Origin: Octopus sinensis
Taxonomy: Eukaryota
Direction of reading: 5' to 3'
Length of the DNA: 64,000 nucleotides
NCBI RefSeq assembly: GCF_006345805.1
Contig: NW_021832228.1
Location: 138,114 to 202,113 of the forward strand
Within the stretch, counting starts at the first letter, position 1; every line of letters starts with the position of its first letter. Shown here one piece after another: positions 1 to 64,000 of the stretch. The notes under the pieces were generated by a model that saw only the letters and a list, made by a program, of their open reading frames with translations, did no database searches and had not been told where the DNA came from. The position numbers and the translations under genes are program-made.

Positions 1-620
1 CCTTCATTGGTCAATTAGTGCCACATACCACCACAATTACATCCACTTGTGCCTCCACTAGCAGAACCACTCTTTCACGGTCACACTCACGAGTGCTCAC
101 GGCGGCCCCACACATCAATTGATTTTTATTAGTCATATTCATTATCGACTACCTTTGGTCCACCACTGAGTTGGGGAATTCACAGTTTTTTATTATGTCT
201 TTTCTGGTGACCAGTGCAACCAGACAGTACTCTTTTTCCACGATTGGCAGTTTTCCTTTCTTTAAATTTCGGAGGGTCTTGTAGGCGTCTTGGAAATTGA
301 TTCCGTCGTTAGAAGTGACCAATGACTCTCCGGGGTCATCACCTGCAGTGACAAGTCGAGGCAAACCACTTCCATCCTCGTCTGGTCGGACACACAGAAC
401 AAATCAATGTCCCGTTGAGGCACCAGGCCCAACAACCGTCCATTCAGTGTCACCGAAAAGCCAGAAAAGCCATGTTTATTGACCAGGATTTTGTATTCTG
501 CCACAGTAGTGCTGGGGGAGACGACAACTGGGTTCATAATGAAGCCCTGTTTAGAGGATTTGACTAGTCGGGGGGACGGAAAAAGGCCACACTCTCCATG
601 GAAGAATTTTGGATATCAGC
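1..620 (-). pseudogene. IMPDH: IMP dehydrogenase fragment (CBS pair and start of catalytic barrel), runs off the window edge
   Basis: Spliced translation VKSSKQGFIMNPVVVSP..HGFSGF..RDIDLF..VMTP..LKKGKLPIV..LVALVTRKDIIKN..QLMCGAAVSTRECDRERVVLLVEAQVDVIVV. Introns are 24-27 nt, there is a 1-bp frameshift near 332, and one acceptor reads AA. Confidence 0.9.
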
Positions 621-1129
621 AATGTCGATGTTTGGAGTCGTTTTGTATGTTGTAGTTGGTGGATGCGAAAATGGTGGAGCAAGGACATGTTCTTGTGATT
701 TCGTTTAATGCGCAACAAGTGATGGGTGTGGTGGACAAATCGAATAAATTGGTGGAGGGAGATATGGTCGTGTGTGATGTATTAAAGAGAATAGGAACAA
801 GCACGTTTGGGCTTTATGTAGGAATCAGAGTTCTCTCGATCCTATGACTGCCTGGAAGTTGATTGACGTTTCGTTTATGCCTACCGAACAGTGGATTTGA
901 TTGATAAGTTATATTATATTATTTCTTAATTCGAGTCTAATTAGCTTTTCTTATTTTTTGATAATATTTTATGCTGATTTATCAAGAATTATTGTGAAAT
1001 CCGCCACCCTTTTATGGGCTAAATTATTATTGCACTCATATTTTGAACAGCCATAATCGAAAGTGGAATTCAACAAGGCGGCCCTCTGGGTTTACTCCTA
1101 ATCTCTCTCGTAAATCAAAAAACCCTAAG

Positions 1130-1760
1130 ATCTGGTAAAACTGATCTTAAAGTATGATTCTGGATGATTGTGCATTTGAAAGAACCGCTGAAATCATTCT
1201 AAGAAAGCTAGAATAACTGTGTCGAATTTTTAAGCTCTCGCATTCGAAATTCAACTGTGGAAATTGCAAGATCTTGAATATCAGTTTCCCTTAAAGCGAT
1301 CGGTATGGCCAACGCAGCTGCGAAATGATTGGCACGGTTCTATCTCAATACAAGAGCAGCTAATATAGTTTAGTATAGATGATTGCCTTGCTCTTGAGTA
1401 AACTTGGTTTACCTATATTATCTGATACAACTTGCCAATCAACAATAAATTGTTAGTAATATAATTGGAAGTCACGTTTGTAAACTTCTTTCCGCCCAGA
1501 ACACAGGAGCATCACTCAAAAGCCCTGAAGTCTCATAAAAACGGGCCAAAGGAAGAAATAAGAGCTATGTCGAAATGGTTTTTATTCTCCCGGCAGTCTA
1601 GATGTCAGGAGTATAGTGACATTCTACAAAAAGCTTGTTTTGAGCATCTGGTCATTTTGGAGAGGGTTGCCGACGACCCATCTGACATGGCCAAACAAAT
1701 TTTCCCAGCTATAGTCTAAGGTAATTTCTTTGCTATCCGTCAATAAGAATTTTTCGTCAG
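1130..1760 (+). mobile_element. Highly decayed mariner-type transposase remnant
   Basis: KWFLFSRQSR..FEHLVILERVADDPSDMAKQIFPA resembles the mariner LFLHDNARPH..WEVLPHPPYSPDLAPSDF.LFP region. Confidence 0.4.
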
Positions 1761-2609
1761 ACCTGTGACAATAATTAATAATTATTTGTTTTAGTGACAA
1801 TTAGATTCATAGTCTCCTGTCGTGTTTTGTTGTCTATGACGTATATCTGTTACACAAATCAACAACAAAAGAGTTGAATACAACCAGCCTTATATACACC
1901 AGGACTGGGTCAAAAACCATACAACGTGTCTGGTTAAGATACTTTGTGACTACATTTGAGTAAGATTAATTATCATATTTAAGTATAAAACGCGTGATAA
2001 CAATTTCTCCTTAAAAGTTATGAATATTTTGTTAAAAGTAGAGTTTTGATGACTTCCGGAGTCTTTGGATCAGAGAGTTTTTCGTTCATTCGAAGATTGG
2101 ATGGTCTAATCACCAAAAAAGCAGGTGATCCGCGGGAGACGTCGTGGCTCTTCCAGAGGATTTCGTGTGCAATTGTCCGCGGAAATTCACACGCTATCCT
2201 AGGGTCATACTAATTAATCCAATCGATTTTGTTCCTTTTGGTTTTGATGAGCTGTGCAATACTCAAAAACTGTCAAAGTTTATAAACTGTATAATTCCTT
2301 TTTTGTTCTCTGCAGAAGTGTTTCCAGACTGCATGTATACTGTTTAAAATCTTTACGTAGATGGACGGTGGATTTGGCATTATTCCAGTTGTCGGAACTT
2401 GTACAGTCGTCATTTTATATGACAGCTTCAGATCTTGTTATTAATATGGAATACTATTTTAGAGTAATGTGTCAATCTCAACAATATATTTTTTGTCTAT
2501 TTTTGATTTTATTAAAGAACTGGAAAATCATAATAAAATAATGCCGACGCCGGTAATAAAAACTTTTTTTTATAAATAGTACCGCTATCGTTTATTGGAA
2601 AATCAAAAA

Positions 2610-4460
2610 ATGACTTTTTTGACGTGTACATGGACTGTAAAAAGGATTATTTTAAAAATATTGATGAAGTAGTGGATAATGTAATAACATGATTGCTTAT
2701 ATATTTAGATATACCAAAAATTGAAGTGTATTTTTTCTATTCGATTTATCAAATTGACATTACCTTCATCTTTTGAAAGTAGTCAGCTATACTCATACTT
2801 TGGAGTATAACTCGGTTTTAATCAAAAACAGATTGAACGTGAATTAAAAATATATTTCATGTCACAAGATATTAAAACTTTTAATAAAACATGTATTTTG
2901 GAAGATAAGATTACTGCTAAAATTTTAACATTTAAGAATCGCCAATTTATGAGTAATTTTGAAATTAACTTCATAGATTTAATTAACACAAATATAGGGG
3001 AAATAAAGCAAAAATATAATGTAATGATATTGTTTTAATATCGAGAAAGATTTACAACGTCCTAAATGTTGGCAAAATTAAACTTTCTGAAGGATGCCAA
3101 GTTATAGCACATGTATTCCCAAATTGTAAGGAATATTTTGTAAACGTTTTATTGAAACTCATTCTAAAAAACGATTTCAAATCCGTCAAGTTTATGAGAA
3201 ATGTATTTGGAGTTGATTTTAAAACTCTTTGATTTTAAAATCCAGTAAACCGCTCCTGAATGTTGCTGCGAGTAAAGGATTAAAAGTATTTTGACTATAA
3301 AGTTGTTATTTTTGGATATAATCAGAACACTCCTCGAAGGAGGGGCTTTAGTCGATTTGTATGACTGTAATGGAAACAGTCCTCTTCACTGTGCTCTCAA
3401 TGCAAAACAATACTCAGCAGCAGAGGTTGAAAATGTACCTATTTTCAGATATTAGTAGAATGGGGGCATCACTAAGTATTCCAGATCGGCACGGGCGTAC
3501 TCCTTTAGAACTGTTTCCTTCATCAGTTTTAGCAGAAAGTTAGGAAATTTACATACATTTTTAATTTATAAAAAATCATAGCCAAATCGACAATTGACTT
3601 AACGAAATTATATTCACCTGATTCTCTGCTTGAAATTATATTCACCTGATTCTCTGCACGAAATTATATTCACCTGATTGGTAGGAAAATGATAACAAAT
3701 TTGAACACGAGGTTTTTTAATTAAAATGAACTTTGAATAGAATTCAAGGAATTACGACACTACTACATCTGGCTGTGTCGATTGATTCTGAGGACTGCGT
3801 CAAAACTTTACTAAATCTTGGTGCTAATGTTGACATGGTTGATAAAAACAGGCAAAATGTTCTTTATGAAGTTAAATCTACAGCAGTCCTAAAGGTATTT
3901 TAAAAGAACTCGATAAACCAAATAATTATAAGCAAACAAATCAATAGAAATGAAAGAGACTACGATGGAAATACACCTCTTCATTGGTTTGCTTGTCGAA
4001 AGGGAGAAAATACGTCTAAGCTTGTCAATCTTCTATTGGAAGACGGTTATGATATAGCTGCAAGAAATGCTGAGGTTTGATTAGGGTGTAATTCAAGTCA
4101 ATGTTACCCATCCATGTTTCTGCATTAAACGGTTGTGAGGCTCTATGTTTGACGTTTTTGGATCACGACAAAAACTCAATCTTTAAAGCAATATCAAACG
4201 AGGATCAAAGAAACCCAAAGAGTCTTTTATTTTATTCAATAATTGGAGGTCACATTTCTTGTGTAAAAATGTACTCGAACAGACTATTATGCGATAGGTT
4301 ACAAGAACATGGTTTTTGTTTTAAGGAAGACGAGCTAAGAATACTTCTTTGTATGGCTTCGGCAAACGAAATAAAATGGCTGATTTGTCTAATTTTACAT
4401 TTCAGTAATGATATATTTGAAGTTATGGAATATCTATTGGGAGAAGGTGCGGATCCAATG
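2610..4460 (+). pseudogene. Ankyrin-repeat protein gene with short introns, disrupted
   Basis: Repeats PLLNVAASKGLKDIIRTLLEGGA, GNSPLHCA, GRTPLEL, TLLHLAVSIDSEDCVKTLLNLGANVD, GNTPLHWFA, LPIHVSALNG and GHISCVKMLQEHG. Introns are 23-29 nt; frameshifts and damaged splice sites are present. Confidence 0.85.
3604..3679 (+). repeat. 28-bp tandem repeat, about 2.7 copies
   Basis: GAAATTATATTCACCTGATT(CTCTGC) starts at 3604, 3632 and 3660. Confidence 0.95.
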
Positions 4461-5700
4461 AGTAGTGAGAGTAGTGTTGGATTCCTCAGTTCTGGGATGT
4501 TCAAAATTGGGGAATTGGTTCAAATCGAGTACAATTTAGTGTTTCATTGGTAGACCGCAGGTTGTGGGGGTTATAACTCGACTGGAACGTCAAAACTTTG
4601 TGATTCTTAATTAGTTCGAAAAGGTGGATTTTCAGAGGTGATTTTAGATTGTTAAGAAAAAGAACAATTCGATAACAGTGAGGAAAGTGAGTGCCAATGC
4701 AGTGACTTTTTACTCGGATAACCAGGCAATAACAGTGGCCAGTTCGGTCAAAGTCATCAAAGGGCCTTTGGAAGTAAGTATATTACGTAATCAGTAGAAT
4801 GAGACGGGAACAGTTACAACAGTTACATGTATATACAAGAATTATGTGTTTGTCAAGTCATCCAGTCTGCAACATAATTCTGGGTTATTTGTGGTGGTTA
4901 GACGGAATCTGCGTCGATTGGATGGTAGTGAGTGTTAGTCGGGGGTTGGACAGTGAGGCACGGAGGAATGCAGTCGAGGGTAAACTGGGTGGTTTTGGGT
5001 CTCCATTCCCGATGGCTTCGCCAATGCACTACGCCACCGCATCTACCAAAGTAGGGTCTTAGAGGAATGTGAGGGATCGTCGTCTTATCGGGAATGCCGT
5101 CATGATCATTAAAGGACCACTGAAAGGGAATATTGGTATCATTAAGGACGCGAGTGAAAAGACTGCACAAGTTGAGCTTCACTGTAGTTGTCGTACCATC
5201 AATGTGGATCGTGGCAATTTAATGGCCATTCGTGCTGCTAATGATAACTCCTATGATTTGTCCACACAAGAAGGCAAAACGTTGTCGATTACTCCCACTG
5301 TGAGCAATATTCCTGTCCCTGTGGGGGGAAGGACTCCTTTATATCCGCAGACCCCGTCCTACCCCGAGATTCCGGCATATCCGCAGACACCATCTTACCC
5401 ACAAACACCGATGATAGAGACAGAGGGAGGAGCAACCCCTCATCATTTGATGGAGGAGGGCATGTCTAATTCGTATTGGCTGTGTATGTTAATTTGTAGA
5501 GTTCAGTCGAGTCCTGCTACATTTGGGAGAATTAATTGGCAGTCCCCATTGGATACTCCATGTTTGTGTTTTGTAATATTGTTGTAGCTCATCTACTATT
5601 TGCTCAAGACTTTGACACCTTATTCTACTGTGTCGGTCTCGTGGTGGCTGCTTCCACCAATAAGTCGTTCATTGATTGCGTGATTCGCCGCCATTAAATT
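4461..5700 (+). pseudogene. SUPT5H: 3' half of transcription elongation factor Spt5 (KOW domains and CTR repeats)
   Basis: SESSVGFLSSGMFKIGELVQIEPQVVGVITRLER, VKVIKGPL, ASPMH, LIGNAVMIIKGPLKGNIGIIKDASEKTAQVELHCSCRTINVDR and GGRTPLYPQTPSYP repeats. There is an in-frame TAG near 4612, short introns, and no NGN domain. Confidence 0.92.
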
Positions 5701-5719
5701 GTCTTAGTCGAATTTCACA

Positions 5720-6038
5720 GAGAAGAAACAGTCTGTCGTAGAAATTCGATAAAATTTGTTTATGAATGTTTTTTAAAAGCAAGGGAAGAATTTATTCCAG
5801 TCTCTGGACCTATTCTTAAAAACGTTGCTATAAAAGTAGTTAGGAATTCCGAACTGTATTCCATTCAGAGGTTCAATGGTTTGCTTGAAAAATTTAAGAA
5901 AAGACACAATTTGTCATTTAAGATAATAATTAGTAAAAAATTCGTGTGATATTTCTTGCCTTGGAATAATTTTTAATTTTTTTTTACAAGAAAATATTTT
6001 TTGTTAAACTATTTTTACTGTATTATCTCTACCCGACT
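5720..6038 (+). mobile_element. pogo/Tigger-like remnant (CENP-B HTH) with a probable terminus
   Basis: FLKAREEFIPVSGPILK and NGLLEKFKKRHNLSFK; ends CCCGACTG followed by TA. Confidence 0.65.
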
Positions 6039-6099
6039 GTATATCTAAAAACGAAAATATAATCTAAATCTGTCAAAAAATTAAAAATAAAAAGTTTTC

Positions 6100-6800
6100 G
6101 CAAAGGAATTAAAAATGTATTCATATAGCTAAATTAGGATTATACCAACAATTTTATCTTGCAGTAATTCTTAAGATCAATGGAAATTCTTGATGGTTAC
6201 TTTGACAAAAATATTAATCAAACAAAAATAATTAAAACACGTGATTCGAATTAGTTAATTTTGTACTGTGAGAATCTATCAACGAAGTAAATTGCATACA
6301 CCAGTTATTAAAAAATTTGTTTTTGTTGGGAAATGAGTTCTAAACGAGTTGTTTTAGATAAATTTCTACAATATCTTTCGACGGGATTGTCACAAATAAT
6401 GAAAAACGGATTTTTTAACACTCTTTTGAACTCCATCGTTGTTAAATTAGTCAAGAACAGTCAGTTTATCGACCAAAAAGATAGTGTTGAGTATATTGTG
6501 CGATGTCAAAATAATAATCTATCCCAAATTGTTGAAAATAAGCAAATAATAAGAGCTGTTATTTGCCACGAACAAGAATTGTTGACTAAGAACAAAAAAG
6601 CCATCTGCTGACCTGGTCTCTAAAGCCAGGCTGATAAAATGTCTCTTGAAAGAATTTGGCAAAAAAAGTACTGCCTCATATTCGCCTGATCTAGCTGCTC
6701 TCATCTGTTCCTATTTCTCAAAATAGTTTAAATAATTGTTAATTTGGTTTAAAAAAACTGTTAGAAATTAAATTAGAAGTAATGTTAGAAAATTAGTTTC
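6100..6800 (+). mobile_element. Decayed mariner transposase remnant
   Basis: VLPH/YSPDLAA..HLFLFL motif near 6665-6720; many stops and frameshifts. Confidence 0.6.
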
Positions 6801-6974
6801 AGTCAGAATCCTCCAAGTTTTGCGTATTCTAAATCAATATTGGCGCTTATTTCTATGTATATTCTTTTTTCTGACATCAGTTCTTCTATAAATATATTAG
6901 AGTGAAATAAAAATAGTGTTGTTAAATGATCCAGGGAATGGTTAGAGACCAATAATAATGGATATTAGTTAAAT

Positions 6975-7710
6975 GGAATTCATGTCATTCCATTCATCGT
7001 CAAATGTATCAAATGAGGTTGTATCAATTTCATTTTCCAGCTTACCTGAGCAAATATTGAGAAAAACAGACCTTCCGCTATTTTTAGATCTGATTCCATT
7101 TTTTGCATGCGATTTAAATATTCTTCATTGGATTTGGTCGCCTAAGTGAGTGTGTTAGCGGGGAATGTCATAAATAGGTAACACAGCAACTTTCTAGCCT
7201 ATCGATGTCTTGCTGACACTTATTAAACACCCTATTGAACTCTGCTGCCCTTTCTCGCTCTTAAATTCAAATAAACTCGACAAATTATGCCGCATAGCAA
7301 AGCTTCATATTACCTCATACAAATCTTCTCTCAGTTTCTTAATTGTAGCCTCGTATTCTTCTACCTTGTTATATGCCTACAATAAATATGTCAGTTTAAT
7401 TAATTAAAGTTAGCACCAGGGACCTAGTGGGGATAAGAAAGGAAAGATTGTTAGCTCGGTACCTCAAGAAAATTAATCTCAAGATATTCGAGATTGTTTT
7501 GAACAACATTGTTTGCATATTTTAATCTTAACAATCTGTTTTTAAATTCCAAGATCTTAATTTTTTCTTCCAGCACTTTCTTTTGTCTTTAATTATTAGT
7601 GGTAGTTAATAGGTTACCTGTCACTTTCGCAGAATTTTTCATAGTTTTGCATTACAAAAATTTCAATTTGTTAATAGAATTTAATATATTTCCAATCTAT
7701 GTTATCCTCT
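6975..7710 (-). pseudogene. Tropomyosin-like coiled-coil gene, C-terminal part with short introns
   Basis: VVQNNLEYLEINFLE / AYNKVEEYEATIKKLREDLYE / ERRAAEFNRVFNKCQQDIDRLE aligns by eye with tropomyosin [44 protein letters not shown]. Confidence 0.55.
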
Positions 7711-7809
7711 TAGAAAATAATACTTATAAATTAAATTACTTAATAAATTATAATTAATCCAAAAAATGACCTCACTTAATTCTTTTAATGCATTATTAAG
7801 TTGAACTGA

Positions 7810-8410
7810 AACTTATTTCGGGGTTAGCTGCCTCGATGTGGATTTACCTCGAACTTGCCACCACCAGCAAACACGAGTATCTGTGTCAAGATTTCGACGG
7901 AAGATGCCTGATTATCAGTCCTTCTTCTCTGAATTCTCTTACTTACTCTCTGGTGATTTGTTTTTGGTATTTTAACCTGTTGGCCTTGACAGAGGAGATG
8001 GAAAACGTCCTGATGGGGTCACAATTTTTCTATTTGAAGAGGGGAAACCCCTAGTCTGGAACACAACTTATATCGACACTCTCTGCCCGTCTAACATTGC
8101 CGGGAGCGCAGTGGACAAACTGTATGCCGCGGAAAAAACGATGAGGGCAAAGAAGAGAAAATAGGAAGCGCTGCGCGACCGATTTGCGTTCTATCCGATT
8201 GTGGTCGAGACAACTGGAGGAATAAGTTGGAAATCGCTTCGCTTCCTAAAGAAACTTGGACGCTTAGCTACGACACACGTGTGACCCGGTGGCTTCTCCA
8301 GTTGATCTCTGTTGCGATTGTGAAAGGCAACGAAGCCTCGATAATGTCGGCGGGGTCCACTTCGGATGAATGACTGTGTTAACTTTTAACTATATCTGTT
8401 TTTGTTATAA
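7810..8410 (+). mobile_element. CRE-clade LINE 3' fragment (restriction-like endonuclease)
   Basis: GKRPDGVTIF..GKPLVW..IDT, FYPIVVETTGGI and LISVAIVKGN; homologous to the C-terminus of the 32.3-35.2 kb element. Confidence 0.85.
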
Positions 8411-9299
8411 AAATAAAATTATTAAACTGTGGATAAATTTAAAGAAAACGCCGAAATTCCATTTTTGATAAATCTCTGTTTTGGGGGAATTTTTTTTAAT
8501 AGGTGCTCAAATAGAGATCATATTGTAATTACAAATTTATAATATTGATTTGAACAAAAAATAGAATGTGACTATATTGTCAAGAATAACAATCTTATAT
8601 CCTATCATTATTTCAGAAATAGTTTTCTAATAAAATCGACTGTAAGCTCGATATTCTTTCTAAATATAGTCAACTGATTATTACAGGCACTTTCGCGATG
8701 CCATGGATCATGACAAAGCTTGTGCAGCACAGGAAACAATACGAGTAATTAGCTTATTCCATACGAGTAGTGCATCGAGATCGTCCCCGTCCTTCAGTTC
8801 TCTACCATCCTTCTTTAGGTCTCTATCCAGCGTACCCGGGAGAGTATTTCTTGGTCGCCCACGGAAACGATGGCCCCCAGCTTCGAAATAGTTCTCCATA
8901 GCGGCGTTTGCCGGTGCATCCAAATCCATCCTTAGAATATGTCCAAACAGCCTCCATCTGCATTCAGTAATTTCGAGCGAGATTGGTTTGCTTGATGTTC
9001 TGGCATAAACTGTTCTGCCACTCAGTCTTGAATGCCACTTGGAGTACGTCGAAGGTGATCTCTATGGAAAGAGTCTAGGTTGTCATTGTCTGTAGCGGAA
9101 AGTCCCCAAGTTCCGGCGTTATATAGGAGTATTGGCTTCACTAATGAATTGTATAGTCGTATCCGTGTTTTTGTGCTGAGTCCTTTGCGTTTTAGCCAAT
9201 TTTCCTTTAAGCTGCGTAGTGCACTGTCTGAAAATTCATCATGTGATATTTTTTGAGTTTATTCCTATAATCTGTTTATATATATTTTTTTTAAATATT

Positions 9300-9760
9300 T
9301 ATTTTATTTGATTGCTCTTATTTGACTGGTTTGCAATATTTTGAATTGCCAAAGCAAAGGCATTCACAAAGGCATTGAAAGACCGGAGGGGTGTCTCTGC
9401 ATTTCAAAGGCATTCACAAATTCTCCGAGGATGTAGTTCACTCGACCCAGCAATGTCACTGCAGACACAACCATCATGTGGAGGGGACCATATATATGAG
9501 TCAATATCCTCACTCCCAGAACTGCCTCAACAACACAACTTGATTGACGTGTAGTTGGTCAGTCACAACGTCGACTGAATAGCCATAGTAAGTGGCCATC
9601 TCCTCTCTCACCAGTCCCCACAGACCATTGTAGTCCATGCTGGCCATAGTAGAGCATATTCGCGACTTGCCTTTATTCCCCATCCTTGCAGTCCCCGGGA
9701 AAAGCAAACAGTTCATAAAATATGAAATCGACTGGGCATTCACAGTGCCAATAACACGAC
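9300..9760 (-). pseudogene. CLUH: Clustered mitochondria protein (CLU) fragment with internal deletions
   Basis: AQSISYFMNCLL, LWGLVREEMATYYGYSVDVVTDQLHVNQVVLLRQF and ILTHIYGPLHMMVVSAVTLLGRVNYILGEFVNAFEMQR match non-adjacent CLUH segments (AISHFLNCFL; LW..I..EA..YF; VYGAMH...CLRLLARLHYIMGDY). Confidence 0.8.
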
Positions 9761-10096
9761 GAAATACATGTTCTTTCTAGCCTAATGATTGCAAGAACTT
9801 TCCGTATGCTATTTATAAGAATTACTGGCCTCAGATTCTCCACTTTTCCTTTAGCTTTGTTTGGTTTTGGACAGGGACCAGTATTCCTCGTCCAAGGGGT
9901 AAATGGTTGTTTGTTTTAAACATTCCGTTGAAGAGGTCCGCAATGAGGACATTTAGCTTTTCACTTCCATATTTGAGTAGCTCTGGTCCTAGTCCGTCTG
10001 GTCCTGGGCTTTTATTGTTTTTGAGTTTAGCACATGCTCTTTGCACTTCTGCAGGAGTTATTTCCAACTCCAATTTCCGGTATATCCATCAATTCC

Positions 10097-10990
10097 TGTC
10101 ACCGTTGAGTTATATGACTGGTTATCTGGTCTATAATCGAAATCCATTTATAATCGAGGTTTTTAGACAAACAGGTGGAGGACATCATATATTTCAAGGA
10201 TTGGTTTAGTCTTTCCACGTGCCCCTGCTATAGGCTCCTATGGGCTAAATTGCAGGTATGGTGTTCATAAGCTTTCTCGCCTGACATTGGCAGCATGATT
10301 TGAAAACTGACATAACCTCACTTCTTAAAGATCCATAAACATTATCTTTAAGGAGAAAAAGCAGCTTGTCTCGACCTGGGTGTCCATTTTTTAAATGGAG
10401 AATTTCAATAAACAGTTTCTTTTCTTCTACTTCCTCGAGACCGAAGGTACGTAATAAGATTCCGGAAGTTTTGAAGTAAACAATGTCATTTTTGGAGTGC
10501 GACGATCTAAATAATGATGCCGTTCTCCTAAAATTTGACTCATTTTGATTCTGAATCACTTCATCTGGCATTTCACCATCCTTAAGAAATGCTATAATTT
10601 CCGACTTTTTCTGTAGGGTCAATAAAACGAACTTCATAACAAAAAATTATGTAAAGTGTTCGGAAAATTTCGATTTTCATATGAGGTCAGCCATTCTAAA
10701 AAATTAAAATTTTCTTTCTTTTTTAAATTAAAAAATTTAAAGTGATGATTTTTGTGATTATATACAGAAAGTTAAATTAATCAGAAATTAATCGGCCAGC
10801 AAGCCGGATGGAACAGCTGTTCCCACGCACAACGGCCAACAGGATCCTTTGGATTGTGATTATATTAATTTAATTTTTTGATAATCTATAATTTTGAGGT
10901 TTCGTTTTAGCGTAGCAACGGCACGGCGTTAACGGCAAAATCGATTTTGCGCGATCTTTCTCAGCCTGCAATCACTCTCAACCGGTGACA
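10097..10990 (-). mobile_element. Ginger2/TDD-like DNA transposon, internally deleted, with integrase HHCC N-terminus
   Basis: Inverted termini TGTCACCG(G)TTGAG; 5-bp TSD ATTCC at 10092-10096 and 10991-10995. ORF 10637-10245 has HLKNGHPGRDK...CCQCQ. Inserted in the RTE ORF. Confidence 0.88.
10785..10852 (-). mobile_element. Very short 5'-truncated CRE 3' end nested in the Ginger element
   Basis: QRILLAVVRGNSCSIRLAG matches the CRE C-terminal motif QRISIAILRGN. Confidence 0.7.
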
Positions 10991-12609
10991 ATTCCTTTGC
11001 TGTTGGATCGAAACAGTTTCTCGAAGTTGCCGGAGATTAGTTCTGCTAATTCTGCGGAGTCTGCAATTCGTCTTCCATTTTTGTCATTTATGATTAGTGG
11101 TTGTCTGTATTTACGTCCTCGTAATAATCTGATCGCCTCATAATACCTTCCATTGTCTTTCAAGGCTTCCATGGCCTTAATCTGTATCTCAGCCTCCTTC
11201 CTTGACATATAGGAGACACACTTCTTGATCTTCTTCTTAATATTCGATCTTTCCCGACCAAGTTTTTCTTTGATGTGCTTGTCCTCCGTATTTAAATATT
11301 GTAGCCAAATAGATTTTTGTTTCTAAACAAGGAGCGATATCTTTGTTGTTCCATTTGGTGATGTGGTAACCATTTCTGTGTCCATGAGCTGTTTCTCCGC
11401 TGCTCCTCGTATTGATTCCTGGATTTGTCCCAGAGTTTGGGGAATGTTGATTTGTTTCCACACTTCCCAAATACGTATCAAGGCATTTCCTATTGTTATC
11501 TCCCATTTGTTGTATTGAGAGTCCATTTAAGTCGAATATTCTCTTCCTAAGGATATCCTGCCTTCCTTTGATATTTGTTTTGTTTTTGTTTAGATGTTTA
11601 TTCAGTGATATTCTTGCAATGACCATTTTGTGGTCACTGTCAATGTTTGACCCACCATATGACCTTGCGTCAGTGAAAAGAGCTTTGTCTTTAGATCGAC
11701 AGATTATATAATCTATCTGGTTGTAAATGTTTATAAATTCGCCGGATAAATTCTTCCTAAACCCCGTCCAAGTAGTTTTGTGTTTTGCATGAATGCAGTG
11801 TTGCAAATAAATAGACCGTTTGCCTGACAAAAATCGGCAAGTAATATTCCTGCCACGTTCCTTATTCCCCTCCCGTGATTTCCCATAAAGGTTTCATCCG
11901 TGTTTCTTCGTAATCCCACTTTGGCGTTAAGGTCGCCAGCAATGATAGTTATTGCCGAGTGAACAAGTTCAGAATAAGCTTCAGACAGGCAAGAGTAGAA
12001 CAAGTCTATCTCAGTGGGGTCTTTTTTAATCCATCCACTGTGGGGTGCGTATACGTTTATAACGGATAGTAAGCTTTTAGATGGGCAAAGCTTATTCATG
12101 CTGATCTGAAATACACAAATCCGATCATTTATGCTATAACAACGATGAACCATTGGTTTCAATTCCTTCTTTATTACAAATCCTTGGCCAAAGTGTCTGC
12201 ATTCACTGATAGCCCGACAGTTCCTCTTCTAATCCCCCATGCAGTTTTGTCTCCTGTAAACATCCAACAGAGACTTTGTATATTTTCAGATCTTCGCACA
12301 ATGCTGTTCTTTTCCAAGATTTAGCGATTCCTCTGACATTAAACGAGAGTTGCGAAAAAAGTGTTAGTTTCCTGAGCTTTTTTGACTCCATCTTTAAAGA
12401 ACCACGTCACAAGTTCAATCGAAAAAGTAAAAAAAAATTATTTCTGAATAATATTGGAAAATCTAAGAAAATTAAAATTGCGTTTGTACGATTTAATTAA
12501 ACCTTGATCTAGTGGTTGCAAAACAACGTTGCATCCCGTGGTAAAAATATTATTTAATTTTGGTTTAATTTAATTAAAACTGAATGTAAATGTTATAAAA
12601 TTCACCTTA

Positions 12610-13200
12610 TGTCTTAGTGAGGACAATTAAAGGAAGGCTTTGATCGAGTTGAAGGCGATTGGACTGCTTGATCTCCAAAAGAAAGTGGGGGAAGAAGTGT
12701 TGTGTGTGATGAAGAAGTCCTGTCGAATTGAGGGACCTGCCTTTGGTCGTCGAGTCAAGAGAGAAAGTCTCCGTGATTCCAGAATAACAGAAAGAATAGA
12801 AAAACATGAAAAAATGGAATCCGAGAGACTAAGAAGACAACAATTTTAGTTAAAATGTAAAAATTCTGATTTTCAGGAATTTTTGGGGAGAATTCAGCAA
12901 CATCAAAAGCAATTCCGTAAAAATATGCGAATTCGCGCAACCAAACTGGGCAAAGTGAGCAAGGCCGTGTTAAACCACCACCTGACGAATGAACGAGAGC
13001 AAAAGAAAGAAGAGGATCGAATTCGGCGGGAAAGAATGGGTCGATTGATGGGAAATAAATAATTTAACACGTTTTTAAAAAGAGGATGAAGTGGAATACC
13101 GAAAGTTGATAGATCAAAAGAAGGACACCCGATTGAAATACTTGTTGGAACAAACGGACGAATATATAGGGAATATGGCCAAGTTATTGCAGTCCCACAT
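12610..13200 (+). pseudogene. SMARCA2/4: Brahma/BRG1 (SWI/SNF ATPase) HSA-domain fragment
   Basis: ALIELKAIGLL, KRESLRDSRITERIEK, HHLTNEREQKKEEDRIRRERMGRLM and [29 protein letters not shown]. One 28-nt GT-AG intron and one damaged intron; no ATPase domain nearby. Confidence 0.93.
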
Positions 13201-13741
13201 GTGTGATTGGGGGAGGAAGGACAGGACTGTTATTCCATTGCTTAGAAAATAAAAATTAAATTAGTCTTGTATTAGTAACAACTTCTTGTGTGAAAATGAC
13301 CAAAATGGAAGCCGAATGAATAAATTCGTCAAGAAATTAAGTGAACGAGTGATAGTTTTGTTGCAAGACTTTCCTCCACTTCTGGCCAAAGATTGGGGTT
13401 ACCAGGATGATAAATTCAGGCGAACAAGTCAATCGGATTTTGGTGATTTTGGCAAAGAAAAAAAATTGCGTTTTTCTTTAAAAAATAAATCAAAATATCA
13501 TAATCATTATTTTTTAAAACTATTGTTGTGTTAATAATTTTAGCAAAATTATTTATTAATCCGGGAAATCATTAAATTAAAAACATTTATTTTAAATTCT
13601 TTTTTCTAAATAGTTTCTCCAATTCTGATTCTGCGGAACCGGATGTCTACTTCAGCCACACTCGAAAATAAAAATTAGATGGAGCAGAGATACATGTCTT
13701 CGTTTGGGTCGTCTTCCTCTGGATTAATTAGTTTCCTAATA

Positions 13742-14400
13742 CAGTCGGACCTCGGTTTGAGCCACTTGGTGGCTCATAAACCGAGGTTGTATCATAAACC
13801 GAGGTTCGCTAATAATCCTAAATAACAGTACTTTAAGTAAAAAATAGTTCACAAGAAACAGATAGAAACAGTTCATAAGTTATACTTTTTTGAAATAATG
13901 CGTAATCTTTTCTCCAAAACGATTTTTATCCCGTAAATTAATCATTATTTTTTCCTTAGGGCGTAGAAATCATTTAATAATTTTGGAGAAAGTTTGCATA
14001 TAATTTCCTTCATATTATTAATAAGAGTCAGTGGATCTATAATGTCTGTTGATTCAGGCCCATTATAAAAATTTATTTCGCTTTCAAGCAATTCTTCGAC
14101 AAAGACTTTGTTCACCATTTCTGTCGATTTTTTATGAGAACTAGCATTATCCAACAACATTAATATTTTTCGGTTTTCAGAAAGCATTCTGGTATTTAAT
14201 TTAAAAACCCAGCTTTTAAAAATTTCAGTTGTCATCCACGTATTTTTAGAAGAAGAGTACATGACGTTAAAAACATCAGGATTGAATTGTTTTAAGCACC
14301 AAAGGTTTCGATATTTGCCGATAATTAAAGGCTCCAGTTTCTCTCCAAGATAACTGCAGCATAGAAGCAGGCTAACCCTTTCCTTTCGCCGAATTCGATC
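13742..14400 (-). mobile_element. pogo/Tigger-like (DDE_1) element, 3' part with terminus
   Basis: ERVSLLLCCSYLGEKLEPLIIGK, SSKNTWMTTEIFKSW and ILMLLDNASSH; terminus CAGTCGGACCTCG preceded by TA. Confidence 0.85.
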
Positions 14401-15686
14401 CTCTTCTTTCTTTTGCTCTCGTTCATTCGTCAGAAACGAGAATATTTAATATAAATACAACATTGATAGCAATATTGAATTAAATACGAATTAAAAAAAT
14501 CCACAACACAAAAAAATAATATTACGTGCCACGCGAATCCAACATTACTGCAGTTTTCTGAAATGGCCGTCCACAACAACAAAATATGGAAAGCACTTTT
14601 CTGATTCTTTTCTTTTTCGTACATTTGGGAGAACAAAGAATGGGAGGTCAATCAAGACACAAACTGAGGTCGATGCGGAGCGAGGATTCCAGATAGTTAG
14701 CACAGGGAAACTTGCCAGCAATGCTAATAGCGTTGATGATAGCCTTCTGGGGAGAATGTTTGAGGGCGGATAAAAAGCAGTCCTCCAGTTGCCACTCTAT
14801 CAAGTCCAGAGTTTCACTTTGGCTTCCTTCTGGTTGTTAAGGGGCCCGTTTTAAAGTCTTACATTTCAATTCAATATATCTTGTTTATAAACGTAATTTA
14901 TCTTTCTACACAAAAAAATCATTCACATTTCAACAAATTCAGTCATCTCGGTGTCCGGATCGTTGTTAGAAAAACTCTGCAGATCCAGACATTTCCTGAC
15001 ATTACTCACCAAAAAGAATTGGACTGCATCTTTTCAAAATTTACACAAACAGAAAAAATGAAAAAAAAATAAATTTCACAAAATTAGACATAAACTTTAA
15101 TTTTTAATCAAAAATACGCACTTTTGGACTAAAGCAAGAAAATTCAATAATTTATCAAAAATACTAAAAAAATATAAATATAGTGAAGATATTTTACAAG
15201 TACAAAAAATAAATAAACGACAAGATTAAAAAAATTAAGTATTGATGAAAAGAACAAAAAGACAAATTATTATATTTATTATACATGATTTTGCACAACT
15301 AAATTAATCAACTCAAATATATATTTTCTATTCATATCTGATAATGATTACAACACAACAAAGATCAACAAATCGTTGTGACCTCGGTCATATCAGGACT
15401 TCTTCCTTTCTCATACAAATCGGGACATTTGTAAATAAAAAATTCCATTTTAGATCATTTCAGTTTCAGTAATAATCACATCCAGCTTTAATGACACATT
15501 TATTCTACATGGAAGAGAATATATTCAGTTCTGTGGAGCAACGTCGCTGATTTTCAGTATCCTGCACTTTCTATTTTATTTTCTCAAAATAAATACAAAA
15601 TTCGGACCTTCTCGTCAAAGATTTATCGAAATGATAATATATTTTGGATTTACAATTATATATTTTATAACCATAGTCATTTAGGA

Positions 15687-17834
15687 CAGTGTTTCTCAAC
15701 CTTTTTTTCCCTGAGGCCCATTTTCAGGGTCATATAAAATCTCAGGCCCATTGCCTTTAATAAAACTTTGATTAACAAAAAAGTATTTTTATTAACATAA
15801 AAAATCTTATTAAAATGTCAATGACTACACTGCTCTTGATGTCTATCTATCAATTTGTCAAGTTGAATTTCCAGATCTTGGTTCAACCTCAAACGTAAGT
15901 CTCCTCTCTTCTCAATCTGCAATTGATTGCGTTTTTTTGTGAGTAAATCGTTTGTTGCAGAAAATCCTATCTCAACCAACCAAGTGGTGGGAAAGCCAAG
16001 TACAAACGGAACAACTTTTTCAAAGAGTAATGGATGAATCGATTCTACTTTCATCCATCCATATAAGCCATCCCTTTCAATATTTTTCATTAATACTTTG
16101 TTCTCCTTCAGTTCAAGAAGTTCTCCAGCAATAATAGGATCAATGTCTTTTTCACTTAATACGTCAAAATGTGCTATATCTATAATCCAACTAGGCGGAT
16201 TCATTTCGATGATATCTTTAAATCTTCTAGTCATATCTTCTTTCAAGCATTTCAAGTGGTCAGTGCAGCTTGCGATTACTTCTGAGCTCGGAGCAGTTTT
16301 GGCAAAATTACAAAAATAAGCAAATTCATTTTTTTGAAGATGCATCTTCCAGAGACATAACTTGTTCAAAAAAGAGCGTACTTTCTCAGCACTATCTATC
16401 AGATTAGCATTTCGCCCTTGCAGTGTCATGTTCAGTTGGTTGACATGTGCGAATAAGTCAGCCAGGTAAAAAATCCTTGCTTTTGTATCGTTGTTATTTA
16501 TCACTGAAAACAAAGTCTCAGCTTTATCTTTCTGCTTCTTGCTACAAGCTTGTGTTTTCATGTCATGAACAAAAATAAGAACCATATCCCACATTTCAGC
16601 AAGACGAACTAGGGAATTTCCTTTGGAAAGCCATCTCACTTCAGTGTGCATGAGGAGTCTCTGGTGGTCCTCATGTTCACATAAATGTTGAAATAGGCGG
16701 TCATGCAAAGCATTGGCTTTGACAAAATTCACTGTTGAAACAGCGACTTTCAATGCATGTTCCATGTCATCATTGAGAGATTTAGCACAAAGATGTTCTC
16801 GATGGATGATGCAATGAATTGCCAATATATGAGGGGCAACTTTTTTTAATTTAGCTACAAAGCCATTCTGTTTGCCGGTCATAGCGCTGGCACCGTCTGT
16901 TGCAATCTGCAACAGATTTGACAGAGGGATCCCATTATCGTACAGATAGTCGTAAACAGCCGCATATATAGTGTCGCTTCGTGTGTCAATCAACTTTTTT
17001 ATAAATAACATTTCTTCATGAATTGCCATTGCATCAATATATCGGACATAAGTAAGTAATAAGGCAGAATTGTTGATTGTTGTCTCATGTCTCACACAAG
17101 CTGTTTCTCGAGGTTTTCTGCCATTTCAATTTGCCTTCTCTTCACTGTGTCATTAGACAATGGGATTTTTTGTAGAATGTTGGCAGCCTGTTCTCCTAGC
17201 AGTTCTTTAGCACAGATCAACATTGCTGGCTTCACCAGACGTTCTGCAATTGTATGTGGCTTCCCCACCTTAGCAACCAGTTCACTCACTGCATAACTGA
17301 CTTTTAGTGTCTTGTTATTATGCTCATTTGCTTTTTTTAAGCAGAATTCTAAAGTTTTTGGAGCATTCTTTTGGCGTAACTCCACTTTCTTCCTGAAATA
17401 GCTGCGCTCCTTTCCAACAGAAGCAGGATGCTTCAACTGTTGATGGGCGAACAATTTTGATTTCTTCATGGAAACATTTGTCATTACTAAGCCACAGTCC
17501 ACACATTCAGGCCTCTTAGAATCAGCACTTGATGGGATGAAGCCTAGTAATAAAAAATCAGTCTGGTATTTGCGTGTAGTCTTCCTTTTTTCCTTGTGTA
17601 CTTTTGACATGAACTATACAATCAGGCCTATAATATTTAAATTTAAATATGACAATATCATTAAATTAAAAACAAATCAAATCAATTTGAAAATAATAAC
17701 GAATAAAGATTTATTAGTATTAGTATTAACATATTTTCTTTGAGGCCCACTCCAGGCCCAATTAAATCTTCAGGCCCATTTCAAAATTTCTCAGGCCCAC
17801 AAGTGGGCCTGGGGCCCAACGTTGAGAAACACTG
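15687..17834 (-). mobile_element. hAT (Buster/Charlie-type) transposon, near full length
   Basis: TIR CAGTGTTTCTCAAC; 8-bp TSD ATTTAGGA (nnnTAnnn) at 15679-15686 and 17835-17842; subterminal AGGCCCA repeats. Confidence 0.97.
15818..17610 (-). pseudogene. hAT transposase split by a frameshifting lesion at about 17095
   Basis: BED-like CVDC..H..KH, IPLSNDTV, TDGASAM, HCIIHREHL, HTEVRWLSKG and FPTTWLVEIGFS; the F.LQLD segment before ETT is absent. Confidence 0.92.
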
Positions 17835-18704
17835 ATTTAGGAGCTGATAGTGAGCCTTGTACTACAATATTGGCAGAGGGATAATCTTTGTTACAGCAGT
17901 ATTAATGTTTTTATAATTTTTTAGTTATTCTGTTGTTTTGGTACAATACTCAATGCTTATTGTGTTTATATGTCGTATGTCGACGTATATGTATAAAATA
18001 ATTGACTTTTTAACGTTTTTGGTCTTTTTTATTTTGATTTAATTAAAATATTCAAACATAGATATTAATAGATAATCTTGTTACTACAATCAATGTGGTG
18101 TAACCACCGATTAGAATAACAATTGGTTATTTTTATTAAAAATGTTGAAATATTTAAACACTTTGATATAAGATTATTTAAGCAGTTTAAAAAAATTATT
18201 CAACTAGGCCAAGGGCAGTCTCTAGGTGATTCTGGTGATCTTCTGAGAAAGTAAAAACAGCCACAAAACTGTTTCATCAAAACATTTCAGGGCACGAGGG
18301 AATTTTAAATTGAACAGCTTTTTGGGAACATGACTGGACTCGACACAAAGTTGACCTCATCCTCAGGGAAAGGCAGAGACTCGGAATTGTCCTGTCGTGT
18401 ATAAGACAAGACAAACAAGTGATTCCATGTCGTATAGTGTGAATAAATGCTCCCATATCTCGGCTGGGGAGAGTTGATGGGGCATATTTAGTTGTACTTT
18501 CTGCAGGCAAATATCATTCGAAAATGTTTATTAAGTCCTTTTATTAAGGATATGTAATTACCTACTGGCTTGGTTCTCTTTAGTGCTGAGAATAAATATA
18601 TTTCGTTCTTCCGGTCAAGTAATGTCCTTTCCACAATGACACACAAAGAATAACTTATTTAAATAATAATTTATTATTTTTTATACATAACGCCAATCAA
18701 ATCA

Positions 18705-18825
18705 AACTCGCCTCACTAAACGCAGCCGCATAACCACACGTAGGGGACTGGTTAGATTCCGTCCCACTATCCTCAGCCGGTTTACTTTTGGATGATGAGT
18801 CAGTTCGTCTCCGTACCTGTTTAGG
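18705..18825 (+). mobile_element. CRE fragment
   Basis: SLNAAA*PHVGDWLDSVPLSSAGLLLDDESVRLRTCLG closely matches about 34470-34590. Confidence 0.85.
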
Positions 18826-18864
18826 ACAAAATCTCTTTAAACCATTGGTTGATAATTAATGTGT

Positions 18865-19260
18865 TAATAGATTAATCGGCCTGACGGATCGCCAAACTGT
18901 TCCCCATGAGAACGGCAATCGAAAACCGCTGGAAAAACCAGTCCACCTCGCATGGAGATTTTTTCCGCAAGCTTGCGTAGGAAGTTTTCCGTCTTTAGAC
19001 CAAGAGAACCCGACGTTTCTACCGCTATCGGGATCACGAAAAACTCATTCGTAAGGGCGGAACATTTGGTTAGGTTTAAATCTTCAGCAGCAGATTTAGC
19101 TTCCAGAGGAAGTTAGCTGTGAAGCAGAAAATGTATCCAAATAGGTTGCGTCCCATACGATACCTTTTCCAATTTTAAAAGGAAATAAAGTCATCCGTCA
19201 GGACGTTTCCCGTCATGGTTTGAGGACCAAAGGAAATCACGCCGAGTTAAGGGTGCTCCA
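18865..19260 (-). mobile_element. CRE 3' fragment
   Basis: GKRPDG and WFFQRFSIAVLMGNSLAI. Confidence 0.8.
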
Positions 19261-19660
19261 TATGATCTCACCTCTTTAAATAATAGCAATTAAAAAAAGT
19301 AAAAAAGCCTGCCGGACAGACACAAAAATTAGCATATTTTAAGGTAATTGGACCAATTTCGGCTATTTTGATAGATAGATAAGGGTTTATTTTGCAAAGG
19401 GATATCAGACATAAAAGAAATTAAGGGCCAGTAATGGCCTTACACGCAGGGTCGTCCGGGGCTATTTTCTTCTCTTCTCTAGAAACTTTTAAACTTGGGT
19501 TTCAACAAGCTCGCCAATCATAGGAAAGACTTCGCGCCAGCTCGGTATTTTCTCTCTTAGATTTACGCCGAATGCCACCTTGAGCGCTAATCTCGTATTA
19601 ATGCCTGGTCGTATTAATGGACTTGTTTCATTAGTTAAATCTAAAAATAATAAGATAATA

Positions 19661-20383
19661 TGTCGCATGCACAACGCGCACTACGCCCCGAGCGCACATT
19701 ATCGATTAGTCATATTGTAATTTTTATAAATTTTTTCGAAATTATTGAATATAATGACACAAATGGCACTTTAAAAATATTATAATATATTTATTAATTT
19801 GTTAATATCTTTTTTTCATCAAATTTTAATTAAATATTACGCACGCTATATACTATGGATTGTTCACGTTTGGTTTTCCAAAACAAAAGAAGTTATATAA
19901 GAAATGTGACCGGTTGAATACGAGCCCAGGTTGATTAGGGTCAGGGTTAGGGGTTTGGGTTAGGGTCAGGGGTTAGCGTCAGTTTTAGGGTCAGGGATTA
20001 GGGTTAGGGTCTGTTTTCTTTAGTGGCTTTTTATGATGAATATGTTTATAAATAACGTTGAAATCATTTATAGTTAGAGTTAAAGTTAAGGTTAGAGTTA
20101 AAGTTGTTACAAACTTGCCAAAAAATTTGATGTAAATTATAATTTGCTAATGTTGCAATTTATAATATCAAAAATAAAAATAATTCACATTATAATTTGC
20201 TAATGTTGTAAATAATTTTACTATTTTAAAGCAAACATGGTTCAAATATAAAACATCATTTTTTCAAAAATTTAAAGTTCAATCATTAGTTCGGAACGTT
20301 TGCCTTTATTTTAATTGGCCTTTTGAATTATTAGCGAATCAATAATGTGCGCTCAGGGCGTAGGGCGCGTTGTGCATGTGACA
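19661..20383. mobile_element. Non-autonomous Ginger-type MITE containing a telomere-like array
   Basis: 47-bp TIR TGTC(G/A)CATGCACAACGCGC... with 4 mismatches; 5-bp TSD TAATA at 19656-19660 and 20384-20388. Removing it restores the hAT reading frame. Confidence 0.92.
19935..20009 (+). repeat. Degenerate interstitial (TTAGGG)n-like array
   Basis: TTAGGG/TCAGGG/TTTGGG units; a more degenerate GTTAGA/GTTAAA/GTTAAG run follows at about 20073-20105. Confidence 0.9.
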
Positions 20384-21374
20384 TAATATCATCACATTGT
20401 TTTTTGCATCGAGAAGTATTGGTTGTAAAAACATTACCTATGAATTTAAAATCTGTCTTGAATGATATTATCCGAATGATTAACAATATAAAAAGTCGAA
20501 CCAAAAAATCTCACATTTTTACTACTATTTATGATGAAATGGGGTCAAACTTTACAAATTTGTTACTTCATACCGAAATTCGATGGCTATCAAGGGGTAG
20601 AGCATTAACGAGTGTTTTTTAATTAAAGGACGAAATGTATGAGTTTTTTAAATTGGAAGGGCATTCTGAATTTGTTGAAAAATTTCAGAATCCAATTTGG
20701 TCTTTAAAACTTGCGTATTTATCTGACATTTTACAAATATTAAACGAGGTTAATGCAAGTATGCAAGGACGTTCTGAGACTATATTATTGTCGACGGACA
20801 AATTAAATTCTTTGAAAATGAAAATCAGTTTTTGGAGAAAAAGGGTTTTAGATGGCGATTATAATATGTTTCATAGTACATATAGTTAATTTAATAATTT
20901 TGGAAGACAAAATGGATACTTATTTTCCAGACTTAGAAATTAAAAATTCGATTGGGTTATTAGTTTTTTAATATATTTATATACGAAATTTTTTTATTGT
21001 CCCTGAATCAAAAAACTTGTCTATTAAAGAAAATGAAGAACTTATTGCGCTATTTAATCATCGATCCTTATGATTAAAAATGACGGAGTTAGACATTGGA
21101 GAATTCTGGATATATATTCGAAACATATATCCCAGTTTATCAAAACAAGCACTGACCATAATTTTACAGTTTTCAACGACCTATTTATGCGAAGCAGATT
21201 TTTCTAAGCTGCATAATATGAAACATAACAAACGCGAAAGTTTGAGAAACATTGATGCTGAAATGCGGGTGGCTCTGTCAACCATTCGACCTGATATTGA
21301 TGATATATGCAACAACAATAATAATTAAGATTTCATTTTCATAGTAATTTTGTGGAAATTAGAGCACCTATTTA

Positions 21375-21850
21375 ATTAGTACCAGTGGATAAGATGGAAT
21401 GGCATTTCCCACGCAAGATGGCTATTGATATGCGTTGGAAAAGCCATGTTCGTTCCCGATGATCATTTCTCCTTCTGCTTGCCAGGTCCCCCAGTTTAAT
21501 AAGGAATTTTTTAGTTCTGAGACCGAGGACTTCCGACGTCTCCACTGCGATCAGGACAAAGAGATGACTTTAAGATAATGCACTGTATTTCTTGATTTTT
21601 AGCGTTTCGGCCAGGTTAGCTGCGGAGCCCGGCTCTGCGGCTGACGTAAAGATGTTTCCGGCTGAGAAGGTGTCCGTGCAAGTTGCGTCCCAGATGAGCG
21701 ACTTGCCATTTTCGAAAGGGAAAGTCGTTAGGCCGTCAGGACGTTTACCATCCACACGAATCAGGCCGACCGGTTCCAACTGTGATGGGAATCCGGCATT
21801 TTCGAGGGTTCGATCAACTATGTCGTTCAGGGCAGTGTGTCAGGGAAAGA
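21375..21850 (-). mobile_element. CRE 3' fragment (endonuclease)
   Basis: LEPVGLIRVDGKRPDGLTTFPFENGKSLIWDATCTDTF..KIKKYSAL and FQRISIAILRGN. Confidence 0.92.
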
Positions 21851-21959
21851 ATTTTCATTATTAATAAAAATTTGGGCATAAAATTACCAATTTTTGTACT
21901 TTTAAAACTTTTTTTGTTAGAAAATTATATTTAAAATTAATCAAATTAGGTCAAGAGAA

Positions 21960-22205
21960 AAATCGTCATTGGCAGATAGCCAGAGTATTGCCTCTGACTA
22001 TAGCTATAGATATTCGTTCGATTAAATACCGGTGCTCACATGGGTTGCCGGTAACCCTTTCGATTAATGAGGCAATGCGCTGGAGTAGGGTCCGAGTAGA
22101 AGACCCCTGTATTCCTGACATCTCAACAGCCAGGGGGACAAACACTCTGCCATTCCCAATTCCAGCGTATTTCTCTGCTTTTCTCTTCTCAGCCCGTTCA
22201 GGAAA
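21960..22205 (-). mobile_element. CRE 3' fragment
   Basis: AEKRKAEKYAG..FVPLAVEMSG and RISIAIVRGNTLAI. Confidence 0.85.
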
Positions 22206-23108
22206 GGGATAATTTTATGCTTCTTATTTCTGATGCTGCAAGGTATATGATGGCGGGTATTGTTTTAATGAATTGAGCGATTATTAAAATACAGTTAGAA
22301 AAGGCAGAAGGATTGTTTAAGACTACGCAGGTTAGGGCGCTTTCCCAGCCTCACGGATTGCGAATCTGGTTGCATTGTTTTAATTCATTTACGATTTAGC
22401 CGGGAAAGTTTTAAAAAATCTATATCCTAATCTTTTTTATGTCAATTGCGTCGCCTATATTTTACATAATTGTTCAATGGAGGTCAGAAAATCTTATCCA
22501 AAAGTCGATAATGTGATAGCTAGCGTACAAGCTTCTATTAGGAAGAACAAAAAGCGACAATTGTTGTTTTCAGAAATTGGAATTCCACCAAAAGTCGTAT
22601 TTACTAGATTGGGTACCTGGTTAAAAGCTGCATCTCATTATTCAAAAAATTTAATCAAATTAATATTATCGAGTTAATTGAGAACGAGGGAATTTTAGTA
22701 ACCTCTACGAAGAGTGCATTGAAAAATGAGAGATTAGTACAAAGTTTATGTGCAATTTCGCATTGCTATTCACATGTTACAGGTTGTTCTTAGATTTATA
22801 GAAAAAATATTAAAATTTGAGAGTAACGAATGCACAATAGACTACGCATATTCGACTCTTAGTGTAATGGAATTTGGGAAAGATGAAATAGCGGTTAAAA
22901 ATATTTGGAGAAGAGAATTTCGGAAATAAGTTTTGTCTTTATTGTCTCGTATAAAAGTATAAACTAAAAACTTTACAAGTTAAAGTTGAGAAAAAATAAA
23001 GTTAATTTTTTTTAATTTTAAAGTTAAAAATTTTGGTTTATAGGTTAATAAAGTTAACTTTTTAAGGTTAAATTTTTCTAATTTTAAGGTTAAAAAATGT
23101 TCGCCCTA
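22205..23108 (+). mobile_element. Decayed hAT (TAGGG-terminus family) 3' part
   Basis: IGIPPKVVFTRLGTWLKAA; subterminal AAGTTAA/AGGTTAA repeats; terminus ..CGCCCTA. Confidence 0.75.
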
Positions 23109-23149
23109 GTTATAACACATACTAGCAGACCTACTCTAATATTTGTTTT

Positions 23150-24200
23150 GTCTTTATCTCCTTGATTGTAGAACTCTTTAAGATTGCTTAAATTGTCAAA
23201 TAAACAAAAGTTTTGTTCAGAAAGCATTGTGTTATAGTTGACTTCGAAAATCACAGCAGGATGCTTTTTTTACTTTCAACTTTTTCTTCTAAATATCGTC
23301 TCAGTTCTCCAGATTCCATGCTGTAAATAGCAATTAAGTCTAACTTTTTAAAGAATTTTTCTTCACAATTAAATCAATAGATTGAAAATTGCTGCCTTGA
23401 ATCAAAAATGATGATGAGAAGTGAAAACTGACCAGCAGATTGACGATTGTATAATGACTCCATCTGACCCTAGCTCCCTTCAAGCCCCGCTGAAACAACT
23501 TTGCGCAAAAACATTTCGAAAGTAGTAACACGAGTTTGAAAAATGCTGTAAAGTTATGATTAAATACTGGATTCGGGTTGTGCCTAGAGATTCTAATCAA
23601 GGACCATTTGCAGCGCTTTTTCCAGATGAGCAAATTCAGTAGGAGAAGCTTCTGGAAGGTTTCTTAATTTGCTAATTTCACGTTCGGTAGTGGTGACATC
23701 ATCCCCAAAACTTAAAGAGTGAACATCAAGAGCTGCAAGCTTTTTGTGAATTACTTGTATGCTACGCCTTCTTTTAGCTTGAGAGGTAGCTCTTGTCTTT
23801 TCCTGACACGAGTATGACTAGACCTTTTTATTGCCGAATCTTGAGAAGAGCGTGATTTCAAAATCGCAAAGATTTTTCTACGACAAAACTTTGGGAGGAA
23901 AATGCAAATTTCTTACCATTTTTTGACTCGAAAATGCTTAGAGCTTTACGTAGAGTTTTTGCTAGAGGCTCCAGTAGCTTTCCATCTTAACGTTCTTTAA
24001 GCTCTCCTTGAAGCGTGATCAAAGCGTCAAAGTAAATCAAGTAAAAATGGAGAAGCGTGTTACTTTGATGATTCGATTAAAAAAGCCTTAGGAGAACAGA
24101 GTTGTAATGCTGGAAGATAAAGACTATTCGATTAGTAAATCACTCGTGCATGAAATGAACCGGATCTACTCTATTGAAGGAGGAAGAGATCTTATTGAGC
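23150..24200 (-). pseudogene. Intronless decayed hypothetical ORF downstream of surE
   Basis: Long frame with scattered stops (RATSQAKRRRSIQVIHKKLAALDV..FAHLEKALQMVLD..SGELRRYLEEKV); no short introns seen and no homology recognised. Confidence 0.35.
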
Positions 24201-24240
24201 GGTTTCAGAGTGAAGCTCTTCTTAAGTTTGATGCTTATGA

Positions 24241-24994
24241 TCAAAAGAGAAAGAAGTGATCATCGAAAGTTTTTTTCTTTTGATCTATGTGGCAGTAGCC
24301 GGTGAGCTCCCCCACATATAAAGGAACGGCTGGAATGTAGCATTCATCAAGCAAGGCAATATCACTGTTCAAATGTTCATCATAAAGGTGATCGTCCCCG
24401 CCAAAATAGAATTCTGCATGTTCTTCCGCATGCTTCTCTTGCTGTGAGATTCCAAGCCATGAGCAGAAATTTTGACAAGCCATTTTACACCTTTTAAATT
24501 GATCGGGTGGGACACTGGGAAAGTTCACATTTAATATTGACTCTTCAGGTATGGGATGGTCTCAAAGGTAGTGAATGCTTTTTAAAATTTAAGGTTGCAC
24601 ATGAGGGAAGTTTTGTGTTTTATCACACATATAAGAAAAAAATACCTTGAATACCGCTCATTATTGCTTCAGTAATTGTTTCAACAGTTCCATCATATAA
24701 AACGTTGCGTCCTGCGTTAAATCCAAGCTTGATGCTGATATAACGAAATCGGGATATTCTTTAAGCAAACGATGAAGCACAAATTTAACAAAGTCCACAG
24801 GTTTCCCATCAATCATGTACAAGTATTGGTGTAAAAATCAACGGACTTTGTTTGAAGAGGGGAATCAGACGTTATACAAACGCCCGCACCTGATTGTTCA
24901 GACAAGAAAGGAGCAACTGCAAGGTTGCATATTTCAAAAAGCATTTTAGAGTGAATTCCATTGTTATTTGTAAGTAAAAAATAGGTTTTTACAT
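24241..24994 (-). pseudogene. surE: Bacterial-type 5'/3'-nucleotidase SurE, decayed and intronless
   Basis: Ordered motifs LLTNNNGIH (TNDDG), AP..EQSGAG..IT, DGKPVDFVK (GTPADCVK), PDFVIS, NAGRNVLYDGTV, EAIMSGIQGI, HPIPEESILNVNFP and SDIALLDECYIPAVPLYVGELT; several frameshifts. Confidence 0.88.
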
Positions 24995-25269
24995 GATGAC
25001 AGTGTGATATTGTACAGAACCATAGAACCAACTCAGACTGCCAGGCATTCCAATAAAAATCCAGGAATGATTGGCGAAACTGTGCTATTAAATAGAGGAC
25101 AAGACGGTTTTGGCATTAGTAGTCGGAACCTCCTTTGACTCGATCAGGAATCTTCATACATAAGTTACTTAGTTTGTATTATCATTCATTACGTATTTTT
25201 TATTATCATTTCTGATAACCTCAGATAGTTTACGCCGATTTTAATCAACTTCCATATGATAACAACAGT

Positions 25270-25800
25270 ATACGGCGGCGGTTGGCTGAACAAAGTAAAT
25301 ATTTCCGACCTTTTTTATAATTTACAATTGAGACCTTTACGTATGCAATTAAATTATACACATCGTAATAGTATGACTTGATGCTTAAAAACAATTATTC
25401 AATAAACGCATGTGAAACAGATTTTGACAAAATATTTTTAACGAATTTTCAACTAGATTTAATGAAATAGATAACTACGTGTTATATATGTCCAAAATTC
25501 TTCATTTCGTTGCTAAATATTTTGATGGTTTGATCATCGTCCAGGAAAATAACCGCCACTGTGGGTGCAAAGTCAAGCTTTGTATAAGCGATAAGGAATT
25601 TCTGTGCTGGAGAGCTAATATCTACGATCAGAAAACTAGAATTCTTTTTTCATTCATGCGAGCTTTGTCAACAATCATAAGATTTACTTTTCCACAAAAA
25701 AGGAGCTTAATGAAACTGTTCATTTACTGATAAAAAAAAGTTTGATTTTTAAAAGTTGATTTGATTCTTTATTTAATATCTATGAATTTATAGAAATTCA
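25270..25800 (+). mobile_element. Decayed mariner-like remnant
   Basis: Possible terminus TACGGCGGCGGTTGGCTG after TA; weak similarity to the mariner C-terminus. Confidence 0.35.
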
Positions 25801-25859
25801 GAATGGAGCAAATTTTAGATTCATATCTTAGAATATTTAGATTCATACCTATCCGACAT

Positions 25860-26630
25860 TCCTAACCCTAAAATGGAAGACTCGATCATTCTCGCCTACG
25901 CAGAAGACCTACTCATTGGATCAAGTGATCAAGACCTCTTGAAAGCTTCCAAAAGAGCACAAGATCTCTTATTTCAAATTCGTCCACTACCCTATTTACG
26001 TCAGACAAAAGACTCGGAAGACTCACTATTGATCTCTTTCTGGACAACGAAAAGATCCCATTCACGAAGAACCCTAATATCCTTGGAATCACTTTTGACA
26101 CCCACAAGAACAAATGTATGGAAACAATTACTGCCAATTTAGAGAAGGCCATCGGATCCAGTCAGAGAAAGATTGGGCTAATCAAATCAATATTTGGCGG
26201 ACTAAAGAAACCGTTCCCGGCTCTCAGCCTCTCTACAAACAATTCATCAAACCGACATAAGAAAATAATCTCTCACGGTCAAACCGCCTTAAAATTGAGA
26301 CTACACTATGCCGAGTCGCGGGTAGCATAATGAAAATTTTCAATTTGAACAATATTATTCCAAGTCTGCTTGACCACCTAATTAAGAAAGATGGAAAGAG
26401 CTTCTTGGCCATTCAATAAGACCAACTGTCATAAGACCATCATATGTCAATTAGCAAACAGAAGCACATCACCCCAATCCAATTCCTTACAAAAACTGTC
26501 ACCGTCCGTTCCCCACTTGCGTTGGGTCCAGAGTTCAAAATCGGGAAAAGCTGGGAAAAATCTTCAGGATCGTTGGAATCACCTAATTAATTACTCTAAT
26601 TAACGGTTGGTGTTTCTTGGGTTAAATAAA
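25860..26630 (+). mobile_element. I-group LINE RT C-terminal fragment
   Basis: ILAYAEDLLI and NPNILGITFD; similar to 37100-37819. Confidence 0.75.
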
Positions 26631-26659
26631 AAAATGTTTAGAATCACTCAAATAGATAG

Positions 26660-27045
26660 TTAAATTGCGGTTGGCAACTACTTCAGAAGGCTCTGCGGCA
26701 AAGTCGCTGCCAGAAGGGTTGCAATGAGAATCGGGATCGAGGTCTCACCCACGCAAGTCGGTGTTAGTGTACGTGGCGGCTTGTCCATGGGCAAACGTGT
26801 CACTACTGATTTCATCGCTGTGAAGCTGGATGTCACCAACGCTTTCAAAAACGTGCGCCGCGATGCTATTTTGGAAAGATGTTCTCAAAGAGCACCGGAA
26901 ATAATCCATCTTGTTCGGAGAGCAGTCTCGTATATGGGAATGAGATCATCCGTTCGCAGACTGACGTGCCACAGGGTGACTTCTCTCTGCGATAACAATC
27001 GATGAGGCAGCTCGACTTGCTGTCTCTCCTTTCAATCTTCGGTAA
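26660..27045 (+). mobile_element. CRE RT fragment with internal deletions
   Basis: IAVGNYFRRLCGKV, QVGVSVRGG, VKLDVTNAFKNVRRD and DVPQGD. Confidence 0.85.
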
Positions 27046-28259
27046 TGAAAAAATAATTAAATTCTATTGTTTATACGTCGAGATTTATACATTGACTAAA
27101 ATTGTAGATTAGCCATTATATTGTAAAATATGCGATATTTGTGTAACATTCCATAAAAATGGTTTGTAGAAAAACACAAATTGACGCAAAAACATAAATC
27201 GCATATGAACGAGCCTAAAAAGAGCATTCAAAGGTTTTTTCCCACTACTGTTGTTACTAATGATTTTTCGCTCAATCTAACTAAAGCATTTGTTTCAGCA
27301 AATATTCCATTATATAAATTACGGAATCCTGCCTTAATAATTTTTACCTTCAGAATCAAAATGTCGAAACAATGTCAAAATTTTGGCAGAAAGACGTGTT
27401 AGTGAGATTATCCAATTGTTAATTAATGAAAGGATTTTCTTAATTGTTGATGAGTCTGATGCCGGTAAAGATAAATTTGTCAATATTCTTATTGATACAC
27501 AATTGTGGTTTAAGGATAAAACTAAGTTACCCTACAGTGGATAACTTAATTGCCTCCATTACAGGACTTGTTTCCAAAAATAATAGTCGAAGGCAACTAT
27601 TTTCTGAAATAGGACTACCTCCAGAACCTATTGTTACTAGATGGGGAAGCTGGCTTCGAGCAACCAAGTACTACGTGGAACATTTTCCCAGAGTGTTGGA
27701 AATATGCAATTCGTAAAAAGGAGAATCCCTATTGATTCGGAGGGCAAAATAATCAATAAACCATGAAGGACTTGTTAATCATTTAAAAGAAATATGGAAT
27801 CAGTATTCTCCACTTGCAGATGTTCTTCCTGAAATTGAGTCCACAAACTTTTCAATCGAGAAGGCTATCAATTTTTTGAAAATACTCGATCTGAAAGAAG
27901 ATACCTGCGAAATAAAAGAATATATTGATAAAAGAATGAATAAGAATGAAATTATGAAAATTGTTAACGGAGAAGAAAATTTTTCGCCTATGGAAAAGTT
28001 GCGACTACTCCAATGTCAGGCAACTACATGTTCTGTGGAGCGTTCATTTTCAATTCTCCATAAAATTTAGGCAAAAGATCGGAATTTTAAACCGGAGAAC
28101 CTTAAATTTTATATGATTCTTTATAACTCCTGATTTAAAAAAAATTCTCGGCTCTTTTTAGGTCAACTTTTTGGTCAACTTTCGTTTTTTGTGGTTCAAT
28201 TTAGATGACTTTTAGAGGTCAATTTTTGATATTTTTGGGTCAACTTTGTGGTTGCCCTA
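27045..28259 (+). mobile_element. Decayed hAT (TAGGG-terminus family) with right end
   Basis: AFVSANIPLYKLRNP, GLPPEPIVTRWGSWL and ATTCSVERSFS; subterminal GGTCAA repeats; terminus GGTTGCCCTA. Confidence 0.85.
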
Positions 28260-28880
28260 TTTACAACCTACAAAAAACTACGATAGATTGTAAATCAAAA
28301 CTTCCAGAATATCCTTTTAAAAATATTATTGAACTTTTAACCTTTTAATGCTCAGTGATTTGTTTTTCTTTAAATAATAATTTTAATAAAATATAGTTTC
28401 TAAATATCTTTAAGAATTTATAGAATTTCCAATTTACACGTTTTTTGAGTAACTCTTAATTTTTCCTACAAGATCCTCCCTGTCACAAAATTCAGCAGCG
28501 GATTCAACTAGGAGTTGAGACTCCGGGCACTTTTTGGATTAACATTATTGTCCCGGTGATGTTCTTTGTTAAAGCATCCTATTTTAATCGTAAAATATAA
28601 TTTGTTGATATTCAGTGGAAGAAATATTTTTTATTGACTATGATGAAAAATTCATAATCCAATCATTATTCAGGAGGAACAAGAGAAGCGTTGCACAATA
28701 TTTTGCGACAAAAAAGACATTTGGCTTTCGATAAAAGCTTTTCACCAAACTTTGAAAATCCCTATAACAGATATTCGCCCAAGTATTTTCGTTTCTGTAT
28801 TATTAATTGTAATTTTTTATACTTTCTTTAGAGTTATTTCGATTAAACGTTTTGATATTCATTAATTCAGATATAATAAA

Positions 28881-29562
28881 TGTCACCGTCTTGAAGGGAC
28901 CCCCAGGGTTGAACGGAAAATTAAGAATTAAAAAGGCAAAAGTAAATGGCAGGCATAAATTATATGTAAAAAATAGTATTTTAATTATTTTTATAATAAT
29001 TCTAATGTTTAATTTATTATTTTAGAATGGCTTGTCTAAAATTTTATTTTTACATATCAAATTATGACATGCAATGCGACATTGTGACCTTACTCATGAG
29101 GGTTAGGGGTAGGGTAGGGTTAGGGTAGGGTTAGGGGCAGGATTAGGGGCAGGATTAGGGGCAGGATTAGGGCTAGGTTTAGGGTAGGGTTAGGGTCAGG
29201 ATTAGGGTTAGGTTTAGGGTAGGGTTAGGATTAGGGTTAGGCAACATCTATGAAGTGGTGGAAATGGGTATAAGTGGGTTTACGATTGGTTACTTTACTT
29301 TGTTTTTAACTATATATAATTGGCTTTGTAAATTGTAATGACATTCATTTGAAATATTTATTATATTATTTATAATTAGTCTATTTATTTTTCTGAAATT
29401 AAGGCAGTACTAATGTAATCATAATTTTACTAATATAGAAATATTTTGAGGTCATGCAAGTATCTCTGGAATCCTCTTTTGGGTATTTCAATTATTAAGT
29501 GTATGAAATATCTAATTAGGGTAGGGTCCCTTCAAACTTGGGGTCGTTCGATGCCTGTGACA
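28881..29562. mobile_element. Second Ginger-type MITE containing a telomere-like array
   Basis: Termini TGTCAC..GTGACA with an inverted TTGAAGGGACCC motif; 5-bp TSD ATAAA at 28876-28880 and 29563-29567. Confidence 0.85.
29100..29241 (+). repeat. Degenerate interstitial (TTAGGG)n-like array, about 140 bp
   Basis: TTAGGG, TAGGG and TTAGGGGCAGGA units. Confidence 0.95.
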
Positions 29563-29653
29563 ATAAATATACTAAACAAATTCTAAAAAATAACTATTTT
29601 CCGTTTTTTAATAATAGAAAATCAAATTGAAATCAAAAAAATCAAAAAATAAT

Positions 29654-30590
29654 TCACATTTTTTTAATCAAATCCTCCTCCAATTGTGACACATCAGAAC
29701 CGTCACTACAAACGGTACCAAACTCGACAGAATCTCCTAAAAAATCTTAAAAAGATTATAACCAATAACTGTCTGTGTATCAGTTCCTTTAGTCATATTA
29801 TTATAATATTCTCTAAATACTATAAAGTTCAGAATCAAACTTAAAATATAATTCCCTCAAATCATCAAAACGTCCCAGCAACTCATCAAAACCAATCCCA
29901 ATAGTAGATGAAACACAAACTGTCTGAAACAAAACAATCTTTAAAAATACCTCAATCGTCTCATAAAAATGATCAAGAACCGAATCAAGTAGCCTAATGT
30001 CGTTAGATGCATGTGATGGATATTGGTCAAGAGCTTCCCAGTAAACATCAGGGTTTCTTATCCACTCCAAGACGACTCCAGTGCCATCCAAATCACACTG
30101 AAATTCATCAATATGTTTAGACCTTATTTAAACAAAGTAATAACGGCAAATTATATTTACCAATCATTGAACTGGTTTGGATTACTTATTTTTTCCTTTT
30201 TTGGATTCGATCAGTCGAATAACTTGGTCGAATCGAGTGGCATATAGATTAAGAGAACAGAAAATTGCTCCATTTGAACCAGGATTGTAGTCCTTCCTTA
30301 CTTTTGTATACGAGATGTTATCTCGTATATCTAAAGGAGTGATTATTATTATCATACCAATATTTGGGATGTATGGAAGATTGACTAATGTTGGATCGAA
30401 ATTTATAACGAATGGTGATGTTCCCGCAATTTTAAGTTTAGAATTTAACATCTACTCAATAATGGTTTTGAAAAACGTTTATAAATGTTGTTTTCCCTGA
30501 CCCTGCCATTCCAAGGACTAGAATTACTGTGGGTAAATCTTCTGGTTGTTTTAAAGCTGGGGAAATTGATTTTTGCTTAGATTCTGGCAT
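29654..30590 (-). pseudogene. GPN1: GPN-loop GTPase 1 with internal deletion
   Basis: ILVLGMAGSGKTTF, PFVINFDP, NIDIRD, SLNLYATRFDQVI, LPLLLCLNK, VLDHFYETI and VCVSSTIGIGFDEL. GPN reads GSN, the DTPGQ segment is missing, and introns are 24-27 nt. Confidence 0.93.
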
Positions 30591-31201
30591 TATGACTAGT
30601 ATTAAAAACACAACAAATGACAGCGTTAAAATTTATTCTATTTTATTTATATTAATATAATTATATTAAAATATTCTATTTATATTAAACAATTTTAATA
30701 TAAAATTTTACTTTTTTTAATTTTATTTAATATTCCAAAACTTTTTTTCCAATTCTTGAAGGACTTATCGTTGGATAATTTTTATAATTACTTAAAAATT
30801 ATCTATTGGCGTATAGGTTAATAATTAAAAATAAAATAAGCTTAAGATTCTTTATTCAATCAGGTTTGTTATTACCTCACCCAATACACATGTCACTTGC
30901 TGAAATAAAGGTTTCCCCTGCATTCAGTTGATTTTGTGAACATTAGATTTTATTCAGCGCAAGAGAGGACTCGAGATTTGAGAGAAGATCGTGCCAGGGC
31001 AGGCAGCGAGAGATACAGAGGAGCTTAGACGTGTGAATTCAGCCTTTAGGGAAAAATGTATTGTGAAGGATGAGGAAAAGAAATCTGAGTATGATTTTTT
31101 GAAATTTAATATCTTTGCTGACCCATATTTTCGTAAAAATTAGAACAGAAAAATTTGATTAAATCTTTTAGTTAAAAATTATCCTGAGTTAGAAAACTAC
31201 A

Positions 31202-32090
31202 TTACTCAAAAATCGGATAGTATATTTTAATGCCTATTCCTGCTGCGTTTTCATGCTCTCTTGATAATCTTGAATATCCACTCTCCCCCACCATGAAGTC
31301 CCCCAACTATTAGACTGGAAGAATATTTAGTACCTCTTTTTGATCAGCCAATATTTTAGTGTATTTTCAACTCCATAACCAACTAAAAGTGCCAAATGTA
31401 TCATATTCTTTGGATCGTATTTATTAATTTTTAATATTCTTGCGGAGTTTTAAAAATATTACCTTTTGTATAGAACATAAAAGCAAATGAAGTGGGATCT
31501 AAATTGACAGTCACTGGGCCAATTTCTGTAACTATTTTTTAAAGTTGGTAATTTGTTAAATTTTTCATGCTAACGTATCCTTTGTCTTTCAATCTTAATT
31601 TGTTATAGTGAAATCTACACTTGACTGTCTACAAACGTATTAAACAAACCGAACCCTCCCCTCATAAGGATACTCTTCTTGAGTGTCGAGACCTCCAACT
31701 GTAAGAATATATTGAATAATGTTTTCAAACATTCCCCCCAGCAGCCGAAATTTTTAAACGGGAATGTGCAGTCGATAACATTTTGTTCACTGAAAGCAAC
31801 CAGCTTGTTAAACTTTAATGCATATTGGCTTTCTAAACTCGCAACCTAAAAATAAACTAAACCGTCCCAAAAGCATAACAAGATCCGCATTTAAATTGGT
31901 CCCTAACAGGAGTTACTACATTTTGTTGAGTCCAATTTAAATATTCAGGAAGATCGTAAATATTGTCCAATTTATCAAAAACGAAATTTTGAGAATTATT
32001 TTGAATAAATTTATAGTCAGATGAGTTTTGTATCTTGATTAGAATTCTCAATGATAGAGAAAAATTATTTAGCCAAATTAATATTACATT
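31202..32090 (-). pseudogene. Cathepsin L-like (papain C1A) protease, 5'-truncated
   Basis: VTPVRDQFKCGSCYAF, FSEQNVIDC, GCWGG, YPYEG, HLALLVGYG, YWLIK and NSWG; in-frame TAA near 31541; short introns. Confidence 0.92.
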
Positions 32091-32099
32091 CTAAAAAAG

Positions 32100-35000
32100 T
32101 TTTGCACGTTGTTGCTGTTGTTGTTCATTTCATTCTCTCTTTCAATTTTTTGTTCTTTGTTTTCTTTCTCTTTTCACTTCTTTTCAATCTTTTTTCGTTC
32201 TATCTAACCCACTCTCTTTCATCTCATTCTTTCTTTCCTATCTCATCTTACTTTATATCTCTCTATCCCCATGTCATTTTGTTTTTCTTGTAAATCTGTT
32301 AATTCTCGCAAAACTGGTCGCTCCTGCGCCTCTTGCAGTCAGTTTTTCCACCTCTCGTGTGTTAAACTCACTAAACGTGATTCGGCGTCAATCCTTTCTT
32401 GGAAGTGCCCCTCATGCCTCCCACACACGTGGATCCCTAAGCCTTCTCCCCACCCGGCGCCCATCCCGCCTGACAAGTTTCTGTCGCTTCTTTCCGAATC
32501 CCGAAGCCTCCGCGTAATCCCTGCAAGAATTCCCAAATCTGCGCGAATCTGCGTTGCTGATACGCTATCCGACATAATCGATCAGTCCCTTAAAAGCAAT
32601 CTTCCAGAAACTTGGTGCAAACTATTTTCGTTTCCTTCTGTTTGTCTGGGAGCTGCCCCTCGTAAAACGGAGTCAGTAAATAGGACATCGGCCGCTCAGC
32701 AGATTAAAGACCGCTGCAGTTCGTTCATAAAGGCACCCTTCGACTTATCATGGATCACGCCAGATCGCCCCTCGACCGCGAAATCTCGCGGGCCTCTTAA
32801 ACAAGACGAAGGGGTACGCTTAGCCCGGTCAGTTAACAGCAAACTAATGCAGGGAGATGTCTCTGCTGCTGTTCATTTTATTTCATCCACGGCATCCATT
32901 GCCCCGCATACTGATTCCGTTCTGAATTCACTCCAGTTGAAACATCCTCCCGCTCCACCTGATATCCGTGAACCCCCTCACATAGCCAAAACCGAACGAA
33001 TTGTTTCCTCCAGTGACGTGTTAGCCTGCCTTGGATCATTTCCACCGAGCAGTAGCGGGGGAGTAGATGGCCTAAAGCCGATACACCTAAAGGATCTTGT
33101 CGCGCCCATGACAGGGGAATCTGGTGCACGCCTCCTGTCCTCGATTGCATCCTTGTGCAGCAGAATTGTCTCTGGAAATATCCCATCTTTTGCACGCGAT
33201 TTACTGTTCTCGGCCAAACTGACGGCACTTAATAAAAGTGATGGGGGCATCAGACCCATCGCTGTGGGAAACACATTCAGGAGTCTCTCTGCAAAAATTA
33301 TCCTCAGTGTTGTCCTCCCTGATTTGAGCTCTCAGCTGCTGCCACATCAGTTCGGTGTCGGTGTTCGCGGTGCTTGTGAGGCTTCTGCCCATGGGGTGAG
33401 GGAGTTGGTCATCAATGGCAATCCAAAAATCCCATATCTTGTTAAGCTGGACGTGCGCAACGCTTTTAACAGTGTTCGCAGAGACCACATCCTGGAAGTT
33501 GTGCACACCCGCTGCCCGGCACTCTACCCAATTGTCCATCTATCTTATGCGCGTTCCTCGAATCTCCTTTTTGGAAAAAATCTGTTGTCCTCAGCGTCTG
33601 GGGTTCAGCAAGGGGACCCATTGGGACCTCTCCTATTTGCCCTCGCAGTGGACCTTATTGCTCAAAGGCTTTTGTGCCCGTTAAATTTCTGGTATCTCGA
33701 CGATGTCACCTTAGGTGGCTCGCTTGAAAATATTCATAACGACGTTGCTGATATTATTTCGGGTTTTAGCCAAATTGGCTTATCCCTTAATGGCTCCAAG
33801 TCGGAATTTACCCTGCTTTCCCTCGATCATTCTTTATTTTATCCTGCCTTCACGTCCCTGTCCGAGAAAGTTGTCGGTCTCTCTGCGACAGACCCGGACG
33901 ATCTGGTCATCCTTGGTTCACCAATCTCTGGTCGAGGTATTTCCGCCGCCATTGAGCGTAAAAAACGCCAGCTGGCTCAAACACTGGAGCGTATCTCCCA
34001 ACTGGGCGCACATGTCGGGCTATTCCTTATAAAGAATTACCTATTCATCCCCCGCCTAACCTACCTATTCCCTCGTCTCCATGCTTTCGGGAACCAGACC
34101 TCTTGTCCGACCTGGACTCCGTAATCTGGAAGTCAGTTGGGAAGCTTCTTAATGTTGACTTTGGCGGGGACCTACTTACCCGCGCAATGTTACCCCTCCG
34201 TTTCGGAGGCATCGGTATCCGCTCGTGCAAAGACATTTCTATCCCATGCTACCTATCTTCGCTCTCGGTATCAAGAAATTTTGTCAGTTCTGTTCTTTTT
34301 CGCTCCCCTGAACGTTTTGAACTGACTGAATTTTCTTCTGCCCTCGCTGCCTGGACCGCCTCAGGTCTTTCCTTCCCCGTGGAGGATCACTTGCAGAGGA
34401 GTTGGGACTCCATCCGCTGCAAAGAAGTGGTAAAGTCCCTTAAAGGAAGCGCCGATCAAGTTAAACTCGCATCGTTGAATGCAGCCTGTCACCCGCATTC
34501 TGGAGACTGGTTGAAAGCCATCCCTCTGTCCACCGCTGGTCTCCTCTTGGATGATGAATCGACTCGAATCGGGACCTGTCTTCGTCTGGGAATTCCCCTT
34601 TGCCACCCTCACCGGTGCAAGTGCGGCCACATGATTGGCCCCGATGGTCTCCACCCCCTTTCGTGCCGCTTAAGCACCGGGCGTATCCCGAGACACGCTG
34701 GCCTGAACCACGTCGTCAAACAGGCCCTCAATGCCGCAGGCTTCCTTTCTGTTCTGGAGCCTGCCGGCCTCGACCGTGGCGACGGCAAGCGTCCAGACGG
34801 AATGACAGTCTTTCCATTCTCGGAGGGGAAATGTCTCGTTTGGGACGTTACCTGCGCGGACACCTTTGCCCCCGGGACCGTTGCTCAGTCTGCGTCCTCC
34901 CCCGGCTTCGCTTCCCGTCGGGCTGAGGAGACGAAGCGGAAGAAATACGCCTCTCTCTCACCAAATTACCACTTTGTCCCGATTGCTGTGGAGACAAGTG

Positions 35001-35240
35001 GGGTGATAGGGACGGGCGGAGTATCGTTTTGTCCGAAATTAGGAAGCGCATCAACAAGGGCACGAAGGACCACCGCGAAATCAGCTGGCTGTACCAGAGG
35101 ATATCGATCGCAATCTTGCGAGGTAACCCGCTTGCAATCCGAGGTGCAGCCACTGCTGACTCTTAATTAGCTATTTTGGTTAAGTTTTTTTTCGATTGAT
35201 TATTTCCATTAAAATTTACAACTATTATTAAAAAATTAAT
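32100..35240 (+). mobile_element. Near full-length CRE-clade non-LTR retrotransposon (PHD finger, RT, zinc knuckle, RLE)
   Basis: Pyrimidine-rich 5' UTR, single ORF and AT-rich 3' end; exact ends and TSD not identified. Confidence 0.93.
32271..35166 (+). CDS. CRE polyprotein with two 1-bp frameshifts (about 34071 and 35028)
   Basis: PHD CFSC..CASC..FHLSC..WKCPSC; RT GGIRPIAVG, KLDVRNAFNS, GVQQGDPLGPLLF and WYLDD; CKC..H..SC; RLE RH..LN, KRPDG..VWDVT, KRKKY and FVPIAVETSG. The corrected frame ends QRISIAILRGN..ADS*. Confidence 0.9.
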
Positions 35241-35419
35241 TTAATAAACTAATTTGCCTGCTGTTAATTTTTATACTTAATTATGAAAAGAGAAAACGTG
35301 TTGTCAATTTGATCAGTGTAAACTCGGAAAGATGAAATAATCGACTGTTTTTGATTGAGGTTAATAACGGTTCTCAAATTTGCAAAATGTCTTTTTTACT
35401 CTTTTCAAACTCTTTTTAC

Positions 35420-36110
35420 GTTGGGTATCTTCAACGTTAAAGGATTAAAGTCGTCGGTGAAAAGGAGGTCACTTTGCCAGGATGACTATCTGCTCCCTGC
35501 AATGTCAAAGAAGGACTAAACGAACAAAATGCTTACCATGACTTCATGTTGCTTCCCCGTGGATATCAGACTATGGTAATATATCAAAAGAATATTGAAA
35601 ATGAATTACAGATTTGGATCTAACTCCACAATTTTACATTTATATATACCTACATCTCAAAAAGCATCTAAAAACCCAAGGCAATTGGATTACTCCTACA
35701 GTTCACTATTTACAACCCTTATGGAAATATCCCTATTTATTTTAGATAGATTTGAATGCGAAGGTTGGAAAAGAAGCCTGAGAATCAAACTTCACGGGTA
35801 CCCACGGAAGAAGAAGGAGAAACATGCCTGCAACAACCATGGCCAGCATTCACTTGCAACACGGAATTTCGGCACGTTGCATGGCATATCACGACTTGGA
35901 CGGGAGAATTTCGGAGTCGGAAAGACATGTAATCAAAATATATAATCAAATTGACTACTTTCTGTTTCGATTAAGACTGGTTAGATTTGAATTGGATATC
36001 ACTCCGACAAAAACCCAGAAAGCTGTGAAAAAGTATAAAACCTCCCATATAACCACTCAAAATAGTTCAAAAAAATTTCAACGCCTACGAAACCCTAATC
36101 AACCCCGATA
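35420..36110 (+). mobile_element. Decayed RTE-like APE endonuclease fragment
   Basis: GIFNVKGLKSSVKRRSLCQD and YNQIDYFL, parallel to the 11.2-12.4 kb element. Confidence 0.7.
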
Positions 36111-36179
36111 AACGTGATTTATACGACAAGTACGGGAAGAGATGGAGAAAGACATCAAAAGGTCATACATCGGGATTTC

Positions 36180-37080
36180 ATGATTGTATGCATTGAATTG
36201 AATATAATGCTTTCAATGAATGAATTCTCTGAAAAATTATTAGAACGTTACGGTTCACATTTGTCAACCGAAAACATACGTTAACATATACACAGTATGC
36301 TTTACAAAGTGACACTGTCGAATGGAAGTTTAGAGAGTCAATTGTCCAGAGATTAAATTACAAAGAGCTGAATTTGGGAGAGCATGGGAGCGGGAGCTTT
36401 GTGCTCGTTCAATTGCAGCCAAAAGATCGTGACAACGATCAGATGGGGAGATTGTTGAGGGTCTTTTAGTTACTGTAATCACAGCATCCAAACAACACCA
36501 CGTGAAGGTGACCCACATCGTCGAACCGGGTCCAGCTTGCTCAGATTCGCACGGGACATCATCCACTGATTTTCGAAACATACCGTTCCTTCACCCCCGA
36601 AGACCTCTTCCCCTGTCCTGGACCGCCTCACTTGTCTCCGCCTATTGGGATTCGGGATCTCTGGGAGCGCCCGATCTTCGCGTCTCGCTACCTGATTGCA
36701 GCCGGCTTCCTACGTGTTAGTGAAGCCGGGGTAACATAACTAACTAACTAATTTGGGAGAAAACTTCTTGAATATCAAGGAGAGTTGCAAACAATATTGT
36801 TTGCTGATAAAAGAAATTTCAGCTTGCATATTCGTCGTTCAAAATAATTAATTATTCAAAAGGTTGGTCAAAAGTTGGATCACGTGCATCGTCAATTCAG
36901 CGACTTCAAAAGGTCCAAATATCCATGTAATTGGAGCTATTTCAGTGCATGGGCTTATCCATTATGAAATACAAAGAGTCTCTTTTAAGTCTGATGGTGC
37001 AAAAGAGTTTTCGGGAACTGTCTTCGCAAAGCTTATGAAATAAACAACTCCGAGGCCGTAGTTATAATTGACAATGCTAT
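36180..37080 (+). mobile_element. IS630/Tc1-like transposase remnant, interrupted
   Basis: LSMNEFSEKLLERYG.HLSTENIR, SKGPNIHVIGAISVHGLIHYEI and VVIIDNA. Confidence 0.7.
36470..36750 (+). mobile_element. 5'-truncated I-group LINE 3' end with (TAAC)n tail
   Basis: RVQLAQIRTGHHPL and DLWERP..SRYL; tail TAACATAACTAACTAACTA. Confidence 0.7.
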
Positions 37081-37099
37081 TCAGGATTGGAAGAAATCC

Positions 37100-37880
37100 T
37101 TGGTGAAGAAGACCACAATGCATCGAATTCTTCGATTGGCGACATATACTCCTATGGTCAATCTGTTATTACTATATGCAGACGATTTTATCGTCGCATC
37201 AAGGGATGTGAGCATAATAAAAGCAACGGATAGAATACAGGATAACCTCAACAATCTGAGTTCATGGCTATATAAAAACGAACTGGATGCAAGTCCGGAA
37301 AAATCTATTTTGTCTCTGTTTACGAAAAACAGAAGACTTGGGAAAGTCTCAATTGAAGCGAAGTTAGACGGGGAAATTATACCGCAGAGCAAAACCCAGA
37401 AGATTCTTGGTGTTACATTCGACACCTTTCTAACCTTCTCAACCCACGTCGAAAATTTAGTTATGGCGGGTGCAAGAAAGATTAACTTCCTGAATGCCTT
37501 CCTGAAGAACGCAGGAGAATGCAAAGGCCTATATGGCCTAAACAACATATATAATCAATACTTGGAACCTACGATCGGCTATGCGTGCGGAATCTGGGGA
37601 ACAAACTTAAGTGCAAACAATCAATCAAAAATCGACAAAATTCGGTTGAAAGCGGCAAACCTGCTAAACATTTTCTCCGATAAAGAGATTATCCCAAAAG
37701 CCTGGAACAACAGAGAGGTTCGTCCTGAAAATCCCCGTCCGTACCGAAAATGCGTCGGGACAACGGCGGAACATCGGGAGAGGCTGCGCGAACTGCTGAG
37801 GGAGGCTGGGATCACCTGAATTCTTCTTTCTTTTGGCTATGACGGTGGTTTTCTGGTTCAATAAATATAAAATAAATAAA
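37100..37880 (+). mobile_element. I-group LINE RT C-terminal fragment
   Basis: LLYADDFIV, SPEKS, KILGVTFDTFLTFSTHV and YLEPTIGYACGIWG. Confidence 0.9.
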
Positions 37881-37949
37881 TCCAATTGAAACTATTTTTA
37901 TACGTTGTCGATTAGTTAAATTGTAGATTATAAAGTTGAGCTTGCAAAT

Positions 37950-38123
37950 TATAAAATTCAAGTTGTTTTGGTATAAATATTGGCGCTAATTTAACAGGCA
38001 AATAGTCTACTAATTCCCTAAGATTCCATGTTTAGTGGAATTTACAAAGGAAAAGAAAAACACAACGCGGACATCCACCACGTGTTTTCCCGTGCACGAA
38101 AATCGAGCGTAACCCACATTATA
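37950..38123 (+). pseudogene. TATDN1: TatD DNase 5' fragment
   Basis: NIGANLT|DSMFSGIYKGKEKHNADIHHVFSRARKSSVTHII, with a 25-nt GC-AG intron at 37998-38022. Confidence 0.88.
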
Positions 38124-38226
38124 TCAAATTTTGTGGACAATGATTGTACTGGATTTATTATTTTTCCCCAATGATGTGGATTGTAGCAAAATTCCCATGT
38201 TTTTATGTTCAATTTTTATTTTAAGA

Positions 38227-38958
38227 TAGTATTGGTTAAAACAATAACCAACATGGTCATATTCCTAGAGAGAATGGCTCACAGCCACTAAACTGAGAAA
38301 ATGCCTTATACATTCATTAAAATAGTGCCAGATGTGAATTTTATTTCATCTTCTTAAAACATTTTACGATTCCTGATACGTCAACAGTTATGCAGCTGTT
38401 CATAAAATATAAATATTGAAAACTGAATTAGAGTGTATGACAAAGTTATACGAATTTGCAAATCTCCAAATAAATATGCGAATATTAAGCACAAAGCTGA
38501 AAAATCAAATCCCTCCACAATTTTAGTCGGATTAGTTAAAATGTTATCAATGGATTGTGATTCAAATCGCTCACTTGCCATTAAGATTTATATGACCATC
38601 TCTCAAATCACGAAAACTCAAACTTATCGCATGTTAGTTAAATATTTTAAATATTTCTGCATTAATTGGAGATTATTAGTATCAGACTCATATACTCCTT
38701 CGGTAAACATGCCAATAGAAGTAGGCAATACTCAATTATCCACAATAATTCTACACAAACAGTATCACTGAGTGAGTTTATTTTAATTTAGAAGGTGATC
38801 ATTCTTCGAATTATTAAAATGTTGGTGGTAACAATTATCTCAAGTTTTTTGCAATTAACAAAAAGCATTGTCGTATAAAGCTTTGGTGACGTGATCGTAT
38901 TTTAGTATTGGTTAAAACGATAACCAACATGGTTATATTCCTGGAGAAAATGGCTCAC
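38227..38958 (+). repeat. Two dispersed 56-bp direct repeats (38227-38282 and 38903-38958), probably paralogous exons
   Basis: Both read VLVKTITNMVIFLE(R/K)MAH; 3 of the 4 differences are synonymous. Confidence 0.8.
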
Positions 38959-41039
38959 GCCCTGAAAAAATTAGACTGTTTGATTAAATAAAGAACTCTT
39001 TAAAAACAATGGCGTATAATTTCATAAAAATCGTGGCCACTGGTTGTTCTAATAGAAATACTTGCAGGTGGTCAAGACATGCAAAACCATCTCCGTTGTT
39101 TGAACTCCCAAAACTATCGAGGAGCAAAGGGAACTAGAAGGGATTAACAGAACTTATCCAGAACAGGGTGGCACAAGAGAGATTTCGTATACACATATTT
39201 ATGACAAAAGTGTTGTGATGGGTTCAATGGTATGGAAAGATAAGCATGAAGAGGATACAAATAGAAAATAAAATTTTCAATCGATAAATAGTTTAGACCA
39301 GACCAATTTCGTAGTTAGACCAGATTAATAAAATTAAAATAACGGAATTTAAAATAATAATTCCGGAATTTAAAATCATTAAAACACAAAACTTGAATAA
39401 TCGAATGAATATCAATAAAATTAAATATAAATTAAAACAAAATTAAAAGACCACCACACAAAATGACAACAAAAACGCACGGGATAACTTTTATTCTAAT
39501 AGGGGTATCCATTAAAAAATGTTTCTCTGGTCCAATTTTTTAGTCTTTTTCAAAATAAATTTGACCTCTTTATTCCAGACACGGACCTAACCTGAATGAG
39601 GAAAATTTGTAAACATCGAATCTTGGCTGGCTACAGAAAATCACAAACAATGAGAAAATGCACTCTTTCTTATTAACCAAATAATGCGGAAAGTCAGAGC
39701 TGATTCTAGAGACGATAGGGCTCGGAAAAATCAAACAAAACTAAATTGACTCACATATACATTTGCTCTCGGAAATATTCACCACTTCGCTTGGACGGAG
39801 GACTGTTATCTTCTTTCGTCAATAAAAAAATTGATGATTTTTTTTGACATATTTTCTTAATAAGAAGAATCTTACTCAAAGTCCTTTATATTAGATGATT
39901 ATCACTAATTTTTTCTGTCAAAAAAAAACTCAAATCAATTTTTAAAAGTAAGTTGTAAGGAACTGGATGTGTCTACGCAGATTAACCTTGAAGTTAGTTT
40001 ATAACTGTTTTTTGTAACGGCCAACGAGACCTCTGGATATTTGGAAGGGCCATTTTTGTTTTATGTTGGCTCTAATGAGGTCTTCGACTCATTTTGGAAT
40101 ACGCCTTTCACAAAATTACTTAACCACAATAGTCCACAATTCTTGTTTACCTTCTTTTATAATAACTACTCCTGACTTTCCACATTTACACTGGGAATTG
40201 AATATTTTCCAATTTTACTTTGATCTTCAAATGATCGAACTTGTAATGAATTTTGTTTCATTTTTCAACCATAGGCTAAATTCTTCAATTAAAAGGGTTA
40301 TTTGGAATTTACCTTATAAGTTTATTAATAAAAAGAAACTAATTAATTGTGGTATTCGGTGACTACTCCATCCCATTTCATCACACACGGAATGACATGG
40401 ACTTACTAACTAATAGATTAATTTACCAAATAGGGTGTCTTTACAAAAAAAAGTTCAAACACAAAGTTTACTATACAATTTCGCTATTAAAAATTAAATT
40501 TCATTCCAAATATAGGCAGTGGAATGGTTGAATATATAAAGAAAAATATTTAATTTATTTATCAAATTCAAAAAATTCAGGAAAATCAACAATGTAAAAA
40601 ATAGCACATTATCAGTAATTTCATAAATATTTGTTTAGACCAAAATAAACTAACCACATTTCTACAACATAATAGATTAGTTCATAAATTTAAAAAAGCA
40701 CAGTAGTTGTCCATATTCCCTTTTTAAGAATAAGTAGACTTTATTAAATAACTGTCAGCGAATATATAGCAAATATCATGAAAATAGACGTAGAATGCAA
40801 ATAATAATAAAAAATGAAACGCTCATAAAGAGTACTTCAGGGTACCCCAGAGTGATGAATGTAAAATCGTCAGTTTGATTTACAGTATGCAAACTGTCCT
40901 TATTTTCGACAAAAGTCGACTGCTCTTCTTCGAAATCGCAAAATTCACAGCAAGAATCTGAATCGATTGGAGCCGAGACAACTAGTGGTGAAAAAACCAC
41001 CACATTCGAAGCCACCAATTCGCACTTTGAGGACATAAG

Positions 41040-41315
41040 ACACGTCGAACTCTCAAGATTTCGAGGTTGGCATCACCCTTTATTTCTCGACTATAAAAAT
41101 AAACAAAATAAGGACGTTGATCCGTCCTGTACAATCTGCTATGACGGACGACACACAGTAACGCACGTCGTCCTGGAATGCAAAAACCTCACTGCTATAA
41201 GAATATCATATAAGATTAACTCCCTCCTTAACTTATGGTATGATCCTAAGAGGTTTGTCAGTTTTCTTCATGCTGCATTTCTCCCAATTTCACGGGGAAT
41301 GGTGTTAAATAAATA
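41040..41315 (+). mobile_element. I-group LINE 3' end with CCHC knuckle
   Basis: ELSRFRGWHHPL..CTICYDGRHTVTHVVLEC..LWYDP. Confidence 0.8.
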
Positions 41316-42001
41316 AAAATCTTATTGATTTGACATTCGAATACAATTTAAAAGATATCCTAAAAAGATGAATCTCTTTAATTTTTGTCGTCAACCAACG
41401 AAAAAATTCCGCAAAAATTATCATCAAAGGGTTCCGCAAACATCTTAAAGTTGAAACCATTTCTCTAATAGATGGAGAGAAATTAATTGATTTGAAATTA
41501 TGAACATTATTAACCACAGCTAAAAATTTACAAGCCAAAACAATATCATACAATAATTAAAAATACAATAAAACCGAGTATATAAATAGTACATAGTTTA
41601 TTTATTACAATGTCTTTTACCTATGCAATGCTCGGTTTTGATTTTGTTTCATTTATAGGAATACTTTTTTGCGGGTCTATATACGGTACAATAAGAGGGG
41701 TTTATGTTTGAGTGTGAATATATCTATAATTATGACGGTCATTCATACTACTTTGCAAAAAACGCTGATTTAGGAACTTCTTACAAAGACAATTGTGTTA
41801 TGGAGGGGTACTACCCGGTTGATATAACAAGCGATGCAGAAAATAGCGTAGTTGAAAGTTAGCAAACTATTTGCATTCGAGGTGTCCTCAGAAAGGACTA
41901 TTTTATTGGAATACATATCAAATCTAATCCTGACTAACATAAAGCATAATCTATAGGTATATACAAACTTCTTAGAAGGCATAAGTTCCAATGGTCTAGT
42001 G

Positions 42002-43430
42002 CAGTGGTTCTCAACGGTGGGCGATTCGCCCCCTAGGGGCGATTTTTCTGCCAAGGGGGCGATGGCTGATTGCTAATATTTGAAAAATTAAAATCTTATG
42101 TTAGAAGTCGATAATCTTTGAAAAAATAAAGATTTTTTCTAGAATTAAAAAAGAATTTTGAAAATAAAAACACCTTACCGTCAATCTTTAATAAAAATAT
42201 ATCTCAAAATGTCTCTGGATTATCTTATTCATATAAAGTTGCAGAGATATCTTGATAGATAGGATAGTATTGGGTTCGATGAAGTTAGTATATTGGGAGA
42301 TTGATCATGGGAACTATCAAACAATGTGGGTGTGTCGTGGAGTGAGGCAGCTGCCAGGCAAGAGTTACAGTGCCATATTGGGATGCTGGAAGCGGATTTC
42401 TTCGAAATCTTGAGACATCCAATATGGAAGTAAGCATGGCAGTTGGCGCAGTAAATGCCGTTTTTGCGGCAGTTAATTTTACTGCATTTACCACATGGTA
42501 ATGCATTTACCACATCGTGGAAAAGGGATGACATGTAAAAATAGGAAAGAAGTATTAAGAAAGATAACAGAAATACCGACGAAAGTATTAAATTATACAA
42601 AAAATTTGAAAAATAACAAATAAATGAAAAATGTACACCACTTTTTATAAAGATATTTCGATGATGATTCTATTTTGCAAGAAGAGTTATTATTTGCAAA
42701 ATCTTTAGTCACGGATACTACAGGATTGTCAATATTAAATGTTTGAATCTTATTTATTCTTAAATGATATTCCATTTGAACATATTTTATCGTGCGCAAC
42801 TGATGGCGCAATGGCTATGGTTGGAAAATATCGTGGTTTTTTAGCTTTTCTAAAACAAAAATCTCCAATGTCTACTTCAATTCATTGTATTTTACATCGG
42901 CATCATTTAATTGCAAAAAAATTATCTGAAGAATTGAATGCATCAATGCAAATTGTTATCAAAGTTATCAATAAAATTAAAAGAAACAGCAAGTACGATC
43001 GTATTTTTCGTGAATACTGCACTAACCAAAATGAAGATTATGTTAGGTTACTTTTACATACCGAAGTAAGATGGTTATCTAAGGGAAATTGTCTTGAAAG
43101 ATTTGTGATATTATTTGATGCAATTGTTGATTTTTTAAGATTACAAGAAGAATTTAAATTGTTTAATTCCTGCAAAATTCATAGAAAAAATATTTTTTAT
43201 TTAAATTGGATTTTAAAAAATTAAAAAAGAGGCGACATTAGAATTACACTAACGAAAAGAAGTACAAATTTTGAAAAACTTGTCAATCTTCATCAACCAC
43301 AAGGATCTCATTAAAACTCTTATTTTTTAAATAAAAATTTTTACTAATGAAATAAGGGGGCGATATAAAAATTGGAGGGGCGAAAAAAATTCCAAGGGGG
43401 CGATACAAAAATAAAGGTTGAGAACCACTG
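42002..43430 (+). mobile_element. Internally deleted hAT (Buster-type) element
   Basis: TIR CAGTGGTTCTCAAC; TSD GTCTAGTG at 41994-42001 and 43431-43438; subterminal GGGGCGA repeats; TDGAMAM, HCILHRHHL and HTEVRWLSKG. Confidence 0.95.
42229..42600 (-). mobile_element. CRE 5' fragment with PHD finger, inside the hAT
   Basis: CGKC..RKNGIYCANCHAYFHIGCLKISKKSASSIPIWHCNSC aligns with the N-terminus of the 32271 ORF. Confidence 0.8.
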
Positions 43431-43899
43431 GTCTAGTGAGTGTTGCCGTAATTAAACACATAAGTGGAAAATGGACTCTCTTAAAAGAATCTTCACAAAA
43501 CTTTTATATTTGCAAAAAAGGTATAATAGTCCATGTAATTAAAAGTTAAAATATCATCGTCAGGCGTTAACATAACCTCAAATAAACTTCTATTATATTT
43601 ATTCTGTATACCGAAACTACAATATTTTGGGTTCTCTGAAGTTTTTCAAGGTTTGGAATAGATAAGCAGGAGCCTCAAGCAGGGACAGCGTAGTTCATTG
43701 TTGTTCTGATAAACTGCTTGTATACAGTTACTAGACTCTCCTTATCCTGCCCAAATGACGTCCCCGCAATAGCTCGAAGCACATTGAGTTTTTTTCTGGG
43801 ATTTTTCACAGATGTATAAAACATGTTTCGAGAAAGATAAACAGCAATCAAATTTCAGACCCAAGATTTTGGGGGATTTTTCAACTGGGAGAGGAATGT

Positions 43900-45020
43900 T
43901 GTCTAGGAATAGTTTAGGCCCAAGTTTACGAGATTTTTCGTAATCTCAGGTCGAAAGTTTTCCCAATCAATGGGCCAACCTTAAAGCTTATTACACGTAA
44001 AATTATGTATAGAAATTCAAATCATAATTTCACTGCTTCTAATGGATGGCTTTACAGATTCAAGATACTATTCGAATTAAAATTCAGAATATTACATGGC
44101 GAATCACGATCAACCAATAAAGGAGGTGAGAAAACATCCGATCAACTTTCAATGATTTTCTTGAAAAACTATGGGGGAAAAAACATTTTCAACTGTGATG
44201 AAACTCCATTATTTTATAAAGCTGTTTCCAAAAAGAGGTTTGTTAAAAGCAATGAGTCACACAACGGACATAAAATAAGAAAAGAACGTATGAAACTTCT
44301 TTTGTGTTGCAGTTACACAGGAGAAAAATATAAACCGCTTATAATTGGGAGTATTAAAAAGTGTGAATCTGAAAGAAATTGGCATTAAATATGATGCTTC
44401 GATTTAACGAGGAAATGAGGGAGAAAAGAAGGAAAATAGCATCGTTAATTGACAATGCAACTTTCATACGTCGACGTAATTTTTTTTCCAAAAAATACAA
44501 GTTCCTTAATTCAGCCAGGTAACCAATTGGATTCTATTTCATGTTCGAAATTGGCATGGGACGAGATTACAATACAACATTGCTTTGAAAAAGCTTTGGA
44601 ATATGACTGTCGGGAAAAAGAGGACATCGGAGAAAGTCTGATTAATCCCGATATTGTGGAAAATGCGATTTTGAAGAGTTTCTGGGATGATAACAGTAGT
44701 AATAAAGAGGACTGCAGCGAACAATTTCTGGAACATTTGGATGATCAACAAGTTATAAACAATGTGGAATGCGCATTCACAATGCTACTAAATGTTATTA
44801 AGCAAGAGACTCCGGAAAATGTACTTGATCTATTCAGATTCAAAGCAAATATTATGAGTTCGATACGAAAAAAAACAGTCGATTAAAATTAACTGATTTT
44901 TTATTAAAAATTTTAGTTATCCGTTATATTATTAACGTAGGATATCGAACAGGAGAGACCTAAATTTAATGAAAAACCTCAAAAATTGGGGAAAAATTTT
45001 CCCAATTCGAGGTCGCACTG
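43900..45020 (+). mobile_element. pogo/Tigger-like element remnant
   Basis: PINGPTLK, FTASNGWLYRFK, IFNCDETPLFYK, KERMKLLLCC and FFPKNTSSLIQP; terminus GAGGTCGCACTG then TA. Confidence 0.88.
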
Positions 45021-45109
45021 TATATGTCTACTATAGACATTAAGTAAGAAAAATGATCATTTTGATTTTTAAATCTACAATAATAACTAATAAACTTTCA
45101 ACTTTTTAA

Positions 45110-45540
45110 AAACAATGAAATCGACTTGAAACCTTCCATTAGGTAAATCAGTGACAATATTGCTTGAATCGTCATACTGTTTCATTGGCACAGCAAACAT
45201 GCATATATTACACTCCCTTAAGACTTGGCGAATGATGTTTCGCTTGATTACAAAAAATCTCCTTCTGCAAAGTGCATCCAGAGCATTATCCTCACAATGG
45301 TTTGTTTCGTGAATTTTTTGAAAACTTATTTTTATTTCTTTAATGCTTGTTAAAGTTATAACAAGATTGTAAAGTCGATTAGTATTTTGAAAAATAGTTT
45401 TCTGTCAATAAGAATAAAATTTTCATCTTTCTTTTTCAATCGGAATTTTCTAACTTTCGAAATATCCACGTTTTTCCTTCAAGAACGGATTTCTGTAAAA
45501 TTGTACTTTGAATAATCTTTACTCATTTGGGCCATTAGGT
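45110..45540 (-). mobile_element. Ginger-like integrase N-terminal remnant
   Basis: KIHETNHC..IKRNIIRQVLRECNIC followed by VQVDFI. Confidence 0.65.
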
Positions 45541-45910
45541 TAACATAATTATTTTAACGTGGATTATTATTTTATAGCGAGCTGTCATAATTACAGTCTC
45601 GGCTTGGTTTCACTTTAGGTTCTTAAATATATAAACAAAATTAAATACAAAGTTTAAGCAAGTAATAATCGATCATTAAGCATTTTAGTTTGATCTTACT
45701 TTGATTTTATCGATTATCATTTTTTTGAATCGAAAAAAAATTTGATGCAAGTTAGGTAAGTAACTAAATGATATTCGAGAGCCTAAGGATCAGCTGCGTA
45801 TTGAATAGCAGTTTAGAATAAAGGATTATGAATTTTATTTTCCCATGCGTTATTGGTCAGGCTGTTTGAATAAATCAGGGCGAGTGAAATAGGCACCACA
45901 AGACCTTAGA

Positions 45911-46818
45911 TTGTTTCTAAGAATGAATGTGTCTGGAAAAGTTTGTGTAGGCAAAAAATCCTACAGTTCCGAGTTCCCCCACGTTTTCTGCACAGTGGGG
46001 TACCACCCGACGAACTGCGAAGGACTTACCAGACAGGATGTCCTCGATCTAAAAGACCTGGCACTCCTCAATCGAGATAAAATTATATCCATTGGGGAAA
46101 TTGGACTCGGTAAGTGACCCTCTCCATTTCTAGATTATATGAGGACTAATTTCTGTTCTCAAGAAAGTCAAAAAGGTTGTTTTTTAAATTAGTCTAGTTT
46201 AGAGGGCTAGAAATGCAGTTGGATGTGTTTTCGGGGCTTGATTTGTCACTGTTCTTGCACTGTAGAGACAGTCATGACGATTTGCTGGAGATTTTGTGTC
46301 GGAATAAGTCAATGTTGGCCTGTGGTGGTGTGGTAGGTCTTTGTGATGAGTTTATCAGGTCCATTCGTTTGATGGCACAGCAGAACAGGCTCAGAAGATT
46401 CTGGAATTGGGTCTTTATATTGGAATAAATGGATGGTAGGCCGTCAACTAATAATTTCCAGTTCTTTAAAGACTAGTGATAATTTAAAGGTGTTGGAGGG
46501 ACTTCCTGTGGATAGAATCCTGGTGGAGACGGGTTATATTGTGTCGGGTGATGATAGATGCTTCCTGGTGTGGGATAAAGAGGACGTGGGAGGCTGATCA
46601 GTTCGTGCAGACTCGGTGGTCGACAGTGAGGAATGACAGGTGGACAGAAACATGCATGATTCGTGGGCGGAATGAGCCTGCGTGTATTGCGTGAGTTGTT
46701 TCCTTATTGGTTTAGACAAGTTATTGAGGTTATCTCTGCTGTTAAATGCATTCCTGTACATCAATTGGCCAGTGTTGTGTACCACAATTCTTTGTCTCTC
46801 TTTTTCTTTCGACAATAA
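45911..46818 (+). pseudogene. TATDN1: TatD DNase main 3' part with 24-27 nt introns
   Basis: CTVGYHPT, SIGEIGLDY, LFLHCR, GGVVHSFDGT, YIGINGCSLKT, RILVETD, GRNEPACI and VYHNSLSLFF; a 1-bp frameshift in an A run near 46172. Confidence 0.93.
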
Positions 46819-46923
46819 TTGTCTGTTTTATTTATTTACATCATTCTGGAGTGTCTTATTAATTTTTTCCAATAGTTGATTGACTCTTTATTCTCTAATA
46901 AAAAGTCGTTCTTAACACAATTA

Positions 46924-47950
46924 TTAATTTATCAAAACAATTTTTTTAAACAAAAAGTTAGTGAGATAATTTTTTTGCATCTTGGCGCAAAGTTTTTGAA
47001 ATCTTGATGTCATTGAAGAGAGTGCTACTCTTAGCTCATTAGTCACTACTAAACGAGTTCGATATCTAGATTTCATTGCAGCCTGTGCAGAAAATCCAGT
47101 TTTGCATAAATATGAGGAAGCAAATGGCAACAAAACTTTTATTGCTTTATTTGACAAAATTTCATATTCCATACTTACATTCAACCAAAAATAAATTAGC
47201 GGTTCTCTCTCGAATTTTTGTTTCAATAATGTATCACATGACAATTTTATCAATTTTTCTTTTTCAAAAGTTGTCAATTTCTTCATCAATAAATGGACTC
47301 TGTCTCCATTCGAACTTTTTACAGTCGAGATCTTAAAAATAATGAGTAAAATGCTTCAACAAACAATCCAAATGTTCAGCAAATATGTCTTTGTGCGCTT
47401 CAATGTTCACTATGGCGTAGAAGGTAGTTAAAAGTGAAAACATACCAATTTTTCATAAATGCTTTTATTTTGTCCTTTTGAGCTAATAAATGTAGTTGTT
47501 GTCCCTGCATTGATCTATTCAATATACTCAATTTCCCAAAAATGTCAACCAAATAGGCAAATTTGACAATAAAGTCATCATCCCTGAACAATTTTGCATC
47601 TTCAATATCATTTTCATAAAGAAAATCTGCAACTTGATCTTTGAGTTCAAACACACTTCGAATCACTTTTGTAAGAAATAGCCAGCCCATGTCACAATAG
47701 TATAAAAGCAAAGTATATGTAGAATTCATATCTTCACTCAGCTTTGCAAAAGCTTAGCTTTTAAAGGACTGTGTTTAATGTAGTTTATAACTTTTGTAAT
47801 TTGCGCAAAAATATCGTTCAGTTCTGGAGTCATATTCTTTCACGATTTTGATATAGATAATCACGATTTTTATATAGATCTAATTTTCTAAAAAAATGTT
47901 TCTGATATGCTTTTGGCGTCTCCCTTGACACGAATCAGCGCCTCCCTAGG
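46924..47950 (-). mobile_element. Decayed hAT (Charlie-like) remnant
   Basis: AYLVDIFGKLSILNRSMQG, KAIKVLLPFASSYLCKTGFS and ELRVALS. Confidence 0.85.
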
Positions 47951-47951
47951 G

Positions 47952-48084
47952 ATTCTTTGTCTCTCTTTTTCTCTCGATAATAATTTTCTCTTCTATTTAT
48001 TCACATAATTTTGGAGTGTCGTATTAATGTTTTCCAATAATTGATTAACTCTTTTTATTCTCTATTAAAAAGTCGTCTTTAACA
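47952..48084 (+). repeat. Diverged copy of 46787-46917 (TatD last codons and 3' UTR)
   Basis: ATTCTTTGTCTCTCTTTTTCT...TGGAGTGTC...AAAAAGTCGT is collinear in both copies, with scattered substitutions. Confidence 0.9.
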
Positions 48085-48366
48085 ACTTTGTGTCTTATAG
48101 GCCTTTCACACTGTAGGGAGACAATTGATATACTAAGAACAATTCTACATTTGTGCAACAAAGTGGTTTACCAACAGACTTTGTTTGGAATGGATTAAGA
48201 CTAATCGATTGGGGGACAATTGAGGTTAAATTATAGCTGGTTGAGAGTAATGCGGCAACTCATAAAGAAGAGACACGTGATTAGAAATAGGTGGAGTAGA
48301 CGGGGACATTGATTTGATGACCAGTCACATCAATATTATACAAATGAATGTAAAAACACAAAAATT

Positions 48367-48726
48367 TTATTGATTTTGAGCAATTTCTTTTTTAATTTTA
48401 AGGACGTGTCTGCGAATACAGTCGAAAGAGACAGTCAATTTGAAATGCTGGGAAATGGCAACTTTAAGTTTAGAAATGCTTATTTTAGGATTATTCTGAA
48501 TGATGGTGGACAGGAACACATCGTGACACCCTTCCAACTTGAACTGCCTCCTTCCACCCATCTTGTCGTCGTGGTAGCCCTCCCTTAACCACCTGTAGAC
48601 CGTCCTAATGTTCACTCCGAGTGTCTCAGCTAGGGGTCGCCAGTTTCCAGAATTATTGTAGACCTCAAATATCAATTTTTTCATTTCCATTGACTCTTTC
48701 TTCTTCAAGTACTTGCGGCTAGCCAT
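48367..48726 (-). mobile_element. IS630/Tc1-like transposase N-terminal HTH fragment
   Basis: WRPLAETLGVNIRTVYRWL..GGRR..IIQNNPKISI..F.LTVS. Confidence 0.75.
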
Positions 48727-48779
48727 GCAATAACAAGAAATTTAAATAAATTAATTATAAATAAAATAATATATTAATA

Positions 48780-49505
48780 TAATCTTGTGGAGGATGGATT
48801 TAAACAAATTATTCCTCGACTTTTTAACCGTCTACATCGCAGCCCCCTCCGCCATCCAAAAGTCCTACGGAATAGAACGAAGGTTTGCAGTCCCCCTCCC
48901 TCCGTCTTCCTCGCCGGCCACCATTGGGGACTCTTTGACCTCGTCGACTCCCTCGACAAACTCAGGGACAGACGGTCTCTGGTCGGAGTCGTCTCTCTGG
49001 GGGAGTCCTCCTATGTCCTCAACTTTGACAAGTTCAAATTCTCAGTCATTCGGATTGAAATGTCAGTTGAAGAATATTCACATTTCTGAGGACGTGAAAT
49101 ACTCCTCTCTCTCTCAGTCGACCTCTTCTTCGGTCCCTCTGGCCATTTGATGAGATTCTGTTCTCGGAGACTGAAAGTAATCTCGAAACCTTCCAAGAAG
49201 ACCCAGCAGAACAACTCCGAGAGTGAAGTCCTCATTTATTGCAGGCAGTATATCCTCCAACTCCCAAATATGCATTCTCCACAAACTCCAGCACTCTGTC
49301 CCCAAATATACCCATTGACGTTGGGAATATCTTTCGGAGGCTCTCTGCCAAACTTCTGTGCCATGCAATCGTCCCCTTTTTGTCTCAAGTGTTTCTCCCA
49401 GGACAACTCGCTTATCCCATTGTACATCTCTCATACGCTTCCCCGAGTATCCTCATGTTCGACGATGTTCCCATCTCTTCGGCCACCGGGGTCCAACAGG
49501 GAGAT
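48780..49505 (+). mobile_element. Heavily deleted CRE copy
   Basis: PIDVGNIFRRLSAK and YPIVHLSYASPSILMF..SATGVQQGD; cut off by the MULE. Confidence 0.85.
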
Positions 49506-50940
49506 GGCTATGCGACAACTCGCCTATAGTCGAGTTGTCGCCTAACTCGCCTAAATTTATTTGGCGACAACTCGCCTACTTAAAATAAATAAAAAATTTT
49601 ATTTTTACCAGATTAAATCTAATTAATTAAAATTTCAACAATTTTTTTACTTTAATCCTTATTATGACTGACTTTAAACTGCTTAAAAGCCAAAGAGTGG
49701 CAAACTTTACTACTACAACCGGAACTATTGTATAATACAGGTAGAAAAAAAGACGGTCTTACCTATTGGAGGTGCAGAAATCGAGAATGCAGGACGAGGT
49801 GCACGGTGGATGCTCAAAACAAGTTGAGCACAAAAAATGCTCATAATCATTGCCCCTTTGAGGATCATGAGATAAAAAGCATGAAACTAGTTTCTGACCT
49901 GAAAGATGCCGCAAAAGCGTCAGAAGACAGAATTATGAATGTGGTGTCAAGAAGCCTCATTGGAGCCAATGTTGACGTCATTAAAATCTTGCCAAAGGAA
50001 CGTTCATTGACTCGTCTCGTTCAACGGGAAAGAGAAACACTGATACCAAATTTTGTTCCGACCATTTCTGAAATTCCTGAAAGTTTGTGGTGGTACAGAA
50101 AATGCCTACTGTGCATTATTTGAAGAAATAAAGACACTTGTTGTTACTTCACCAGCAAGTATTTTAATTGATTTTGAAAAGGGGTTAATTAACTCCACAA
50201 AATCAGTTTTTTCGTCGTCTAATGTATTTGGCTGCAATTTCCATTTCGGCCAAATCATATGGCGGAAAATACAATGTCTTGGTCTTGTGGGAGCCTACAA
50301 AGACGTTTCATCGTGGGAACGAAAATTATTGAGAAAATGCTACCATTTAGCTTTCATCCCTGTGGAAAATGTTTTAATGGAATTTGAAAAATTTTCTCTT
50401 GATGCGACAAAAAAAGAAAACAACCAACAGATAATGAATTTTTTGGTTTATTTTAAAAACCAATTTAATGCAGACCCATCTTATGACGTCAGTTTTTGGA
50501 GTTGTTTTTATCGGGTATTAAAGTCGATGCCCAGGACGACCAATTCATTGGAAGGTTGGCATAAGCTGTTGAACAGTTCTTTTAACAGAGCGCACCCAAA
50601 TTTGGCAGCTTTTGTCAATGTTTTGGCCAGGGAAGAACAAAGACTTTTTGTGAAAATGACACAAATTAAGTCAGGAAGGTATCTTGAAGTGTCTGCGACA
50701 GACTGCAAAAAGGAACTTGAACTGAGAATAGCATGTGAAAATTTTCATGAATTTGAAGAGATTGCTATTTTAAGCTAATTGATAGTCTGATTTGCTTTAA
50801 AAGTTCAGAATAAACAGTAATTGTTTTAAAATTTTATTTTATTTACCTTTAAAATATTTTTCTTCGTAGACGAGTTGTCGCCAAAAAAATTTAGGCGAGT
50901 TAGCGACAACTCGTCTATAGGCAAGTTGTCGCTCAACGAC
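49506..50940 (+). mobile_element. Mutator-like element (FLYWCH and MULE domain), internally deleted
   Basis: About 70-bp TIRs made of GCGACAACTCGCCTA units; TYWRC..C..HNH, ILIDFEKG, GCNFH and RTTNSLEGWH. The first catalytic Asp region is missing and no TSD was found. Confidence 0.9.
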
Positions 50941-51329
50941 AAAAAAAGTGTTGGAGACAATTCTCGAGAATGTTAAAAAAAGAGTTAATGGATTAGAAAA
51001 GACAAAACTAAACTCAGCGAACCTTGTTTTTAAAAGTGAACTAATGCTGCTTCATTTTCTGGAAACCTTGGAGAAGAAGTCGGCTATCTGTCTTAGGAGG
51101 TCAGGGATCCTGCGGGTTATTAAAAAAGAAAAACCGCATATGGTGACAATCGCAGGATTTCTTGCCTCTAAATACGGATTGACTGATAAACAATCTATCA
51201 CTGACAAATCCCTGAGAGAAGCTCATGTACAATATTTGTCCAACAAAATAAATGAAAATAAATATTATACAATTGAATTGAAGCGGGTGTCAAACGAAGT
51301 GGAGTTGTCTCATCAAATATAAAAAATTT

Positions 51330-51790
51330 AACATTTGCACGATCTTTTGCATTGATTGGGGTGTCATCATTAAGCAATATTCGACATACATTGCCATTTG
51401 TTGCGCACAGTCGAGAGGTTTCCATAAAAATTAGTTTCTGTGTTCATGCAAATAAGCAACCTGGCCTCGATGACTGCGTTATTCTTAATGAAAAATTTTA
51501 CTACTTCCTTGTGTCCGTTTAAGGCAGGCAAGTCGAAGGGCGTATTGGAGTTTTCACCTTAGCTGTGGATCAACCATGTTTGCAAGGATTTTGACAACAC
51601 TGCTGTTTCCGTTTAATAAAATACTTTAAAAATCCATTTTGACCTCTAAAATGCATTCACTGTCATTTTTGAGAGTACAGTTGGTTTATGAGAATTTGCA
51701 GATAACTAAACACGACTTTTGACACCTCAACAATCTTGATCGCACTTCTTTGTATCCTTATTTCAGCTATCTGGAGCATCACTGAGATAT
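51330..51790 (-). pseudogene. Ankyrin-repeat fragment, TRPA1-like
   Basis: ENSNTPFDLPALNGHKEVVKF..AVIEA, LWKPLDCA and RILLNDDTPINAKDRAN; frameshifts and a 23-nt intron. Confidence 0.6.
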
Positions 51791-52119
51791 GCGCTCTAAT
51801 ATTTACACTCTTTATAAGCTACTAGGTAGAATTGTGTTTTAATTAAAATAATGTTTGTTTTTATTAATAAATTATCTTTATTTTTGGTTATCCAATTATT
51901 AATAAAAAAACCTAATAAATTATGTCACGTGTTTGGCATACCTTGTTTTGTTGTTTTGTTACATTATTTGGTAGATCATAATTTTTTATTTAATTGTATT
52001 CAGAAGGGATATTCCGTGATGTAGTTTCTTTTAATGTTTATATTATCTGAAATTTCATCATTTTGTAATATTTGTAAGTTTATTCCTTCAATCTGTTATT
52101 CTACTTATTTTGTATATTC

Positions 52120-52312
52120 TTTTAATTAATTTATTGTTGTCAACTCCTGTTGATTGTTTATTTCCATATTTTATTCGTTTAATATTCCTTTTTATTAATT
52201 TATTGTTGTCAACTCCTGTTGATTGTTTATTGACTTATTTAATTCGTTGTTTTCAAACCATAATATTACTTTTTATTAATTTATTGTTGTCAACTTTTTT
52301 TGATTGTTTTTG
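52120..52312. repeat. Imperfect tandem repeat, 3 copies of about 70-80 bp
   Basis: Core ATTAATTTATTGTTGTCAACT(CCTG)TTGATTGTTT; the minus strand reads KQSTGVDNNKLIK. Confidence 0.9.
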
Positions 52313-52329
52313 TTATATTTTATACGTTA

Positions 52330-53290
52330 TTTTCAAAAGATTAAAATATTTAATTAGGACTTTCAATCCTGATTGATAGTCTCTCTTCTGCTTTTAGGAG
52401 AAGAGTCTGCTGATTGTTCCTCTTCATTCTCTATCTCTCGTCAGTTGCCGTGAGTCTTTTATCTTTGAATGGAATGTCCTGGCGGCATGCCATTTCTATT
52501 AGTTGATTGGTCGCAGTTGAAGCAAATTTGTCGGAATCAAATTTGTCAATTTGTCCGAATAGAGTTCAAACTGGTCATGATGCAATCCATTTGGACCTCA
52601 ATTAACCAACCCGTGATGATTCCAGCATGCCAAATGACTGGAGTAATCGTTAGTATATTCCCCTCTTTCTTCACGTCCAAAAGTATTTATTCCACTCTGC
52701 TCAATTGGGCGGGCAAATCGGAAGATTCATTCCGTTGTATTTCACACAACGTTCTGCGAATTTTATTATGGACTGACCTCCAGGAATTTGAGCAGCGTGA
52801 AAAAGACGATGATTCCTCGTTGGTTGAAGGACATTTCTAGATTCGAGTTTGTGTCGGACATTTGCAGTAATTGAAAACTCTGGCTGTTAAACAAGGGAAG
52901 AACATTCTCGAAGCTTCGGACATGCATCCATTTTATGAGCTCGATTTCGTCCTCGTATACAAAGCCAGAAATTCTTCTATAAACTTGGAGATCTTGGCTA
53001 CATTCCCCGATCCCATTCTACGTGTTATTTAATCGTTTGAACGTCAAAGAGTTTACATTTGATGGACTTGGCTGGGGGAACAGGCATATCGAGACTGGAA
53101 TGATACGACAATTACTAACTCATTCAAACATTTTCCCTCAACTACAAATTTGTCAATTTGTCGGAAGGTAAGGAGTTTGGTAAGGTGCATTCATTTGCAC
53201 ATTGGGGCAAAAATGAGCAATTGAATGGAGGAATTACCCACCACGACACATCAATGAAACTTTTCGAGAACACCGACTCCGTATCCCGGC
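52330..53290 (-). pseudogene. Unidentified decayed gene with short introns
   Basis: Exon-like frames (VYRRISGFVYEDEIELIKWMHVRSFENVLPLF; LLDVKKEGNILTITPVIWHAG) with stops; no family recognised. Confidence 0.35.
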
Positions 53291-53297
53291 CCATGAG

Positions 53298-54899
53298 TAG
53301 GGCAACCAAAAGTCATATAATGCTTATTACAAAATAAAGTCATTTTGTGTTTGTTTATATTAATTAAATATTTTAATTATATTTTTTAACTATTTAAACA
53401 CTTATTAATAGGTCATATAAGTCATATTCAATAATAAAGTCATATTATAAAAATAAAGTCATATTCAAATTTTTGTATATTTTAATGAATTAGATTAATA
53501 TTTATTTTTTGAAATATAAATATTTGAAAAAAAAAAAAAAATATTGAATAATAATATTTGAATTATTTTTTTATAACGTGAGATATAATCGTTTTTTGTT
53601 TGAGTGAGATAAAGGTTTTTATGTAAAAAGGTATATTAATAGATGCCAAATCAAAAAAATCTAATGAATTCAAACTCTCTAAATATTAAATAAAATTCCG
53701 CACGAATTTACGAGAAGTACTAATGGGGACTTAATTGCAAGTTCTGTTGTGTTCCGGTAAACTTTTCAAAAAGTTTTTAACGTGGAACAACACAGACAGA
53801 CGAAATCATACAAAAAAGAAGTAAAACCACACGACTTGCGAAAATCGAAATTGATTGCAATTCCAAGGATATTAATAATCTGATTGCACGATGAAACTGC
53901 ATTTGCTCAAAAAAATCTCGAGGAGATCCTTTTGACAATAAAATTACCACCTGAATAATAATTACCAGATGGGAACCTGGCTTAGTGCTGCCTTTTTACT
54001 AAAAAATGCATACCAGTTCGCACTATAGTTTCTGGTACTGAATTTAACAAAAAGGGAAAATCTTAGATAAATAAAAACTGCTTTAAAATTCAATTAATTT
54101 GGAAAGAAAACTTGCATTGATAAAATCACGGTTATAGTGACATATAGATGGTGATTACATCAATGCCAATAACTTTTTTTACTATTGAGGAATCCGTAAT
54201 TTATTAATGTGATAAATTTTGGGTATGATCCATGTGGAATATCAAATATTTCCGTAAAAAATAGTAAAATCGATTAAAAGAAATTTTACTGCTAATATTG
54301 ATAATTGTTGCACCAAAATTTTTTCGATATTATGGAAATGTCCAGCACAACTAATTCCATTGAAAGAAGTTTTTCTATGCTTCAAAAGATGTGGAGAAGG
54401 ATAGAAACTTTAAAAATGATAACATTAAATCTTACTTTTCTGTTAATTACAATAAATTAGTGATTAGTTAGAAATATACGCCTTATTAAAACTTTATAAA
54501 ATATAATAATAAGCCGCCGCAATATAATTAATGGATCATTCGCATGCCAACAAGATCAAATAAATGAGAAAATGTTCATTAGGAACTAACTAATCCAAAC
54601 GAACGAAATCAAAAGATGTCAGCATCTATTTTTCTCGGTGCTTGGCTTTATGTAAATGTTCCGCATTGAAATTCACTGAGTAACGTATCATGTATCCTGG
54701 AGAAGTTTAATATGGAACTTCAAATTATTTATATTAACCCAGAGTTCTAAATAATCTTAGCACTAAAACTTTATTAATACATAAAAATAAAAATTTATTA
54801 GGTCATATTAAGGGCATATATTTTTTCGTTTAAGGTCATATAAGTCATATTTTATCGGTCATATTTAAAATTTTTTAGGTCATATTTGCGGTTGCCCTA
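53298..54899 (+). mobile_element. hAT (TAGGG-terminus family) element with both ends and a decayed transposase
   Basis: TIR TAGGGCAACC; TSD CCCATGAG at 53290-53297 and 54900-54907; GTCATAT subterminal repeats; ITRW/GTWLSAA and SIERSFS. Confidence 0.95.
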
Positions 54900-55427
54900 C
54901 CCATGAGTCTAGCAGAAGGAGGAAGATTGGAGACGAATAGGAGGAAACCGGAACTAAAATTATCCGGATAAGATATTTCTCCAGTTTGATTAATTTTCTA
55001 ATTCGAACCTTTTGAATTTACCTAATAAACGAATAAAATTTTTTGTGGTTTTTAAGTTTTCTTAGCTCTTTATTGAGGACAGGATTTATTCACAAGCCAG
55101 GTTTCACCACTCAAGGTCTCCACTTAAAAATTTCATCGTTTTTGAAAAAGTAGAACGAAAAAAAATTGGAATTCCGTTTAAACGGATGATTTTTTTGACG
55201 ATGAAATGGACAATATTCCCCAAGTTGGTTCTTTGGTTTGTCGTATTTTGCCTATTTTAGGCGTCTTCTGCGTTTTTGTTCCCAATGGGGTTTGCCTCAA
55301 TCTGGTTGATTCAGAAATTGACTTTAGATTTTTGGTTAAATTGCTCGAATAATTTTTATTGAAATTTCACAATTACTTTATGTTGGTTATTCTAGAATTC
55401 AATTTAATCAATTAATTATGGAAAATA

Positions 55428-56486
55428 ATGAGTGATCCAATTCTTGACTTCAAGAATGGTAGGTTTTATTGTCCATGGCTTGGTTTCTCTGATGTCAGCC
55501 TTTTTCAACGTTTAAATACTATTTGACTTACTGTGACTCCGTGAATGAAACCAAAATAAATGTTTTTGGTCAATTCTAGGAATTGGAAAATACTGTTTTC
55601 TGTGTATCACCAGAAAAGAGACCTGTTCGCTCTAAAAAAGAGACCGTGGATATCTCACAGCTATCTTCTAGTCCAAATGGACAATCTAAATATCCTTACC
55701 GATCCCATTGTATCGGACATTGTGCTGTGCAAGTACATTTTTCTACCGAGGGTGAATCAAAATGCCATATCCATCCCCGAATTGCCCGAGATTGATTATG
55801 TGCTAATCTCTCACAGCCACCACGACCACTTAGACTACCCTGCTTTTACACAACTACACCAAAGATTTCCAAAAATTAAATTTCTAGTCCCTCTCAATGT
55901 CAAAGCATTAATCCTGTCCGTTGCGCGGCTCAAGTTGAGGAGTTTGGATGGTGGGACCAAGTCCAGTTAAGTAATCAAGTCACTGTGGCACTCGTACCTG
56001 CTCAACACGGAAGTAGAAGATCTCTTTTTGACGAAAACAAAGTTTGAGGTCGATATGATAGTAAGACACTCTGAGGAGGGTGGTGTTTGGTGGGAACAAG
56101 TAATGTTGGAACATTTTACTAATCTGGAGACACTGGATACTATCAGCCAATCTTTAAAACCATTGGCATGAAATATGGGCCCTTCGACGTTGCTGCACTC
56201 CCAATTGGTGCGTACGCTCCAAAATTCTTATTCAAATACCAACATGCTGACCCCAGGGAGTGCATTCTTATTCAACAAGATGTTCAAGCTAAACACTGCA
56301 TTGGAGTTCATTGGGGGACTTTTCGGCTGGGATATGAGGTTGTGTGACAATTAATTGTAGGGAATCTTTGAGTCTCGCCACGTTCTTAATAAAGAGAAGG
56401 AATCATTCGAGCTGGGAGAAGCCACGTTTAAGTGCATTCGGGCTGGACAAACTATAAACAGAAATGGATCAATTATTGTTTTTTAA
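55428..56486 (+). pseudogene. NAPEPLD: N-acyl-phosphatidylethanolamine phospholipase D (metallo-beta-lactamase fold)
   Basis: ILTDP, VLISHSHHDHLD, PAQH, SGDTGY, GPFDVAALPIGAYAP, QHADP and GVHWGTF. There are frameshifts, a TGA at the conserved LWG Trp, and one donor reading AT. Confidence 0.92.
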
Positions 56487-56804
56487 TTCATACGATAATC
56501 ATCCTGATTTCCTTTTGAACAAATCGTTTTTGATAATTAAGATAATTTTTAACTCTCCAATTATTTTTTATAAACAGTGTTTAAATTAGTAACCAAAAAC
56601 ATTATTTTTGCTGATATTAAGCCTCTGTATAAACATTTAATTAAAGTTCTTTTCTCTGTTCACCAGCTCCAGTTGGTACTGGTTTTTCTCTTTCTAAATT
56701 ACCTTGTTTAATGGAAATAAATCATCAGTCTTTTGACGTCATTCTCCAGTTGTTTTCCAGTTTTGTGTCATTTAGGGACCATTATACTTATTTAGGAAGT
56801 TAGA

Positions 56805-57099
56805 ACTGGAATTGCCGCGGCTGCTGGCACCAGACTTGCTCTCTAATTGCATTCATTAAAGTTTTACAGTTATTTCATTACGATCTCCTGGCAAATGCCG
56901 GGATCCGTTATTTATGATCACTATCTCTTTATGCCAAAAGTGGATAATTTACGCACCTGCTGCAATCCATAGATCTGGCACCCATTTCTCATGCTCCCTC
57001 TCCGGAATCGAACCCTGATTCCCCGTTACCCGTTGTAACCACGGTAAGCCAGTACCTCACCGTCGAAAATTGATGGGGCGGACATCTAATTGATACGTC
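56805..57099 (-). rRNA. 18S rRNA: 18S rRNA fragment (pseudogene insertion, 295 bp)
   Basis: The minus strand has AACGGGTAACGGGGAATCAGGGTTCGATTCCGGAGAGGGAGC and GCAAGTCTGGTGCCAGCAGCCGCGG; flanked by the 15-bp direct repeat ATTTAGGAAGTTAGA. Confidence 0.96.
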
Positions 57100-57298
57100 A
57101 TTTAGGAAGTTAGATCGTAATAGTTCCTTAGTTTGAGATAGTAAAAAGGTTTAGAGGAGGTTGAACAAGTTGATATAGTAGACGATCAAGGGAGGCAGTT
57201 GTCCTGAAAAAATCAGGTCGATTGGTTGCACACAAGTAGAGATCTCGCGTTTATTTTTGGTGAAAATAAAAACGCATTTTTAGATTTAAATAAGAACG

Positions 57299-59181
57299 CT
57301 ATGTTTTTAGAAGTGATTCATTATGCTTCTTGCCACTAAGGTAAATTTTGTTGACGTATTTGATCCAATTGAGTAAGATACTTGCGGTTTGATATATTAC
57401 AATAGGAGACTCAAATAGATCCGAAGTTGAAGGGAAAAAGGAATCGACGTGCTCCTTCACCGTCGTATAACTACATGTTAAGAACCCCTTACCTGGTAGA
57501 CAACTTGACACTATTGGGAATCACAACCTTACTGTTGTGGTCAATTATAAAGATCCGTGTAGAGGGGAGTCCCAAAGCACGGTATGTCTCTTCGTCCTAC
57601 ACAATTCACAACACAACTCCCACAGTATCACGGTTGCCGAATCCCCCTGCAATGGGATTGGAGACCTCATCGGGAAATAAGTCCACAATCTCATTTAAAC
57701 AACTAATTTTAAACTCTTGCGAGCACTTGTGAATAATCTCCCTAATTGTAGTCAATAGGACAGCCCACTAATAATCCGAAAGGGGAGAGCATGATTGGGC
57801 CAGTCGGGAGAGCAACCCCGTCCTCCCGCACACTCGAGATGAACTGAGTGGTCAAAGCCGACTGGGCAATGGAGCGGGAGGACAAATAAACTATTCTGTA
57901 TTCGTTGTCGCTGATGGCCCGAAATAACTGAATCACGTTTTTGTGGCACCAATTCATTCCCAAATAGGGCAGGACTTGTCCGAACACATCAGTCCTGAAA
58001 TACAGCTTGCCCACTACCTGGTGATCGTCCCATCAATGTCCGAGACCACCAATTTATCCTTATACGACCAACGGAATATTCGACATCTCACCGTGGACGT
58101 ATGCCGTGGTCACCGAAAACGTGGCCTGATTGCAGCCGGGATTCAAATTCATTTGTCTCTACCAAAATATAACTTTGCCATCACAATGATCTCGGAACTC
58201 AAAAGACAAGGCCGATCACAGAGGTTTCCCGCCTTCAGGGAATAAGATTTGCGCGGGGAATTCATTTCCGAGTCACTGTTGGTGAAATCACTCGTGCTGG
58301 AGTCGGCAAACCTCTGGAATTGTTAGAACAGACAAACCACGGGGGAGTGGAGAGTGTTTTATTGATGTGGGAATAACTGTACCTGTTCTCATTTCTCCCA
58401 AAATGATATTCTTTACTAGACTCCGCTTAGACTTGGGGGGTAGCGGTTGAGTGACTTCATCACCTCCTGTGGTGTGTGGGCAGACCAACCTGCGGGAGAC
58501 GCGCCCAAACACGGAAAGGGATACCAAAAACTGGATTGAAGTTTTCCTGTTGTGAGTCCTCCAAATCCCCAGGCAAAGCTCGTTGACAATCTGCGAGGGA
58601 GTCGTCGGTGGAAGGTGACATTGCAGTCCGGAACCTCGACTCACTCCCCTAAATGCCGACTCCACTGCCAACTCGGAGTGTCCCAAGTACTGCACACACT
58701 TGTCCTCGTCACCCACCACCTCTGACAGGAAGAGGGGTTATCCATTTGGGGGTTGGGGAAATTGGTCACATGCAAATTCGACTGGGAAGAACTGTGTTGG
58801 CGGACTATTCCGTCGTCCTTCGAAACCAGCAAGTCTAAAATGGGGGAGTGAGGTCACCGAGTGTTCCCGTGGAAAGGCTTCTGCTGAGGGTGGGTTCTTC
58901 CTCCTTCTCCCAGTAAACTTGGCCGAACTGATTCAGTCGGAGGTCCAATTTGACTGGGGCGCCGTTGATTTGGACGTCAATCTGGAATGTGGGTAAAAGG
59001 GAGAGAACGTGCTGGTCTTGAGAACTTGCATCATTCCGAATATTATCCTGAGAGGGGTGGATGCAAAGGAGGCGTCATGTTGTTCGATCACAATTATGTC
59101 GATTGCCCCACTTGTTGGCGTGGAGTTGAATCTGTTTTATAATCCACGTACTTTTGAGAATATATTGTTCACATAATGCAT
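57299..59181 (-). pseudogene. LPIN: Lipin (phosphatidate phosphatase) with NLIP and LNS2 domains, disrupted
   Basis: SGAIDIIVIEQ, IDVQING, LVVSDIDGTIT, DVFGQVLP, YLSSRSIAQ, LPTGPIMLSP and GFGNRDT; in-frame TAA near 59138, frameshifts, and 23-27 nt introns. Confidence 0.92.
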
Positions 59182-59649
59182 TTGGGTGTGATTTTAAATG
59201 CTGATTTAAATAAATATAATAATAAATCGATCTAACCAAAGATATTAAAAATAGATATTTATTTTATAATTAATTAAATTATTATTATTCAAAATATCGT
59301 TATTTTATATAATTAAATAAATTCAATCATATAGATTTTTAATTATTTTAATACCACGCAAAGGTATGGGAAGTTGTAGTTAAACAACCATCGAAACAAT
59401 GGTGGGGAAATAATACTATACCAAAACAACTTTAATTTTATAATTCGCAAGGTGAATTTCATAATTTGCAATTTAACTAATCGACAAAGTATAAGCGTTA
59501 TTTAAAAAATTGGACGTTCTGCAATTGAATTGCACATATAATTTAGAGCTGAATGTTTGCTATAAATGCAACACATTTTCGAACGGTCCAAAGTTTTCTT
59601 CAATAATCCTTTAAGACACCGTAAGCGATATTCTTTTTGCGTTAAGTCT

Positions 59650-60420
59650 GATTATTTTCTAAAATAGAGTCAGTGCGACCAGAACGTGCAAAAATAATGC
59701 ACATTGTTATGACTGATTGCAATAAAAGCTTACAAGAACACACTGGAGAATTATTTTCTAACATATGTGAGATTTTACATTCAAGTGGACCTATAGACTG
59801 GAAGCAAACTGTTGTATGAATAATCCCAAAACCTAAAGATAGTAAAACAATTAATTAGAGACGGAGTACTTTGCACATTGTTTAAATAATGGAATGATTT
59901 GTGTACTGTCTATTCAGCTAGAGTATATTAACAGTGATGGTTTTGAGCAGGGAGATCACGTAGGATGGGCTTTTTTAACTCCACCGTGAGACTGCAATGA
60001 ACACTTCGAAATTGGACAGAGCTTCTTAAGAACTGGTAACTCTTACGTGACGAGGCACTCAGGGGCATTTCAGAATAATGGGAAGCTACTTAAAATTAAG
60101 GTCATTTAAACACGGATGCGAAAACTTTGTATCTACAAGCATGTGGTGGAGTCAATATTACTAGGTGGATGTTTGCTGATGAAAGTGTAATCATCACCAA
60201 CTTGTTAGACAAGACAAAAAGTTTAAGAGGAGAGTTCACGCACAATTGACTGACTAAGAAAACAATTCGGTTAATTGCTTTAAAAATTGCAAAGCAGAAG
60301 ACAAGTTTCTTAGTGAAGCAGAAAGTACAAAATACTGAAAATATGACTCATTACCCAATCGCATAGTTAATCTTAATTTCTTTTGTTGTTTTAATAATAA
60401 TATAGACAGACTAGGGCTCA
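59650..60420 (+). mobile_element. Highly decayed LINE RT remnant
   Basis: ELFSNI..SGPIDWKQTVV*IIPKPKD and GFEQGD. Confidence 0.5.
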
Positions 60421-60689
60421 TACGACAGGACAGATTGGTTAGCCAATTTAAACATTACTTAGGCAATTAAAAAAGTCTTGTAGTCAACTAGTTTTGAAAA
60501 AACTCTTAAAAGTAGATGATGGTCCACTCTGAAGGCTGAGTATTTAATTAGGTAATTAATTAGTTTATTTATTTAATGATATGTTTAGATTATAAATAAA
60601 TTAATATTTGAAATCAAAACAAAATAATCTTGTGTCCGCGAATGAATAGGATTGCTTTTACGTAGTCTCGAAACCCTGACAAATGTTTT

Positions 60690-63250
60690 TATCCCTAGTC
60701 TGTCGTGTTGCTTACCTCAGACGGAACTTGACAACCTTCGCTGGCAAAGATACACCAATCCAAATCCCTCGAATTATACATCCTGGAAGACCCAGTGATC
60801 TTGGCCTACTCCCACAGTCGAAAGAAACAACCTCCTCGCTGCCTGGAGACGCATTCCTGTCGATAATTGGAAGAACTACGAACTGTGGCTGTTCTGGTAC
60901 AGCAACGATGTGCCCTCGATGGCCTCCACATTGGGAGAACAACTGGAGGGTTGTGCCATCCCCCATTGTAGTGCTTGAAGGCAGTTGGAACAGGGCATGT
61001 CCTATGACGACTCTCCTCCTCATGTTCTATCGAGCCACCACAATGCCTTCGAAAAGTACTCGAGTGTGCTATTGTAGAGCACTGGCCCACAAATATATAC
61101 GAGTTGGGACGTGCTTTGTTGACCCACATTCAAACTTGTTGTCTTGTTGGGTATTTGTAGACATTTCGCATTCTTCTTCAGGTTTTTCCTCCAAGGGACC
61201 ACTGTCTGTGCAGTCATCCACACCACACGCTGTCAGAGGCTGTTTATTCCCACAAAACAGGACTACAAGCAGTTGAGTGGCAGAAGGGGTTGCCTTTCTG
61301 TCTTATTTGTAGTTGTGTTGGCTCCCTGGGGATTGTGGGGCACGTTTACTGGCTCGGGTCAGTCAGTCGTCTCTGATAACTACATGCTGTCTGTGCAAAT
61401 TGACTGGCTAAAACCACTTTAATCTCCCCAAAACATTCTTCGATGCCAACGATCGAGTGTTCTTGACATCAAAATAGGTTTGCCCGTCCTTTTATTGCAG
61501 GGAATATGTCCAGTTGGTTCACCACGCCGCCCTTGTCCTCTTCATGGCGATTCCCCCGACGGAAGAGAAGGCCTCTCCCACCTACCCGGATTGGGAGTTC
61601 CGTGTGTTCAGTGACAAATGTGAGTGCGGGGGGTGCAGGACTGTTCTCAGGGTCGCCAAGTCCACCTCCCGTGTTCCCAAACATGCTAAATCAGCCAGAA
61701 GGGGGCTCCAAATCACACATGTTTTGACGCCAAAAAAGCAACAATTCCCCGACAAGGCCGAGGGGAGTGTTTCATTCCGCTCGATTCGTATAAAGCCACG
61801 ACTGGTCAAAATTACGAATAAAAAACTCGAGTCTACAAAGCCAGCGAAAAAGCCAACGTTGATAAATTCGATGGACTATTTGGGGCACCCTCCAGTTCAT
61901 TTGTCCGCTTTTGACTGGAAACTCGTTCGGCTTGAATTTTATTTTTTAGAGAAATATGTTCCAATTTCTGTCAATGAAACCCCCTAAGAACCTCCCTCTC
62001 CAGTGTACTATTTATTTAAGCGATCTCTTTTTTATGTCGTTGACTCATGTCAGCGATCTATTCACTCCGGACAAGCACTCACCCTTTGCTCGTATTCTTT
62101 GGCCAGGGACTTAAGTTGACAAGACTTGGTTTCCACAGCGAGAAAATACATTTCTCTGAAATTCATAAAAGAAAATACTTTTCAGTTGCAAGAGATTTGT
62201 TTTCTTGTTGTATGATAGTCAATTCGTTCTGTAACTTCCCAGCCAGTTCTAAAGAGATGACTCAACACGGCAAACGTGATGAATCAATCTTTTCACGTTG
62301 AAATTGCCCTTTCATGTTATTTAAGGCAGTCTGCAATTCCCTGGTCTGGGCAGTTAAGTCGATTATTTTTCCTTGGTCACGCTGTTTCTGCTCAGATATC
62401 TCATCGTTTAGTCGTCTTTCCATTTCCTTAAAACTGGCCAGGATTTCTAAAATGGGAATATCAAACAACTCGAATTGTCGTCCCTCAACTTCGAATTCGT
62501 ATTGAAAACTGATTTTGTCGCTCATAACTTCGTAATTTTTGGCCAGGATTCGACCAAGTTGTTTGTATTTGTCTTCCAAAACAAGCATCTTTCGATTTAA
62601 ATGAATTAATGCTGTTCTTGTTGTGTCCTGAATCGAGATTTGTTTGACTGAATGAAGTAGGGCTCCGCAAGAACATACTCACTTCCTTCTTTAAGTTCCT
62701 TATTAGAATTCCTTGTGACCCTACACTTGAGCTGAGTTGGGTGAGCTCCTCCATTTGCTGTCTAACGGGTTCGCTTGGACGTATTAAATGTCAATAAAAC
62801 TTTAATAAAACGTCTCTTTTCAAACTTTCCGTCTTTGATTGGTCTTCCACGGGGGACTGACCTTGTTCAAGTCGGGCATCTGTCATCCACATAGTCTAAG
62901 TACCTTCTGTCTCAACATTTCAACTTCGTGAACATAAGATGACTGACTCCACAATACTGACAGACGTGTCACTCAGTGGCATCTCGCAATCTCCTTGGGC
63001 AAGCTTTCTCTTTCTCACACCTAGCCCATCCCCTGTCAGCTCAACATGGTCCTCATGTGCCATAGCACACATTTTATTAGTAACTAGCTCGGCAGCTCGC
63101 TTCGCTCCCGCGACTAGCTCCTGCGGAGGGCCTGTTTCATCAAACAACTATAAGTTTAGTAGATGTATAAAACTACCTGGTTTAATGAACCCTATTCTAT
63201 CGCCTGTGATAAACGATTTTTGTCGTCCGTCCTTCCTTGGCATATATGAA
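60690..63250 (-). pseudogene. Large unidentified coiled-coil/low-complexity gene, decayed
   Basis: Heptad-like frames (FKEMERRLNDEISEQKQR..LTAQTRELQTALNNMK; LQNELTIIQQENKSL) with scattered stops; GC is higher than in the flanks. Confidence 0.45.
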
Positions 63251-63749
63251 TAAATTTTCTCTTCTGCCTACCCTCGAGCATCCCACATACAGCTGTCCAT
63301 GTGAAAAGCACTCACTCTCTAAAAAAACCAACTACCATTAATGACTGTCCCTGGCCTTGTTTATTGTCATTGCAAACTTTTTTTTTTCATTTTTTGTGTT
63401 TATTATTTTTTATATTTAATTTTTCATTTTTCCTTGTAATTTCCTGTTTTTTTTTTTTTTCTTTTTTTTTGTTTTTGTTTTTACTGGCGGAAATGGGGCA
63501 GGGGAGATGCGGCAGGCGGAAATGCGGCAGGCAAGAAAGCGACACACAAAAAAGATTTAATTAATTACCTTATTAAGCTGACCGTTTTTTCTTCAGCTCG
63601 TTTTTCCTCCTTCGGTTATCTATTTAAAAAATTATTTTTAATATAAAAAAGTTTAGGAAAGAGGCATACCGAAAATAAATTCTATCTTTACGAAAAACTC
63701 AAGTAAATAGTTAATATTTTTACGCAAATTCTTCTGATTGCGCTGTCAT

Positions 63750-63950
63750 TTGGTGGTAAATTGTGTTAATGGTTGTGCTAATGTGGTTTCAACTATCAAA
63801 GTGTTTTTCAAAATCTGTTAATTGCACACTCTATTCAAGGTCGTGCGTCAATTGGTGGTAAATTGTGTTAATGATTGTGCTAATGTGTGTTGAACCATCA
63901 AAGTGGTTTTTCAAAATCTGTTAATTGGCACACTCTATTCAAAGTCGTGC
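63750..63950. repeat. Tandem duplication of about 102 bp, 2 copies
   Basis: TGGTGGTAAATTGTGTTAATG...CACACTCTATTCAA.GTCGTGC starts at 63751 and 63853. Confidence 0.92.
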
Positions 63951-64000
63951 AATCTGTGAGTGCACATTCTGTCAAAGTCAAATATGGATAATAGCTTTAA

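What the first reader, a model, noticed from the sequence alone, without database searches (positions are those of the whole stretch)
19661..20383. Ginger-type MITE carrying an internal telomere-like array (copy 1)
Seen: a 723-bp element with 47-bp TIRs, TSD TAATA and a central TTAGGG-like tract (19935-20009). Excising it restores the hAT frame (..KNNKI|ISSHCFLH), so the tract moved as cargo. Inference: a DNA transposon that disperses telomere-like or G-quadruplex-forming seeds, which might bind telomere proteins or matter for chromosome breakage and telomere addition. Caveat: GGTTAG-rich tracts occur in some other non-autonomous DNA transposons.
Basis: partly seen in the sequence, partly recalled or inferred. 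Interest (0 to 1): 0.72.

Follow-up and report, generated by a model that had tools for sequence, protein, structure and literature searches.

The report
Chimeric mini-transposon with hitchhiking telomere repeats
This 723-base jumping element is a patchwork of two related Ginger-type transposons, likely from a tiny parasite (a dicyemid) assembled along with its host; its telomere-like stretch is absent from the gene-carrying parents, likely arose as repair filler where a transposase gene was deleted, and shows no sign of a role in chromosome breakage.

Summary
In detail: 723 bp, TGT..ACA ends, 47-bp TIRs (43/47), TSD TAATA, and a 76-bp TTAGGG/TCAGGG tract, inserted in a dead hAT. But it is a chimera. 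The shell comes from a 2,071-bp integrase-coding Ginger2/TDD-type element (family A) that has no tract. The middle, from 19905, is the remnant of a second TGT..ACA mini-element (family B) that jumped in and was trimmed. Of 23 family-A loci, 10 are this chimera and 13 carry no B piece. Coding parents of families A, B, D and E lack tracts; in B, D and E mini-elements the tract lies where the integrase gene was deleted, so it is likely repair filler later expanded by slippage. All hits for the A, B and C ends lie on small, tiny-intron contigs, likely a dicyemid co-assembled with its host. No tract-bearing copy examined ends a contig in telomere repeats; 0 of 42 parasite-type contig ends are telomeric. 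The parasite's telomere repeat is unknown (POT1 found, TERT not). Dispersal is real but small; function is unsupported. The scan noted similar TTAGGG-bearing mini-transposons before, here and in other genomes.

The parts
19656..19660 (+). Left target-site duplication TAATA
   Evidence: empty site skips 728 bp in 3 of 4 runs
19661..19707 (+). Left TIR of family A (47 bp, TGTCG start)
   Evidence: 35 family-A ends in G000, control 0
19661..19904 (+). Left arm of the 2,071-bp coding Ginger2-type parent (family A): 5' region and first codons of its predicted integrase frame
   Evidence: 99% identical to L061 positions 1-245; frame
19905..19934 (+). Left end of a nested family-B element (its own TGT start), followed by an internal deletion
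   Evidence: junction falls exactly on B's first base; copy C9497 keeps the longer, undeleted B end
19935..20010 (+). Degenerate TTAGGG/TCAGGG tract, inherited from family-B mini-elements; G-rich strand is the transposase sense strand
20011..20328 (+). Family-B body. 20011-20080 is the 3' untranslated region of a tract-free coding B-type element (95% to L351); 20068-20105 is a second, A-rich decayed hexamer run
20328..20383 (+). Last 56 bp of the family-A parent, including the right TIR (20337-20383)
   Evidence: 98% to L061 positions 2016-2071
20384..20388 (+). Right target-site duplication TAATA
19595..21325 (+). Decayed hAT transposase gene that received the insertion
   Evidence: frame joined across the site; Dimer_Tnp_hAT E=1.2e-4, 22.3 bits against cut-off 21.4
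28881..29562 (+). Second, separate TGT..ACA mini-element (family D, TSD ATAAA) whose tract (29099-29241) replaces the parent's integrase gene

Best explanation
It is a gene-less Ginger2/TDD-type transposon built from the ends of one family and the trimmed remnant of a second family that likely jumped into it, and its telomere-like tract is likely a passenger that began as repair filler where the second family's integrase gene was deleted. Steps: (1) a coding B-type element lost its integrase gene, and TTAGGG-type DNA now lies at the gap (position shown; repair origin inferred); (2) slippage expanded and diversified the tract into TTAGGG/TCAGGG higher-order units (inferred from unit patterns and length spread); (3) one B mini-element inserted about 245 bp inside a family-A element (inferred from the junction at B's first base); (4) a deletion fused B's subterminal region to A's last 56-65 bp (shown by alignment); (5) the chimera was mobilised in trans by family-A transposase to at least 10 loci, with 5-bp AT-rich TSDs (copies and TSDs shown, enzyme inferred). 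The tract is not needed for movement and has no shown function. The DNA likely belongs to a dicyemid co-assembled with its host.
For: Composite structure: element 1-245 = L061 1-245 (99%), 245-277 = B left end, 277-668 = B body (89%), 668-723 = L061 end. Coding A parent: rve above cut-off, H2C2 below cut-off, no tract. Six long B copies (1,988-4,144 bp, same left end, a related right end) have no tract. L340/L351 has an integrase followed directly by the post-tract sequence, with no tract. Family D: the tract replaces the gene from about codon 9 to near its end. Family E: 5 of 5 mini-elements have the tract at the 3' deletion junction; the 15 other E loci fetched have none, bar 3 units in one. 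TSDs perfect in 6 of 7 composites with both ends. A tract-free 156-bp A copy has a perfect TSD. 0 of 42 contig ends telomeric. Parasite origin: all 35 A, 38 B and 51 C end hits on small contigs; microsatellite fraction 0.0009 against 0.060 on chromosomes; two SPT5 types, 97-100% on small contigs and 61% on C24; predicted 20-25-nt introns, against a dicyemid median of 27 bp (PMC6543705, passages).
Against: Tracts recur in at least three Ginger lineages with no shared flanks (B, D, E), always G-rich on the sense strand, and the B cassette was captured by two other shells (A, C). Tract-bearing minis are numerous (16 of 30 B-end loci examined; most C loci). That could mean a bias in formation or a benefit, not pure drift. 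The 5' parent junction of B was not recovered. The intron search was limited to 20-34 nt, so the size range is partly built in. The dicyemid assignment rests on intron size and assembly pattern, not on a tree.
Confidence: 0.78

Rival explanations
1. Telomerase itself wrote the seeds: each time a Ginger element lost its gene during gap repair, telomerase extended the broken 3' end with TTAGGG before rejoining, independently in lineages B, D and E. This is a specific version of step 1 of the best explanation.
For: Tracts sit at deletion junctions. TTAGGG is the shared core while variant units differ by family. The shortest tracts are near-pure (about 3.5 units in L181; 26 bp in L103/L114). D's 5' junction has 2 nt in register, as telomerase-made insertions often do (PMC2246262, passages). 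A POT1 gene lies on parasite-type contig C8597, E=4e-11.
Against: Only one 5' junction is informative. D2 has 10 nt and E about 260 nt of other filler before the tract. Strand agreement in 3 independent lineages has a two-sided chance of 0.25. TERT domains were found only on host chromosome C28. No parasite telomere was found.
Confidence: 0.25
2. The tracts were copied by template switching from pre-existing TTAGGG-like repeats (other mini-elements or subtelomeric satellite), with no new telomerase action. This is the alternative version of step 1.
For: The B cassette has demonstrably moved into A and C shells. E carries about 260 bp of foreign DNA next to its tract. A TTATGG-variant repeat block unrelated to these TIRs lies on the window's own contig.
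Against: B, D and E tracts share no flanking sequence and have different variant units; no donor was identified.
Confidence: 0.45
3. The tract is functional cargo: it binds telomere proteins or folds into G4, and either aids transposition or seeds chromosome breakage and telomere addition in the parasite's somatic genome.
For: Canonical G4 motifs; repeated association with non-autonomous Ginger families; dicyemids are reported to rearrange and eliminate somatic chromatin (PMC6543705, passages citing Noto 2003).
Against: Coding parents and 13 of 23 A loci move without it. It decays within the chimera, and only one TAGGGTT site remains. 0 of 42 contig ends are telomeric. 0 tracts were found in 260 kb sampled from 14 parasite-type contigs. 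TTAGGG loose ends in run X1 are 8-12 letters and start inside the tract, as unrelated telomere-repeat contigs would.
Confidence: 0.07

Closest known systems
Ginger2/TDD DNA transposons and their non-autonomous derivatives (TDD-4, TDD-5, Ginger2-1N1_NV; PMC2836005, passages; PMC10045372, passages; silkworm Ginger2_NA, PMC3845634, passages)
   Same: TGTNR termini, TIR near the 45-52 bp end of the range, AT-rich target, 5-bp TSD as in TDD-4/5, parent with H2C2 + DDE integrase and no GPY/F or YPYY motif.
   Different: This copy is a nested chimera of two families and carries a TTAGGG-like tract; 'telomer' does not occur in the main text of these three papers. Metazoan Ginger2 in PMC2836005 had 4-bp TSDs.
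Short interstitial telomeric sequences inserted at double-strand breaks (PMC2246262, passages)
   Same: Telomere-type repeats at a junction with deletion of flanking DNA, sometimes with extra filler; decay with age.
   Different: Here the junction lies inside a transposon and was then amplified by transposition; in-register microhomology could be tested at one junction only; telomerase is not shown for this organism.
MITEs with hitchhiking microsatellites and MITE-seeded satellites (insect GTCY MITEs, Xstir, BIV160, as tabulated in PMC6947457; table and reference passages only)
   Same: A short tandem repeat inside a small non-autonomous element varies in length between copies and can expand (4.7-kb array in L231).
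   Different: The unit here is telomere-like, and its position maps to the deleted transposase gene.
Telomere-bearing elements of ciliates (TBE1; recalled, no call)
   Same: DNA transposon associated with telomere-type repeats in an organism group with somatic genome rearrangement.
   Different: TBE repeats are at the element ends and the elements are excised in programmed fashion (recalled); here the tract is internal, degenerate, absent from coding copies, and no programmed excision is shown.

Membership tests
Ginger2/TDD | Termini TGTNR ... ACA | tested here: met
   TGTCG at left, TGTCA on the right end's reverse strand; feature from PMC2836005
Ginger2/TDD | TIRs of about 45-300 bp | tested here: met
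   47 bp, 43/47; table 2 of PMC2836005 lists 45-297 bp
Ginger2/TDD | 4- or 5-bp TSD in AT-rich target | tested here: met
   5-bp TSD, perfect in 6 of 7 composites with both ends; 4 or 5 bp per PMC10045372
Ginger2/TDD | Parent encodes H2C2 zinc finger + DDE integrase | tested here: met
   A parent: rve 42 bits (cut-off 32.6), Integrase_H2C2 19 bits (below cut-off 25.5); D parent has both above cut-off. A copies seen carry frame breaks and one predicted 22-nt intron
Ginger2/TDD | No GPY/F or YPYY motif; no reverse transcriptase or LTRs | tested here: met
   No exact GPY/GPF/YPYY in three forward frames of A, B, D parents; one ESPY look-alike in A. L061 (2,071 bp) is bounded by TIRs and its only long ORFs are integrase and an overlapping frame
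Ginger2/TDD | Integrase groups with the Ginger2 clade in a tree | not tested
   No reference Ginger sequences were in hand; the homolog search gave one unnamed hit
Ginger1 | 4-bp CCGG/CCGT TSD and GPY/F motif | tested here: not met
   TSDs are 5-bp AT-rich; motif absent
MITE (strict sense) | Small, non-coding, TIRs and TSD | tested here: met
MITE (strict sense) | High copy number and size homogeneity (PMC3845634) | tested here: not met
   10 composite loci by exact-match end search, 389-4,562 bp or more with later insertions; counts are lower bounds
Telomerase-inserted interstitial telomeric sequence | Repeat at a junction relative to an empty ancestral sequence, often with deletion | tested here: met
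   B (3' side), D (both sides), E (3' side) against coding parents
Telomerase-inserted interstitial telomeric sequence | Excess of in-register nucleotides at the priming junction | tested here: inconclusive
   One informative junction (D, 2 nt); D2 and E have intervening filler; B's 5' parent missing
Telomerase-inserted interstitial telomeric sequence | Repeat equals the organism's own telomere repeat and telomerase is present | tested here: inconclusive
   Long pure TTAGGG arrays examined are host-type; TERT only on C28; POT1 on parasite-type contig C8597
Programmed breakage / telomere-addition site | Somatic molecules end at the site in new telomere repeats | tested here: inconclusive
   0 of 42 contig ends; only assembled contigs, no raw reads, were available

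The most novel reading that the evidence does not exclude
In this dicyemid, telomerase repeatedly patches the gaps that turn Ginger2 transposons into mini-elements, and the telomere-seeded minis then act as dispersed breakage or telomere-addition sites in the parasite's programmed somatic DNA elimination.
Probability: 0.05. Interest if true: 0.85.

Novelty: new member of a known kind. Interest (0 to 1): 0.3.

Why it matters
As it stands it is a well-resolved example of how mini-transposons are assembled (gene deletion, filler, nested capture), and a warning that internal telomere-like blocks in this assembly come from a co-assembled parasite's transposons, one grown to 4.7 kb. The recurring position of the tract at the deleted transposase gene, in three lineages with surviving parents, makes a narrow question testable: whether telomerase supplies filler during transposon gap repair outside mammals and yeast. 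A link to dicyemid DNA elimination would matter far more but has no support here.

Tried and rejected
Single MITE family with a native tract: rejected. Host-chromosome element: rejected, 0 of 124 end hits of families A, B and C on C1-C29. Tract resident in coding parents: not seen in A, B, D or E parents. Parasite telomere: (TTAGGG)15 gave 35 matches on C2, C17, C29, C9474 and C11827; the two small contigs and C12761 resemble host DNA. (TTAGGG)10 gave 174 matches, of which only the first 100 were listed, all on C1-C17; 74 were not seen. Parasite TERT: not found with two Pfam families, weak because of tiny introns and divergence. Public runs: no RNA holder listed; contigs only, so no start, end or breakage signal can be read. 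Protein searches for naming the organism gave nothing or one unnamed hit. The script stopped at L242, so L242-L244 were not scanned for D ends. A coding parent for family C was not found among 33 loci, many cut at 1.5 kb. Paper searches listed no paper that, by title or abstract start, describes TTAGGG tracts in Ginger elements or dicyemid telomeres; supplements and Repbase entries were not seen and may hold such families.

Full report
Observation. The tract spans 19935-20010, with 6 TTAGGG and 3 TCAGGG units and never more than two perfect TTAGGG in a row. Nine such units in 76 bp compare with at most two in 200 shuffles of the whole window. It has two four-G-run motifs. Taking the element out restores the hAT frame, and contigs of 3 of 4 public runs, two from one sample, hold the empty site as a 728-base skip. 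The hAT is otherwise broken.

It is a chimera. A search of the own genome returned full-length copies, but also copies matching only positions 1-245 and others matching only about 275-668. An exact search for the terminal 19-mer found 35 ends, control 0, which resolve into 23 loci. Thirteen carry no B piece. Ten of these follow a 2,071-bp element (L061 type) with an integrase; two are right ends of that type; one is a 156-bp derivative with a perfect TSD. The integrase scores rve above cut-off and H2C2 below it, and has one predicted 22-nt intron and frame breaks. None of the thirteen has a tract of its own; one received a separate tract-bearing element. The 723-bp form equals parent positions 1-245 (99%), then the first bases of a different TGT..ACA family (B), then the tract and B's body (89%), then the parent's last 56 bp (98%). 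The left junction falls exactly on B's first base, as a nested insertion would give. Copy C9497 keeps a longer B left end, and C9002 keeps a longer B right junction, so intermediates survive. Ten loci are this chimera. Seven have full tracts of 69-91 bp, two are cut to about 34 and 15 bp, and one is cut by its contig start. TSDs are perfect in 6 of 7 with both ends; near-full-length alignments are about 90-98% identical, indels included.

Where the tract came from. Family B has 38 exact left ends. Of 30 examined, 16 were stand-alone tract-bearing minis, 6 were the chimera and 8 rows had no tract. Stand-alone tracts measure 26-379 bp (19 of 20 measured, median 236). Six long B copies of 1,988-4,144 bp have no tract; four show an integrase ORF and the other two align to them as DNA. 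A closer parent, L340/L351, has an integrase whose stop is followed directly by the sequence that follows the tract in the window (95% over 20011-20080), again without a tract; its 5' end is lost. The window's second element (28881-29562, family D) shows the same pattern on both sides. Its coding parents continue into the integrase at the point where the tract begins, and resume near the gene's end where the tract stops. In family E, 5 of 5 minis have the tract at the 3' deletion junction, while the 15 other loci fetched have none beyond three units in one. So in three lineages without shared flanks the tract stands where the transposase gene was deleted, G-rich on the sense strand, with TTAGGG as the core and family-specific variant units. 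I infer repair filler followed by slippage. Whether telomerase wrote it or it was copied from other repeats is open. Telomerase-made insertions often show deletions and in-register bases (PMC2246262, passages), but only D's junction is informative (2 nt). D2 and E have other filler in front, and strand agreement in three lineages has a chance of 0.25. Cassette capture between shells is shown directly: B's body also sits in family C (51 ends).

Whose DNA. G000 has chromosome-scale contigs (14 sampled, 17-213 Mb) and thousands of small ones. All 124 end hits of A, B and C lie on small contigs. Their microsatellite fraction is 0.0009 (108 loci) against 0.060 (11 chromosome stretches). SPT5 occurs as 97-100% copies on small contigs and a 61% copy on C24. 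Dicyemid introns have a median of 27 bp, and dicyemid somatic cells are reported to rearrange and eliminate chromatin (PMC6543705, passages). A co-assembled dicyemid is therefore likely; I built no tree. Earlier unreviewed notes of this scan read the same contigs the same way; they are not independent support.

Tests of the functional idea. The long pure TTAGGG arrays that I could examine are host-type; 74 of 174 ten-unit matches were not listed. TERT domains were found only on host C28, though a POT1 gene lies on parasite-type contig C8597. None of 42 ends of 21 parasite-type contigs is telomeric, a weak test because most ends are assembly breaks. A blind 260-kb sample from 14 such contigs held no tract; the window's 202-kb contig held the two elements and one inverted block. 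In run X1, TTAGGG loose ends appear at 19935 and 19971, but they are 8-12 letters long and start inside the tract, as unrelated repeat contigs laid at 85% would; no raw reads were on hand. Only one TAGGGTT site remains in the window's tract (its relevance to TRF-type binding is recalled). In favour of some bias or benefit: tract-bearing minis outnumber coding copies among the B and C loci examined, and one tract grew to 4.7 kb.

Comparison and verdict. Termini, TIR length, 5-bp AT-rich TSD and the parent's domains fit Ginger2/TDD and not Ginger1 (PMC2836005 and PMC10045372, passages); clade placement was not tested. It fails the strict high-copy MITE criterion (PMC3845634, passages). Microsatellites hitchhiking in MITEs, and MITE-seeded satellites, are known (PMC6947457, table and references). 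Six searches listed no paper on TTAGGG tracts in Ginger elements or on dicyemid telomeres; supplements and Repbase were not seen. The scan has noted a Merlin element with such filler in this genome and TTAGGG-bearing minis in other genomes, so the pattern is not special to Ginger. Verdict: a real, low-copy chimeric non-autonomous Ginger2-type element with a passenger telomere-like tract; a new member of a known kind; interest 0.3.

Noticed in passing
L231 (G000:C8852, about 140.4-145.1 kb): A D2-type left end is followed by a 4.7-kb array of one 24-bp telomere-like unit (390 TTAGGG, 195 TTATGG, 194 TTAGGT): a telomere-like satellite grown inside a mini-transposon, next to a second D2 copy with a short tract.
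   Followed up: partly
L062 (G000:C9339:89546-92156): A family-A copy received, independently, a 1,163-bp tract-bearing TGT-type element (family E) with TSD TATTA, in reverse orientation.
   Followed up: yes
G000:C8699 about 10-19.6 kb (L211-L212), outside the window: A 99.8% inverted duplication of at least 3.3 kb carries degenerate telomere-like blocks pointing outward around a central tandem repeat; may be a real fold-back or an assembly artefact.
   Followed up: partly
Family C (51 left ends; e.g. L288, L291, L292): A third TIR shell holds the B 3' body; its short tract plus spacer has become a roughly 60-100-bp minisatellite in several copies.
   Followed up: partly
window 4550-5590; L142-L145: An SPT5 gene piece with predicted tiny introns exists in five near-identical copies on small contigs; the window's copy is fused downstream of an ankyrin-like gene piece.
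   Followed up: partly
L360 (G000:C8597:476000-476446): POT1 telomere-binding gene on a parasite-type contig, while no parasite TERT was detected.
   Followed up: partly
family-B tracts, e.g. L091: TCAGGG alternation creates many GGGTCA words (18 in 308 bp); from memory these resemble nuclear-receptor half-sites found in variant human telomere repeats. Untested.
   Followed up: no
L065, L066, L078, L351: Non-LTR retrotransposons sit in the AT-rich 3' body of several composite or B-type copies.
   Followed up: no
window 12982-14433, 38227-38958, 46787-48084, 49512-50937: Other TIR or direct-repeat bounded elements in the window; not examined.
   Followed up: no

Follow-up and report, generated by a model that had tools for sequence, protein, structure and literature searches.

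Within the 64,000-nucleotide stretch of DNA analyzed here (the window, on scaffold C8699) lies a 2-kb insert that is quite probably a decayed fragment of a Simkania chromosome, lodged among host repeats on what is most likely a dicyemid scaffold and likely left there by a past Simkania infection of the germ line. The insert is a multi-gene chromosomal fragment and not a lone surE, with the following parts:

23123..25106, minus strand: whole Simkania-derived insert, in three collinear blocks (blastn against L086)
24985..25106, minus strand: 3' end (the final 39 codons) of a sodium:solute symporter gene (putP-like), which precedes surE in Simkania (tblastn 59% over 39 aa, E 4e-8)
24241..24994, minus strand: surE pseudogene (5'/3'-nucleotidase), with NN in place of DD, three premature stops and six deletions that each shift the frame
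24031..24256, plus strand: small hypothetical gene in convergent orientation to surE, 3' half (71 aa at 75% to L086 ORF 4459-4893)
23123..24027, minus strand: broken middle of a 1001-aa gene of a Simkaniaceae family, recurring on other scaffolds

The reference locus, L086, is the surE locus on a Simkania metagenome contig; it carries the gene for the intact SurE relative P0002, and 14.5 kb of it served as the query. By blastn, L086 3582-4685 corresponds to window 25106-24031 (85%), L086 6981-7417 to 24027-23596 (87%) and L086 7675-8148 to 23583-23123 (84%), the blocks being separated in L086 by about 2.3 kb and 0.24 kb that have no counterpart in the window. The putP-like gene of L086 falls in Pfam SSF, and the order putP-surE is the same in two Simkania genomes; the small convergent gene also adjoins surE in G163 and G185, while the 1001-aa gene, a member of a paralog family present in 8 of 39 Simkaniaceae genomes, stands beside surE in L086 alone among the loci compared. 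In L086 the latter gene (5654-8656) is inserted next to tRNA genes, and a Pfam search with it was negative; a YopT-like protease fold at the C-terminus of its product (Atlas score 0.87, below the bar) is a weak lead, and the family possibly comprises secreted effectors. Searched against the 39 Simkaniaceae genomes, window positions 25000-25860 gave matches of at most 38 bp, which we take as chance. The initial annotation had described remnants of eukaryotic transposable elements on both sides of surE; repeats do lie beyond 23123-25106, but the immediate neighbors are decayed Simkania genes.

The surE frame runs on the minus strand from an ATG at 24994 to a TGA finishing at 24241, exactly the interval first proposed for it. 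It begins ATG TAA, and SurE is readable across four frame pieces, all four of which match SurE models of NCBIfam in the order expected from the gene (E 0.031, 1.2e-5, 5.5e-5 and 9e-8), each with a score below the whole-protein cut-off, bearing out the earlier claim that the SurE motifs occur in order. The last piece (106 aa) retrieved eight relatives among 18 candidates, including P0002 (80%) and the SurE of Simkania negevensis (65%); the window scores 251 bits against P0002, compared with 24.6 for the best of 20 base-shuffled windows, and 182 of 243 aligned residues are identical. Homology to the SurE family (PF01975, TIGR00087), to which the S. negevensis protein belongs and among whose members solved structures exist, extends over the full length, with the motifs in order and the same neighboring genes; the window copy differs in lacking the intact frame of about 250-260 aa and in having both N-terminal aspartates replaced by asparagines, so that TNDDG of P0002 reads TNNNG. 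The aspartates of this NDDG motif have a catalytic role in SurE. Alignment to L086 yields six deletions (1, 20, 1, 4, 1 and 2 nt), every one of them frameshifting, premature stops at codons 2, 145 and 154, and no intron, which upholds the frameshifts, the altered catalytic motif and the lack of introns that had been noticed at the outset. The same lesions are reproduced in short-read contigs, one of 1552 bp (depth 69.5) that is identical to the window across 24400-24994 and a second, covering 24029-24398, with zero differences, and they are therefore not long-read errors; the short reads come from three runs on a single sample within one study and are possibly those from which the assembly was made. 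Read from its sequence, the window surE is a dead gene that would encode nothing now and yield no working enzyme.

The gene order putP, surE, hypothetical gene, 1001-aa gene is kept in the insert as in L086, and L086 in turn shares its gene order around surE, at 76% DNA identity, with G163 and G185, two genomes encoding SurE proteins that are identical to proteins carrying the names Simkania sp. and S. negevensis. A maximum-likelihood SurE tree (78 rows, LG+C20) was built with the best 30 of 226 matches in 300 genomes plus database hits as its chlamydial rows, other Chlamydiae and other bacteria being included and two candidate rows dropped for lack of a full ORF. In this tree the window is sister to P0002 (support 100/96; branch ends 0 for P0002 and 0.35 for the window), and the pair sits inside a 13-row clade with named Simkania (100/99), not grouping with another clade. 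At the DNA level the window surE shares 86% of positions with L086, 67-68% with these two Simkania genomes and 56-64% with six further chlamydial loci. The chlamydial character first ascribed to surE is thus confirmed, and the tree, the DNA identity of 84-87% and the gene order narrow it to Simkania. Substitutions relative to L086 that are common to both lineages of copies in the host genome (see below) amount to 32 of 861 (3.7%), which sets a ceiling on how far the donor can have been from L086 within the 1001-aa gene copies compared; to judge from these comparisons, the donor is a very close relative of the L086 organism.

The changes accumulated by the insert are spread over codons differently from those between live orthologs. 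Differences between the window surE and L086 at codon positions 1, 2 and 3 number 39, 31 and 30, as against 44, 14 and 125 for a live ortholog pair, and dN/dS is 0.73 as against 0.045-0.064 for live orthologs; this pairwise value is preferred to a polarized count (6 synonymous and 65 non-synonymous changes on the window branch), in which saturation of the outgroups makes the number of synonymous sites too low. G>A and C>T together make up 35 of the 71 polarized changes, and GC content has moved from 0.425 to 0.37 in the insert, the window standing at 0.363. Non-synonymous divergence (pN) is 0.09-0.13 in all four insert genes, with about 12-13% of bases changed without regard to codon position, so that the decay looks neutral. 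The divergence of the inserts is about three times that of the living relative from the donor, which suggests a fast host mutation rate together with a fairly recent event.

The identity of that host rests on features at the far end of the window and on the composition of the assembly, which comprises two eukaryotes, one represented by chromosome-scale contigs and the other by many small scaffolds. Two window features are relevant:

56800..57100, minus strand: fragment of a short, dicyemid-type 18S rRNA (Rfam RF01960)
57471..58017, minus strand: part of a lipin gene with four GT-AG introns of 22, 27, 27 and 23 nt (intron inspection)

A long 18S of about 2.6 kb (locus 63% GC) is found mostly on large contigs and a short one of 1667 nt on small scaffolds; the window fragment is 97% identical to the 1667-nt 18S L235 and 72-75% identical over the same length to the chromosomal type. 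The dicyemid primers F3 and R2 (from the supplement of PMC6778094) have 1-2 and 0 mismatches, respectively, in two full-length short 18S copies, compared with 7-9 mismatches in 10 of 10 long-type copies. All four introns examined, from the one lipin gene, are shorter than 30 nt, and their removal from the L213 copy leaves 200 open codons. Dicyemid introns are given a median of 27 bp (PMC6543705), and the text of PMC13644364 describes such tiny introns among animals as reported only for dicyemids and myxobolids (myxozoans); the D. japonicum genome is put at 36.7% GC and 49% repeats (PMC6736024). A protein search with the Spt5 exon for the identity of the carrier found no match among 74 candidates. 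On the strength of two primers, 18S length and intron size, C8699 most likely belongs to the genome of a co-sequenced dicyemid parasite. The proposal that the insert is a fossil of an intracellular symbiont of this host consequently has to be amended, the carrier being a dicyemid-type cobiont and not the main animal.

Some further observations on the small scaffolds may be recorded here. Partial or decayed copies of the short 18S are scattered outside intact rDNA arrays (window 56800-57100, L236, L237, L245, L249), and host genes in the window look partly broken or duplicated at 149-615, 4500-5600, 55560-56500 and 57400-58500; these are the CBS domains of an IMPDH-like gene, Spt5, a metallo-beta-lactamase-fold gene and lipin, of which lipin has near-identical copies on two other scaffolds. 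Genes on small scaffolds risk being mis-credited to the main animal.

The window insert is not the only one. Five G163 regions that were not chosen for surE, 86.3 kb in total, were searched against the assembly, and two of the five (tuf-rpoB-rpoC and the dnaK region) yielded inserts:

C9457:11088-11460, C10288:1199-1489, C12463:33794-33973 and C9532:19191-19370 (L274-L277): rpoC fragments, two pieces in two copies each, with frameshifts and stops
C9076, about 207650-209080 (L300:746-2176): third insert, found with the dnaK-region query; about 1.4 kb, broken, with retroelement-like sequence on either side

Among 250 Chlamydiales genomes the best matches of the rpoC pieces are two Simkania (75% and 74%), the next reaching 72%, and their named protein matches are mostly chlamydial; at codon positions 1 and 2, 33 of about 248 sites differ, compared with 3 between live genomes. 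The C9076 insert holds the 3' part of a 758-aa hypothetical gene and, adjacent to it in Simkania order, a gene that we take to be leucine dehydrogenase-like; two Simkania rank at the top of the 8 of 250 genomes that match it, and its excess of changes at positions 1 and 2, about 18%, is somewhat above the 12-13% of the other inserts. No insert came from the rRNA, ribosomal-protein and fusA test regions, whose short matches lay within universal genes only and were taken as host homologs. Every Simkania-specific match is on a small scaffold, those on chromosome-scale contigs being short and within tRNA-Val, rRNA, gapA, dnaK or fusA. The screen for further chlamydial fragments suggested by the initial annotation was in this way rewarded.

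How Simkania DNA may have reached the dicyemid genome can be sketched as follows. Since dicyemid germ cells form within the axial cell and the multiplication of Chlamydiae is strictly intracellular, the simplest route would be an infection of the axial cell. Simkania DNA would have been released inside a germ-line cell and captured in the repair of a double-strand break, the mechanism also assumed for the passage of Wolbachia and organelle DNA into the nucleus; lacking usable eukaryotic signals, the insert could then have drifted to fixation, and ordinary segmental duplication would have spread it once fixed. Infection of the dicyemid itself, and with it the symbiont route envisaged from the beginning, is something that we infer, and this leaves room for an alternative that we regard as unlikely though worth weighing, namely that Simkania infected the renal tissue of the animal host or a co-resident protist and that the dicyemid, never infected, took up the DNA from fluid or another carrier. 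Simkaniaceae are described as infecting protists and many marine animals (10.64898/2026.01.29.702485; PMC11521371), and renal organs are shared with other eukaryotes, chromidinids as well as bacterial sequences having been described in renal DNA (PMC12953835). Against such an indirect passage stand the at least three separate donor regions that reached the germ line, which favor close or prolonged contact, and the confinement of Simkania-specific matches to small scaffolds; indirect routes are, moreover, argued to be unlikely for the Wolbachia analog (PMC12693587).

Much less likely is that a living, degenerating Simkania symbiont or some other contaminant was mis-joined into a eukaryotic scaffold. 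The flanking features that bear on this point are:

21074..21325, plus strand: hAT transposase remnant, left flank (Pfam Dimer_Tnp_hAT, E 6e-5, above cut-off)
25841..26644, plus strand: host repeat, reverse-transcriptase-like by eye, tied to surE by one short-read contig (Pfam negative)
26718..27044, plus strand: retroelement-like host fragment, common to an old duplicate of the locus on C12222

The 1552-bp contig, which belongs to the run X1, spans 24400-25954, differing from the window by two substitutions and one 3-nt gap, all outside surE, and continues 113 bp into the host repeat. On C12222 a bacterial piece (92.9%) is joined directly to a fragment of the 26718-27044 type (91.4% ungapped), and this same joint, 23924-26718, also occurs within an X1 short-read contig; most simply, the C12222 copy would be an old duplicate of the window locus that has lost its middle. 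The insert is thus joined physically to host DNA, by its right junction and by the second junction in the C12222 duplicate, which supports the earlier view that it is integrated and no fresh contamination. The left junction at 23123 is unbridged among the short-read pieces listed, the nearest of which begins at 23134, and the junction sequences inspected have no obvious target-site duplication. A live donor at about 85% identity would admittedly escape read matching at 90-95% likeness and might on that account be present in the sample; a contaminant is, however, hard to reconcile with short-read contigs that connect bacterial DNA to eukaryotic repeats at two loci, with the essential rpoC being broken in like manner, and with the outcome of the genome-wide searches. 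No chlamydial 16S or 23S was found in the assembly, 36 of 36 scored matches being 68-77% identical and at most 180 bp long; a bacterial 16S model, with 35 of its 210 candidates scored, reached 538 bits at best, compared with 1554 for a genuine Simkania 16S, and the eight loci classified out of 15 are all eukaryotic SSU. PF01975 searched against the assembly gave no match at E<=0.001, with one candidate scored, a family search that misses decayed copies and bears on an intact gene alone. Neither the 16S nor the intact domesticated surE copy that the initial annotation had thought worth seeking was therefore found in the assembly, and groEL, nadC and the other L086 genes are likewise unmatched there.

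Other elements of the window lie outside these joints. Long open frames at 15818-17613 and 32208-35170 look by eye like those of a hAT-like transposase and a non-LTR element, respectively, the latter with a PHD-like start and a C-terminal endonuclease-like motif; both elements are possibly recent. A short array of degenerate TTAGGG-like repeats sits inside the scaffold at about 29100-29240.

That the insert belongs to the genome of the main, chromosome-scale animal is more improbable still, even though the window is filed in that animal's assembly. This animal has the different 18S of about 2.6 kb, and a second lipin exon in the assembly, of animal type, has long flanking introns. The repeat at 25841-26644 to which surE is bridged lies on small scaffolds in 40 of 40 scored matches (of 319 candidates) and on none of C1-C30. 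Around the other inserts, six of six flanking stretches contain repeats that also occur in the small-scaffold set (261 kb), and none of the six has any in common with 89 kb of loci that are mostly chromosomal.

Of the 18 matches that the 14.5-kb L086 query found in the assembly, 17, from L086 3582-8184, are distributed over nine small scaffolds, the window's own and eight others; the eighteenth, 55 bp on C1, falls within a tRNA-Val and is disregarded. The stretch of donor-type chromosome represented in the genome is at least 4.6 kb long and comprises the putP end, surE and two hypothetical genes. The copies fall into two lineages, with about 82% identity between the two and about 87% between either of them and L086. 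The 0.24-kb gap is common to five long copies and small deletions recur at the same places; L086 6739-6980 is kept by one lineage and missing from the window, and hence some or all of the 2.3-kb gap dates from after the insertion, while some of the shared gaps were possibly present in the donor already. Kilobases of host flank travel with the copies, as in segmental duplicates, and the whole pattern would fit one insertion, an early duplication and later segmental copying. The presence of the 1001-aa gene piece on nine scaffolds might suggest that part of the insert was domesticated, this piece for example as a host element, a reading to which we assign a negligible probability given that pN and pS are nearly equal in both copy lineages (0.129/0.126 and 0.128/0.141), that every copy longer than 70 bp carries deletions and that the host flanks are those of segmental duplicates.

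The preferred reading, a past germ-line infection of a dicyemid by Simkania, admits of a bolder version in which a heritable Simkania endosymbiont of dicyemids shed its chromosome into the germ line and left tens of kilobases of fragments, and to this we would give slightly less than an even chance. About 2 kb was recovered from 86 kb of test queries, which scales to about 50 kb for a 2.4-Mb donor, an estimate drawn from two hits with queries only about 70% identical to the inserts. Were it true, the inserts would be the chlamydial equivalent of Wolbachia fossils in an animal, and a donor less than 4% from living Simkania would provide a direct gauge of the neutral mutation rate in one of the fastest-evolving animal phyla. 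The inserts document the entry of chlamydial DNA, from three or more regions of the donor chromosome, into the genome of an animal; they indicate that Simkania and Dicyemida have been associated, and they suggest that gene-based horizontal-transfer screens would miss dead chlamydial traces of this sort. Among the top matches of large lists from the open-access literature, we found no report of a Simkania-Dicyemida association or of a chlamydial insert of this kind.

To our knowledge, the fossil symbiont inserts of animals come mainly from Wolbachia, whose nuclear transfers have reportedly been studied in filarial nematodes and arthropods, while ancient transfers of chlamydial genes to Plantae are also said to have occurred. 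Chlamydial-type tRNA genes in fern and lycophyte mitogenomes (PMC10027690) likewise have Chlamydiae as the DNA donor to a eukaryote; the plant cases, however, concern ancient and retained genes or tRNAs, whereas here the pieces are dead, recent-looking, multi-gene, in an animal and assignable to one genus. Symbionts of the same family, Simkaniaceae, are described from other marine eukaryotes, namely Xenoturbella bocki (PMC11521371) and diplonemids (10.64898/2026.01.29.702485). Transfer to the host was sought in both of these studies, one of which states that none was found and the other that one of 56 candidates was chlamydial and ascribed to a bacterial contig; the Xenoturbella count covers predicted genes and may have missed dead fragments. 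The closest likeness is to the nuclear Wolbachia transfers of filarial nematodes and arthropods, which PMC12693587 portrays as pieces of an intracellular bacterium's chromosome in an animal nucleus, pseudogenized, found also without current infection and taken as fossils of past ones. The inserts described here differ from them in both the bacterial and the animal phylum involved, in that the donor is a member of the Chlamydiota, Simkania, and not a maternally inherited member of the Rickettsiales, and in that the probable carrier is a marine dicyemid.

What the first reader, a model, noticed from the sequence alone, without database searches (positions are those of the whole stretch)
28881..29562. 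A different Ginger-type MITE also carries a telomere-like array (copy 2)
Seen: 682 bp, TGTCAC..GTGACA ends, TSD ATAAA and about 140 bp of TTAGGG variants including three TTAGGGGCAGGA units. Its TIRs differ from copy 1 beyond the first bases, so two families share size, end type and cargo. Both telomere-like arrays in the window lie inside such elements. Inference: the tract is ancestral or selected in these elements.
Basis: partly seen in the sequence, partly recalled or inferred. Interest (0 to 1): 0.72.

Follow-up and report, generated by a model that had tools for sequence, protein, structure and literature searches.

The report
Telomere repeats patch a deleted transposon
This small mobile DNA element is a transposon whose enzyme gene was cut out and replaced by telomere-like repeats, likely added during DNA break repair, and its copies spread these repeats through the genome of what is probably a tiny parasite sequenced along with its host; no function is shown.

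Summary
The element is real: 682 bp, 5-bp duplication confirmed by empty sites, six further near-full copies with arms 0.5% apart. Its parent was found: a Ginger2/TDD-like element with an H2C2 + integrase transposase. The 141-bp TTAGGG-like tract is not ancestral. It joins codon 9 of the transposase to its last ~36 codons, replacing about 1.2 kb, and 0 of 50 transposase loci carry a tract. The left junction is in register with the telomere repeat, as in break-repair telomeric insertions; telomerase is my favoured source (0.5), copying from an existing tract the main rival. Copy 1's tract belongs to a third, nested family, so the two window copies do not share cargo by descent. Three Ginger-type families with unrelated arms carry tracts, eight others do not; 800 kb of blind DNA had none. 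One copy grew into a 4.7-kb array. On the large chromosomes, 29 of 30 sampled tracts sit in a different, 8-bp-duplication MITE, so the pattern is not Ginger-specific; the scan noted that MITE and a tract-grown satellite before on other DNA. The Ginger families lie on small contigs, probably a dicyemid. Selection is untested.

The parts
28881..29562 (+). Whole non-autonomous Ginger2/TDD-like element (family 2, subfamily A); + is the sense strand of the parent's transposase
28876..28880 (.). Left copy of the 5-bp target-site duplication
   Evidence: single copy at empty sites L313, L314
29563..29567 (.). Right copy of the 5-bp target-site duplication
28881..29073 (+). Left arm: terminus, imperfect TIR with a 12-bp subterminal motif (28891-28902, inverted at 29524-29535) and AT-rich leader of the parent
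   Evidence: element 1-220 is 97.7% identical to transposase-bearing L032; inverted pair I18
29074..29100 (+). First nine codons of the parent transposase; the last two bases (AG) are in register with the repeat that follows
29101..29241 (+). Telomere-like tract (TTAGGG and variants), G-rich on the sense strand, replacing about 1.2 kb of the transposase reading frame
   Evidence: G4Hunter mean 1.42 against 1.5 for pure TTAGGG
29242..29265 (+). Remnant of the transposase C-terminal region (codons N-I-Y-E-V-V-E), right side of the junction
   Evidence: matches L032 and L114 coding sequence; region aligns with relatives
29266..29562 (+). Right arm with further small deletions; holds a 12-bp telomere-like motif at 29516-29527 just inside the TIR
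   Evidence: (D2)
19661..20383 (+). Copy 1, for comparison: family-1 ends (duplication TAATA) with a family-3 element nested from 19905; its tract (19935-20009) belongs to family 3

Best explanation
The element is an internally deleted Ginger2/TDD-like DNA transposon in which a telomere-like tract replaces about 1.2 kb of the transposase gene, likely written there by telomerase during an aborted break repair, and it is likely moved in trans by the parent transposase. Shown: the parent, both junctions inside the reading frame, absence of the tract from autonomous copies, recent multiplication with 5-bp duplications, and copy-to-copy change of the tract. Inferred: a break or an incomplete gap repair left the 3' end of the left arm ending in AG; telomerase primed on it and added GGTTAG repeats; end joining attached the new tail to the right arm; slippage and unequal exchange then degraded and resized the tract, in one copy to 4.7 kb. 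The tract is most likely a passenger whose copy number comes from transposition.
For: Parent: the same left end leads after 200 bp into a reading frame with rve (E 2e-13) and Integrase_H2C2 (E 4e-6). Left junction: 4 of 4 autonomous arms continue as coding sequence where 7 of 7 subfamily-A copies continue GGTTAG; right junction: 2 of 2 autonomous copies read through uninterrupted. No tract in 30 of 30 and 20 of 20 transposase loci (50 of the 108 matches were fetched, some are two pieces of one element), nor in the complete 2,076-bp family-3 parent. Of 16 family-3 left ends fetched by end pattern, 9 lead to a tract, 5 to transposase, none to both. G-rich strand continues the left arm in families 2 and 3. 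In-register bases and deletion at the site are the marks of break-repair telomeric insertions (PMC7215372, passages). Arms differ by 42 of 8,253 compared bases while every tract differs in length or units. A POT1 domain lies on one of the small contigs that hold these families.
Against: Only 2 bases are in register (chance up to 1 in 16 by the table in PMC7215372), and a microhomology template switch predicts the same. Tracts are degenerate: exact TTAGGG is 4-38% of parsed units in four subfamily-A copies. No TERT was found on the small contigs (one search gives one weak hit on a large chromosome; blank and uninformative), and this organism's telomere sequence is unknown. Tracts do travel between families (copy 1). 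Subfamily B shares the right junction but has a different left junction with 9-10 extra bases, so the original left junction is uncertain. The element's own right arm holds a telomere-like 10-12-mer. The family-4 parent was not found. That telomerase adds GGTTAG per cycle is recalled, not from a call.
Confidence: 0.5

Rival explanations
1. Templated capture: during gap repair the nascent strand switched by microhomology to an existing telomere, internal tract or another tract-bearing MITE, copied it, and switched back. One or few tracts were then passed among families.
For: Copy 1 shows a tract entering family 1 inside a nested family-3 element. Variant units TCAGG, ATTAGGG and TTTAGGG occur in both family 2A and family 3, TTATGG in 2B and 4. 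The extra bases at the 2B left junction resemble the bases before the family-3 tract (by eye, short). Capture of a pre-existing repeat is the model for miDNA4 (PMC12628747, passages).
Against: No non-tract sequence is shared among families 1-4 except one 25-bp AT-rich hit in opposite orientation. The 2A junctions are clean, with no donor flank. Free tracts are rare: 0 in 800 kb. Dominant units differ by family.
Confidence: 0.3
2. Local origin: the tract grew by slippage from the telomere-like motif just inside the element's own right TIR, copied to the deletion junction.
For: The 12-mer at 29516-29527 recurs in the tract (3 exact and 2 near copies) and its 11-bp unit is repeated at the start of four sister tracts; a 10-bp form is in a related right end, L047.
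Against: The family-3 parent has no TTAGGG at all yet its MITEs carry tracts; subfamily B tracts use other units; loss of one T is a common decay of TTAGGG.
Confidence: 0.1
3. Element-level selection (not exclusive of the above): tracts arise rarely, but MITEs that carry one amplify better, for example through telomere-protein binding, a G-quadruplex or easier end pairing.
For: Tract-bearing families are numerous: 34 end matches for family 4, 21 of 24 fetched with tract. Family 4 was met by chance, 1 tract in about 12 kb of chance-met MITE families against 0 in 800 kb (rough p 0.015). An unrelated MITE on the large chromosomes shows the same cargo.
Against: Eight Ginger-type MITE families and two family-2 derivatives lack a tract; tract sequence drifts freely; one family-1 copy moved or persisted with most of the tract deleted (L272); families 1-3 were found through their tracts.
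Confidence: 0.2
4. The tract is an ancestral part of Ginger2 elements, for example in an intron or untranslated region.
For: Several families carry it near the same distance from the left end (about 200 bp in families 2 and 4).
Against: 0 of 50 transposase loci, 0 of 80 metagenome relatives; both junctions are uninterrupted coding sequence in the parents.
Confidence: 0.03

Closest known systems
Ginger2/TDD DNA transposons (Bao et al. 2010, PMC2836005; passages and section 6 read)
   Same: TGTNR termini, AT-rich target, H2C2 + DDE integrase-like transposase without GPY/F, 5-bp duplication as in TDD-4 and TDD-5; a non-autonomous member (Ginger2-1N1_NV) is listed there.
   Different: Animal Ginger2 are reported with 4-bp duplications and 45-180-bp TIRs; here 5 bp and a weak TIR of about 40 bp. 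The N-terminus may have a YPYY-like motif. 'telomer' does not occur in that paper's main text.
Short interstitial telomeric sequences inserted at double-strand breaks (PMC7215372; passages read)
   Same: Sudden appearance against an empty ancestral state, deletion at the site, bases in register at the 3' break end.
   Different: The deletion is about 1.2 kb rather than short, the site is inside a transposon, the product is mobile, and the host is not a vertebrate.
Tandem-repeat-carrying MITEs and MITE-seeded satellites: miDNA4, Xstir, DTC84, lepidopteran (GTCY)n MITEs (reviews PMC12628747, PMC9659126, PMC6947457; passages read)
   Same: Variable internal array between conserved arms; occasional growth into a long array (4.7 kb in L033).
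   Different: The array is the telomere motif, the parent is known, and the array sits exactly on the transposase deletion; the passages seen mention no telomeric cargo.
IS481EU/Banshee (PMC10045372; passages read) and Gypsy solo LTRs
   Same: TGT..ACA or TG..CA ends and 4-5-bp duplications.
   Different: IS481EU lacks the HHCC finger that the parent has; a solo LTR has no inverted ends around a lone transposase.

Membership tests
Ginger2/TDD | TGTNR termini | tested here: met
   TGTCA at both ends; definition
Ginger2/TDD | 4-5-bp AT-rich target duplication | tested here: met
   5 bp in 7 of 8 family-2 elements with both ends, all A/T; empty sites
Ginger2/TDD | TIRs of about 45-300 bp | tested here: inconclusive
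   6 bp perfect, about 40 bp imperfect; family-3 parent has longer but imperfect TIRs
Ginger2/TDD | Transposase with H2C2 finger and DDE integrase core, no reverse transcriptase between the TIRs | tested here: met
   rve and Integrase_H2C2 only; complete 2,076- and 2,220-bp relatives with TIRs and duplication; no single intact family-2 parent with both ends was recovered
Ginger2/TDD | No GPY/F motif | tested here: met
   none in family-2 or family-3 transposase or at the aligned C-terminus
Ginger2/TDD | No YPYY motif upstream of the zinc finger | tested here: inconclusive
   the N-terminus has Y, P, F and YY at similar spacing; the defining alignment is a figure that could not be seen
Ginger2/TDD | Groups with TDD-4 and Ginger2 in a transposase tree | not tested
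Ginger1 | CCGG/CCGT 4-bp duplication, GPY/F motif, OTU or Ulp1 domain | tested here: not met
IS481EU | No HHCC motif upstream of the catalytic domain | tested here: not met
   H2C2 present; definition
Short interstitial telomeric insertion | Empty ancestral state, with deletion at the site | tested here: met
Short interstitial telomeric insertion | Bases in register at the 3' break end | tested here: inconclusive
   2 bases at one junction; subfamily B has extra bases
Short interstitial telomeric insertion | Telomerase present with a TTAGGG template; telomerase-RNA fragments | not testable with these tools
   TERT searches uninformative for the small contigs; POT1 present
Tandem-repeat-carrying MITE | Non-coding, TIR-bounded, multicopy, variable internal array | tested here: met

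The most novel reading that the evidence does not exclude
Telomerase routinely patches the breaks that cut-and-paste transposons leave, so telomere addition is a recurring route by which MITEs are born; the tract then favours their spread, which would make MITEs the main source of internal telomere-like DNA in invertebrates, seen here in three Ginger2 families of a probable dicyemid and an unrelated MITE of its host. The tracts would also point to a TTAGGG telomere in dicyemids.
Probability: 0.22. Interest if true: 0.75.

Novelty: new variant of a known kind. Interest (0 to 1): 0.47.

Why it matters
Repeat-carrying MITEs are known, but the origin of their arrays is usually guessed. Here parent and derivative can be aligned base by base, and the telomere-like tract sits exactly where the transposase was lost. 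That links two separate literatures (telomeric insertions at breaks, birth of MITEs) and gives a direct test: sequence excision-repair products with and without telomerase. It also warns that internal telomere-like arrays, even kilobases long, can be transposon cargo rather than fusion scars. Nine library searches showed no paper describing telomeric filler at a Ginger2 deletion; Repbase reports and subscription journals were not searchable, so prior description cannot be excluded.

Tried and rejected
Long copies as autonomous candidates: the 4.9-kb family-2 copy (L031) and two 4.6-kb family-3 copies (L106, L107) are MITEs with nested non-LTR retrotransposons. Blind sampling for enrichment: four 200-kb blocks (contigs chosen for holding family hits, positions blind) gave 0 tracts, so no enclosed fraction could be measured for the small contigs. 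The tract-start pattern needs a near-perfect start, cannot match family-2A tracts, and only the first 100 of 177 matches were listed, all on large chromosomes; 30 were fetched, two pairs being one element each. Family-4 parent: not found in 24 end loci or other held loci; the 26 codons after its tract resemble transposase C-termini only at non-significant scores, so a same layout as family 2 is unproven. TERT searches uninformative. Sequencing runs: one run holds 64% of sampled words and may be the assembly's own sample; its contigs cover both arms, show an empty-site joint, and skip the tract, so they do not verify the tract letters; a second run with the same sample label and the small-share runs gave nothing usable. 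Metagenome relatives are distant (22-40% identity), often on short contigs, and may include retroelement integrases. Intron reading of the tract rejected: parents are uninterrupted at both junctions. About 20 further transposase loci and the loci were not examined. No paper supplements were read; the Ginger paper's figure and alignment files bear on the YPYY and tree questions.

Full report
Observation. The element is as described: 28881-29562, TGTCAC..GTGACA, ATAAA on both sides, a 141-bp telomere-like tract at 29101-29241 with three TTAGGGGCAGGA units. The tract scores 190 against pure telomere repeat, shuffles at most 20. Two paralogous loci have the flanks joined with one ATAAA, fixing both ends.

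Family. A search of the own genome (40 of 444 candidates scored) gave six further near-full copies at 91-97%. Seven of 8 family-2 elements with both ends have their own 5-bp A/T duplication. Arms of the seven subfamily-A copies differ at 42 of 8,253 compared bases, while each tract differs in length or unit order: a young family with an unstable core. A subfamily B has other terminal details, other units and shorter tracts; one B copy runs from the left arm into a 4.7-kb array of a 24-bp telomere-like unit.

Parent. L108 has the same left end followed after 200 bp by a 399-codon open frame with rve and Integrase_H2C2 domains; L032 and L114 supply the C-terminal part. Related complete elements of 2,076 and 2,220 bp have TIRs and 5-bp duplications. 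Termini, target, domains and lack of GPY/F fit Ginger2/TDD (PMC2836005); TIR length and the YPYY criterion are inconclusive and no tree with reference elements was made. It works like Ginger2; membership is likely, not fully tested.

Where the tract sits. The MITE keeps the first nine codons, then GGTTAG begins; after the tract it resumes in the codons for N-I-Y-E-V-V-E, about 36 codons before the stop. That region aligns with relatives, so it is coding sequence and not an intron border. The tract therefore replaces about 1.2 kb. Subfamilies A and B share the right junction, so family 2 acquired the tract once. No tract was found in 50 fetched transposase loci (30, 20, of 108 matches) or in 80 metagenome relatives.

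Other families. Copy 1 is a family-1 arm with a family-3 element inserted at the start of the family-1 reading frame; seven family-1 loci continue into coding sequence at that point with no tract. In family 3, 9 of 16 left ends lead to a tract, 5 to transposase, 2 to neither; there the tract lies in the left arm, before the reading frame. Family 4, met by chance, has a tract in 21 of 24 fetched ends; its parent was not found. Arms of families 1-4 are unrelated apart from one short AT-rich hit, and the family-2 and -3 transposases are 54% identical. Eight further Ginger-type MITE families and two family-2 derivatives have no tract, and 800 kb of blind DNA had no tract at all. So up to three acquisitions among about a dozen families seen, with ascertainment bias for two of them.

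Not Ginger-specific. A tract-start pattern gave 177 matches; of 30 fetched, all on large chromosomes, 0 have Ginger ends, 29 have at least one GGATC end, 23 both, and 16 a duplication (8 bp in 14, one mismatch allowed). An earlier scan note on another genome describes such an element as Merlin-like.

Which organism. All 30 family-2 end matches, all 34 family-4 end matches and all 108 transposase matches lie on small contigs; 2 of 72 family-3 end matches are on large chromosomes, below the control count of 8. Five near-identical Spt5 copies on small contigs differ from one on a large chromosome, and the best homologue is only 49% identical. The family-3 transposase frame grows from 140 to 425 residues when a 26-nt GT-AG segment is removed. 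GC is 35-37%. The identical transposase record carries an octopus label. Tiny introns, 36.7% GC and 49% repeats are reported for Dicyema japonicum (PMC6736024, PMC13644364; passages), and earlier notes on this genome say dicyemid. I rate a co-sequenced dicyemid as likely, not shown. 'telomer' does not occur in that genome paper's main text.

Mechanism. Shown: deletion derivative, filler at the junction, mobility, drift and expansion of the tract. Inferred: a break inside or at the site of an autonomous element left a 3' end ending in AG, telomerase extended it, end joining closed it onto the right arm. The in-register bases and deletion match vertebrate short telomeric insertions (PMC7215372), and a POT1 domain on a small contig suggests ordinary telomeres. 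Against: two bases are weak evidence, tracts are degenerate, TERT was not found there, and tracts can move between families. I give telomerase 0.5, templated capture 0.3, growth from the element's own subterminal motif 0.1, ancestral 0.03; selection on top of any of these 0.2. The tract could fold a G-quadruplex (G4Hunter 1.42), but nothing here shows a function.

Novelty. The parts are known: Ginger2/TDD, repeat-carrying MITEs, telomeric insertions at breaks. The combination, with parent-resolved junctions inside a transposase and recurrence across families, was not seen in nine library searches (listings and abstracts only, apart from the eight papers cited by passage). New variant of a known kind; interest 0.47.

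Noticed in passing
L236-L265 (large chromosomes C1-C3): Internal TTAGGG tracts sit in two related MITE types with GGATC ends and mostly 8-bp duplications; one type has the tract twice, inverted, inside long TIRs. Parent not found among 20 Merlin-domain loci.
   Followed up: partly
L033:1890-6567 (G000:C8852): A family-2B left arm runs straight into a 4.7-kb array of a 24-bp telomere-like unit: a satellite grown from the tract.
   Followed up: partly
window 5063-5587; L286-L291: Five near-identical Spt5 copies on small contigs and a different one on a large chromosome; with 26-nt introns this points to a second, tiny-intron organism in the assembly.
   Followed up: partly
P0003, P0006, P0011, P0014: The closest named non-self relatives of the transposase (42-48% identity) are from microsporidia (Dictyocoela muelleri, Nosema granulosis); possible horizontal transfer among parasites.
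   Followed up: no
window 10245-10990 (-): A truncated Ginger2-like element of another family (end plus H2C2 region) inserted in a non-LTR retrotransposon.
   Followed up: partly
L040:1650-2180; window 20068-20105: A family-3 tract is flanked by a short duplication of the arm, and family 3 has a second, much more decayed telomere-like run further right, hinting at two additions of different age.
   Followed up: no
L036 (G000:C10:16741000-16743800): An internal TTAGGG array regularly interrupted by a spacer of about 31 bp.
   Followed up: no
L031, L106, L107, L115, L118: These MITEs are often targets of nested insertions: non-LTR retrotransposons and other Ginger-type elements.
   Followed up: partly

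Follow-up and report, generated by a model that had tools for sequence, protein, structure and literature searches.

A PHD finger at the N-terminus of a CRE-like, single-ORF retrotransposon lineage in the Octopus sinensis assembly

The window analyzed here is a stretch of 64,000 nucleotides from the Octopus sinensis assembly (GCF_006345805.1, contig NW_021832228.1, positions 138,114–202,113), and all coordinates are counted from its first nucleotide. It contains a non-LTR retrotransposon on the forward strand. The ORF starts with ATG at 32271 and ends with the stop codon TAA at 35164–35166. The span 32271–35166 is 2,896 nt, and after restoration of two missing bases it encodes 965 aa, which agrees with the length of about 965 aa that an earlier, sequence-only reading of this DNA had proposed. 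The order of domains in the single ORF is PHD finger, helical extension, reverse transcriptase (RT), CCHC knuckle, with a restriction-like endonuclease (RLE) at the end.

The element begins with a pyrimidine-rich 5′ UTR (32104–32270, forward strand), and the homology to the empty site stops at 32088. At its start is CACGTTG/(GTT)n, a short motif that is also present at the 5′ ends of L049, L052, L058, L059, L061, L062, L063, and L129, which include several diverged families, and it may represent a candidate internal promoter. The PHD finger corresponds to residues 4–49 (32280–32417, forward strand), contains Arg-Lys in loop 1, and has a net charge of +7. The helical N-terminal extension (residues 66–125; 32466–32645, forward strand) is predicted from structure models. 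The RT core is at 33231–33830 on the same strand, with YLDD at 33693–33704. The first 1-bp deletion, at 34071–34072, shifts the frame in the thumb/linker region. The CCHC knuckle (34616–34666) and the RLE follow in the second frame and together extend to the stop codon (34616–35166, forward strand); the RLE motifs are RHxxL, KRPDG, WDVT, and E..K..KY. The second 1-bp deletion is after 35026, and the third frame encodes the final 32 codons. The short 3′ tail (35167–35206, forward strand) is specific to one subfamily and is common to 5 of 29 3′ ends.

The beginning of the ORF contains all eight ligands of the Cys4-His-Cys3 pattern as well as the Trp before the last CxxC, as had been read from the sequence. 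When residues 1–60 are scored alone, the Pfam PHD profile (PF00628) gives 27.7 bits (E 2.7e-6), above its curated cut-off of 24 bits. The same finger inside the 617-aa ORF piece scores 22.1 bits, under the cut-off. Inside whole proteins, six of seven ORFs from the assembly score 17–22.5 bits, and the seventh matches only PHD_2, below the cut-off. RVT_1 matches residues 321–520 with 52.4 bits. The single ORF, the RT, the CCHC knuckle, and the C-terminal PD-(D/E)xK endonuclease are those of RLE-type non-LTR retrotransposons. The RVT_1 match, the RLE motifs, and the fold predicted for a relative, which matches R2, bear out the CRE-like RT and RLE that had been claimed.

Comparison among copies confirms that the two 1-bp deletions are the sole breaks of the ORF. 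After 34071, all nine spanning copies have one more base. One more base is also present at 35026–35029 in 22 of 23 spanning copies, and the exception has a nearby deletion. Both deletions are private to the window copy, being absent from every other copy examined. A contig from run X1 has the extra base at the first break. The X1 contigs are collapsed sequences with loose ends at the second break, and what they reveal at the first one is the state of the family, not that of the window copy. The two closest copies each contain many private 1–2-bp deletions: L118 has 8 of them over 2.5 kb at 98.6% identity, and L129 has 14. Such deletions are typical of long-read errors, and therefore the ORF of the window copy may be unbroken in the organism itself; its own two deletions may be long-read errors. 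Among the full-length copies of the window family that were fetched (L032, L033, L036, L037, and L129), none has an open frame from the PHD finger to the RLE.

The flanks of the window copy are mismatched, and no target-site duplication (TSD) that would match the 5′ flank is seen. One empty site, represented by L179 and L180, is split between the 5′ junction of the window copy and the 3′ junction of L118, and the 3′ flank of the window copy is a different repeat. These facts indicate that the window copy is likely a chimera, generated through assembly or recombination. A reciprocal exchange with L118 was considered and rejected; the upstream flank of L118 does not resemble the repeat behind the window copy.

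The window has a second site with a PHD finger, on the reverse strand at 42246–42641. This had been described as a diverged copy at 42229–42600 that keeps all ligands. The ligands are indeed complete, and the Pfam PHD score is 24.0 bits. The site is however a 396-bp fragment of a sister family, covering the UTR, the PHD finger (42358–42495), and part of the linker. It shares 95.7% identity over 396 bp with the 5′ end of the family that the open frame of L064 represents, and its protein identity to the N-terminus of the window element is 37%. The fragment is embedded in an unrelated high-copy repeat, in which around 300 bp is replaced; both sides match the same repeat, and other copies of the repeat have around 300 bp of different sequence at that place. 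The possibility that the fragment represents a non-autonomous family was rejected, as no second copy of its junctions was found among the 40 of 136 candidates that were scored. On sequence comparison, the site is best described as a one-off fragment of a different family, not a diverged full copy. Because its ligands are intact and its PHD score is 24.0 bits, the view of the finger as a trait of the lineage stands.

The PHD finger has at least 150 matches in the assembly (150 of 465 candidates scored). Among the matches listed, 149 are on small scaffolds and one is on the chromosome-scale C2. Complete PHD-RT-CCHC-RLE frames of 962–994 aa are present in 10 of 40 fetched loci; these loci were chosen partly for long frames, and two of the ten complete frames were recognized by length and motif positions. 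The earlier statement that the element is possibly active applies to the lineage, and not to the window copy, which is broken as assembled and apparently chimeric.

Several features suggest that the small scaffolds likely come from a co-assembled organism. A fragment of Spt5 in the window has five copies of 97–100% identity on small scaffolds and one copy of 61% identity on C24. The 18S gene on C1618 is 1,667 nt, versus genes of about 2,600 nt on the chromosomes. A second, divergent type of H3 is found on element-bearing scaffolds. Candidate introns in Spt5, read from the sequence, are about 23–26 nt, and the GC content of the window is 36.3%. Dicyema japonicum, which lives in Octopus sinensis, is described with 36.7% GC, a mean intron length of 38 bp, and 49% repeats (PMC6736024). 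By analogy, a dicyemid parasite is the likely host of the element and its scaffold. The octopus chromosomes contain an old family of the same lineage: among the 40 of 697 candidates that were scored, relatives 67–86% identical to the decayed copy on C2 are found on many chromosomes. The comparison does not support a horizontal transfer from the parasite to the octopus; the host-chromosome copy is about 30–34% identical both to the assembly elements and to outside proteins.

The finger is not confined to this assembly. Among the best 120 of 466 homologs, 14 show the full PHD pattern, 3 a partial one, and 47 a C2H2 or C2HC finger, and the remaining 56 carry no finger or are truncated at their start. 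With a profile built on the first 150 residues, 184 clusters are detected at an E-value of at most 1e-10 in a set of 1.84 billion representatives. In the profile search of longer proteins, only 2 were found among 7,995 scored. A maximum likelihood tree was built from the RT with 57 rows, after 23 rows without a recognizable finger were removed from 80. All 23 PHD rows are on one side of a branch, and all 34 zinc-finger rows are on the other (support 97/93); the tree is midpoint-rooted, and its sampling leans towards the query. The FastTree of all 80 rows agrees, and it places six N-terminally truncated rows inside the PHD side. The slot occupied by the PHD finger is occupied by a single C2H2 or C2HC finger in the sister rows. 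The simplest reading of the tree is one replacement of the single zinc finger by a PHD finger. A related subclade carries a USP deubiquitinase.

The finger is also conserved in sequence. In the 15 aligned families all eight ligands are invariant, as is the Trp preceding the last CxxC, and pN/pS of the finger is 0.27–0.39 in all six family pairs, with synonymous sites near saturation. These values indicate purifying selection on the finger. That the finger is a family trait, as had been proposed, is upheld by the invariant ligands and by the single RT clade. The extremely unlikely alternative that the finger is a functionless passenger or a chance cysteine pattern, which would fit the sub-threshold Pfam scores in whole proteins, is largely refuted by this invariance, by the pN/pS values, and by the retention of the finger across one deep clade.

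The structure predicted for the window finger has pLDDT of 80–91. Its top Foldseek match is the PHD finger of AL3 (5yc3), with an rmsd of 1.2 Å over 49 columns, and the rmsd to PHD structures is 1.2–1.6 Å in general. Together with the Pfam score of the isolated finger, this argues for a true PHD fold, on which the sequence-only reading depended. The closest structural neighbors are the histone readers AL1/AL3, BPTF, PHF8, and Cfp1; the best neighbors are H3K4me readers, an observation that does not favor binding to DNA.

For the intact relative L052, the model of the whole protein has a mean pLDDT of 93 and pTM of 0.87. Its top seven Foldseek matches are all R2 proteins, 9nl3, 8gh6, 9dou, and 9nl2 among them (E 1.4e-24 to 1.2e-18), and the highest VIA-align scores are for L1 ORF2p (Z 26.5) and R2 (Z 23.7). 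The structural alignment starts at residue 75 for L1 ORF2p and at residues 100–176 for R2 proteins. The linker between the PHD finger and the helical extension, around residues 53–61, has low model confidence in both the window element and L052. Since the alignments start at residue 75 or later and the linker has low confidence, the finger appears to hang before the usual N-terminal extension. No Myb-like unit is predicted between the finger and the helical extension in the L052 model.

PHD fingers that recognize H3K4me3 rely on an aromatic cage whose Trp is invariant, in many cases together with an acidic pocket for Arg2, and those that recognize unmodified H3K4 need an acidic cluster before Cys1 (PMC3241642). 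In the window finger, Phe is at the place of the cage Trp, Ala follows Cys3 where the Arg2-binding Asp sits, Gly-Arg is found where Met-Ile is expected, and only Met-Ser-Phe precedes Cys1. From its sequence, the window finger has the features of neither class of readers. Among 25 distinct element fingers from assembly loci, the cage Trp is seen in none and the Asp in one, an acidic residue occurs within six residues before Cys1 in 8, and all 25 are net positive (median +6).

Most of the 102 fingers from protein collections are also basic. Net charge is positive in 101 of the 102 (median +5), Arg or Lys is found six residues before Cys3 in 89, and Lys or Arg five residues before it in 92; these fingers were found with a profile from assembly elements, and therefore RK-like matches were favored. 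The cage Trp is present in 18 of the 102, the Asp in 16, and an acidic residue within six before Cys1 in 64. These counts, and the small size of the cellular control, are observations against a DNA-binding role. That control consists of 13 cellular PHD fingers from the same assembly, with a median charge of −1 and 4 positive members; it remained after three element-type fingers, which keep the Asp, were taken from 16. Arg13 is invariant in all 15 aligned families, and the short helix at 35–40 is conserved.

Insertion sites of the lineage are scattered. The 3′ flanks of 29 window-family copies are unrelated to one another, save three near-identical pairs and two short matches, and their AT content is 69%, versus 64% for the window. 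Many copies of the family are 5′-truncated; short A-tails and TSDs of 11–15 nt also occur. Strings of at least 11 nt are shared across the junctions in 7 of 14 full-length elements, versus 2 of 182 mismatched pairs; the 14 are those with a defined 5′ end, and the other 9 of 23 were left out. In the window family, duplications of at least 11 nt are seen in 4 of 20 copies, versus 4 of 380 mismatched pairs. Because insertions are scattered and are accompanied by 11–15-nt duplications, they are not sequence-targeted. The pattern seen in these sequences is that of scattered target-primed reverse transcription (TPRT), which is tied to no fixed site and lands in AT-rich DNA.

Known types of specific targets were considered. 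Rfam gives no matches in 20 window-family loci and 20 other loci. Targeting of rRNA, tRNA, snRNA, or telomeres is rejected based on these results and on the unrelated flanks; TTAGGG-like arrays in the window are at least 3 kb away. No spliced-leader sequence is seen at the 5′ junctions, where 10–32 extra bases vary. No fixed site in spliced-leader RNA genes is found in the 40 loci; an undescribed gene would escape Rfam, yet it would show shared flanks.

The finger lacks histone-reading residues and is strongly basic, so that it likely grips DNA rather than reads histone marks. It is moderately probable that the finger works as a low-specificity DNA grip during TPRT of this frameshifted CRE-like single-ORF element. 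By analogy with R2 biochemistry, the element protein would bind its own RNA, the RLE would nick AT-rich DNA, and the RT would copy the RNA from the nick. The flexibly tethered finger would use the conserved RK motif to contact DNA, whether free or nucleosomal. It would take over the role of the usual zinc finger and so permit insertion at many sites. The PHD finger of BAZ1A has no cage or acidic residues, does not bind histone peptide arrays, and binds DNA; charge by itself does not suffice, however, as two basic residues did not give the PHD fingers of BAZ1B or dAcf1 DNA binding (PMC5636791). The cross-brace finger of piggyBac and the PHD fingers of BRPF1/2 and PHF6 are also described as DNA-binding (PMC5861402).

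The basic loop could also be a nuclear localization signal (NLS), an RNA contact, or an anchor on an acidic patch, which is a point against the DNA grip. The RK motif, or else the conserved helix that lies between ligands 6 and 7, would then touch a nucleosome or some host protein at an acidic surface such as the H2A-H2B acidic patch, and the element would be tethered to chromatin without any mark being read. Arginine anchors on the nucleosome acidic patch are known. The invariant Arg13, the conserved helix, and the flexible link are consistent with such a tether, and nothing speaks directly against it, but the zinc finger whose slot the PHD finger takes over is of the DNA-binding type. This kind of tethering seems unlikely.

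It is similarly improbable that the finger binds the RNA of the element itself, or mainly aids nuclear import, with no part in target choice. Single-ORF elements are without an ORF1 RNA chaperone, the PHD finger of PHF6 binds both DNA and RNA, and an NLS overlaps with the finger of piggyBac (PMC5861402). The N-terminal fingers of R2 can anchor RNA. However, a simple NLS needs neither eight conserved ligands nor purifying selection across the finger.

The sequence-only reading had inferred from the PHD fold that the finger reads the histone tail, and that insertion is guided by chromatin rather than by sequence. The second half of this proposal is compatible with the flanks and the Rfam results, which reveal no sequence target. 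The first half, the reading of H3K4 state or another mark that would steer insertion, is quite unlikely. It has in its favor the true PHD fold and its neighbors among readers, the scattered insertion sites, the USP-bearing subclade, and the likely host, which has a canonical H3 N-terminus and a cellular PHD finger (L150) with a Met/Trp cage. The idea of PHD-guided targeting has already been put forward for L2 and CR1 elements (PMC4120745). Against it, the cage Trp and the Asp are nearly absent from the assembly fingers, the window finger has no space for an acidic cluster, and a finger with a net charge of +7 would face a basic tail.

It can be speculated that an undescribed, widespread RLE clade captured a PHD finger from a chromatin reader, inverted the charge of this finger, and now employs it, where the zinc finger used to be, as a targeting head that contacts nucleosomes. 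A branch of the clade would then have gained a C-terminal USP, combining docking with ubiquitin editing at the landing site. As a whole, this scenario is doubtful.

Whichever way the finger works, the lineage is compact, at around 965 aa, and the presence of a PHD finger for a zinc finger suggests that the N-terminal slot is modular and that it offers a small, testable domain. There are efforts to engineer the proteins of RLE retrotransposons for gene insertion, and where these proteins land is determined by the N-terminal modules. The old idea that PHD fingers in LINEs guide insertion by chromatin becomes testable, and the sequence predicts a negative outcome for histone-mark reading here. 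In annotating the genome, the element and the scaffold that carries it should likely be assigned to a parasite co-assembled with the octopus rather than to the octopus itself.

The combination of a PHD finger with the CRE clade, or with a restriction-like endonuclease, was not found in the literature searched, Repbase and Dfam being outside the scope of the search; the results of looser searches, judged by title or abstract, showed no such case either. A term look-up in the available text of PMC4640811, PMC5678591, PMC7650587, PMC12477816, and PMC13580325 returned no mention of the PHD domain. PHD fingers are reported from Penelope-like, Gypsy, and Rehavkus elements (PMC8557442, PMC9940879).

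Among named elements, Cre-1_BM (LINE_CRE-II; PMC5678591, supplementary file 6) has RT motifs that match the window element by eye over the whole core. The shared motifs are GG.DGL.P.H.KDL, DGGIRPIAVG, Q.GVG...G.CEA, QQGDPLGP, and WYLDD.TLGG. By eye, CRE1, CZAR, and Cre-1_HM, which are part of that alignment too, match far less well; the rows compared begin at the RT and cover the RT and the linker. The placement of the element in CRE depends on these eye-matched motifs, and the trees include no named reference. The lepidopteran relatives in the tree, P0047 from Tuta absoluta and P0043, have a C2H2 finger and not a PHD finger.

The CRE clade of trypanosomatids (SLACS, CZAR, CRE1, and CRE2) is similar to the element in its single ORF, RT, RLE, A-tail, variable duplications, and N-terminal zinc-binding motif, as described in the consulted part of PMC12278014. 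Insertion of those elements is at a single position within spliced-leader RNA genes, and their zinc-finger-like motifs number one or two, whereas the element here is scattered and has a PHD finger. R2 shares the order of RT, linker, and RLE. It differs in the combination of a zinc finger with Myb and in its target, 28S rDNA; here no Myb-like unit is predicted between the finger and the helical extension, and no rDNA target is seen.

Among proteins with demonstrated DNA binding, BAZ1A, the second PHD finger of BRPF1/2, PHF6, and the CRD of piggyBac have a PHD-type fold without cage or acidic residues and are basic (PMC5636791, PMC5861402). Basic residues are placed differently in the element. 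The lysines of BAZ1A are in the C-terminal half and not in loop 1, an observation that weighs against the DNA grip.

L2 subgroup 4 and CR1 subgroup 6, which have a single ORF, contain an N-terminal PHD finger like the element here, and a role in targeting was proposed for it (PMC4120745, in the part consulted). These LINEs belong to the Jockey superfamily and have an apurinic endonuclease, while the element here has an RLE. In this lineage, an element of a known type thus carries a domain swap that is genuine and conserved.

The 5' junction of the window copy (window 32088-32104) and the 3' junction of L118, one of the two closest copies of the element, correspond to the left and right parts of a single empty site. 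The window copy is probably a chimera. The 5' end of the window copy carries a short motif, CACGTTG followed by GTT/GGT repeats (window 32104-32125). The same motif is seen at the 5' ends of the copies in eight stretches fetched from the assembly: L049, L052, L058, L059, L061, L062, L063, and L129, the last being the other closest copy. The proteins of the families having this motif are only 33-56% alike, and the motif is a candidate internal promoter. Between the motif and the target duplication there are often 10-32 extra bases. At the other end, the short 3' tail past the stop codon occurs in several different forms among the copies of one family (window 35167-35206, L076-L105). This variation within one family suggests read-through from different source copies.

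One host chromosome bears a decayed full-length PHD-CRE copy (L047:1871-4600, on C2), and this copy has many relatives on other chromosomes that are 67-86% identical to it. This copy and its chromosomal relatives constitute an old family of the host, belonging to the lineage of the window element.

The window also contains an Spt5-like gene fragment (window 4540-5590) with candidate 23-26-nt introns, and five near-identical copies of this fragment are seen on small scaffolds. Going by its motifs, the gene at window 55560-56350 is NAPE-PLD-like. It has an apparent 1-bp frameshift near 55930, which could be either an assembly error or the mark of a pseudogene. Degenerate interstitial TTAGGG-like arrays are found at window 19935-20010 and 29099-29241. 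Other mobile-element remnants (window 15818-17613, 36995-37819, 42739-43224, and 43918-44886) comprise hAT-like transposases, recognized by eye, a further LINE RT, and a transposase of the Tc5/Tigger type. On the assembly sequence C1618, histone-fold matches lie on both sides of a short 18S gene (L206), and downstream of this gene no 5.8S match reached Rfam's threshold.

Among protein homologs of the element, profile scoring places a USP deubiquitinase domain (PF00443) C-terminal to the RLE in P0138 (47 bits) and in P0011, P0021, P0196, and P0305 (195-221 bits). The USP Cys and His boxes are visible in P0011 and P0021. Further relatives with USP C-terminal to the RLE are P0015, P0023, P0102, and P0301-P0304. 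The USP-bearing relatives are metagenome-derived proteins, and most of them also have the PHD; P0011 has two PHDs at its N-terminus. Other N-terminal additions occur in P0009, where a nuclear-receptor-type C4 finger precedes the PHD, and in P0054, which combines C2H2 fingers and an OTU protease.
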